This document shows positions 1-64,000 of a stretch of DNA of 64,000 nt, piece after piece; positions within the stretch are counted from its first letter, which is position 1, and every line of letters begins with the position of its first letter. The notes beneath the pieces are model-generated. The model was given only the letters and a program-made list of their open reading frames with translations. It made no database searches and was not told the DNA's origin. The stretch is taken from positions 50,051 through 114,050 of the forward strand of contig NIVC01002330.1 of the NCBI GenBank assembly GCA_002269645.1, read 5' to 3'. The DNA is from Macrostomum lignano (lineage: Eukaryota). Made by a program: the position numbers and the translations under genes.

Positions 1-1416
1 AGGCCTTCGCAGTCCTCGCGCAATTGCGCAGGGCTGTCGGCACCACCTGGGGGCTCACCCCCAAGCGCCTCTGGTGGATCTACACTGCAATGGTTAGGCC
101 CGCTATCTCGTATGGCGGCCTGATCTGGGCTAGCGCCCTGCAGATAAAGACCTGTCTAGAGGCTCTCAGGAGAGCGCAAGGGCGCGCATGTCGCACGATC
201 ATGAGCGCCCCTCCGTCTGCTCCTTACGATGGCCTCTACGCCTTCCTCAACATTCCCCCGCTGGACATCTTTGTCCGCAGGAAAGCGGCTAAGACTGCCC
301 GCCGTCTAGCTGACGCTGGCATTCGAATCCAGCCCCATAGGGCCATGGCTAAGCGCAAGCTTCTGCCCCACGCCGACCTCTGCCTCAAGGACTTGAGAGA
401 CAGCGGCGGGCTCCACGTCCTATCTGACGGCGAACCCCGCACTCTCAACCTCTTTCAGCGCTACAAGGTCACCATCCCCTCTAGGGATGCTAGGGATGCT
501 GCCAATGACCACTGGAATTTCCAGGAGGTCCATTGCTACACGGACGGATCCATCAAAGACGGCCGCCGGCTTTGGGGTCTGCATCATCATCAACGGCCGC
601 GTAATTGCCACGCATGCCCAGCACACTGGTAGACTCTCCACAGTCTTCCAGAACGAAGTCCTTGCCATCAGCTCTTGCGCTGCAGAGCTAAACGCCAAGG
701 TTACGAGAGGAAAGACTATTGTCATCCACTCCGACAGCCAAGCGGCCTTACAGGCCCTTTGCCACACCACAACGAACTCCCGGACAGTCGCCGACTGCGC
801 CCGGCAGCTCAACCTCCTGGCCAGAAGCAATACTGTCAGGCTGAAGTGGATCCCAGGGCACGCAGGGTTTCCGGGGAACGAGCTGGCAGACACCCTCGCC
901 AAGAGGGGCGGCTCTGGCTCTTTCTTCGGCCCTGCCCCCCTGGTCCCTATGCCCTTGACAGTCATCAATCGTCAGATTGACGACTGGGCTGACTCCCTCC
1001 ACAGGGACAGATGGGCGGGCACCCAAAACTGCCGGCAATCTCGTGCCGCGGTTCCTTGCCCGTCTCGCAGGCTCAGAAACATCCTTCTGAACTAGAATCG
1101 GAAGGATATTCGAGCCCTTGTCATGACCCTTACCGGCCATGGCTACCTCGCCAGGCACTGCTTCCTCCGAGGCCACATCGAGAGCGAACTTTGCCTCTTT
1201 TGCGAGTGCGACAATGAAGATACTCAGCACTTTGTCTGTCACTGCCCCTTCTTTAACAGAGGCCGGCTACGCTACCTCGGGCCGAACCCGTCCATTGACG
1301 AGGTCTGCCAGCCCGACAGCATCTCACGGCTCATCCAGTTCCTTCGGGCGACTAGACGAGCCAGTTTCTTCCCAACGGAAGATCACGCTGCAGGACGGAC
1401 CGGCGGACCACCCTGA
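1..1416 (+). mobile_element. 3' part of ORF2 of a non-LTR retrotransposon (LOA/Lian-like, R1/I superfamily): RT C-terminal region, RNase H and CCHC knuckle; disrupted by a frameshift and a nonsense codon
   Basis: Frame is open from the window start: WGLTPKRLWWIYTAMVRPAISYGGLIW (post-RT motif typical of LOA-clade elements). RNase H motifs YTDGS, FQNEVLAI, HSDSQAAL and WIPGHAGFPGNELADTLAK. Knuckle CLFCECDNEDTQHFVCHC. Frameshift at about 561-570, in-frame TAG at 1093-1095, stop at 1414-1416. Confidence 0.9.
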
Positions 1417-4400
1417 CCGGCCCCACGCCTCTGCCTGTCTGCGGGCCTTCAGGGACTAGCGGAATGGGCGACTCTCGCCCCCCCCCCGCTGTGTCTACGG
1501 ACCACCCTGCAGCTAAGTCAAGTAAGTCAAGAGTAGACGAGAAGACAAACAAAGAGTTCCTAGAGTCTTTGAAGAGAAACAAAGACTCTAGGAATCAAGA
1601 GGCCCAGAAGGAAACTATAGTTCCGCGAGCCATAGGGCCCGTAGGAAATTGTAAGGCACTCGCGACAAGAGGCTTGTCTCGGTCCCGCGCTAAGTTTCAC
1701 AGTCGTGATATATTACCCGTCGGCAGTAGCGTGGTTCACATCAATTTATTATTCAGACCGTCAACTTTAATAAATATCGACCTTTTACATTTCGTGGAAC
1801 CGGCATTGGGATTAGCGTGAATTATTTTGCTAGCGACTTAGAGGGCCGTTACGTTTGGTGTCTTAGCGGTGGAATTTAGTAGTCAACACCGGAGTTTTTA
1901 ACTAACCATCAGCCCGTTACATAACTATATGGCGCCTTGACGTGGTGGAAACTTTTCGTCGAATTGAATTTCGCCGAAATGACTTTTCGCCGAAATGATC
2001 GTAACCCGTATAATCGACTGTTGACTTTCCAGACATCAAGGCGAACGTTTAAATTGGCACTTTTCACTCATTTTTCTCCTCATTGGCGAAGGTAGCAATG
2101 AATTGAATACAGCTGATTGAAGGGTTCTTGGCCTACATCAAGGTGCTACTAACCAGTTTCGCCGAGTCGAAAGCAGCTGTACCATAGCATAGTTGATTTT
2201 GTGTGAAGATCAATAGATGCGATCTTGCCTGCTCTGACGTTCACATGGATTTCGTAAAGGATGAATTGGCTACTAGGCATGTGATCTGCTGAAAATTTGA
2301 ACGGTTGAAAGTTGAAAGGTTTTGGTCGCTCGGCTCTCGTGTCCGGTTGGCAACTTGTACTACTACTTACTGATTCCTGGAACTTCTGGTCCTGCTCGAA
2401 CTTCGATGTACTCCAAAAGCTTCTAATTTTTTCCTCTGCAATTTCAGCTGCCGCGAGCGAAAGTAGTGCCACAACGCCAGCTCTTTTACTTCAGAAATAT
2501 TTATTCTCCTCCTAATTGATTCAACTGGAGATGATTCACATATCTGTGTCACTTTGCTTTTCCTTTGAGAAAATTTCTTGCACATCCAGAAAACTCCGGA
2601 AAACACGCGTGAATACGAATAAAACTTTCTAGAAATATACACGCAAACAAAGCTTCCTGGTCACGCTGGAAGTTTCTAGAAAGTCTGTCTCAATATGACA
2701 ATTATTTTTGTAGAAAATAATAACTTTTAAGTAACTTTTAAGCCTAATAAGTGACAAAATAGATAATAGGGAGCAAGTAGCAAATGTAACACGTTATCGA
2801 GTGTCAGGTCGATCTGAAAGTTTCTGTCACTTTCTGATCGTTCTGAAAGTTCAGGAATCATATCATTTCAGTTTTAAGGTTCAGTTTAACTCAAGCAGTT
2901 CCGCTTAGGTCAGTTTAAAGGGAGAGGCCATTTCGGTAACAACCAGAAGAACATATTCCAAAAGCATTCTATGACTATGGGAATGGGCATGGGCATGGCT
3001 TGGGTGAAATTTTAAACATCTTGTTACTAAATGTTAGTAAAATAGAAAGGTCTCGGAAACCTAATCATCAATTTCTGTTCTTTTCATGTTATAAGTTTTT
3101 TATTTTAAATTAAAGAAAGAAATTGAAGAATTGGTAGTTTTCCTTTTGTTAAATTATTTTATATATTTGCATAGCCATAGATAGGCATTGACCTATATGC
3201 TATATTGGCTCTTATTCCCATGCTATGTAGCCATTAGGCCTAATTAAAATAATTGAAAAATATACCTTTATAGTATAATTTTTCTATATTATTTTAAGGC
3301 TTTAAGTGAGTTTGTCTTATATAGTTATATTATACAAAGTCAAAGAGCCTAATATAAAAGTTATTGATTTCAATTCTATTTTTATTTTGTTGTTTTTAAT
3401 TTAATAAGACAGCCCTAGATTTTAAATTCTAATCTATATATATTTAAAATCCTAGTCTATATAATAAGATTTTAAAATAATAAAATAGATATTAGGGGTA
3501 CCAGTTGTTTCAATAAGTTGGTGACAAGTTGTTTCGGTGACAGTTGTTTTGATGACAAGTAATCAATTGCTTTTGTGATAGACACACTATTTTTGATGAA
3601 AGATTAAAGATTCCATAATTATAGTTATTTTAGTAATGACAGGTGTTTCATAATATTAGCTTGTTATAGTTGTTTTGTTAGGCCTAAGATTTATATTTCA
3701 TATATATATTTAAAAAGTTCCATCAAAAGATTAATATATTTAAAAAAAAATAAAAAAGAAAAGAAATCAAACTAATTATATTGTTTTCATTGTGCAGAGA
3801 TTGTTTTGAATTGTCCTAGAATATTTAATCATATAAACTATAAACCTATAAAGAATCCTCATGAAATGCCAACCACAAAAAGCAAAGATATTCACTAGAC
3901 ACTATGGTTGGCTGGATTCATTTAGATTGGAAAATATAAATTCAAAAAATTGCAACTCTTGTAAATAAACAAAATTAAATAAAGCAATACTTAACTGGTT
4001 CAGAAATTTATAAAAGTTTTGGTCAATATCCCTTAAGATTTGCAAGGTAATTTTTGTTTAAAAACAGAATGACTAGGCTCTAGGGGGGGATTGGTTAGAC
4101 AAAAGGTTTAGAAAAAGTGTTAGAGAGAAACAATTATTTAGCTAACGTTGTTAAATATTAGATAGTAGTTAAAGGGATTCATTTATTAATAGACCCTAAC
4201 AAAAAACAAACTTATAGTATATTCACTTAATGACATATATGCAAAATACCTAGTTACAAGTTTAGATAACTTGCATAATCTAACTTTTCTCAAATAAACA
4301 AAAAGATAGATCTAACCTCTTTTTCTCTTTATTTTTACTGATTTTGTAATCCAATAGTCTCCACCTCTTATAAAATATTAAAGTAGCAAATACTTAAATG

Positions 4401-4655
4401 GATTAAAAAATTATAACAATTTTAGCATTCTATTTGGAGAAAAATAAATCAACAGTTGCTAAAAAAGTGGGGGGTGGGCATGGCTCCCCTGCCCCCCCCC
4501 CCATTCTGATGCTTATGTTACTAGATATGGGAAATGTGTGTTCCTGTAACCAAACTATGGTAGAACTCTTCATGTGAATTCCAAGAAAAGTTAATTTAAT
4601 CCACCTGATCAATTCATGTTCCACAGTACACAGTAAATTCCAATCAATCTATAGC

Positions 4656-5253
4656 ATGGGTGAGTTCATTGGAGCCCAGCTGCAGTTAGACTGTGGCCCA
4701 CTACTAGGCACATTTGTTGGCACAGTTGTTGACGTTAGCAACGAGAAGGTGACACTGCGCGATGCCAGCCGCAATGGACTGCCCAGCGATACTAGTGAGG
4801 TGACACTGCACAGGTCATCGATCGTTAGCATTGTCATGCTGCAGTCCAAGGATGCTCTGGCTGCTGCCGCTGCCGCTACCACTTCTGCTTCGACAGAAAC
4901 CGCAAAGCAACAACCAAAAAAGCAGCAGCTGACAGCAACCTCAGCTTCAGCCACTTCGGCTGCTGCTATTGCAAAGCAGCAGCGCACAGCCGAGAAGCTG
5001 ATGAGCATACCAAATGCAACACCTGCTTATATTTGCTCCAGCCCGCCTGTTAAGGCCCCGTCGCACTTCTCTGGTAGCAACAAGAAGAAGCAACAGCAGC
5101 CTAAGGATTCACCGATGCAGCAGCAGCAGCAGCAACGAGGCGTTACTCCAACTAGAAAGACGCCGATTGGAGAGCAGCAATGTCGACAAGTGCGTAGCTT
5201 ACAGTATATCTATTCAGCTATGATTACCCGCTGTTAGGAGATAGATAGATCGT

Positions 5254-5306
<53 letters not shown>

Positions 5307-7680
5307 TTATTGATTGATTGATTGATTGACAGATCGAGCTATTTAGTTCTTAAGATTGGCAATCGATTATAGCTGTTATTTATGCACTGCTAATGTCCTT
5401 TCCCCCTGTTTCCATAGCAACAAGACACTAGCGCCAGCGTCCCCGGCAACAATGGCGGCAGCGCATTCGTCCCCTACCGCGGCAGCAAACTGCCGCAGCA
5501 GAATGCATCAGCCCAAAAGCAGCAGCCAAGGCACAACGCCTTCAGCATGTCAGCCGGTGACATGATGGATGATTTCGATTTCGAAGGCAACCTGGCGCTG
5601 TTCGACAAGCAGGCCTTCTACGCCATGGTGGACAGCGGCCAGACTCCCGAGCCGGACCTGGTGCGCACCGCCCAGCCACCCCAGCCGGAGCCGAAGCTGC
5701 GGCCAGACCAGAGCGTCCTGCTGCCCGGCGGTGCCGCTCCCGCCGCGCCCTCTATTCAGGTAACTCCGCCCTAATAAATCTCCCTGAGAATCTCCCCCCT
5801 AATAAATCTCCCTGAGAATCTCCCCCTAATAAATCTCCCTGAGAATCCCCCCTAAAAAAATCTCCCTGAGAATCTCTCCCCTAATAAATCTCCCTGAGTA
5901 TCTCCCCCCTAATAAATCTCCCTGAGAATCTCCCCCTAATAAATCTCCCTGAGAATCCCCCCTAATAAATCTCCCTGAGAATCTCCCCCCTAATAAATCT
6001 CCCCTAGAATCCCCCCTAATAAATCTCCCTGAGAATCCCCCCCCCCTAATATATCTCCCTGAGAATCGCCCCCTAATAAATCTCCCTGAGAATCTCCCCC
6101 CTAATAAATCTCCCCGAGAATCCCTTCTAATAAATCTCCCTGAGAATCCCCCCTAATAAATCTCCCTGAGAATCGCCCCCTAATAAATCTCCCTGAGAAT
6201 CCCCCCCTAATAAATCTCCCTGAGAATCGCCCCCCTAATAAATCTCCCTGAGAATATCCCCCCTAATAAATCTCCCTGAGAATCTCTCCCCTAATAAATC
6301 TCCCTGAGAATCTCCCCCCTAATATATCTCCCTGAGAATCGCCCCCTAATAAATCTCCCTGAGAATCTCCCCCCTAATAAATCTCTCTGAGAATCGCCCC
6401 CTAATAAATCTCCCTGAGAATCGCCCCCTAATGAATCTCCCTGAGAATCGCCCCCTACTAAATCTCCCTGAGAATCGCCCCATACTAAATCTCCCTGAGA
6501 TCGCCCTCTAATAAATCTCCCTTAGAATCGCCCCCTACTAAATCTCTCTGAGAATCGCCCCTAATAAATCTCACTGAGAATCGCCCCAAACCGCGTTCCG
6601 TCTCCTCAGGTGCCATGCAAAGTGGACTGCCAATTTGCCACAGACGTGAGTCTCCCCGTGCCGTCTGTGACCGAGGAGCTCCGGGTGGCTGTCCTGTCTG
6701 CCGCTGATAAAGCCGGCTTAACGGCCGCCCGCTTAGCCGAAGCTTTTGGCCGCAGCGCGTCCGAGTTTCTGGTGAGCTGAATTGCAGTTCTTTTATGAGC
6801 TATGACTCAAATTGCAGTTCTTTTTGAGCTATGACTCAAATTGCAGTGCTTTTATGGGCTATGACTCAAATTGCTGTGCTTTTATGGGCTATGACTCAAA
6901 TTGCTGTGCTTTTATGGGCTATGACTCAAATTGCAGTGCTTTTATGGGCTATGACTCAAATTGCTGTGCTTTTATGGGCTATGACTCAAATTGCTGTGCT
7001 TTTATGGGCTATGACTCAAATTCCAACTAGTTTATAACATTTAGACTCTTTGAGCATTGATATTAGGGCTCTGTGTATCTGACCTCAGTTGACCTTGACT
7101 TCCAACCTGGCACCCAATCCAGGTGCAGCAGATGGGCGGGGCCAGCCGGCTGCAGCCGGGCAATCAGCACCAGCTGCCGCAGGTGGCCGTGCTAGTGGGG
7201 CCAGGCAGGCGCGGCCTAATGGGATTATCAATGGCTCGTCACCTGGCTAATAAAGAGGTTCGAGTGCACGTGTACTGCAGCGAACGCGAACTGGCGGCCT
7301 CAAGTGAGCTGGCCCAGGAAGTACAGCTGTTCCGCACCACCGGCTGTCCAGTGGTGCACAGCTGCCGCGACCTGCCCTGGCTGCTAGACTACATAGTGCT
7401 GGCCACTAGCGAGCCGGACAGCCCGGAGCACACTCTGGCCCTGTGGTGCCGCTCCAACAGGGCTCCGGTTGTTGGCGTGTGTCCTCAGCAACGAAATCCG
7501 GCTAGGTTGGAGTGCAAAATTAATCTGCAATACTGCCTACCGGTGCCCGTTGACGCTGGCTATGGCTCCACCTATCTGGTGGATGCTGGCATTACTAAAC
7601 ACGTCTATAGGCAGGTGGGCATCTTGTACGCCAGCCCCTTTGGCCACCGGTCTGTGGTGCAGCTGCATGCGGCTAATTGA
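4656..7680 (+). CDS. EDC3: Enhancer of mRNA-decapping protein 3; join(4656..5189,5418..5759,6610..6771,7123..7680), about 531 aa
   Basis: N-terminal LSm domain (FIGAQLQLDCGPLLGTFVGTVVDV), FDF motif (DDFDFEGNLALFDK) and C-terminal YjeF_N domain (VAVLVGPGRRGLMGLSMARHLAN...YLVDAGI). All three introns are GT-AG, phase 0, and exon lengths are multiples of 3. AATAAA at 7701. Confidence 0.93.
5238..5330. repeat. (GATA)n/(GATT)n microsatellite in EDC3 intron 1
   Basis: Seen directly. Confidence 0.95.
5771..6588. repeat. About 28-bp minisatellite (CTAATAAATCTCCCTGAGAATC[T/G]CCCC) filling EDC3 intron 2
   Basis: About 29 tandem units running from just after the donor (5760) to just before the acceptor (6609). 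Confidence 0.95.
6778..7023. repeat. 30-bp minisatellite in EDC3 intron 3
   Basis: About 8 copies of TATGACTCAAATTGC[A/T]GTGCTTTTATGGGC. Confidence 0.95.
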
Positions 7681-7723
7681 CTGGCTAACAAGAGCTTAAG
7701 AATAAATAGCTCGTATATATAAT

Positions 7724-7932
7724 CGCTACACTAAGAACCCTAATCACTGAACTAAGAACCCTAATCGCTACACTAAGAATCCTAATCGCTAAACTAAGAA
7801 TCCTAATCGCTGAACTAAGAATCCTAATCGCTGAACTAAGAATCCGAATCTCTAAACTAAGAATCCAAATCTCAAACTTAAGAATCCTAATCTCTAAACT
7901 AAGAATCCTAATCGCTGAACTAAGAATCCTAA
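7724..7932. repeat. 21-bp satellite (CTAAGAATCCTAATCTCTAAA), left remnant
   Basis: About 10 copies, with the same unit as 13521-16886; interrupted by a Helitron. Confidence 0.92.
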
Positions 7933-8514
7933 TCCTATATACTAAAAATGAAATGTCTGTAACTAACTAGCTATGCGATAGATATCAGAAAAAATGGCTC
8001 AACCGATTTTCTTCAAACTTGCACCATTCGATCAGAAATTTTCCTGGGACGGTACATGCATCTTGGCTAAGAAATTGCTCAATGTTAAAGGGATTAAATA
8101 TTCGAAAAACATGCTTTTTTGCAAAGGTCAAGCAGCTCTTTCGACCTGAAATGCATTGTAAGAATGCTAGAGAAAAAACTGACTGGCTGAATTACGATTG
8201 TGATAAAGATTGCATCACAACAAGTTGAAAACAGTGCCACAGAAACGCACACAAGACTTCATTGAAATTGCGTAACCATATTGCTAACTTGAATTTAGAC
8301 TGATACTGGCTGACTGAGAAATTGATTATGTCATAACTTTTTACTCTAACCGACTTGCTATAAGAATTTATTATAAGGGCCACAATTCAAGTTCTCCGAT
8401 TGAAAAGAGATAGCCGGATGCAAACAAACTGGAATGCTAATGTAGCGACCTTGGTTCGAATCTTAGTAGTGAAAAATGTTTTTTTTATTAAAACGCCTTA
8501 AAAACACAAAATTC

Positions 8515-10250
8515 TAAACATTAAAGAGCCACCATTTCAAACATTAAAGAGCCACAATGTCAAACATTAAAGAGCCACCATTTCAAACCTATAAGAGCCA
8601 CCATGTCGAACATTAAAGAGCCACCATTTCAAACATTAAAGAGCCACAATGTCAAACATTAAAGAGCCACCATTTCAAACCTAAAAGAGCCACCATGTCG
8701 AACATTAAAGAGCCACCATGTCGAACATAAAAGAGCCACCATATCAAACATAAAAGAGTTACCATGTCAAACATTAAAGAGCCACCATGTCGAACATTAA
8801 AGAGCCACAATGTCAAACATTTAAGAGCCACCATTTCAAACCTAAAAGAGCCACCATGTCGAACATTAAAAAGCCACCATGTCAAACATTAAAAAGCCAC
8901 CATGTCAAACATTAAAGAGCCACCATTTCAAACCTAAAAGAGCCACCATGTCGAACATTAAAAAGCCACCATGTCAAACATTAAAAAGCCACCATGTCAA
9001 ACATTAAAGAGCCGCCATGTCAAACATAAAACAGACACCATTAAGAACATTAAAGAGCCACCATGTCGAACATAAAAGAGCCACCATGTAGAACATAAAA
9101 GAGTCACCATGTCAAACATTAAAGAGCCACCATGTAAAACATTAAAGAGCCACCATGTCGAACATAAAAGAGGTACCATGTCAAACATTAAAGACCCACC
9201 AGGTCAAACATGAAAGTGCCACCATGTCAAATATTAAAAAGCCACCATGTCAAACATTAAAGAGCCACCAGGTCAAACATGAAAGTGCCACCATATAAAA
9301 CATTAAAGAGCCACCAGGTCAAACATATACATGACTCCATGTCAAACATATACGTGACTCCATGTCAAGCATTGAAGAGACACCATGTCGAACATAAAAG
9401 AGCCACCATGCAAAACATAAAAGAGCCACCATGTCTAACATTAAAGAGCCACCATGCAAAACATAAAAGAGCCACCATGTCTAACATTAAAGAGCCACCA
9501 TGTCAAACATATACATGACTCCATGTCAAACGTTAAAGAGACACCATGTCAAACATTGAAGAGCCACCATGTCAAACATTTAAGAGCCACCATGTAAAAC
9601 ATATACGTAACTCCATGTCAAACATTAAAGCGACACCATGTCGAACATAAAAGAGCCACCATGTCGAACATTAAAGAGCCACCATGTCGAACATAAAAGA
9701 GCTACCATGTCAAACATTAAAGAGCCACCATGTTAAACATAAAAGAGCCATCATGTCAAACATATAAGTGACTTTATGTCGAACATTAAAGAGCCACCAT
9801 GTCTAACATTAAAGAGCCACCATGTCCAACATTAAAGAGCCACCATGTCAAAAATTAAAGAGCCACCATGTCTATCATTAAAGAGCCATCATGTCAAACA
9901 TTAAACAGCTACTTTGTCTAACATTAAAGAGCCACCATGTCAAACATTAAAGAGCCACCATGTCAAACATAAAAGAGCCACCTTTTTGAACATTAAAGAG
10001 CCACCATTTCGAACATTAAAGAGCCACCATGTTAAACATTAAAAAGCCACTTTGTCAAACATAGAAGAGCCCCATGTCAAACATAGAAGAGCCCCCATGT
10101 CAAACATAGAAGAGCCCCCATGTCAAACATAGAAGAGCCACTATGTCAGACATTGAAAAGCCACCGTATCAAACATAAAAGAGTTAACATGTACGAGCGT
10201 AGAACATAAAAGAGCCACCCTGTTAAACATAAAAGATACACAATTTCAAA
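8515..10250. repeat. 22-23-bp minisatellite (AAACATTAAAGAGCCACCATGTC) inside Helitron copy 1
   Basis: About 75 variable tandem units. Confidence 0.95.
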
Positions 10251-10325
10251 CGTAAAAATAAGCGAATTTTAAAGGAGCCGCTATAATGCTAAGGAAATTG
10301 TCGCACTAGCTACTTATTGTCTGGT

Positions 10326-11098
10326 GGATGCTTGCTATTTGGGGATGCTATCTATCTTGGGGATGCTTGCTATCTGGGGGATGCTTGCTATCTGGGGGAT
10401 GCTTGCTATCTGGGGGATGCTTGCTATCTGGGGGATGCTTGCTATCTGGGGGATGCTTGCTATCTGGGGATGCTTGCTATCTGGGGGATGCTTGCTATCT
10501 GGGGGATGCTTGCTATCTGGGGGATGCTTGCTATCTGGGGGATGCTTGCTATCTGGGGGATGCTTGCTATCTTGGGGATGCTTGCTATCTTGGGGATGCT
10601 TGCTATCTGGGGGATGCTTGCTATCTGGGGGATGCTTGCTATCTGGGGGATGCTTGCTATCTGGGGGATGCTTGCTATCTGGGGGATGCTTGCTATCTGG
10701 GGGATGCTTGCTATCTGGGGGATGCTTGCTATCTGGGGGATGCTTGCTATCTGGACGATGCTTGCTATCTGGGGGATGCTTGCTATCTGGGGGATGCTTG
10801 CTATCTGGGGGATGCTTGCTATCTGGGGGATGCTTGCTATCTGGGGGATGCTTGCTATCTGGGGGATGCTTGCTATCTGGGGGATGCTTGCTATCTGAGG
10901 GATGCTTGCTATCTTGGGGATGCTTGCTATCTGGGGGATGCTTGCAATCTGGGGGATGCTTGCTATCTGGGGGATGCTTGCTATCTGGGGGATGCTTGCT
11001 ATCTAGGGGATGCTTGCTATCTGGGGGATGCTTGCTATCTAGGGGATGCTTGCTATCTAGGGGATGCTTGCTATCTGGGGGATGCTTGCAGTCTTGGG
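10326..11098. repeat. 18-bp minisatellite (GGGGGATGCTTGCTATCT) inside Helitron copy 1
   Basis: About 43 near-identical units. Confidence 0.95.
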
Positions 11099-11811
11099 AT
11101 GATTTCTTTTTGCAATGCACTTCATTTGAGCAGTTTGTCTGTTGTCTTTTTGAAGGATTTTTGGCTGTCTTTTTGTTACTTGTAGAAAACAGAGATTCTA
11201 TCCAGATGTCCCCCATCGTCTTATATACTAAATCTCTAATCTATGTCTGTCTGTCCGTGTAAAACGCTCTACAGACTGCAATTCTTGACCAATTTTGATT
11301 GCGTTTTCACCAAAAAGTTGCAACTCAACCAAGGATTGTATGGTTAACATTTCTTTTATCTGCTTCAATTCTAAAGGTCTTAAATATTCAAAAAACTGTA
11401 TTTTCCCTATCTAATTAGTGTATTTTTCTCGCAGTGAGAGCTCGAAAAATAATAATACGTCTATGGCCATAGACTAAACTTTAACTTCTTGAGCTGATGC
11501 TACGAGCTATAAATAATTAAATTATTCGCAAGCTTCAGAGTATGCACGTGGGAGATAAAAATATATTAAATTAATTTTCATTTATTTTTAGCTTGTGCCT
11601 GGACTAATCGAACATTTTTTGATTAAAAGCAACTACTAGCAATTTAAGCCCCCCGTTGGGGGACGCAAGAATGACGCCAAGTGGTTTTTATTTTGGCCAA
11701 TGAGTAATAACCTTACTTATTATTCAAAATCCATTAATCAAAACTTACTTTTTCTCATTTTTGGCAAAAATAAATTGCCATGAATCAAAACCTTCACCAG
11801 CCAAAGGCTAA

Positions 11812-13222
11812 CTGGGAGGAATTGCTGAGATGTCAAGGCTTACTGGGGGAATTACTGAGATGTCAAGGCTTACTGAGGAAATTACTGAGATGTGAATGCT
11901 TACTTGGGGGAATTGCTGCGATGTCGAGGCTTACTGGGGAAATTTCTGAGACTTCAAGGCTTACTGGGGAATTTCTGAGATTTCAAGGCTTACTCAGGAA
12001 ATTGCTGAGATTTCAAGACTTTCTTGGATGAATTGCTGAGTTGTCAAGGCTTACTAGGGGAATTTCTGAGATTTCAAGGTTTACTGGGGGAATTGCTGAG
12101 TTGTCAAGGCTTACTGGGAGAATTGCTGAGACTTCAAGGCTTACTGGGGGAATTTCTGAGATTTCAAGGTTTACTGGGGGAATTGCTGAGTTGTCAAGGC
12201 CTACTGGGAGAATTGCTGAGACTTCAAGGCTTACTGGGGGAATTTCTGAGATTTCAAGGTTTACTGGGGGAATTACTGAGACTTCAAGGCTTACTGGGGG
12301 AATTTCTGAGATTTCAAGGTTTACTGGGGAATTGCTGAGTTGTCAAGGCTTACTGGGGGAATTTCTGAGATTTCAAGGCTTACTCAGGAAATTGCTGAGA
12401 TTTCAAGGCTTTCTTGGATGAATTGCTGAGTTGTCAAGGCTTACTGGGGGAATTGCTGCAATCTCGAGGCTTACTGGACTGGGAGAATTGCGTAGATGCC
12501 AAGGCTCGAGTTTAATTGCTGCAATGTCAAGGCTTACTGGGGGGATTTCTGAGATGTCAAGGCTTAATGGGGTAATTGCTGCGATGTCGAGGCTTACTGG
12601 GGAAATTTCTGAGACTTCAAGGCTTACTGGGGAATTTCTGAGATTTCAAGGCTTACTCAGGAAATTGCTGAGATTTCAAGGCTTTATTGGATGAATTGCT
12701 GAGTTGTCAAGGCCTACTGGGGAATTGGTGAGTTGTCAAGGCCTACTGGGGGAATTGCTGAGACTTCAAGGCTTACTGGGGGAATTTCTGAGATTTCAAG
12801 GTTTACTGTGGGAATTGCTGAGTTGTCAAGGCTTACTGGGGGAATTGCTGAGATGTGAAGGCTTACTGGGGAATTGCTGAGTTGTCAAGGCCTACTGGGG
12901 GAATTGTGAGAAGTCAAGACTTACTGGAGGAATTACTGAGATTCGAGACTTACTGGGGAATTACTGAGACTTCAAGGCTTACTGGGGAATTGCTGAGATT
13001 TCAAGGCTTTCTTGGATGAATTGCTGAGATGTCAAGGCTTACTGGGGAAATTGCTTAGACTTCAAGACTTACTGGAAGAATAACTGAGATTCGAGACTTA
13101 CTGGGGAGTTACTGAGATTTCAAGGCTTACTGGGGGGAATTGCTGAGATGTCAAGGCTTACTGAGAGGAATTGCTGAGATGTCAAGGCTTACTGGGGAAA
13201 TTATTGAGATGTTATCAAGGCT
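11812..13222. repeat. 30-31-bp minisatellite (GGGGGAATTGCTGAGATGTCAAGGCTTACT) inside Helitron copy 1
   Basis: About 45 units. Degenerate reverse-complement units occur at 30850-31560 in copy 2. Confidence 0.93.
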
Positions 13223-13520
13223 TATGGCATATTGAGCTCCTGCTGCGGACCAGAATATGCCCAGGCCAATGACGATATGCCCTAAGAGTTTGTGCTTGAA
13301 AGGATAAGTACTATTTGCTGAATGAGAAAGGGTTTTGGGCTGATGAAGGAAACTTTGGCTGGTGAAGGTTTTGATTCGTGGCAATTTATTTTTGCCAAAA
13401 ATTTGAAAAAGTAAGTTTTGATTGGATTTTGAATAATAAGTAAGGTGATTACTCATTGGCCAAAGTAAAAACCACTTGGCGTCATTTTTGCGCCCCCCAT
13501 CGGGGGGCGAAGATTGCTAG

Positions 13521-16500
13521 TCTCTAAACTAAGAATCCTAATCTCTAAACTATGAATCCAAATCTCTAAACTAAGAATCCTAATCTCAAACTTAAGAATC
13601 CTAATCTCTAAACTAAGAATCCTAATCTCTAAACTAAGAATCCTAATCGCTGAACTAAGAATCCTAATCTCTAAACTAAGAATCCTAATCTCTAAACTAA
13701 GAATCCTAATCGCTGAACTAAGAATCCCAATCTCTAAACTAAGAATCCTAATCTCTAAACTAAGAATCAAAATCTCTAAACTAAGAATCCTAATCTCTAA
13801 ACTAAGAATCCTAATCTCTAAACTAAGAATCCTAATCTCTAAACTAAGAATCCTAATCTCTAAACTAAGAATTCTAATCTCTAAACTAAGAATCCTAATC
13901 TCTAAACTAAGAATCCAAATCTCTAAACTAAGAATCCTAATCTCTAAACTAAGAATCCTAATCTCTAAACTAAGAATCCTAATCTCTAAACTATGAGTCC
14001 AAATCGCTAAACTAAGAATCCAAATCTCAAACTTAAGAATCCTAATCTCTAAACTAAGAATCCAAATCGCTAAACTAAGAATCCAAATCGCTAAACTAAG
14101 AATCCTAATCTCTAAACTAAGAATCCTAATCTCTAAACTATGAATCAAAATCTCTAAACTAAGAATCCTAATCTCTAAACTAAGAATCCTAATCTCTAAA
14201 CTAAGAATCCAAATCTCTAAACTATGAATCAAAATCTCTAAACTAAGAATCCTAATCTCTAAACTAAGAATCCTAATCTCTAAACTAAGAATCCAAATCG
14301 CTAAACTAAGAATTCAAATCTCAAACTTAAGAATCCTAATCTCTAAACTAAGAATCCTAATCTCTAAACTATGAATCAAAATCTCTAAACTAAGAATCCA
14401 AATCTCAAACTTAAGAATCCTAATCTCTAAACTAAGAATCCTAATCGCTGAACTAAGAATCCTAATCTCTAAACTAAGAATCCTAATCTCTAAACTAAGA
14501 ATCCTAATCTCTAAACTAAGAATCCTAATCTCTAAACTAAGAATCCTAATCGCTAAACTAAGAATCCTAATCTCTAAACTAAGAATCCTAATCTCTAAAC
14601 TAAGAATCCTAATCTCTAAACTAAGAATCCTAATCGCTGAACTAAGAATCCTAATCTCTAAACTAAGAATCCTAATCTCTAAACTATGAATCCTAATCTC
14701 TAAACTAAGAATCCTAATCTCTAAACTATGAATCCAAATCGCTAAACTAAGAATCCAAATCTCAAACTTAAGAATCCTAATCTCTAAACTAAGAATCCTA
14801 ATCGCTAAACTAAGAATCAAAATCTCTAAACTAAGAATCCTAATCTCTAAACTAAGAATCCTAATCTCTAAACTAAGAATCCTAATCGCTGAACTAAGAA
14901 TCCCAATCTCTAAACTAAGAATCCTAATCTCTAAACTAAGAATCCTAATCGCTGAACTAAGAATCCTAATCTCTAAACTAAGAATCCTAATCTCTAAACT
15001 AAGAATCCTAATCTCTAAACTAAGAATCCTAATCGCTGAACTAAGAATCCAAATCTCAAACTTAAGAATCCTAATCTCTAAACTATGAATCCTAATCTCT
15101 AAACTAAGAATCCTAATCGCTGAACTAAGAATCCAAATCTCAAACTTAAGAATCCAAATCTCAAACTTAAGAATCCTAATCTCTAAACTAAGAATCCTAA
15201 TCTCTAAACTAAGAATCCTAATCGCTGAACTAAGAATCCTAATCTCTAAACTAAGAATCCTAATCTCTAAACTAAGAATCCAAATCTCTAAACTAAGAAT
15301 CCAAATCTCTAAACTATGAATCCTAATCTCTAAACTAAGAATCCTAATCGCTGAACTAAGAATCCTAATCTCTAAACTAAGAATCCTAATCTCTAAACTA
15401 TGAATCCTAATCTCTAAACTAAGAATCCTAATCTCTAAACTATGAATCCTAATCTCTAAACTATGAATCCTAATCGCTAAACTAAGAATCCAAATCTCTA
15501 AACTAAGAATCCAAATCTCTAAACTAAGAATCCTAATCTCTAAACTAAGAATCCAAATCTCTAAACTAAGAATCCAAATCTCTAAACTAAGAATCCAAAT
15601 CTCTAAACTAAGAATCCTAATCTCTAAACTAAGAATCCAAATCTCTAAACTATGAATCCAAATCTCTAAACTAAGAATCCAAATCTCTAAACTAAGAATC
15701 AAAATCGCTAAACTAAGAATCCAAATCTCTAAACTAAGAATCCAAATCTCTAAACTAAGAATCCTAATCTCTAAACTAAGAATCCTAATCGCTAAACTAA
15801 GAATCCAAATCTCTAAACTAAGAATCCAAATCTCTAAACTAAGAATCCAAATCTCTAAACTAAGAATCAAAATCGCTAAACTAAGAATCCAAATCTCTAA
15901 ACTAAGAATCCTAATCTCTAAACTAAGAATCCTAATCTCTAAACTATGAATCCTAATCGCTAAACTAAGAATCCAAATCTCTAAACTAAGAATCCAAATC
16001 TCTAAACTAAGAATCCAAATCTCTAAACTAAGAATCCTAATCGCTGAACTAAGAATCCTAATCTCTAAACTAAGAATCCTAATCTCTAAACTAAGAATCC
16101 TAATCTCTAAACTAAGAATCAAAATCGCTAAACTAAGAATCCAAATCTCTAAACTAAGAATCCTAATCTCTAAACTAAGAATCCTAATCTCTAAACTAAG
16201 AATCCTAATCTCAAACTTAAGAATCCTAATCTCTAAACTAAGAATCCTAATCTCTAAACTAAGAATCCTAATCTCTAAACTAAGAATCCTAATCTCTAAA
16301 CTAAGAATCAAAATCTCTAAACTAAGAATCCAAATCTCAAACTTAAGAATCCTAATCTCTAAACTAAGAATCCTAATCTCTAAACTAAGAATCCTAATCT
16401 CTAAACTAAGAATCCTAATCTCTAAACTAAGAATCCTAATCTCTAAACTAAGAATCCTAATCTCTAAACTAAGAATCCTAATCTCTAAACTAAGAATCCT

Positions 16501-16886
16501 AATCTCTAAACTATGAATCCAAATCGCTAAACTAAGAATCCAAATCTCAAACTTAAGAATCCTAATCTCTAAACTAAGAATCCTAATCTCTAAACTAAGA
16601 ATCCTAATCTCTAAACTAAGAATCCTAATCTCTAAACTAAGAATCCTAATCGCTGAACTAAGAATCCTAATCTCTAAACTAAGAATCCAAATCTCTAAAC
16701 TAAGAATCAAAATCGCTAAACTATGAATCCAAATCTCTAAACTATGAATCCAAATCTCTAAACTAAGAATCCAAATCTCTAAACTAAGAATCAAAATCGC
16801 TAAACTAAGAATCCAAATCTCTAAACTATGAATCCAAATCTCTAAACTAAGACTCCTAATCTCTAAACTAAGAATCAAAATCGCTA
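13521..16886. repeat. 21-bp satellite (CTAAGAATCCTAATCTCTAAA), main array
   Basis: About 160 tandem units with point variants; source of the spurious SLEIRIL ORFs. Confidence 0.97.
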
Positions 16887-17574
16887 AATATCCATGTTGT
16901 ATTTAGTAGTTCTATATCAAAGCGGGATACAGTATATCAGTATCTTAGGCTCTAAGTTGTATAATCATGGATGAAAGAAATTATTATAAATGAGTGAGTT
17001 TTTATTGCAGTTAATAACACGTTGGTACTCGTAGATATTTTGTCCTTATCTACCCTTAGCGTATTGTCTAGTGTGATGCATTTCTTTTGTTCAACAGGAC
17101 GCGATGTACTTTTTATGCCTTCTATTGAAAGCATTGCTCCTTAGGCTTAAGTAGCCGTGCAGTACACAATTGAATCTTTATTAACTAACAGAAAAAAAGG
17201 GGGGACCATACACTATTTGTTTCTGTATTCTCATGCGGTTACTTTTAGTAATATATTTAGCATTATTTCTACTACTCAATTAGTGTAGTGAGTATATTTA
17301 CTATCTGTATTAGGCGAGACAATTTGTCTATTTTATCTTTACTATATTTAGTCCCTGTCCACGGTATACTCGTTACAATGCGAAAGTCGATGTGTTCATT
17401 CACCTATCTGCCTGTACATTGTTGTTTTGCTTACCCGCTTGTGTCCAACAGTTCTCTTGGAGATCAGCTCGTTGCGTTTAAATATATTTACTGTATTTAA
17501 TGGCCTGATAATGTCGCCTTGTTTAATGTGTCTATTGTTTCATTTGCGTTAGCTGTTTTCAAAAACTCCCAGAC

Positions 17575-18362
17575 TGTCAGTTGCTTGACCAGCCTCCCAG
17601 ATCCTTAGTTGCTAGGTCTTCCTTCACCCTCCAGATCCTCAGCTGCTGGGCCTTCCTTCACCCTCCCAGATCCCCAGTTGCTAGGTCTTCCTTCACCCTC
17701 CCAGATCCTCAGTTGATGGGTCTTCCTTCACCCTCCCAGATCCTCAGCTGCTGGGCCTTCCTTCACCCTCCCAGATCCCCAGTTGCTAGGTCTTCCTTCA
17801 CCCTCCCAGATCCTCAGTTGCTGGGTCTTCCTTCACCCTCCCAGATCCTCAGTTGCTAGGTCTTCCTTCACCCTCCCAGATCCTCAGTTGCTGGGTCTTC
17901 CTTCACCCTCCAAGATCCTCAGCTGCTGGGCCTTCCTTCACCCTCCCAGATCCCCAGTTGCTAGGTCTTCCTTCACCCTCCCAGATCCTCAGTTGATGGG
18001 TCTTCCTTCACCCTCCCAGATCCTCAGCTGCTGGGCCTTCCTTCACCCTCCCAGATCCCCAGTTGCTAGGTCTTCCTTCACCCTCCCAGATCCTCAGCTG
18101 CTGGGCCTTCCTTCACCCTCCCAGATCCCCAGTTGCTGGGCCAGCCTCCCAGATTCTCAATTGCTGGGCCAGCCTCCCAGATCCTCAATTGCTAGGCCAG
18201 CCTCCCAGATCCCCAGTTGCTGGGCCAGCCTCCCAGATCCCCAGTTGCTGGGCCAGCCTCCCAGATCCCCGGTTGCTGGACCAGTCTCCCAGATCCCCAG
18301 TTGCTTGGCCAGCCTCCCAGATCCTCAGTTGCTGGGCCAGCCTCTCAGATCCTCAGATGCTG
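17575..18362. repeat. 35-bp/28-bp compound minisatellite upstream of MED9
   Basis: Units CCAGATCCTCAGTTGCTGGGTCTTCCTTCACCCTC, then CCAGATCCCCAGTTGCTGGGCCAGCCTC. Confidence 0.93.
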
Positions 18363-18513
18363 GGCCACTCTCAGGCCTTCAGTTAAGGTGTTATTCAAGT
18401 AAGCCTTTAATTGTAATCCTGCCACCTAATGCTGCAATTATTAGGCATAATATTTGTCACGCACCGGAACTCATGAACCACTAGGCAGCAGTCCTGAGTC
18501 CCAGTAGCGTCTC

Positions 18514-18837
18514 ATGCATCACCAGCAGCAACCGCAGCAGCAGCACCGCCAGCATCAGGAAGCCGCCTCAGCCCCCATCCAGCAGGTGGATCTGGTATTC
18601 GGGCCGCTGATTCGCGACATATTCATTCACTACGCCAGCGATTCGCCCGGCACTACGGGAAAAATCCAGGAGCTTCGGCAAAAACTCGAGACAGCCAGAC
18701 AGCAGATTGAGCAGGCCGAGGGTATCGACCTGGACTCTGAGACGCAGCGGAGTCTGCTGGACTGTCTGGTGCACAAGCACAAGGAGAAGAGCGACTTGCT
18801 GGCCCGCCTGCGGCAGTGGCATGAGCCTAATGAGTGA
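18514..18837 (+). CDS. MED9: Mediator of RNA polymerase II transcription subunit 9 (107 aa, intronless)
   Basis: FGPLIRDIFIHYASDSP...IQELRQKLETARQQIEQAEGIDLDSETQRSLLDCLVHKHKEKSDLLARLR follows the Med9 pattern (F-x-P-L-[IV]..., PGI-x-x-S-x-E-x-Q..., K-x-x-LL-x-K). An in-frame TAG at 18505-18507 fixes the start unless spliced. Confidence 0.8.
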   Translation: MHHQQQPQQQHRQHQEAASAPIQQVDLVFGPLIRDIFIHYASDSPGTTGKIQELRQKLETARQQIEQAEGIDLDSETQRSLLDCLVHKHKEKSDLLARLRQWHEPNE

Positions 18838-19399
18838 ATCTGTTTCCGGTGTCAATTCCGGTGCCCCATGTGTCTACACCGGTCCCTGTGAAGAAGCCAG
18901 CAGTGCTGAATGCGCCAGCTTCATGTCGCAGCTGTACCAGCTTCAACGAGTGTCCTGCGCCGACGGTCGCCAGTTCACGGGTTGGCTGTACACGGTGGAC
19001 CCGGTCAGCCGGACCCGGGTGCTGGTTGACCTGGATGACCGGCAAGTGCACTTCCTACTGGCTGGAGCCACTGTCGAAGTCTCTCCGGTGCCGGGCGCTC
19101 AGCCGGCAACTGAGCAGCAGCGGATCGACATCGACAAGCTGGCTGTCGGGTGCGGCGCCGACGGCGAAGAACTCGACGACTCCGCTGTGGGATCGGCGAC
19201 AATCCAACGCCGCGACCAGGTGCGGGCCTGGTTTGCCAAGCACCGCATCGACTTGGCCGTGGGTGGCGAGGACTCGCTCAGCCTGACTCTAGGCGACAGT
19301 CTCACTATTAGGCCGCCCTACCTTGGCCGCACCTGCTATTGCAATAATGAGATTGTACTGGCCAGGTGTACTGCGCTGCTAGCCTTATTGCCGCCGTAG
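18821..19399 (+). CDS. GEMIN6: Gem-associated protein 6 (SMN complex, Sm-like fold); starts at ATG 18821 or 18830 and overlaps the MED9 stop
   Basis: FTGWLYTVDPVSRTRVLV, VRAWFAKHRI and LTIRPPY...CYCNNEIVLARC match the conserved Gemin6 blocks (GWVLTTDPVSANIVLV, LKKWLEKNHI, LTIDPPY...CSSSNEIILSRV). The supplied ORF start at 18707 is a TTG. AATAAA at about 19539. Confidence 0.88.
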   Translation: MSLMSESVSGVNSGAPCVYTGPCEEASSAECASFMSQLYQLQRVSCADGRQFTGWLYTVDPVSRTRVLVDLDDRQVHFLLAGATVEVSPVPGAQPATEQQRIDIDKLAVGCGADGEELDDSAVGSATIQRRDQVRAWFAKHRIDLAVGGEDSLSLTLGDSLTIRPPYLGRTCYCNNEIVLARCTALLALLPP

Positions 19400-19774
19400 T
19401 ATCCGCTTTAGTTGCAAACTCCTAGCTAATGCTGCATGTTTTTCTAACTGTAAAACATCCTTCTTCTCTACTCACAGTAGCGGATTTGGCACTACTACCG
19501 TCTAAACTATTTGCATTAATTGCTTGCGTTTGTTCTATAAATAAATACATTGCCTTGTCTCTGCTTTCTCTATTCAATGACTTAGTGAAGCTTTTAATGA
19601 AGACTTTCTACCAGTATAATTTTGCTTGCACTTTGTTTTTCCCAATCTTGACTTAGGTGCGGAAACAGGCGTGGGAAAGCAGTAAGTCGGCTGCTGTAAT
19701 TTTCATAATGTTTAGTCACGATGTGAGACCAATGAACGGAATCAGTGTAACGTGTGTACTATTTTACCGGTCAC

Positions 19775-20605
19775 TGTGTACACCAACCCGAGCTGTCACT
19801 GTGTGTACACCAACCCCAGCTGTCAGTGTGTACAACAGCCCCAGCTGTCAGTGTGTACACCAACACCAGCTGTCAGTGTGTACACCAACCCCAGCTGTCA
19901 GTGTGTACACCAACACCAGCTGTCAGTGTGTACACCAACCCCAGCTGTCAGTGTGTACACCAACACCAGCTGTCAGTGTGTACACCAACCCCAGCTGTCA
20001 CTGTGTACACCAACCCTAGCTGTCAGTGTGTACACTGGCTGTCACTGTACACCAACCCCAGCTGTCACTGTGTACACCAACCCCAGCTGTCAGTGTGTAC
20101 ACTGGCTGTCACTGTACACCAACCCCAGCTGTCAGTGTGTACACCAACCCCAGCTGTCAGTGTGTACACCAATCCCAGCTGTCACTGTGTACACCAATCC
20201 CAGCTGTCACTGTGTACACCAACCCCAGCTGTCAGTGTGTACACCAACACCAGCTGTCAGTGTGTACACCAACCCCAGCTGTCACTGTGTACACCAACCC
20301 TAGCTGTCAGTGTGTACACTGGCTGTCACTGTACACCAACCCCAGCTGTCACTGTGTACACCAACCCCAGCTGACACTGTGTACACCAACCCCAGCTGTC
20401 ACTGTGTACACCAACCCCAGCTGACACTGTGTACACCAACCCCAGCTGTCACTGTGTACACCAACCCCAGCTGACACTGTGTACACCAACCCCAGCTGTC
20501 ACTGTGTACACCAACCCCAGCTGACACTGTGTACACCAACCCCAGCTGTCACTGTGTACACCAATCCCAGCTGTCATTGTGTACACTGGCTGTCACTGTG
20601 TACAC
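19775..20605. repeat. About 25-bp minisatellite (GTGTACACCAACCCCAGCTGTCA[G/C]T)
   Basis: About 33 tandem units. Confidence 0.95.
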
Positions 20606-21675
20606 GAAGCCGCCGATCCCCAAGTAGCAGAAAGAACTAAAGTCCCATCAAAGATGCAGCGGGTTTAGTTTAGCCAATAAATTCTATAAAGCAGTGTTAT
20701 AGCACAGGGAATTGTCGCAGTAACAGGTTAATATACATATACTATTGATTTAGCACGCAAGACGCAGAAATATTAATCATATCTCAGTAGCAGAGGCGGC
20801 TTTCACAGTTGCAAATAATAAAAATTGAATAATTTTTGTGTCAATGCAAAACAGCGTCAAAATTTCAGTGTTATTGTATCTAAGCAGGCTAGTATTGGCG
20901 GGCCTATAGACTCAGTGAAATACATCGGCATGATTTACATCTATGAGAGGCATTGCGGTATAAACTCTAATGCTAGACATTAAGGACAGAATTTTTAATT
21001 ACAATCTATTTAAGGATTCCATCGATTAAATTCTAAAATCAACAATCAACAGGCAATTTCTTTGCCGATACATTTATTAGGTAAAAATTGTTGTTTGAAA
21101 GACGGAAGTTGAATATTTCATCAAGTAATTAAAAGTAGAAATATAAGGTACAATTCACTCTGGGTTGATATATGTTTATATTAAGGGTCCAGTGCAATAA
21201 CTCAGGCTAATGAGTAACATGCCCTATGCCATGCACGCGTAAATGTGTCAAACGCTCATGTTCGTACACTGGTGAAGTATCTGTTATCAGGACTTGAGTC
21301 TCACAAATTTGCTATCTCTTGTTCCACTTACTGTTTTCTGTTAGCCGAGTTCAAGAATTACCAGCCAAGGAGCCAGATAAAGAAATATCTATGGCAGTAC
21401 TCTATTAAACATTTAGCGCTTCAGAATCCACAAAATAACGTTAGAAAGCCACACACTATTAGTGCTGTAATTAGCCAGGAGTATAAGTGAAGATTTACCA
21501 TCAGACAGTCCTTTGGCCATAGACATTCACAACAGGCACTCTCTATAGCAATTTTAGAACATACTCATAAAATTCTCTGTGAATTCTCTTCAATTATGCG
21601 CAGCTTTTGTAGGAATTCCTTCAACGACGCAAAATAGGTTCTGCCATAGACAAATTTTAAGCTTCTAAAGTCGCT

Positions 21676-24600
21676 TCAGGTAGCCCCGACAGCTGCACTG
21701 CTGGAACCCAGCACGTCGGCCGCAGCCTGCAGGTAGGCCAACAGGTGGCTCAACCGGTCGGATGGACCTGCCGGCCGGAAGCCGCTCAGCCGGACGGCTT
21801 CCTCTTCAAGTCGGACCAAATCTGGAGACTCCGCGAGAAGCTTGTCTCGATTGCGCATCATGTGTGCCCAGGTCTCCGTGGCGTGGTACAGGTGTAACAG
21901 GTGGCCCAAGAACTGCTCCCGCTGCTCAGCGGCTAGATTGCCATTCTTCATGGCTGCGCTGTGATTGGCCAGCTCCTGTCTGGAGGAGGGTGGGGAGTGA
22001 CAGAGTCAATCTATATCACTGCTGCTCTGTGATTGGCCAGCTCCTGTCTGGAGGAGGGTGGGGAGTGGCAGAGTCAATCTATATCACTGCTGCTCTGTGA
22101 TTGGCCAGCTCCTGTCTGGAGGAGGGTGGGGAGTGGCAGAGTCAATCTATATCACTGCTGCTCTGTGATTGGCCAGCTCCTGTCTGGAGGAGGGTGGGGA
22201 GTGACAGAGTCAATCTATATCACTGCTGCTCTGTGATTGGCCAGCTCCTGTCTGGAGGAGGGTGGGGAGTGGCAGAGTCAATCTATATTACTGCTGCTCT
22301 GTGATTGGCCAGCTCCTGTCTGGAGGAGGGTGGGAGTGACAGAGTCAATCTATATCACTGCTGCTCTGTGATTGGCCAGCTCCTGTCTGGAGGAGGGTGG
22401 GGAGTGGCAGAGTCAATCTATATTACTGCTGCTCTGTGATTGGCCAGCTCCTGTCTGGAGGAGGGTGGGGAGTGACAGAGTCAATCTATATCACTGCTGC
22501 TCTGTGATTGGCCAGCTCCTGTCTGGAGGAGGGTGGGGAGTGACAGAGTCAATCTATATCACTGCTGCTCTGTGATTGGCCAGCTCCTGTCTGGAGGAGG
22601 GTGGGGAGTGACAGAGTCAATCTATATCACTGCTGCTCTGTGATTGGCCAGCTCCTGTCTGGAGGAGGGTGGGGAGGACAGGGAAAAATATGGTTCTTAG
22701 AACTGGAATAATATTGAACTTGTTTTTATCCGAGACCGAAAATTGCTACACCTGAAAGGAGGCAGAGGCTCGGCTTGGCAACCAAATTCGACTAGAAATG
22801 AAAAAAATGGACCTAAAACTGAATTTTTTACAGAATATTTGCAAGCTAGAGTGTGCAACAGCACGCAGTAAGTCATTTTTACGGACAACTTTCTGCAGTG
22901 CGCTCCACACTGGAACGCATATATTCTAAATGTAAGCAAGGCTTAAATATTACCAACTGCCATACGACACAAGATAGATAAGGCAGAGAAGAGGGTAAGC
23001 AAGCTGTTTAGCAAAAAAATTTACGCAATAAATAGGCTGTGGATCATCGCTACAAATACAGAACCGGATGTGGCTGGTGAATTTTACTGTAACTGAATTA
23101 TTTATATTTTTGTACTCTTATTGAATCAGCCATGAATGCTCCACCCCAACCCAACGGGGCCACTACAGCTGTCAACTTACCTGTGAATAGAACGCAAATT
23201 CTGTTAAAGCCAAGACAGAATGCGCATCCAGTATTAGGATGGAAACTAACTGGTACAGTACATATTCCAGGCCAACGGGGGAGACGGAGAGAAAGTTAAA
23301 AGTACAGTTTAGTGGAATAGCTGGAAAAACAACTTGTTTAAGTTAGACTGGAATGCGAAGGCAGCGGAATGGGGGGAAGGCCGCATGACTGCAGCAGCAT
23401 GGCAACAGATAATAATAATAAACCCGAACGGACTTTTTAGCTAAAAACAAGCTCATTTATATCATGCCTATTTTTATCTGTGTGCAGTCAGTGCTAATGA
23501 TCTCCCAGAAATACGACCATAATGCAAATGAACATTGTGGTCCAACTGAGGATCTGGGAGGCTGGCTAAACAACCGAGGATCTGGGAGGCTGGCTAAACA
23601 ACTGAGGATCTGGGAGGCTGGCTAAACAACTGAGGATCTGGGGAAGAACTGAGGATCTGGGAGGCTGGCACAGCAACTGAGGATCTCAAGAGGCTGCAGC
23701 TGAGGATCTGCATGGAGGAAAGTGACCCAGTAACAGCAGCCCCAGCCCGGAGCAATCACCTGTAGCAGTAGTACTGCCTGTATTCCACCACGGACAGCAG
23801 CATGAGCATGCTCAGCTCGGCCAGACTATCCTTAGCCGTCGGCTTTCGCCCGTTGCCGCCGCCGTTGCTGCTCTGGCGCATCAGCTGGCGCGCGAACTGC
23901 CGCACAAAGGTGGCGATCTCCCGGTAGGTCTGGCGCGTCGGGGCCGCAGCGGCAGCCAACGCGGAGTCTCCGGCAGCGGCGCTGGCCCGCCTGCGCTCGT
24001 CGTCGGCCCAGCAGCCGGCTAGAAAAAGCAGACCGGCGTGCAGGAAGTGCCGCTTAGCGGAATCCGGCTGGGCAGATTTTATAGCCGCCTCCAGTTGCTG
24101 CTTGTGCGACTTGGCCCGCCGCAGCAGGGTCTCCAGCGGCGCCGAGCGCCACTGCCGCTCCAGTGCGGCCGCTCGACTGGCCTGGGCGCGATCGGTCAGC
24201 GCGGACAGCTGCTGCAGCTGGGCGGCCTCCGTGGCTGCTGCTGCTGGAACCGGCGGCACCGCGGCTGTCGGCCTGCTGGCTGGCTGCTGCTGCGGCTGCT
24301 GAGGCTGCGGCTGCTGCTGTTGAGTCTCCTCAGTCTGGACACCGAGGTCCCGACGTCGAAGCGAGCGCCTCTGATGTTTGGAGTGCCGGCTGTTACCGAT
24401 GGGAAGCAAAGCCAGCGGCACCCGCAGGTTCAGTCCGCCAGCGTGTGCGACTGCAACGACTCGCGTTTTGTTGGACTCTGACGTCGGATTAGGCGGCGGC
24501 GGAGTGTCGGAACGGCGACGCTTTCCAAGAATCGACTGGCTGGCCGGGTCTACGTCAAAAATTGACGAGATAATCGCTTTGCGCCGGTCTTGCAAGCTGC

Positions 24601-24963
24601 TAGCAGCTGCCGGCCGTTTCTCAGCCTCCTGGTCCAGCGGCTTCAGCGGCGCTTTGTCGAAGCTGCCAACCTGTTGGCGGATCTTCTTAAAATAGTTCAA
24701 ACACTTTCGAACTTCGTTCTCATCGTTGACGCCACCGCTGTAGTTTGGCGGGGTGGCCGTCAGGCCCACCCAGGCGCTGATGCTGCCGCTGACCGGGTCC
24801 TCCGAGCCGCCGACTCCGCCGAATCCGCCGTTGACGCGGCTGCCGCCTCCGCTGCCTCCGTCTGAGTCAGAGTCGCGCGAGTCGTCGCCGCCACCGCCGC
24901 TGAAGCCGTCGCTATCCGAGTCCCTGCGGTATTGATTTGTTTCACTGCGGTCATTCTCTCTTG
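21676..24963 (-). CDS. AFF: AF4/FMR2-family (AFF/lilliputian-like) protein, compact; complement(join(21676..21958,23760..24963)); 5' start unresolved (candidate ATG exon 25679..25695)
   Basis: C-terminal homology-domain-like blocks AKSHKQQLEA, HFLHAGLLFLAG, QTYREIATFVRQF and LYHATETWAHM...LSHLLAYLQAAADVL. N-terminal IRQQVGSFD resembles AFF IQSMLGNYD. The GT(23759)-AG(21959) intron joins in frame (AG|C = Ser). The frame stays open upstream of 24769 to a TAG near 24993. Confidence 0.65.
21959..22675. repeat. 68-bp minisatellite containing the 3' splice site of the last AFF intron
   Basis: About 10.5 units. On the minus strand each ends ...CTCCCCACCCTCCTCCAGACAGGAGCTGGCCAATCACAG. Confidence 0.95.
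23545..23712 (-). repeat. 28-bp minisatellite of the same family as 17575-18362, reverse orientation, in the AFF intron
   Basis: AACTGAGGATCTGGGAGGCTGG is the reverse complement of CCAGCCTCCCAGATCCTCAGTT. Confidence 0.85.
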
Positions 24964-25094
24964 CTATGATGGCTAAGTAGCTGACGAGGCTCTAGATTAA
25001 TAGTTACCCCAGCCTTCTACCCGAAATAATAGGTCGCCTCCTTGCTATATTTATTTGACAATTTCAGTCAAACTTATTGAACAAAATTCCAGAT

Positions 25095-25652
25095 CATTAT
25101 TTCGGATTATTAGAGTGGCCAGATTATAAGAGGCTGTTGGATTATCAATGCCTGATGGATTATCAATGCCTATTGGATTATCAGTGCCTATTGGATTATC
25201 AATGCCTATTGGATTATCAGTGCCTATTGGATTATCAATGCCTATTGGATTATCAGTGCCTATTGGATTATCAATGCCAATTGGATTATCAAATCCTGTG
25301 GGATTATCAAATCCTGTGGGATTATCAAATCCTATGGAATTATCAAACCCTGTGGGATTATCAGAGCCAATTGGATTATCAGAGCCTGTCGGATTATCAA
25401 ATCCTGTGGGATTATCAAATCTTGTGGGATTATCAAATCCTGTGGGATTATCAAATCCTGTGGGATTATCAAATCCTGTGGGATTATCAAATCCTGTGGG
25501 ATTATCAAATCCTGTGGGATTATTAAACCCTGTGGGATTATCAAATCCTATGGAATTATCAAACCCTGTGGGATTATCAGAGCCAATTGGATTATCAGAG
25601 CCTGTCGGATTATCAAATCCTGTTGGATTATCAGAGCCAATTGAATTATCAG
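25095..25652. repeat. 18-bp minisatellite (GGATTATCAAATCCTGTG / GGATTATCAATGCCTATT)
   Basis: About 30 units forming two variant blocks. Confidence 0.95.
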
Positions 25653-25704
25653 AACCAGACTATTTGAGGGTACTTTACAAAGCGAAACGATTCATTTCCA
25701 GGTA

Positions 25705-25880
25705 AAAACCACGGTCGAGTCTGCCTGTCCACCCGCCCGCACGCGTTCGCCTCTCACCCCTCCCCCTGCCCTGCCTCTCATTCCAGCCGCGCGCTAGCAG
25801 TGAAAACGTGCTGGACAGACCCCGTGCAATGCGCAGACAGGCAGGTAGTTTAGAAATGCATTTGCGCGCGCAAATTGGAC
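25705..25880 (-). promoter_or_regulatory. Possible GC-rich promoter/5' region of the AFF-like gene
   Basis: CpG-rich island between repeats, directly upstream (minus strand) of a candidate ATGAATCGT exon. Inference only. Confidence 0.3.
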
Positions 25881-26319
25881 ACAGAAGTAGCTAGCTAGCT
25901 GAGAGCAAACTCGCGAGCACGCAAGCTTCGAGAAATAAACATTTTAAAGAGTGACTGCCACTTGCTAGCAGATGTAAGAAAAAAGAATATGCGTAAGCAC
26001 TAACAAGTAGAATTAATTTACATAAATTGAGTTCATTGCCAGTAAAAACTGACAACATCTTCACTGCATTATAGTGCACACCGTGCTATCCTCATTCGCT
26101 TTGCTCATTTCAGTTTCATGAGACGCATATTCGTACTCTTAGCCTTAACTCAGCGGTAAACAGCCTGCCCCATTCGGCGTTCAACTCTTTGCAATTATTT
26201 GCAATTTTAGCAAGCCATTATTGCAATTTGAGTCCCCTCAAGTCCTTGCAGCATGCGCCTATTTATGTCCCTTACACTGCCTGCGTCAGCGCAATTCCAT
26301 GGTCCTTGCGTTTTTATCT

Positions 26320-27700
26320 TCTCTTTTCTCATCTCCTCTCCTCCTCTTTTCTTATCTCCTTTCATCTATCTCTTCTCCTTTTTTACTTTCTTCTCCTCTC
26401 TTCTCAACCTTATCCTCTCCTATAATCTTTTCTTATCTCTGCCTTGCTCCTCTCCTCTCCTCTTCTCTCCTCTCCTCTTCTCTCCTTTCCTCACCTCTCC
26501 TCTCCACTTCTCTCCTCTCCACTACTCTCCTCTTTTCTCATATCCTCTCCTCTTCTTTCCTCTCCACTTCTTTCCTCTTCACTCCTTTCCTCTCCACTTC
26601 TCTCCTCTCCACTCCTCTTCCCTCCACTCCTTTCCTCTCCACTCCTTTCCTCTCCACTCATTTCCTCTCCACTCCTTTCCTCTCCACTTCTTTCCTCTCC
26701 ACTTCTTTCCTCTCCACTCCTTTCCTCTCCACTTCTTTCCTCTCCACTCCTTTCCTCTCCACTCCTTTCCTCTCCACTTCTTTCCTCTCCACTTCTTTCC
26801 TCTCCACTTCTTTCCTCTCCACTCCTTTCCTCTCCACTTCTTTCCTCTCCACTCCTTTCCTCTCCTCTTCTTTCCTCTCCACTTCTTTCCTCTTCACTCC
26901 TTTCCTCTCCACTCCTCTTCCCTCCACTTCTTTCCTCTCCACTTCTTTCCTCTCCACTCCTTTCCTCTCCACTCCTTTCCTCTTCACTCCTTTCCTCTCC
27001 ACTTCTTTCCTCTCCACTCCTTTCCTCTCCACTTCTTTCCTCTCCACTCCTTTCCTCTTCACTCCTTTCCTCTCCACTTCTTTCCTCTCCACTCCTTTCC
27101 TCTCCACTCCTTTCCTCTCCACTCCTCTTCCCTTCACTCCTTTCCTCTCCACTTCTTTCCTCTCCACTTCTTTCCTCTCCACTCCTTTCCTCTCCACTCC
27201 TCTTCCCTCCACTTCTTTCCTCTCCACTTCTTTCCTCTCCACTCCTCTTCCCTTCACTTCTTTCCTCTCCACTTCTTTCCTCTCCACTCCTTTCCTCTCC
27301 ACTCCTTTCCTCTCCACTCCTTTCCTCTCCACTTCTTTCCTCTCCACTTCTTTCCTCTCCACTTCTTTCCTCTCCACTTCTTTCCTCTCCACTTCTTTCC
27401 TCTCCACTTCTTTCCTCTCCACTCCTTTCCTCTCCACTTCTTTCCTCTCCACTCCTTTCCTCTCCACTTCTTTCCTCTCCACTTCTTTCCTCTTCACTCC
27501 TTTCCTCTCCACTCCTCTTCCCTCCACTTCTTTCCTCTCCACTTCTTTCCTCTCCACTTCTTTCCTCTCCACTTCTTTCCTCTCCACTTCTTTCCTCTTC
27601 ACTCCTTTCCTCTCCACTCCTCTTCCCTCCACTCCACTCCTCTCATTTTTTCTTATCTCTGCTCCGCTTTCTCTTCTCTTCTCATCTAGTCATCTCATCT
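26320..27700. repeat. Polypyrimidine tract with a 15-bp unit (CTCTCCAC[T]TC[T/C]TTTC-type)
   Basis: About 1.4 kb, almost only C/T, with one A per unit. Confidence 0.97.
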
Positions 27701-28194
27701 CCACGCTACTCCTCTCCACAATTTAGTCAAACTGATGCTGCTAATCACTGTTACCGGATTCTATAACTGACCAGTGGGGAGAGGGACTCCATTTAGTCAA
27801 TATGCGAAACCATACAGGGAGTGCAGGGAGTACAGGGAGTGCAGGCTCCCGGCTTTTATTACTCCATTTTTGTTCAATTAAAAAGCCAATGTGTAAGCCT
27901 GAAGCATAGCCTGAAGCATCCAATCAAGCCTGCTTCAAGTCGTGCTTCGCAAAATATGAAGTTAAGCTTATTTAGATTATAACAAACCACTCGACTGTGG
28001 TATTAAACTAGATCATGCGGTTAGGCTGAAGGAAATTGTTACAAAAATTACTTAATTAATGCAACACTAATTCCCATTTCTCTGTCTTAAGCTTAACCTT
28101 CAAAGTTGACCGAAACTGTACCGAAAGTGTACGCAATTGAAGACGACTATAGGTATACACATAATGGGAATCTTGTACGACGTGGTTTCAAGCA

Positions 28195-29165
28195 CCTGAT
28201 CAAGCTTTTAGCATAGCCTGAAGCACCCAATCAAGCCTGAAGCATAGCCTGAAGCATCCGATCAAGCCTGAAGCATAGCCTGAAGCATCCGATCAAGCCT
28301 GAAGCATAGCCTGAAGCATCCGATCAAGCCTGAAGCATAGCCTAAAGCATCCGATCAAGCCTGAAGCATAGCCTGAAGCATCCGATCAAGCCTGAAGCAT
28401 TGGCCTGAAGCATCCGATCAAGCCTGAAGCATAGCCTAAAGCATCCGATCAAGCCTGAAGCATAGCCTAAAGCATCCGATCAAGCCTGAAGCATAGCCTG
28501 AAGCATAGCCTGAAGCATCCAATCAAGCCTGAAGCATTGGCCTGAAGCATACGATCAAGCCTGAAACATAGCCTAAAGCACCCGATCAAGCCTGAAGCAT
28601 AGCCTAAAGCACCCAATCAAGCCTGAAGCATAGCCTAAAGCACTCAATCAAGCCTGAAGCATAGCCTAAAGCACCCAATCAAGCCTGAAGCATAGCTTGA
28701 AGCACCAAATCAAGCCTGAAGCATAGCCTGAAGCATCCGATCAAGCCTGAAGCATTAGCCTGAAGCATCCAATCAAGCCTGAAGCATAGCCTAAAGCATC
28801 CGATCAAGCCTGAAGCATAGCCTAAAGCATCCAATCAAGCCTGAAGCATAGCCTGAAGCATCCGATCAAGCCTGAAGCATAGCCTGAAGCATCTGATCAA
28901 GCCTGAAGCATAGCCTAAAGCATCTGATCAAGCCTGAAGCATAGCCTAAAGCATCCGATCAAGCCTGAAGCATAGCCTAAAGCATCCAATCAAGCCTGAA
29001 GCATAGCCTGAAGCATCCAATCAAGCCTGAAGCATAGCCTAAAGCATCCGATCAAGCCTGAAGCATAGCCTAAAGCATCCAATCAAGCCTGAAGCATAGC
29101 CTGAAGTATCCAATCAAGCTTGAAGCATGCGATCAACCTTGAAGCACCCAATCAAGCCTGAAGCA
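28195..29165. repeat. 31-bp minisatellite (ATCAAGCCTGAAGCATAGCCTGAAGCATCCG)
   Basis: About 30 units, plus one detached unit at about 27895-27935. Confidence 0.95.
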
Positions 29166-30983
29166 CCTAATTAATCTTTCCATATGACTTGAAGAATTTG
29201 AATAATTGAGTTATATAGTTATGATTCTATAGCATTTTAGATACAAGCGATGTTTCTGACCAATTGTCTAAAGAAAAATGGTTATATATAAAAAACTATT
29301 CAACATCTATAGTCTACTGAACTCTTCATTACACTAAAACCCCACAGAACAACAGAAAATGCAACTCAAAACCTTACATGTTACTGAACAGGGGTGAATG
29401 CATCAGATCAGTAGCCATGTTGAAGCTTTGAGGCAATCAGCTCAAGGCTTTTGCAGCAGCCCCAGGACTGAAGAAAGTCTATCACTAGGGATTACAGCAG
29501 GCAGTTTCTGGTGTTGCTAAATTAGTTTAAGTCAAAACAATAGTGCATGAAAGTTTATAACAATTGCATTATAAAGTAAAAATTAAAAAAATAAAGTTAT
29601 AGCATTAAACTTAACTTTAATTTTTTTAAATGGAAGAACAGACAAAAATTATGTTTACATGTTTATAAGTAGTACATTGCAAAGAAAGAATATATTTAAT
29701 AAAAATAAATTACAACTAAAATATATTTTTCAATTTTACAAAAATTGAAAAGACAATTGATTTTGTTATTTTGAAGCATATACAATAATAATGTCAATAA
29801 ATGTTCAATATTAAATGTAAATTGATACATTTATAGATAGGGTATATGCTATTTTATATCCTCTTTGCTAAAAAGGATAATATATATGTATATTTATATA
29901 TATATGTTAAAATATATTAAAGACTTACAATAATATTATCTTATCAAAAATCAATGACCATATTGATACTACAACAAGATCACTTAGGTGATAAGGTGAA
30001 CAACCTTGTTTTAAAAAACTTTTAATTCAACTATATTTTGTATTATATATATATAAAAACTAAGCAATAAATGTTAACTCACTGTTAAGAACAAAAATAT
30101 TTAATAAATATTACATTGTTATAAAAGAATTAGCCATTATTTATCAGAGTTTGGTCCACTTAGAAATTTGTAAATGTAAATGTAAATTGTAAATAAAAGA
30201 ATATTCTTTCAACTTTTTTCTCAAGTTAAAACATTCTTCATAAAAAGGTATTACTATTAGTCTATTAGAAAAATAAGTGCTTTAAATGAAAATTATTATA
30301 CAAATTTATATAGCACAACATATACATGCATACAGTAGTGAGTCAAAAATCGTATGAGAAAGATAATCATTAAAATTCTTTAAAATGTTAGAGTAAACGA
30401 CAGTACCTTGAACGAAAGCGAAAAAATGCTGAGACTGGCAAAAGCGATAATTTATTAACTGAGACTATTTTAAACGATTGCGAGATAAGGTTATGCTTCG
30501 TATCTAAAAATAGAAAATATTGTTGCTACATTACTTATCATGTAATATTGGTAGTTTAGAAAAACTTTTACTTCATTAATTATAACTATACTTTTTTATA
30601 ATAGTATGTAAAGCAAAAACATGACATTGTTTTACTGCTTAAACTGCAACGGAGTTTAATTGTGCTAAGTTCTTGTTAATTTTAAGTATTCGTGCGCGCC
30701 CATGCCTGGTAATTTTGTAAATATCCCTTTAGTACGGCAATTTTAGAAAGAGTGGACTAGCAATCTACGCCCCCCGTTGGGGAGCCAAAGAAATGCAATA
30801 CACGTTTTTTTAATAAGCTACATGTATCCTTGAAATCTTAAAAAATCTCCTGTCAAACCTTGTAAGCCTTGACATGTCAGTAATTCCCCCCCACAAGCTT
30901 TAACATATCAACTTCCCCCCTTGACATCTCAGCAATGCCCCCAATAAGCCTTGGAAATCTAAAAATATCTGTCAATCAACCTT

Positions 30984-31058
30984 CTAACCCTAACCCTAAA
31001 CCTAACCCTAACCCTAACCATAACCCTAACCTAACCCTAACCCTAACCCTAACCCTAA
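30984..31058. repeat. Interstitial telomere-like (CCCTAA)n tract inside Helitron copy 2
   Basis: About 12 imperfect CCCTAA units. Confidence 0.85.
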
Positions 31059-31869
31059 AGCATTGAAATTTCAGTAATTCTCTCTAAGAGTCATTATAGC
31101 ACTACTACAGCATTATAGCGATTCCCTGCAAGCCTCGACATCGTAGGGATTCCCAAATGAATCTCTTAACTTCGACATGAAGCTTTTTTTATTTTTATCA
31201 GCGATCCCTCCCCTGACGAGGCATCAAATAATGTAATAAAAAGTTTTCAATAAACTACATGTAGCTTCTGACTTTAGCCTTGAAATCTCATTTATACCCC
31301 CGTGAGCCTTGACATCTCAGCTATTCCCCCGTAAGCCTTGACATGTCAGCGATGGCCCCCAAAAAACCTTGACATCTAAAAAACCCCCTGTTAAACTTGA
31401 AACCCGATAAAATATAACCCTCAACCCACACCTGACCTAAACCTAACTTTAACCCAACCTAAAGTCTTGAAATCTCAGCAATTCTTCTCCCCTAAGCCTT
31501 GACATTTTAGTGATTCCTTCTTTAAGAATCACAGCACTATAACGATTTCCACCAAGCTTTGACATTGTAAGCAATTCCCAAATGAAACTTTGACATGACT
31601 TTTCTTTGATGTATACATAGTGCCACTTTTATTTTTTACATGACTCTTCTTCTATCAGCGCCTCACCCCGTGGCGAGCCAACAAAGAATGCAATAAAAAA
31701 ATTGAGTAAAGTACATGAACTTTGAAGTAGCTTCCGGCTTTTGCTTTGACATCTCAGAACCCCCCCCCCCCTGTAATCTCAGTTATTCTCTGAGAGCCTT
31801 TACGTCTGTTTTTCTCCCCAGCACAGCATTATAGCTGCATTTAATTTTTACATGAACCCTTCATGTCTG

Positions 31870-34585
31870 ACATGACGCTTCTTTTATTCTACCATGATGC
31901 TTCCTTATTTTTTAAATGACGCTTCTATGATTTTTTCATGACGCTTCCATGATTTTTACATGACGCTTCTATGATTTTTTACATGACGCTTCTATGATTT
32001 TTACATGACGCTTCTATGATTTTTACATGACGCTTTAATGATTTTTACTTGACGCTTCTATGATTTTTTACTTGACGCTTCTATGATTTTTTCATGACGC
32101 TTCTATGCCTTTTACATGACGCTTTCATGATTTTTACATGACGCTTTAATGATTTTTTCATGACGCTTCTATGATTTTTTACATGACGCTTCTATGATTT
32201 TTTACTTGACGCTTCTATGATTTTTACTTGACGCTTCTATGATTTTTTACATTACGCTTCTATGATTTTTTCATGACGCTTCCATGATTTTTACATGACG
32301 CTTCTATGATTTTTTACATGACGCTTCTATGATTTTTTACATGACGCTTCTATGATTTTTTTACATGACGCTTCTATGATCTTTACATGACGCTTCTTTG
32401 CTTTTACATTACGCTTCTATGATTGTTTACATGACGCTTCTATGATTTTTACATGACGCTTAAATGATTTTTACATGACGCTTCAATGATTGTTTACATG
32501 ACGCTTCTATGATTTTTACATGACGCTTCAATGATTGTTTACATGACGCTTCTATGATTTTTACATGACGCTTCTATGATTTTTACATGACACTTCCATG
32601 ATTGTTTACATGACGCTTCTATGATTTTTTACATGACGCTTCTATGATTTTTTACATGACGCTTCTATGATTGTTTACATGACGCTTCTATGATTTTTTC
32701 ATGACGCTTCTACGATTTTTTACATGACGCTTCTATGATTGTTTACATGACGCTTCTATGATTTTTTACATGACGCTTCTATGATTTTTTATGACGCTTC
32801 TATGATTGTTTACATGACGCTTCAATGATTGTTTACATGACGCTTCTATGATTTTTTACATGACGCTTCTATGATTTTTTACATGACGCTTCTATGATTG
32901 TTTACATGACGCATCTATGATTTTTTCATGACGCTTCTACGATTTTTTACATGACACTTCTATGATTGTTTACATGACGCTTCTATGATTTTTTACATGA
33001 CGCTTCTATGATTTTTTATGACGCTTCAATGATTTTTACATGACGCTTCAATGATTGTTTACATGACGCTTCTATGATTTTTTACATGACGCTTCTATGA
33101 TTTTTTACATGACGCTTCTATGATTGTTTACATGACGCATCTATGATTTTACATGACACTTCTATGATTGTTTACATGACGTTTCTATGATTTTTTTACA
33201 TCACGCTTCTATGATTTTTTACATGACGCTTCTATGATTTTTTACATGACGCTTCTATGATTTTTTACATTACGCTTCTATGATTTTTTCATGACGCTTC
33301 CATGATTTTTACATGACGCTTCTATGATTTTTTACATGACGCTTCTATGATTTTTTACATGACGCTTCTATGATTTTTTTACATGACGCTTCTATGATCT
33401 TTACATGACGCTTCTTTGCTTTTACATTACGCTTCTATGATTGTTTACATGACGCTTCTATGATTTTTACATGACGCTTAAATGATTTTTACATGACGCT
33501 TCAATGATTGTTTACATGACGCTTCTATGATTTTTACATGACGCTTCTATGATTGTTTACATGACGCTTCTATGATTTTTACATGACGCTTCTATGATTT
33601 TTACATGACACGTCTATGATTGTTTACATTACGCTTCTATGATTTTTTACATGACGCTTTTATGATTTTTTACATGACGCTTCTATGATTGTTTACATGA
33701 CGCTTCTATGATTTTTTCATGACGCTTCTACGATTTTTTACATGACGCTTCTATGATTGTTTACATGACGCTTCTATGATTTTTTACATGACGCTTCTAT
33801 GATTTTTTATGACGCTTCTATGATTGTTTACATGACGCTTCAATGATTGTTTACATGACGCTTCTATGATTTTTTACATGACGCTTCTATGATTTTTACA
33901 TGACGCTTCTATGATTGTTTACATGACGCATCTATGATTTTACATGACACTTCCATGATTGTTTACATGACGCTTCTATGATTTTTTCATGACGCTTCTA
34001 CGATTTTTTACATGACACTTCTATGATTGTTTACATGACGCTTCTATGATTTTTTACATGACGCTTCTATGATTTTTTATGACGCTTCAATGATTTTTAC
34101 ATGACGCTTCAATGATTGTTTACATGACGCTTCTATGATTTTTTACATGACGCTTCTATGATTTTTTACATGACGCTTCTATGATTGTTTACATGACGCA
34201 TCTATGATTTTACATGACACTTCTATGATTGTTTACATGACGCTTCTATGATTTTTTACATCACGCTTCTATGATTTTTTACGTGACGCTTCTATGATTG
34301 TTTACATGACGCTTCTATGATTTTTTACTTGACGCTTCTATGATTTTTTATGACGCTTCCATGATTTTTACATGACGCTTCAATGATTTTTACATGACGC
34401 TTCAATGATTGTTTACATGACGCTTCTATGATTTTTACATGACGCTTCTATGATTTTTTACATGACGCTTCTATGATTGTTTACATGACGCTTCTATGAT
34501 TTTTTACATGACGCTTCTATGATTGTTTACATGACGCTTCTATGATTTTTTGCATGACTATTCTATGATTTTTTACATGACGCCT
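31870..34585. repeat. 23-24-bp minisatellite (TTTACATGACGCTTCTATGATTT) inside Helitron copy 2
   Basis: About 115 units. Rare variants recur 1018 bp apart (32381/33399 and 32461/33479). Confidence 0.96.
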
Positions 34586-36566
34586 TTAGTCCTTTAATTT
34601 ATTTTTTTTTTTAATAAAAGCTTTTAATAAAAAAATTTACTACTAAGATTCGAACCCAGGTCGCTGCATTAGCAGTCCAGTCTGTTAACTTCTAGGCTAG
34701 ATCTTATCGAATTTATAAGTGAAATTGTAGCACTTATATAATTCAACACTCACTCACGAAGCAGTTATGACATAATCAATTTCCCAGGCAAGTCAGTATC
34801 AGTCTCAATTAAAGTTGACAATATGGTTACACAATCTAAATCAAGTCTGGTGCTACGCTTCCACACTGCATTTTCAATACTGTGACGCAATTCAAGTTGG
34901 AGTTACAATTCAGTTATGATGCAATCTATTTCAGTATCAGAATCAACCAGTCAATTTTTTCTCTAGCATTCTTACAATGCATTTCAAGTTGAAAAGTTTG
35001 CTTGACCTTTGCAAAGAGCATGTTTTTCGAATATTTAATGCCTTTAGCATCGAGCAATTTCTTAGCCACGATGCATGTACCGTCACGGGAAAATTTCTGA
35101 TCGAACAGTGCAAGTCTCATGAAAATCGGTTAAGCCATTTTTTCTCTAATCGATCACATAGATAGATAGATAGATAGATAGATAGACACAGACAGACCAT
35201 TTTTAGTATATAGGATTTTGCCTAATACGCTCCAAAATTTCTATGTACAGCATGCAAATGCGTACTAACCCGAACATTTTTCATATATTATATATGTTAT
35301 GTCAAGTTTTATGTCAAGAGTTATGTCAATAAAAATTATGTCAAGTAATACTCAGGGTTTTAATCAGCACTTATTGGCATTGCTATGGATCAGATTGATT
35401 TTTATCGATTAGTATAGATTGCGTATGCTATAATATCGATGCAATATACATGTAAACAAGTGCGCAAATTCGAGAGCGCTCAGCAGCTAAGTCCCGTGTT
35501 CGCTCGCCAAGTTGACCAAACGACTTTGAGCTGGCGGTCTGTGTTCCTCTTGCTAAGGCGACGACTTAACTGTGGGACAAAGTAAAAGCGGCACCATTCA
35601 GTTCTGGGTGCCGAACAAATAGCGAGCCCGGCTTTGGTGATCATATACAGTATGACCATGTAAAGGATTCAGCCGAGATGAGCCATATTGACTCAAGCAA
35701 CCAAGCAACGGCACATTTCCAGGAGGCGTGCAGTGGAGGTTTGGGTCTGGGCGCTCTGTGATCGATCCCAGTCTATGGTATTGCAAAAAACCCCAAAAAG
35801 CTAATTTTAACTGTCAGATGGTCGAATTATTCCTTTTCGCTTTTCAGTCAGCTTTTTCGATCTTCTATTAGGCACCATGCACAGCTTGAGCCACCGGCGT
35901 CGTGTGCGAGTTTGTGGGTGGGTGAATAGTCGAGTAATTAAAGGTCAAAGTTGATCTCAGACCTGGAAGCAGAGGGGCAACGAGTTGGCCAATCGCCTAC
36001 GGCCAAGGCCAGTCTTTTCTGGTTCCTTACCCGTGCCCCCACCCCACCGCCGTTGTCACGACTTGGATCATAGAATTCATAAAGTTTCTTTGTCAAGCAA
36101 GCACCAACACGCTCAGCACTTGACCTAATCTTCATAGTTCACATCCCTAAACTAAAATGTTTTATGATTCTTTATTGAGTGAAGGCACGAAAATACTCAC
36201 AGAAGAAGCAATCGCATTCACGAAAGACTTTAATGCGAAATTGAAGGTATATGAATTGAGATTGAATTGGATGCCAGTCTTTCAAACGACAGTTTAATAA
36301 AGCAATTGACAAAGTTGACGCGCCACTTTCAAAACGTCAGACTTAATACTACGAGCGTACCACTGTCAAGCGAGTCATTATTGCCTAAAGGAAACTTTTT
36401 TTCTTTTTTTAACGGAGATTATATATCAATAGAACATAAAGTTGTTACAAATATGAAATTACGACAGTAAACGAGACTTAACAAACTAACTAACGAATAA
36501 ATCGATCGAATTGCAAAATCGAAAGGTACGACTTCAATAATGCCATTTTTATAAGAAAAAATCACT

Positions 36567-38558
36567 TTAAATTGTTAGACTTGTCCCCGATTCCGCAGAC
36601 TGGTCAGTTGGAGTTGTTCCCGATTCAGCAGACTGGTCAGCTGGAGTTGTTCCCGATTCAGCAGACTGGTCAGCTGGAGTTGTTCCCGATTCAGCAGACT
36701 GGTCAGCTGGAGTTGTTCCCGATTCCGGTGACTGGTCAGCTGGAGTTGACACCGATTCAGCAGACTGGTCAGCTGGAGTTGTTGCTGATTCAGCAGACTG
36801 GTCAGCTGGAGTTGACACCGATTCAGCTGACTGGTCAGCTGGAGTTGTCACCGATTCAGCTGACTGGTCAGCTGGAGTTGTCACCGATTCAGCAGACTGG
36901 TCAGCTGGAGTTGTCACCGATTCAGCTGACTGGTCAGCTGGAGTTGTCACCGATTCATCTGACTGGTCAGCTGGAGTTGTTCCCGATTCAGCAGACTGGT
37001 CAGCTGGAGTTGTTCCCGATTCGGCTGACTGGTCAGCTGGAGTTGACACCGATTCAGCTGACTGGTCAGCTGGAGTTGTCACCGATTCAGCAGACTGGTC
37101 AGCTGGAGTTGTCACCGATTCAGCAGACTGGTCAGCTGGAGTTGTCACTGATTCAGCTGACTGGTCAGCTGGAGTTGTCACCGATTCATCTGACTGGTCA
37201 GCTGGAGTTGTTCCCGATTCAGCAGACTGGTCAGCTGGAGTTGTTCCCGATTCAGCAGACTGGTCAGCTGGAGTTGTTCCCGATTCAGCAGACTGGTCAG
37301 CTGGAGTTGTTCCCGATTCCGGTGACTGGTCAGCTGGAGTTGACACCGATTCAGCAGACTGGTCAGCTGGAGTTGTTGCTGATTCAGCAGACTGGTCAGC
37401 TGGAGTTGTCCCCGATTCCGCAGACTGGTCAGCTGGAGTTGACACCGATTCGGCTGACTGGTCAGCTGGAGTTGACACCGATTCAGCTGACTGGTCAGCT
37501 GGAGTTGTCACCGATTCAGCTGACTGGTCAGCTGGAGTTGTCACCGATTCAGCTGACTGGTCAGCTGGAGTTGTCACCGATTCAGCTGACTGGTCAGCTG
37601 GAGTTGTCACCGATTCATCTGACTGGTCAGCTGGAGTTGTCACCGATTCAGCAGACTGGTCAGCTGGAGTTGTCACCGATTCAGCTGACTGGTCAGCTGG
37701 AGTTGTCACCGATTCAGCAGACTGGTCAGCTGGAGTTGTCACCGATTCAGCTGACTGGTCAGCTGGAGTTGTCACCGATTCGGCTGACTGGTCAGCTGGA
37801 GTTGTCACTGATTCCGGTGACTGGTCAACTGGAGTTGTTGCCGATTCAGCTTGTTGGTCCTTTTGAGCGGCCATCGATACAAAATCGGATATTTCAGCAG
37901 AAATTGTTGTCTCAGTGGTCGTTGTCTGGCTGCCTTCGGTTGGAGGCGCTTCTGTCTGTTGGTAGTTTAACATCCCTGAAGAAGTCACTCCGTAAAAAAC
38001 TGTTGATATATCTTCAGCTTCGTTTGCACCATCGGGAGAGGATGTTTTCGTAACTGTTGTCGAATCCTGGTCGCTAGTAGCGGCAGCGAAAATCTCAACG
38101 CACTGGCCTGTAGGACAGCCGCTGACCGAGTCAATCCAGGTTTCCAATTGCTCGCCAGGTGCGCAGGTCTCCAAGCTGGGACAGGAAGGGCCACTGGCGT
38201 CGCCGCCTGTACAGTTGAGCTTCGGGCAGCCGCTCGGATCTGTCCAGCGTACAGCTGGATCAGTCGCTTGCCAGCCGTAGCAGTTGGACGTCAGCACGGC
38301 TGGCGGGCATCTAGACAGTGAGAGATCGATCGAATCGAGGCTAGACGGGTCGGCTGGCAGCAGGCACAGTCGGAACGGACAACCGGGAGCGTCCGGGTCA
38401 GACAACCAGAGCGCTCGCATGCCGGCCGAGCAAGCTATCAAGGATGGGCAGCGCCGAGGCTCCTGCTGCTCTCCAGTTCTTAGCGACAAAGGAGCTGCAT
38501 TACTAACCGTGAGCACAAGAGCAATAATGATAGCTGGTAGTACTATTACGGTGGGCAT
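36567..38558 (-). CDS. Putative secreted mucin-like protein (663 aa): signal peptide, three Cys-rich repeats and about 38 x TTPADQSAES[VGA] repeats
   Basis: ATG followed by a hydrophobic leader (MPTVIVLPAIIIALVLTVSNA). Three CP-x-C...W-x-D-x-x-GCP-x-x-x-C-like units, a Thr/Ser-rich linker and a 33-bp in-frame repeat without indels. No transmembrane segment seen. Confidence 0.75.
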   Translation of the reverse strand: MPTVIVLPAIIIALVLTVSNAAPLSLRTGEQQEPRRCPSLIACSAGMRALWLSDPDAPGCPFRLCLLPADPSSLDSIDLSLSRCPPAVLTSNCYGWQATDPAVRWTDPSGCPKLNCTGGDASGPSCPSLETCAPGEQLETWIDSVSGCPTGQCVEIFAAATSDQDSTTVTKTSSPDGANEAEDISTVFYGVTSSGMLNYQQTEAPPTEGSQTTTTETTISAEISDFVSMAAQKDQQAESATTPVDQSPESVTTPADQSAESVTTPADQSAESVTTPADQSAESVTTPADQSAESVTTPADQSAESVTTPADQSDESVTTPADQSAESVTTPADQSAESVTTPADQSAESVTTPADQSAESVSTPADQSAESVSTPADQSAESGTTPADQSAESATTPADQSAESVSTPADQSPESGTTPADQSAESGTTPADQSAESGTTPADQSAESGTTPADQSDESVTTPADQSAESVTTPADQSAESVTTPADQSAESVTTPADQSAESVSTPADQSAESGTTPADQSAESGTTPADQSDESVTTPADQSAESVTTPADQSAESVTTPADQSAESVTTPADQSAESVSTPADQSAESATTPADQSAESVSTPADQSPESGTTPADQSAESGTTPADQSAESGTTPADQSAESGTTPTDQSAESGTSLTI

Positions 38559-39866
38559 TGTTAATCAAGTAATATGGAACAGAGTAAGAGGGTGCTTATT
38601 TTTTATTAATACATGTCTGACTGAGTTCTGTCTATTATTTAAATGGAACTATAGGCACACTTGAAGTACATGTATATGAGTTATTTTAAACATATTTGAT
38701 TGGGCAAAGGATTAGCCAGGCAGATAGACATGTCGGCAAAAGCCTTTTTGTCATAAAAGACCTCTCCTAATTAGGCTCTGGTACAGTGAGGAAGGAGCTA
38801 TAGCTGCTGCACGTTCGAAGGTGTACATCCAATTGAAACACCAAATGAAGTCGACAGCCAATCAGATGAGGTGGTCTTTAGGGGGAGGGTGTTGGGGGCA
38901 TGGAGTGAGGAGGTTGGCTGCATGGGGAGGGGTTTTATGGCAGAGTGTGAGGTTGGCTGCATGGGGTGGGGTTGTGTGGGCAGAGAATAAGGTTGGTTGT
39001 GTAAGCATGATAAAAACGTTCTGTCAGCTGGTTCTGTCAGCTGTTATATAGGCCCATCAGCTCTGCAGCGCCAGCAAAGCAATAGTAGACTATTTTGTAT
39101 ATCGTGGCATATTATAATAACCGATTGCAAGTTAAGTGTATAAACAGATTAGTGAAAAGAGACGATCTAAGTATTCTCAAAGTTTTTAAACGTTTTTAAT
39201 TCAAATCTGCGTAAAACGTTGTACTGCTATACTTTTGTAAGCAATATAGTACTATATGAGTAGCATATCTTGCCAAATTTATTTATTAATGTACAAAATC
39301 AGTTCGAAAATGAGGCAAGCGACAATAACATAGAAAAACTTATTGCTATTTATAAAAGAAAGAGTAAAATCGAGGTGACCAGAGACAACTGTGAGTGTTG
39401 CGATTAAAAACTTCCTTTTAGGTCTCCGCCCTTTCCAATTTGAGCACTTGGGGTTTCAGAAAACAGAACGTCGGGGACAACCCAAACTTGCGAGCTTGAA
39501 GAGCTGCAGAAGTCAAAATAATAATAATCATTCCAGCTATTGCAAGTAGTTTCGTGAGAACATTGAATTTATAATAACAACAGGTGCGCTTGAATTTAAT
39601 TAGGGATTGCAACAGCACCGTAAATTACAAATAATTTCTATCATTATATTCAAGTTGTAAGCCTTCCTGTGCATTTATGTATGTAGATAAGCAATGTTGT
39701 ACAAAAATCAAGTTAAAAATCTTTGTAGCCTACTTTAATTGGAAAGTCGGAAAATCATCCGACTTATTTTTGGGGTAAAAATAGTGACAGTTGATAGAAA
39801 AATGGAGACACCGACATGTTGTCGATAATGGATGGGCGTTTGGGCATCGTGGTTGATTCGAAGGCC

Positions 39867-63306
<23,440 letters not shown>

Positions 63307-64000
63307 CTACAAAGCAATAAAATTTTATTTTGCTTTGTTCTTACTTTTCAAAAAAAATTTGCTTGAAAATTTTTACTTTTCTACTGTTAGTAGGTGAAAA
63401 GGATATAGTTGGAAATTTAAAAAAAACAATTTAATTTTTATAGGAAGTTCATTCACTGGATAAGAATTTCCAATTTGAAGAAGCTTTTTTGAAGTTGCTT
63501 TTTGAAACTACTGGACATTGTCAAACGATCTAAACTCAATTTCTGCCTGCTTTTTATTAATTGTTTCCTTCTTCTTCTAAAGCAATCCCGGCCTTCAATC
63601 CGGTCTCTCTGTTCGGCAAGAAATGCGACACCAAATGATGAAGCCCAGACAATTGCGTAAAAATTTGAAACAGCGGTTGACACTAGAGAGTTGCAGGGCA
63701 AGGCGCAATCCTGACCAGCTGATGGTAACCTGAGACTCAACTGCTTGGCAATCGATGATTGCCACCTCAATTTGGTCTCTCAAGTCTCAAGTCCTATGTG
63801 TAGCGACGTTAGCAACAGTTCTGGGGGCAGCAATAATTGAAGGTGCCTCAAATTTTCATGTTTATATGAATTGCCCCGGCGACTGCCTGCTGTCTTCTTG
63901 AGCCACACCGACTCAAAGAGTTTTTTGTCGACAAACAATCAGCAGCATGTGCTAGTCTGAATTTTTTTCAGGCTGATAGCAAATTCAAGTTTACAACGCG

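What the first reader, a model, noticed from the sequence alone, without database searches (positions are those of the whole stretch)
18514..19399. Overlapping MED9 and GEMIN6 ORFs: candidate bicistronic mRNA with leaky scanning or stop-start coupling
Two unrelated, conserved housekeeping genes (a Mediator subunit and an SMN-complex subunit) are intronless, on the same strand, in different frames, and overlap: ...GGC ATG AGC CTA ATG AGT GA..., where the MED9 stop TGA (18835-18837) lies inside the GEMIN6 start region (overlap 17 nt from ATG 18821, or 8 nt ATGAGTGA from ATG 18830). There is no room for a poly(A) site or promoter between them, and the first AATAAA follows GEMIN6 (about 19539). 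The MED9 AUG context is weak (CTCATGC, C at -3 and +4). There is no ATG in any frame in the 304 nt between 18516 and 18821, whereas several would be expected by chance, and ATG 18821 has G at -3. This is the signature of leaky scanning; the stop-start geometry also permits termination-reinitiation. It would couple Mediator and snRNP-assembly subunit output from one eukaryotic mRNA.
Basis: partly seen in the sequence, partly recalled or inferred. Interest (0 to 1): 0.88.

Follow-up and report, generated by a model that had tools for sequence, protein, structure and literature searches.

The report
Conserved two-gene MED9–GEMIN6 transcription unit
In the flatworm Macrostomum lignano the genes for a Mediator subunit (MED9) and an snRNP-assembly factor (Gemin6) sit end to end with touching or overlapping reading frames, and the same head-to-tail pair is found in molluscs and an annelid, so this looks like an ancient two-protein gene whose second protein needs non-standard expression.

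Summary
The anatomy is real. The window is M. lignano contig NIVC01002330.1. ORF 18514-18837 is MED9 and ORF 18821-19399 is Gemin6: same strand, different frames, no introns. The only AATAAA lies at 19540, and three genomic copies are identical across the junction.

Two points are weaker than claimed. The 304-nt ATG-free stretch is what this protein and its codon usage predict. The overlap also depends on using ATG 18821 or 18830, because homology starts only at M35 (ATG 18923).

MED9→Gemin6 adjacency is not peculiar to this worm. It occurs in Pecten, Pomacea, Paralvinella (UGAUG stop-start) and nine anonymous contigs representing at most eight further taxa, with gaps from -1 to 718 nt. One contig looks like a spliced RNA carrying both ORFs. 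Four outgroups lack the linkage and share a Gemin6 intron that the linked copies lack, which suggests a retrogene origin.

M. lignano alone has a weak MED9 AUG context (C at -3 and +4); five relatives have a purine at -3.

Best reading: one inherited dicistronic unit, with Gemin6 read by leaky scanning and possibly reinitiation. SL trans-splicing or an internal start site giving a separate Gemin6 mRNA is not excluded, and no M. lignano transcript data could be reached.

The parts
18377..18382 (+). CTTCAG, the only match to the M. lignano SL trans-splice acceptor motif [T/C]TNCAG between 18380 and 18930. It lies upstream of MED9 at the end of the tandem array and is a possible 5' processing site for the whole unit. 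This is speculative.
   Evidence: scan of all AG sites; motif from PMC8629364.
18380..18513 (+). AT-rich 5' flank or leader (GC 0.33-0.35 up to 18460). It holds ATGs at 18429 and 18473 that open short ORFs ending before the MED9 AUG. The true 5' end of the transcript is unknown.
18514..18837 (+). MED9 ORF, 107 aa, intronless, no internal Met. Its start AUG is in a weak context (C at -3, C at +4).
18821..18837 (+). Overlap of the MED9 tail (WHEPNE*) with the first codons of the Gemin6 ORF (MSLMSE). ATG 18821 and ATG 18830 lie 14 and 5 nt upstream of the UGA. No stable RNA structure is predicted here (z = +1.5).
18821..19399 (+). Gemin6 ORF, 192 aa as annotated in GenBank (Sm-like domain plus Gemin6_C). 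Alternative in-frame starts are at 18830 and 18923.
18838..18922 (+). Weakly constrained stretch, either a non-conserved Gemin6 N-terminal tail or an 85-nt spacer. It contains a 12-nt unit (CCGGTGNNANTN) whose copy number varies between paralogues. It holds 4 of the 8 differences from copy L001. Out-of-frame ATGs lie at 18868 and 18910.
19540..19545 (+). The only AATAAA in the unit, 141 nt after the Gemin6 stop. It is the likely shared poly(A) signal.

Best explanation
MED9 and Gemin6 form a single transcription unit inherited from an early lophotrochozoan ancestor.

Origin (inferred). A processed, intron-less Gemin6 copy landed directly behind the last MED9 exon, and the two genes have stayed head to tail ever since.

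In M. lignano (what the sequence shows). MED9 has also lost its intron. The spacer has collapsed so that the open frames touch or overlap. The unit has one poly(A) signal, after Gemin6.

Translation (inferred). MED9 is read from the first AUG, which is in a weak context. A fraction of scanning 40S subunits pass it, meet no other AUG for 304 nt, and start Gemin6 at AUG 18821 (G at -3), which is in the Gemin6 frame. This is leaky scanning. Ribosomes terminating at UGA 18835-18837 could also restart at the AUGs 5 or 14 nt upstream, as a secondary route.

Shown: gene identities, geometry, absence of poly(A) signals between the ORFs, conservation of the gene pair, and the derived weak AUG context. 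Inferred: that one mature mRNA carries both ORFs in M. lignano, and that Gemin6 is translated from it.
For: One unit:
- GC content is a continuous 0.6-0.7 from 18460 to 19400, with AT-rich flanks.
- No AATAAA or common variant lies before 19540.
- The junction is identical in three genomic copies.

Conservation. MED9 lies immediately upstream of Gemin6 on the same strand in:
- Pecten maximus, gap 170 nt;
- Pomacea canaliculata, 304 nt;
- Paralvinella palmiformis, where TGA and ATG overlap as UGAUG;
- nine anonymous contigs (two of them, L021 and L022, near-identical), with gaps of 31, 32, 40, 56, 85, 230, 255 and 718 nt.

Seven of 13 loci have gaps of 85 nt or less.

Spliced RNA. Contig L023 has the MED9 ORF joined exactly at an intron position that is present in ten genomic loci, followed 56 nt later by Gemin6.

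Outgroups. Nasonia, Centruroides, Branchiostoma and Ptychodera lack the linkage. They share one Gemin6 intron after the DPVS motif that the MED9-linked copies lack.

Leaky scanning in M. lignano:
- MED9 AUG has C at -3 and C at +4, against a purine at -3 in 5 of 5 other loci.
- There is no AUG up to 18821.
- The first two downstream AUGs are both in the Gemin6 frame, and the first has G at -3.

Against standard operon processing. No [T/C]TNCAG acceptor lies between 18500 and 18920. The overlap would prevent both complete mRNAs from coming from one precursor.
Against: - No M. lignano transcript, SL-read, 5'-end or poly(A)-read data could be examined.
[quoted passage not shown] A weak acceptor such as CGGCAG at 18811-18816 cannot be excluded.
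- The ATG-free run is not statistically unusual.
- Relatives have strong MED9 AUG contexts, and L023 has 5 intervening AUGs. Leaky scanning therefore cannot be the ancestral mechanism.
- Pomacea has two AATAAA in its spacer, so in some lineages the genes may be separately transcribed.
- The Gemin6 N-terminal 34 codons lack support from homology and codon usage.
- MED9 is absent from the GenBank protein set. This fits one CDS being called per transcript, but it is also compatible with a cut transcript.
Confidence: 0.5

Rival explanations
1. There is a separate Gemin6 mRNA. The unit is transcribed as one precursor, but Gemin6 is expressed from a shorter RNA. That RNA is made either by SL trans-splicing at a weak acceptor inside or just after the MED9 3' end (for example CGGCAG|TGGC at 18816/18817, or GCCAG|CTTC at 18918/18919), or from an internal transcription start within the MED9 coding sequence. 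The full-length RNA would then serve only MED9.
For: - SL trans-splicing affects 30% of all genes and 45% of conserved genes in M. lignano.
- Operon gaps peak near 100 nt, and 56% of acceptors lack the consensus motif (PMC8629364).
- If ATG 18923 is the start, the 85-nt gap resembles an operon spacer.
- Many AG dinucleotides are available.
- Pomacea has poly(A) signals in its spacer, so separate mRNAs exist or are possible in some relatives.
Against: - No [T/C]TNCAG acceptor and no pyrimidine-rich tract lie between the ORFs.
- No poly(A) signal for MED9 exists.
- Splicing upstream of 18821 would destroy the MED9 ORF of that molecule.
- For every acceptor between 18838 and 18923, the AUG that ends the SL would be out of frame with Gemin6.
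- The same tight pair exists in an annelid and in molluscs. To my knowledge SL trans-splicing has not been described in those phyla.
Confidence: 0.3
2. Termination-reinitiation is the main route. Ribosomes that finish MED9 at UGA 18835-18837 stay on the mRNA and restart at AUG 18830 or 18821 just upstream. Calicivirus VP2 and influenza B BM2 are expressed this way.
For: - The stop-start geometry AUGAGUGA matches the 8-nt form AUGUCUGA, the string found once in the RHDV paper PMC6393290; that it is the RHDV VP1/VP2 stop-start site is from memory.
- Paralvinella has UGAUG, like influenza B UAAUG (abstract of PMC3035654).
- Short gaps of 31-56 nt in four other loci suit restart after termination.
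- L023 has intervening AUGs that rule out leaky scanning in that species.
- The junction is unstructured.
Against: - The TURBS motif 1 pentamer UGGGA is absent from the 100 nt upstream of the stop in M. lignano and six related loci.
- From general knowledge, restart after an ORF of about 100 codons is normally inefficient without such an element.
- The gap is not conserved; it ranges from -17 to 718 nt.
Confidence: 0.12
3. There is no true overlap. Gemin6 starts at ATG 18923 (M35), and 18838-18922 is an 85-nt non-coding spacer, as in related species. This concerns anatomy only and is compatible with any of the expression routes above.
For: - Homology to 124 relatives begins at residues 32-37.
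- The stretch fits local codon usage worst in the Gemin6 frame (-7.6 bits), and its GC by codon position is 0.54/0.68/0.50 against 0.69/0.47/0.74 in the core.
- It is the most variable part between paralogues and contains a 12-nt unit of variable copy number.
- An 85-nt gap equals that of locus L004.
Against: - Any scanning ribosome meets ATG 18821 and 18830 first. Both are in frame with Gemin6 with no stop in between.
- Out-of-frame ATGs at 18868 and 18910 would interfere with a start at 18923.
- Relatives carry 10-35 residues N-terminal to the conserved core.
- The paralogue's indel keeps the frame.
- GenBank annotates the 192-aa form.
Confidence: 0.2

Closest known systems
Animal dicistronic genes with overlapping ORFs, such as MOCS2 (MOCS2A/MOCS2B), and the many annotated Drosophila dicistronic genes (from my own knowledge, not checked here)
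   Same: Two complete proteins are encoded on one strand of one locus, in different frames, with a short overlap and a single poly(A) signal. Leaky scanning or reinitiation is invoked for the second ORF.
   Different: In MOCS2 the two proteins are subunits of one enzyme. MED9 and Gemin6 have no known functional link. The MED9-Gemin6 pairing did not appear in the literature searches made here.
SL trans-spliced operons of M. lignano and other flatworms (PMC8629364)
   Same: Same-strand, tightly packed conserved genes in an organism that resolves polycistronic precursors with a 35-nt spliced leader ending in AUG.
   Different: - Operon gaps peak near 100 nt and need a poly(A) site for the upstream gene and an acceptor for the downstream one. 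Here the frames overlap (or are 85 nt apart), with no poly(A) signal and no consensus acceptor.
- The gene pair also exists in molluscs and an annelid.
Viral termination-reinitiation (calicivirus TURBS; influenza B M1/BM2 UAAUG; PMC6393290, PMC3035654)
   Same: Stop and start codons overlap or lie within a few nucleotides: AUGAGUGA here and UGAUG in Paralvinella.
   Different: No UGGGA motif complementary to 18S rRNA lies upstream. These are cellular housekeeping genes. The gap varies widely between species.
Polycistronic mRNAs of green algae read by leaky scanning (from my own knowledge, not checked here)
   Same: A weak start context on the first ORF, few AUGs within it, and unrelated proteins expressed from one capped mRNA.
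   Different: A different kingdom. Here the AUG-poor state is not statistically distinguishable from chance.
Drosophila MED9 (CG42517) / CG42518
   Same: A single P-element insertion is assigned to both genes (PMC4978919). From memory they are annotated as a dicistronic pair, so MED9 may share an mRNA with a second ORF in flies too.
   Different: CG42518 could not be compared with Gemin6 here. No Drosophila protein appeared among the Gemin6 profile hits, and Gemin6 is reported lost in Drosophila (PMC6385987). Nasonia MED9 and Gemin6 are not linked.

Membership tests
MED9 (Mediator subunit 9) | Match to the Med9 family model above its curated cut-off, covering the conserved C-terminal helices | tested here: met
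   Pfam PF07544 at E = 3e-8, 34 bits against a cut-off of 26.9, profile positions 26-78 of 80. Human MED9 chain 7emf_I at E = 5e-4 over residues 6-100. A profile of lophotrochozoan MED9 last exons scores 91 bits.
Gemin6 | Sm-like N-terminal domain plus Gemin6 C-terminal domain; distinct from LSM12 | tested here: met
   - PF06372 scores 23.2 bits (cut-off 23.9) and PF20417 scores 31.2 bits (cut-off 33.4). Both are just below cut-off, and no LSM12 or AD family is listed.
- PDB Gemin6 chain 1y96_A at E = 0.006.
- 124 relatives found.
- The 98%-identical paralogous copy P0001 scores E = 2e-35 against a 41-sequence profile whose named hits are all gem-associated protein 6.
- All six invariant alignment columns are kept.
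Dicistronic mRNA read by leaky scanning | Both ORFs present on one mature capped mRNA | not testable with these tools
   No M. lignano transcript data were reachable. Indirect support comes from the absence of poly(A) signals between the ORFs and from spliced-looking contig L023 in a relative.
Dicistronic mRNA read by leaky scanning | Upstream AUG in a weak context and downstream AUG in a better one | tested here: met
   MED9 has C at -3 and C at +4. AUG 18821 has G at -3 and A at +4. Five of five orthologous MED9 AUGs have a purine at -3. The species' own consensus start context is unknown.
Dicistronic mRNA read by leaky scanning | No AUG between the two start codons, beyond chance expectation | tested here: inconclusive
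   There are zero ATGs in 304 nt. However, the chance of that is 0.67-0.88 for out-of-frame ATGs given the protein and codon usage, and Met-free last exons occur in 4 of 10 orthologues.
Termination-reinitiation (TURBS type) | Restart AUG overlapping or within a few nt of the upstream stop | tested here: met
   AUG 18830 and 18821 lie 5 and 14 nt upstream of UGA 18835.
Termination-reinitiation (TURBS type) | Motif 1 (UGGGA, complementary to 18S rRNA) about 40-80 nt upstream of the stop-start site | tested here: not met
   No TGGGA lies in the 100 nt upstream of the stop in M. lignano or six related loci. Motif as given in PMC6393290.
SL trans-spliced operon (M. lignano type) | Spacer of about 100 nt holding a poly(A) signal for the upstream gene | tested here: not met
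   The ORFs overlap by 17 or 8 nt, or lie 85 nt apart if ATG 18923 is used. No AATAAA or variant lies between 18514 and 19343.
SL trans-spliced operon (M. lignano type) | Trans-splice acceptor upstream of the downstream ORF | tested here: inconclusive
   No [T/C]TNCAG lies between 18500 and 18920, only generic AG sites. The motif is present at only 44% of known sites.
SL trans-spliced operon (M. lignano type) | SL-containing reads mapping at the 5' end of the downstream gene | not testable with these tools

The most novel reading that the evidence does not exclude
MED9-GEMIN6 is an ancient dicistronic gene of Lophotrochozoa, born when a Gemin6 retrocopy landed behind MED9. It has been kept for over 500 million years (my own estimate of the age of the three phyla, not from a tool result) in flatworms, annelids and molluscs. 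Gemin6 is translated from the MED9 mRNA by lineage-specific non-canonical routes: leaky scanning in Macrostomum, UGAUG stop-start reinitiation in Paralvinella, and restart after short spacers elsewhere. On this reading the output of a Mediator subunit and an SMN-complex subunit is hard-wired together.
Probability: 0.35. Interest if true: 0.8.

Novelty: new member of a known kind. Interest (0 to 1): 0.64.

Why it matters
Cellular mRNAs that make two unrelated full-length proteins are rare in animals, and few have known evolutionary depth. If the reading is right, there are four consequences.

- One housekeeping pair spans three phyla with a natural series of spacer lengths from -17 to 718 nt. 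That series is a ready-made comparative system for asking how downstream ORFs are translated without viral elements.
- M. lignano has transgenesis and existing 5'-end, SL-read and poly(A)-read data, so the mechanism is directly testable there.
- It shows how a retrogene can survive by riding on a host gene's transcript and then replace its parent.
- MED9 is missing from the deposited M. lignano protein set, probably because one CDS was kept per transcript. Other second cistrons may be hidden in the same way.

Tried and rejected
- Assembly indel at the junction: rejected, because three contigs agree.
- Frameshift or readthrough fusion protein: no support. The frame relation between MED9 and Gemin6 differs between species, and the overlap covers only non-conserved termini.
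- Structured RNA or a known RNA element at the junction: none. Folding gives z = +1.5, and the only Rfam match is a sub-threshold chance hit in the repeat array.
- TURBS motif: absent.
- ATG depletion as a signature: tested by synonymous shuffles and orthologue counts, and not significant.
- Selection analysis from M. lignano paralogues: impossible, with only 8 differences in 1.24 kb.
- M. lignano transcripts in Logan or other assemblies: the exact-protein look-ups returned only the GenBank genome contigs for Gemin6 and nothing for MED9.
- Gene identifiers or GEMIN6/MED9 entries in the supplements of PMC5816591 and PMC5730564, and in full text: none.
- Literature on a MED9-GEMIN6 or MED9 dicistronic gene: none found.
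- My recollection that Drosophila Gemin7 is bicistronic was not borne out by PMC6385987.
- The first related-loci scan, with the 41-sequence alignment, failed for lack of a conserved stretch. It was repeated with 14 closer sequences.
- Other long ORFs in the window are repeat-derived or low-complexity.
Full report
**Source and anatomy**

The window is Macrostomum lignano assembly GCA_002269645.1, contig NIVC01002330.1. Locus L003 is identical to window 8821-29399.

- ORF1 (18514-18837, 107 aa) starts right after an in-frame TAG.
- ORF2 is open from ATG 18821 (second ATG at 18830) to 19399 (192 aa), in the +1 frame.
- The frames overlap by 17 or 8 nt.
- ORF1 is MED9: Pfam Med9 above its cut-off, and human MED9 in PDB.
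- ORF2 is Gemin6, not LSM12. Both Gemin6 Pfam domains score just under cut-off. PDB Gemin6 matches, and there are 124 relatives.
- A 41-sequence Gemin6 profile gives E = 2e-35 for P0001, the 98%-identical paralogous copy of ORF2. Its named hits are all gem-associated protein 6.

GenBank annotates only the 192-aa Gemin6 here. The MED9 ORF is in no protein collection searched.

All coordinates are right. The only AATAAA between 18300 and 19800 is at 19540, and no common variant lies between the ORFs. GC content is a continuous 0.6-0.7 from 18460 to 19400, with AT-rich flanks. Three separately assembled copies are identical across the junction, so an assembly indel is unlikely.

The ATG-free 304 nt is real but not remarkable.
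- Composition predicts 3-4 ATGs.
- Given the protein and codon usage, zero out-of-frame ATGs has probability 0.67-0.88.
- Gemin6 itself contains a 309-nt ATG-free run.
- Several orthologous MED9 exons also lack Met.

The overlap depends on the start codon.
- Homology starts at residues 32-37.
- The stretch 18838-18922 fits local codon usage worst in the Gemin6 frame.
- That stretch holds 4 of the 8 differences from paralogue L001, including a copy-number change of a 12-nt unit.
- Against a start at 18923: a scanning ribosome meets 18821 and 18830 first, both in frame. ATGs at 18868 and 18910 are out of frame and would interfere.

**The organism matters**

M. lignano adds a 35-nt spliced leader ending in AUG to about 30% of its genes and 45% of its conserved genes. 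It has operons whose gaps peak near 100 nt. The acceptor motif [T/C]TNCAG is present at 44% of sites (PMC8629364; PMC5730564).

I scanned every AG from 18380 to 18930. The only motif match is CTTCAG at 18377-18382, upstream of MED9. None lies within or after the MED9 3' end. For every acceptor between the MED9 stop and ATG 18923, the SL's own AUG would be out of frame with Gemin6. Trans-splicing upstream of 18821 would also truncate MED9 on that molecule.

Standard operon processing therefore fits poorly. A weak acceptor or an internal transcription start cannot be excluded.

**Comparative result**

Using Gemin6 relatives from the protein searches, I fetched their genomic surroundings.

| Locus | Organism | Gap, MED9 stop to Gemin6 ATG |
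|---|---|---|
| window | M. lignano | -17 or -8 (+85 if ATG 18923) |
| L028 | Paralvinella palmiformis | -1 (UGAUG), or +11 from the annotated ATG |
| L021, L022 | anonymous | 31, 32 |
| L059 | anonymous | 40 |
| L023 | anonymous | 56 |
| L004 | anonymous | 85 |
| L005 | Pecten maximus | 170 |
| L020 | anonymous | 230 |
| L026 | anonymous | 255 |
| L010 | Pomacea canaliculata | 304 |
| L057 | anonymous | 718 |

- In all of these a Med9 gene or last exon lies immediately upstream of Gemin6 on the same strand. Most anonymous loci came from the related-loci scan and the searches that followed it.
- Pecten and Pomacea also share VPS35L on the opposite strand upstream.
- L028 is assigned to Paralvinella because its Gemin6 is 100% identical to the NCBI protein.
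- By sequence identity, L020 is pectinid-like and L026 is Mya-like.
- Seven of 13 loci have gaps of 85 nt or less, too short for a poly(A) site plus a promoter.
- The short spacers hold no or one ATG and no poly(A) signal. Pomacea, with the second-longest gap, has two AATAAA and seven ATGs in its spacer.

**A probable dicistronic transcript in a relative**

Ten genomic loci share a MED9 intron at the same codon, with donor ...AAAGAG|gtaagt and acceptor ...ttcag|TGTGGAG. Contig L023 (1104 nt) has the exons joined exactly there.

L023 has a 54-nt leader, a complete 88-aa MED9, a 56-nt spacer, a complete 195-aa Gemin6 and a 139-nt trailer. It is either a spliced RNA carrying both ORFs or an intron-less gene. 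I could not verify the sample type.

**Outgroups and origin**

In Nasonia, Centruroides, Branchiostoma and Ptychodera, no MED9 lies within 10 kb of Gemin6.
- Their Gemin6 genes share one intron after the DPVS motif (residues 54-60). All MED9-linked copies lack it.
- The introns seen in L026 and L057 are at other positions.
- Branchiostoma Gemin6 lies next to a DHX57-like helicase gene. From my own knowledge this matches the human arrangement.

I infer that a processed Gemin6 copy inserted behind MED9 in an early lophotrochozoan and replaced the parental gene.

About 30 contigs (L029-L058) have an intron-less Gemin6 without MED9 in the upstream sequence available, 2-5 kb in about a dozen of them, so the pair was broken in at least one lineage. 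From memory of the project identifiers they are probably gutless-oligochaete hosts; this is unverified.

**Mechanism in M. lignano**

Among six loci where the MED9 start is known, five have a purine at -3 and four have G at +4. M. lignano alone has C at both positions.

The absence of any AUG before 18821 and the G at -3 of that AUG give a coherent, derived leaky-scanning design. The first two downstream AUGs are also both in the Gemin6 frame. Each element alone is weak.

Reinitiation is geometrically possible. AUGAGUGA resembles the RHDV stop-start form AUGUCUGA (PMC6393290), and Paralvinella has UGAUG. However, no UGGGA motif is present in any of seven loci, the junction is unstructured, and no Rfam family matches.

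Relatives have strong MED9 AUG contexts and, in L023, five intervening AUGs. The ancestral route was therefore not leaky scanning.

**Verdict**

Its interpretation is plausible and is strengthened by conservation, but it is unproven for M. lignano.

| Reading | Weight |
|---|---|
| Both proteins translated from one mRNA, mainly by leaky scanning | about 0.5 |
| Reinitiation as the main route | about 0.12 |
| A separate Gemin6 mRNA (SL trans-splicing or internal start) | about 0.3 |
| Other readings | remainder |

Independently of these, there is a probability of about 0.2 that the true Gemin6 start is ATG 18923 and the ORFs do not overlap.

The literature searches found no report of a MED9-GEMIN6 unit. 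In kind it is a new member of the known class of animal dicistronic genes, notable for spanning three phyla.

Noticed in passing
window 17593-18367 and 19770-20586: The 1.4-kb MED9-Gemin6 island lies between two minisatellite arrays. Upstream are 35-nt and 28-nt units (about 16 and 9 copies). Downstream is a 25-nt unit (about 34 copies). They create many spurious long ORFs.
   Followed up: partly
window 18514-18837: MED9 of M. lignano appears to be missing from the deposited protein annotation. Neither the exact protein nor any homologue of it was found in the protein collections. Probably only the longer CDS of the transcript was kept.
   Followed up: partly
L001:10046-10057 (copy on NIVC01003533.1) versus window 18846: The GenBank model for this paralogue gives a 192-aa product from a 591-nt gene range, although the genomic ORF encodes 196 aa. 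The extra 12-nt repeat unit seems to have been skipped as a gap or mini-intron in the annotation.
   Followed up: partly
L028:852-868 (Paralvinella palmiformis, Ga0256913_10105054): The MED9 stop and a Gemin6-frame ATG overlap as UGAUG. The NCBI protein starts at the next ATG, 12 nt downstream. This is a textbook stop-start arrangement in a cellular annelid gene.
   Followed up: partly
L005:1-6256 and L012/L013 (Pomacea) upstream regions: VPS35L lies on the opposite strand just upstream of MED9 in both Pecten and Pomacea. The conserved block is therefore VPS35L(-)/MED9(+)/Gemin6(+) in molluscs. It was not seen within the M. lignano flanks examined.
   Followed up: no
L007:12810-21984 (Branchiostoma): Gemin6 lies next to a DHX57-like helicase gene (RWD, DEAD, HA2 and OB domains). 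From my own knowledge this is also the human neighbour, which suggests that it is the ancestral location of intron-containing Gemin6.
   Followed up: no
L029-L058 (JGI contigs Ga0056xxx and Ga0209xxx): About 30 contigs carry an intron-less Gemin6 with no MED9 in the available upstream flank (2-5 kb in about a dozen of them). This is a lineage in which the pair seems to have been separated. The organism was not established.
   Followed up: partly
Drosophila MED9 / CG42518 (literature): One P-element insertion is assigned to both MED9 and CG42518 (PMC4978919). From memory these form a dicistronic gene. Whether CG42518 is related to Gemin6 could not be tested.
   Followed up: no
window 10335-11213 (-), 26253-27686 (+), 14314-16875 (-): Long ORFs here give only low-complexity Pfam matches (histidine-rich, extensin-like) or none, and lie in regions of strongly skewed composition. 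They are probably translated repeats, not genes.
   Followed up: partly
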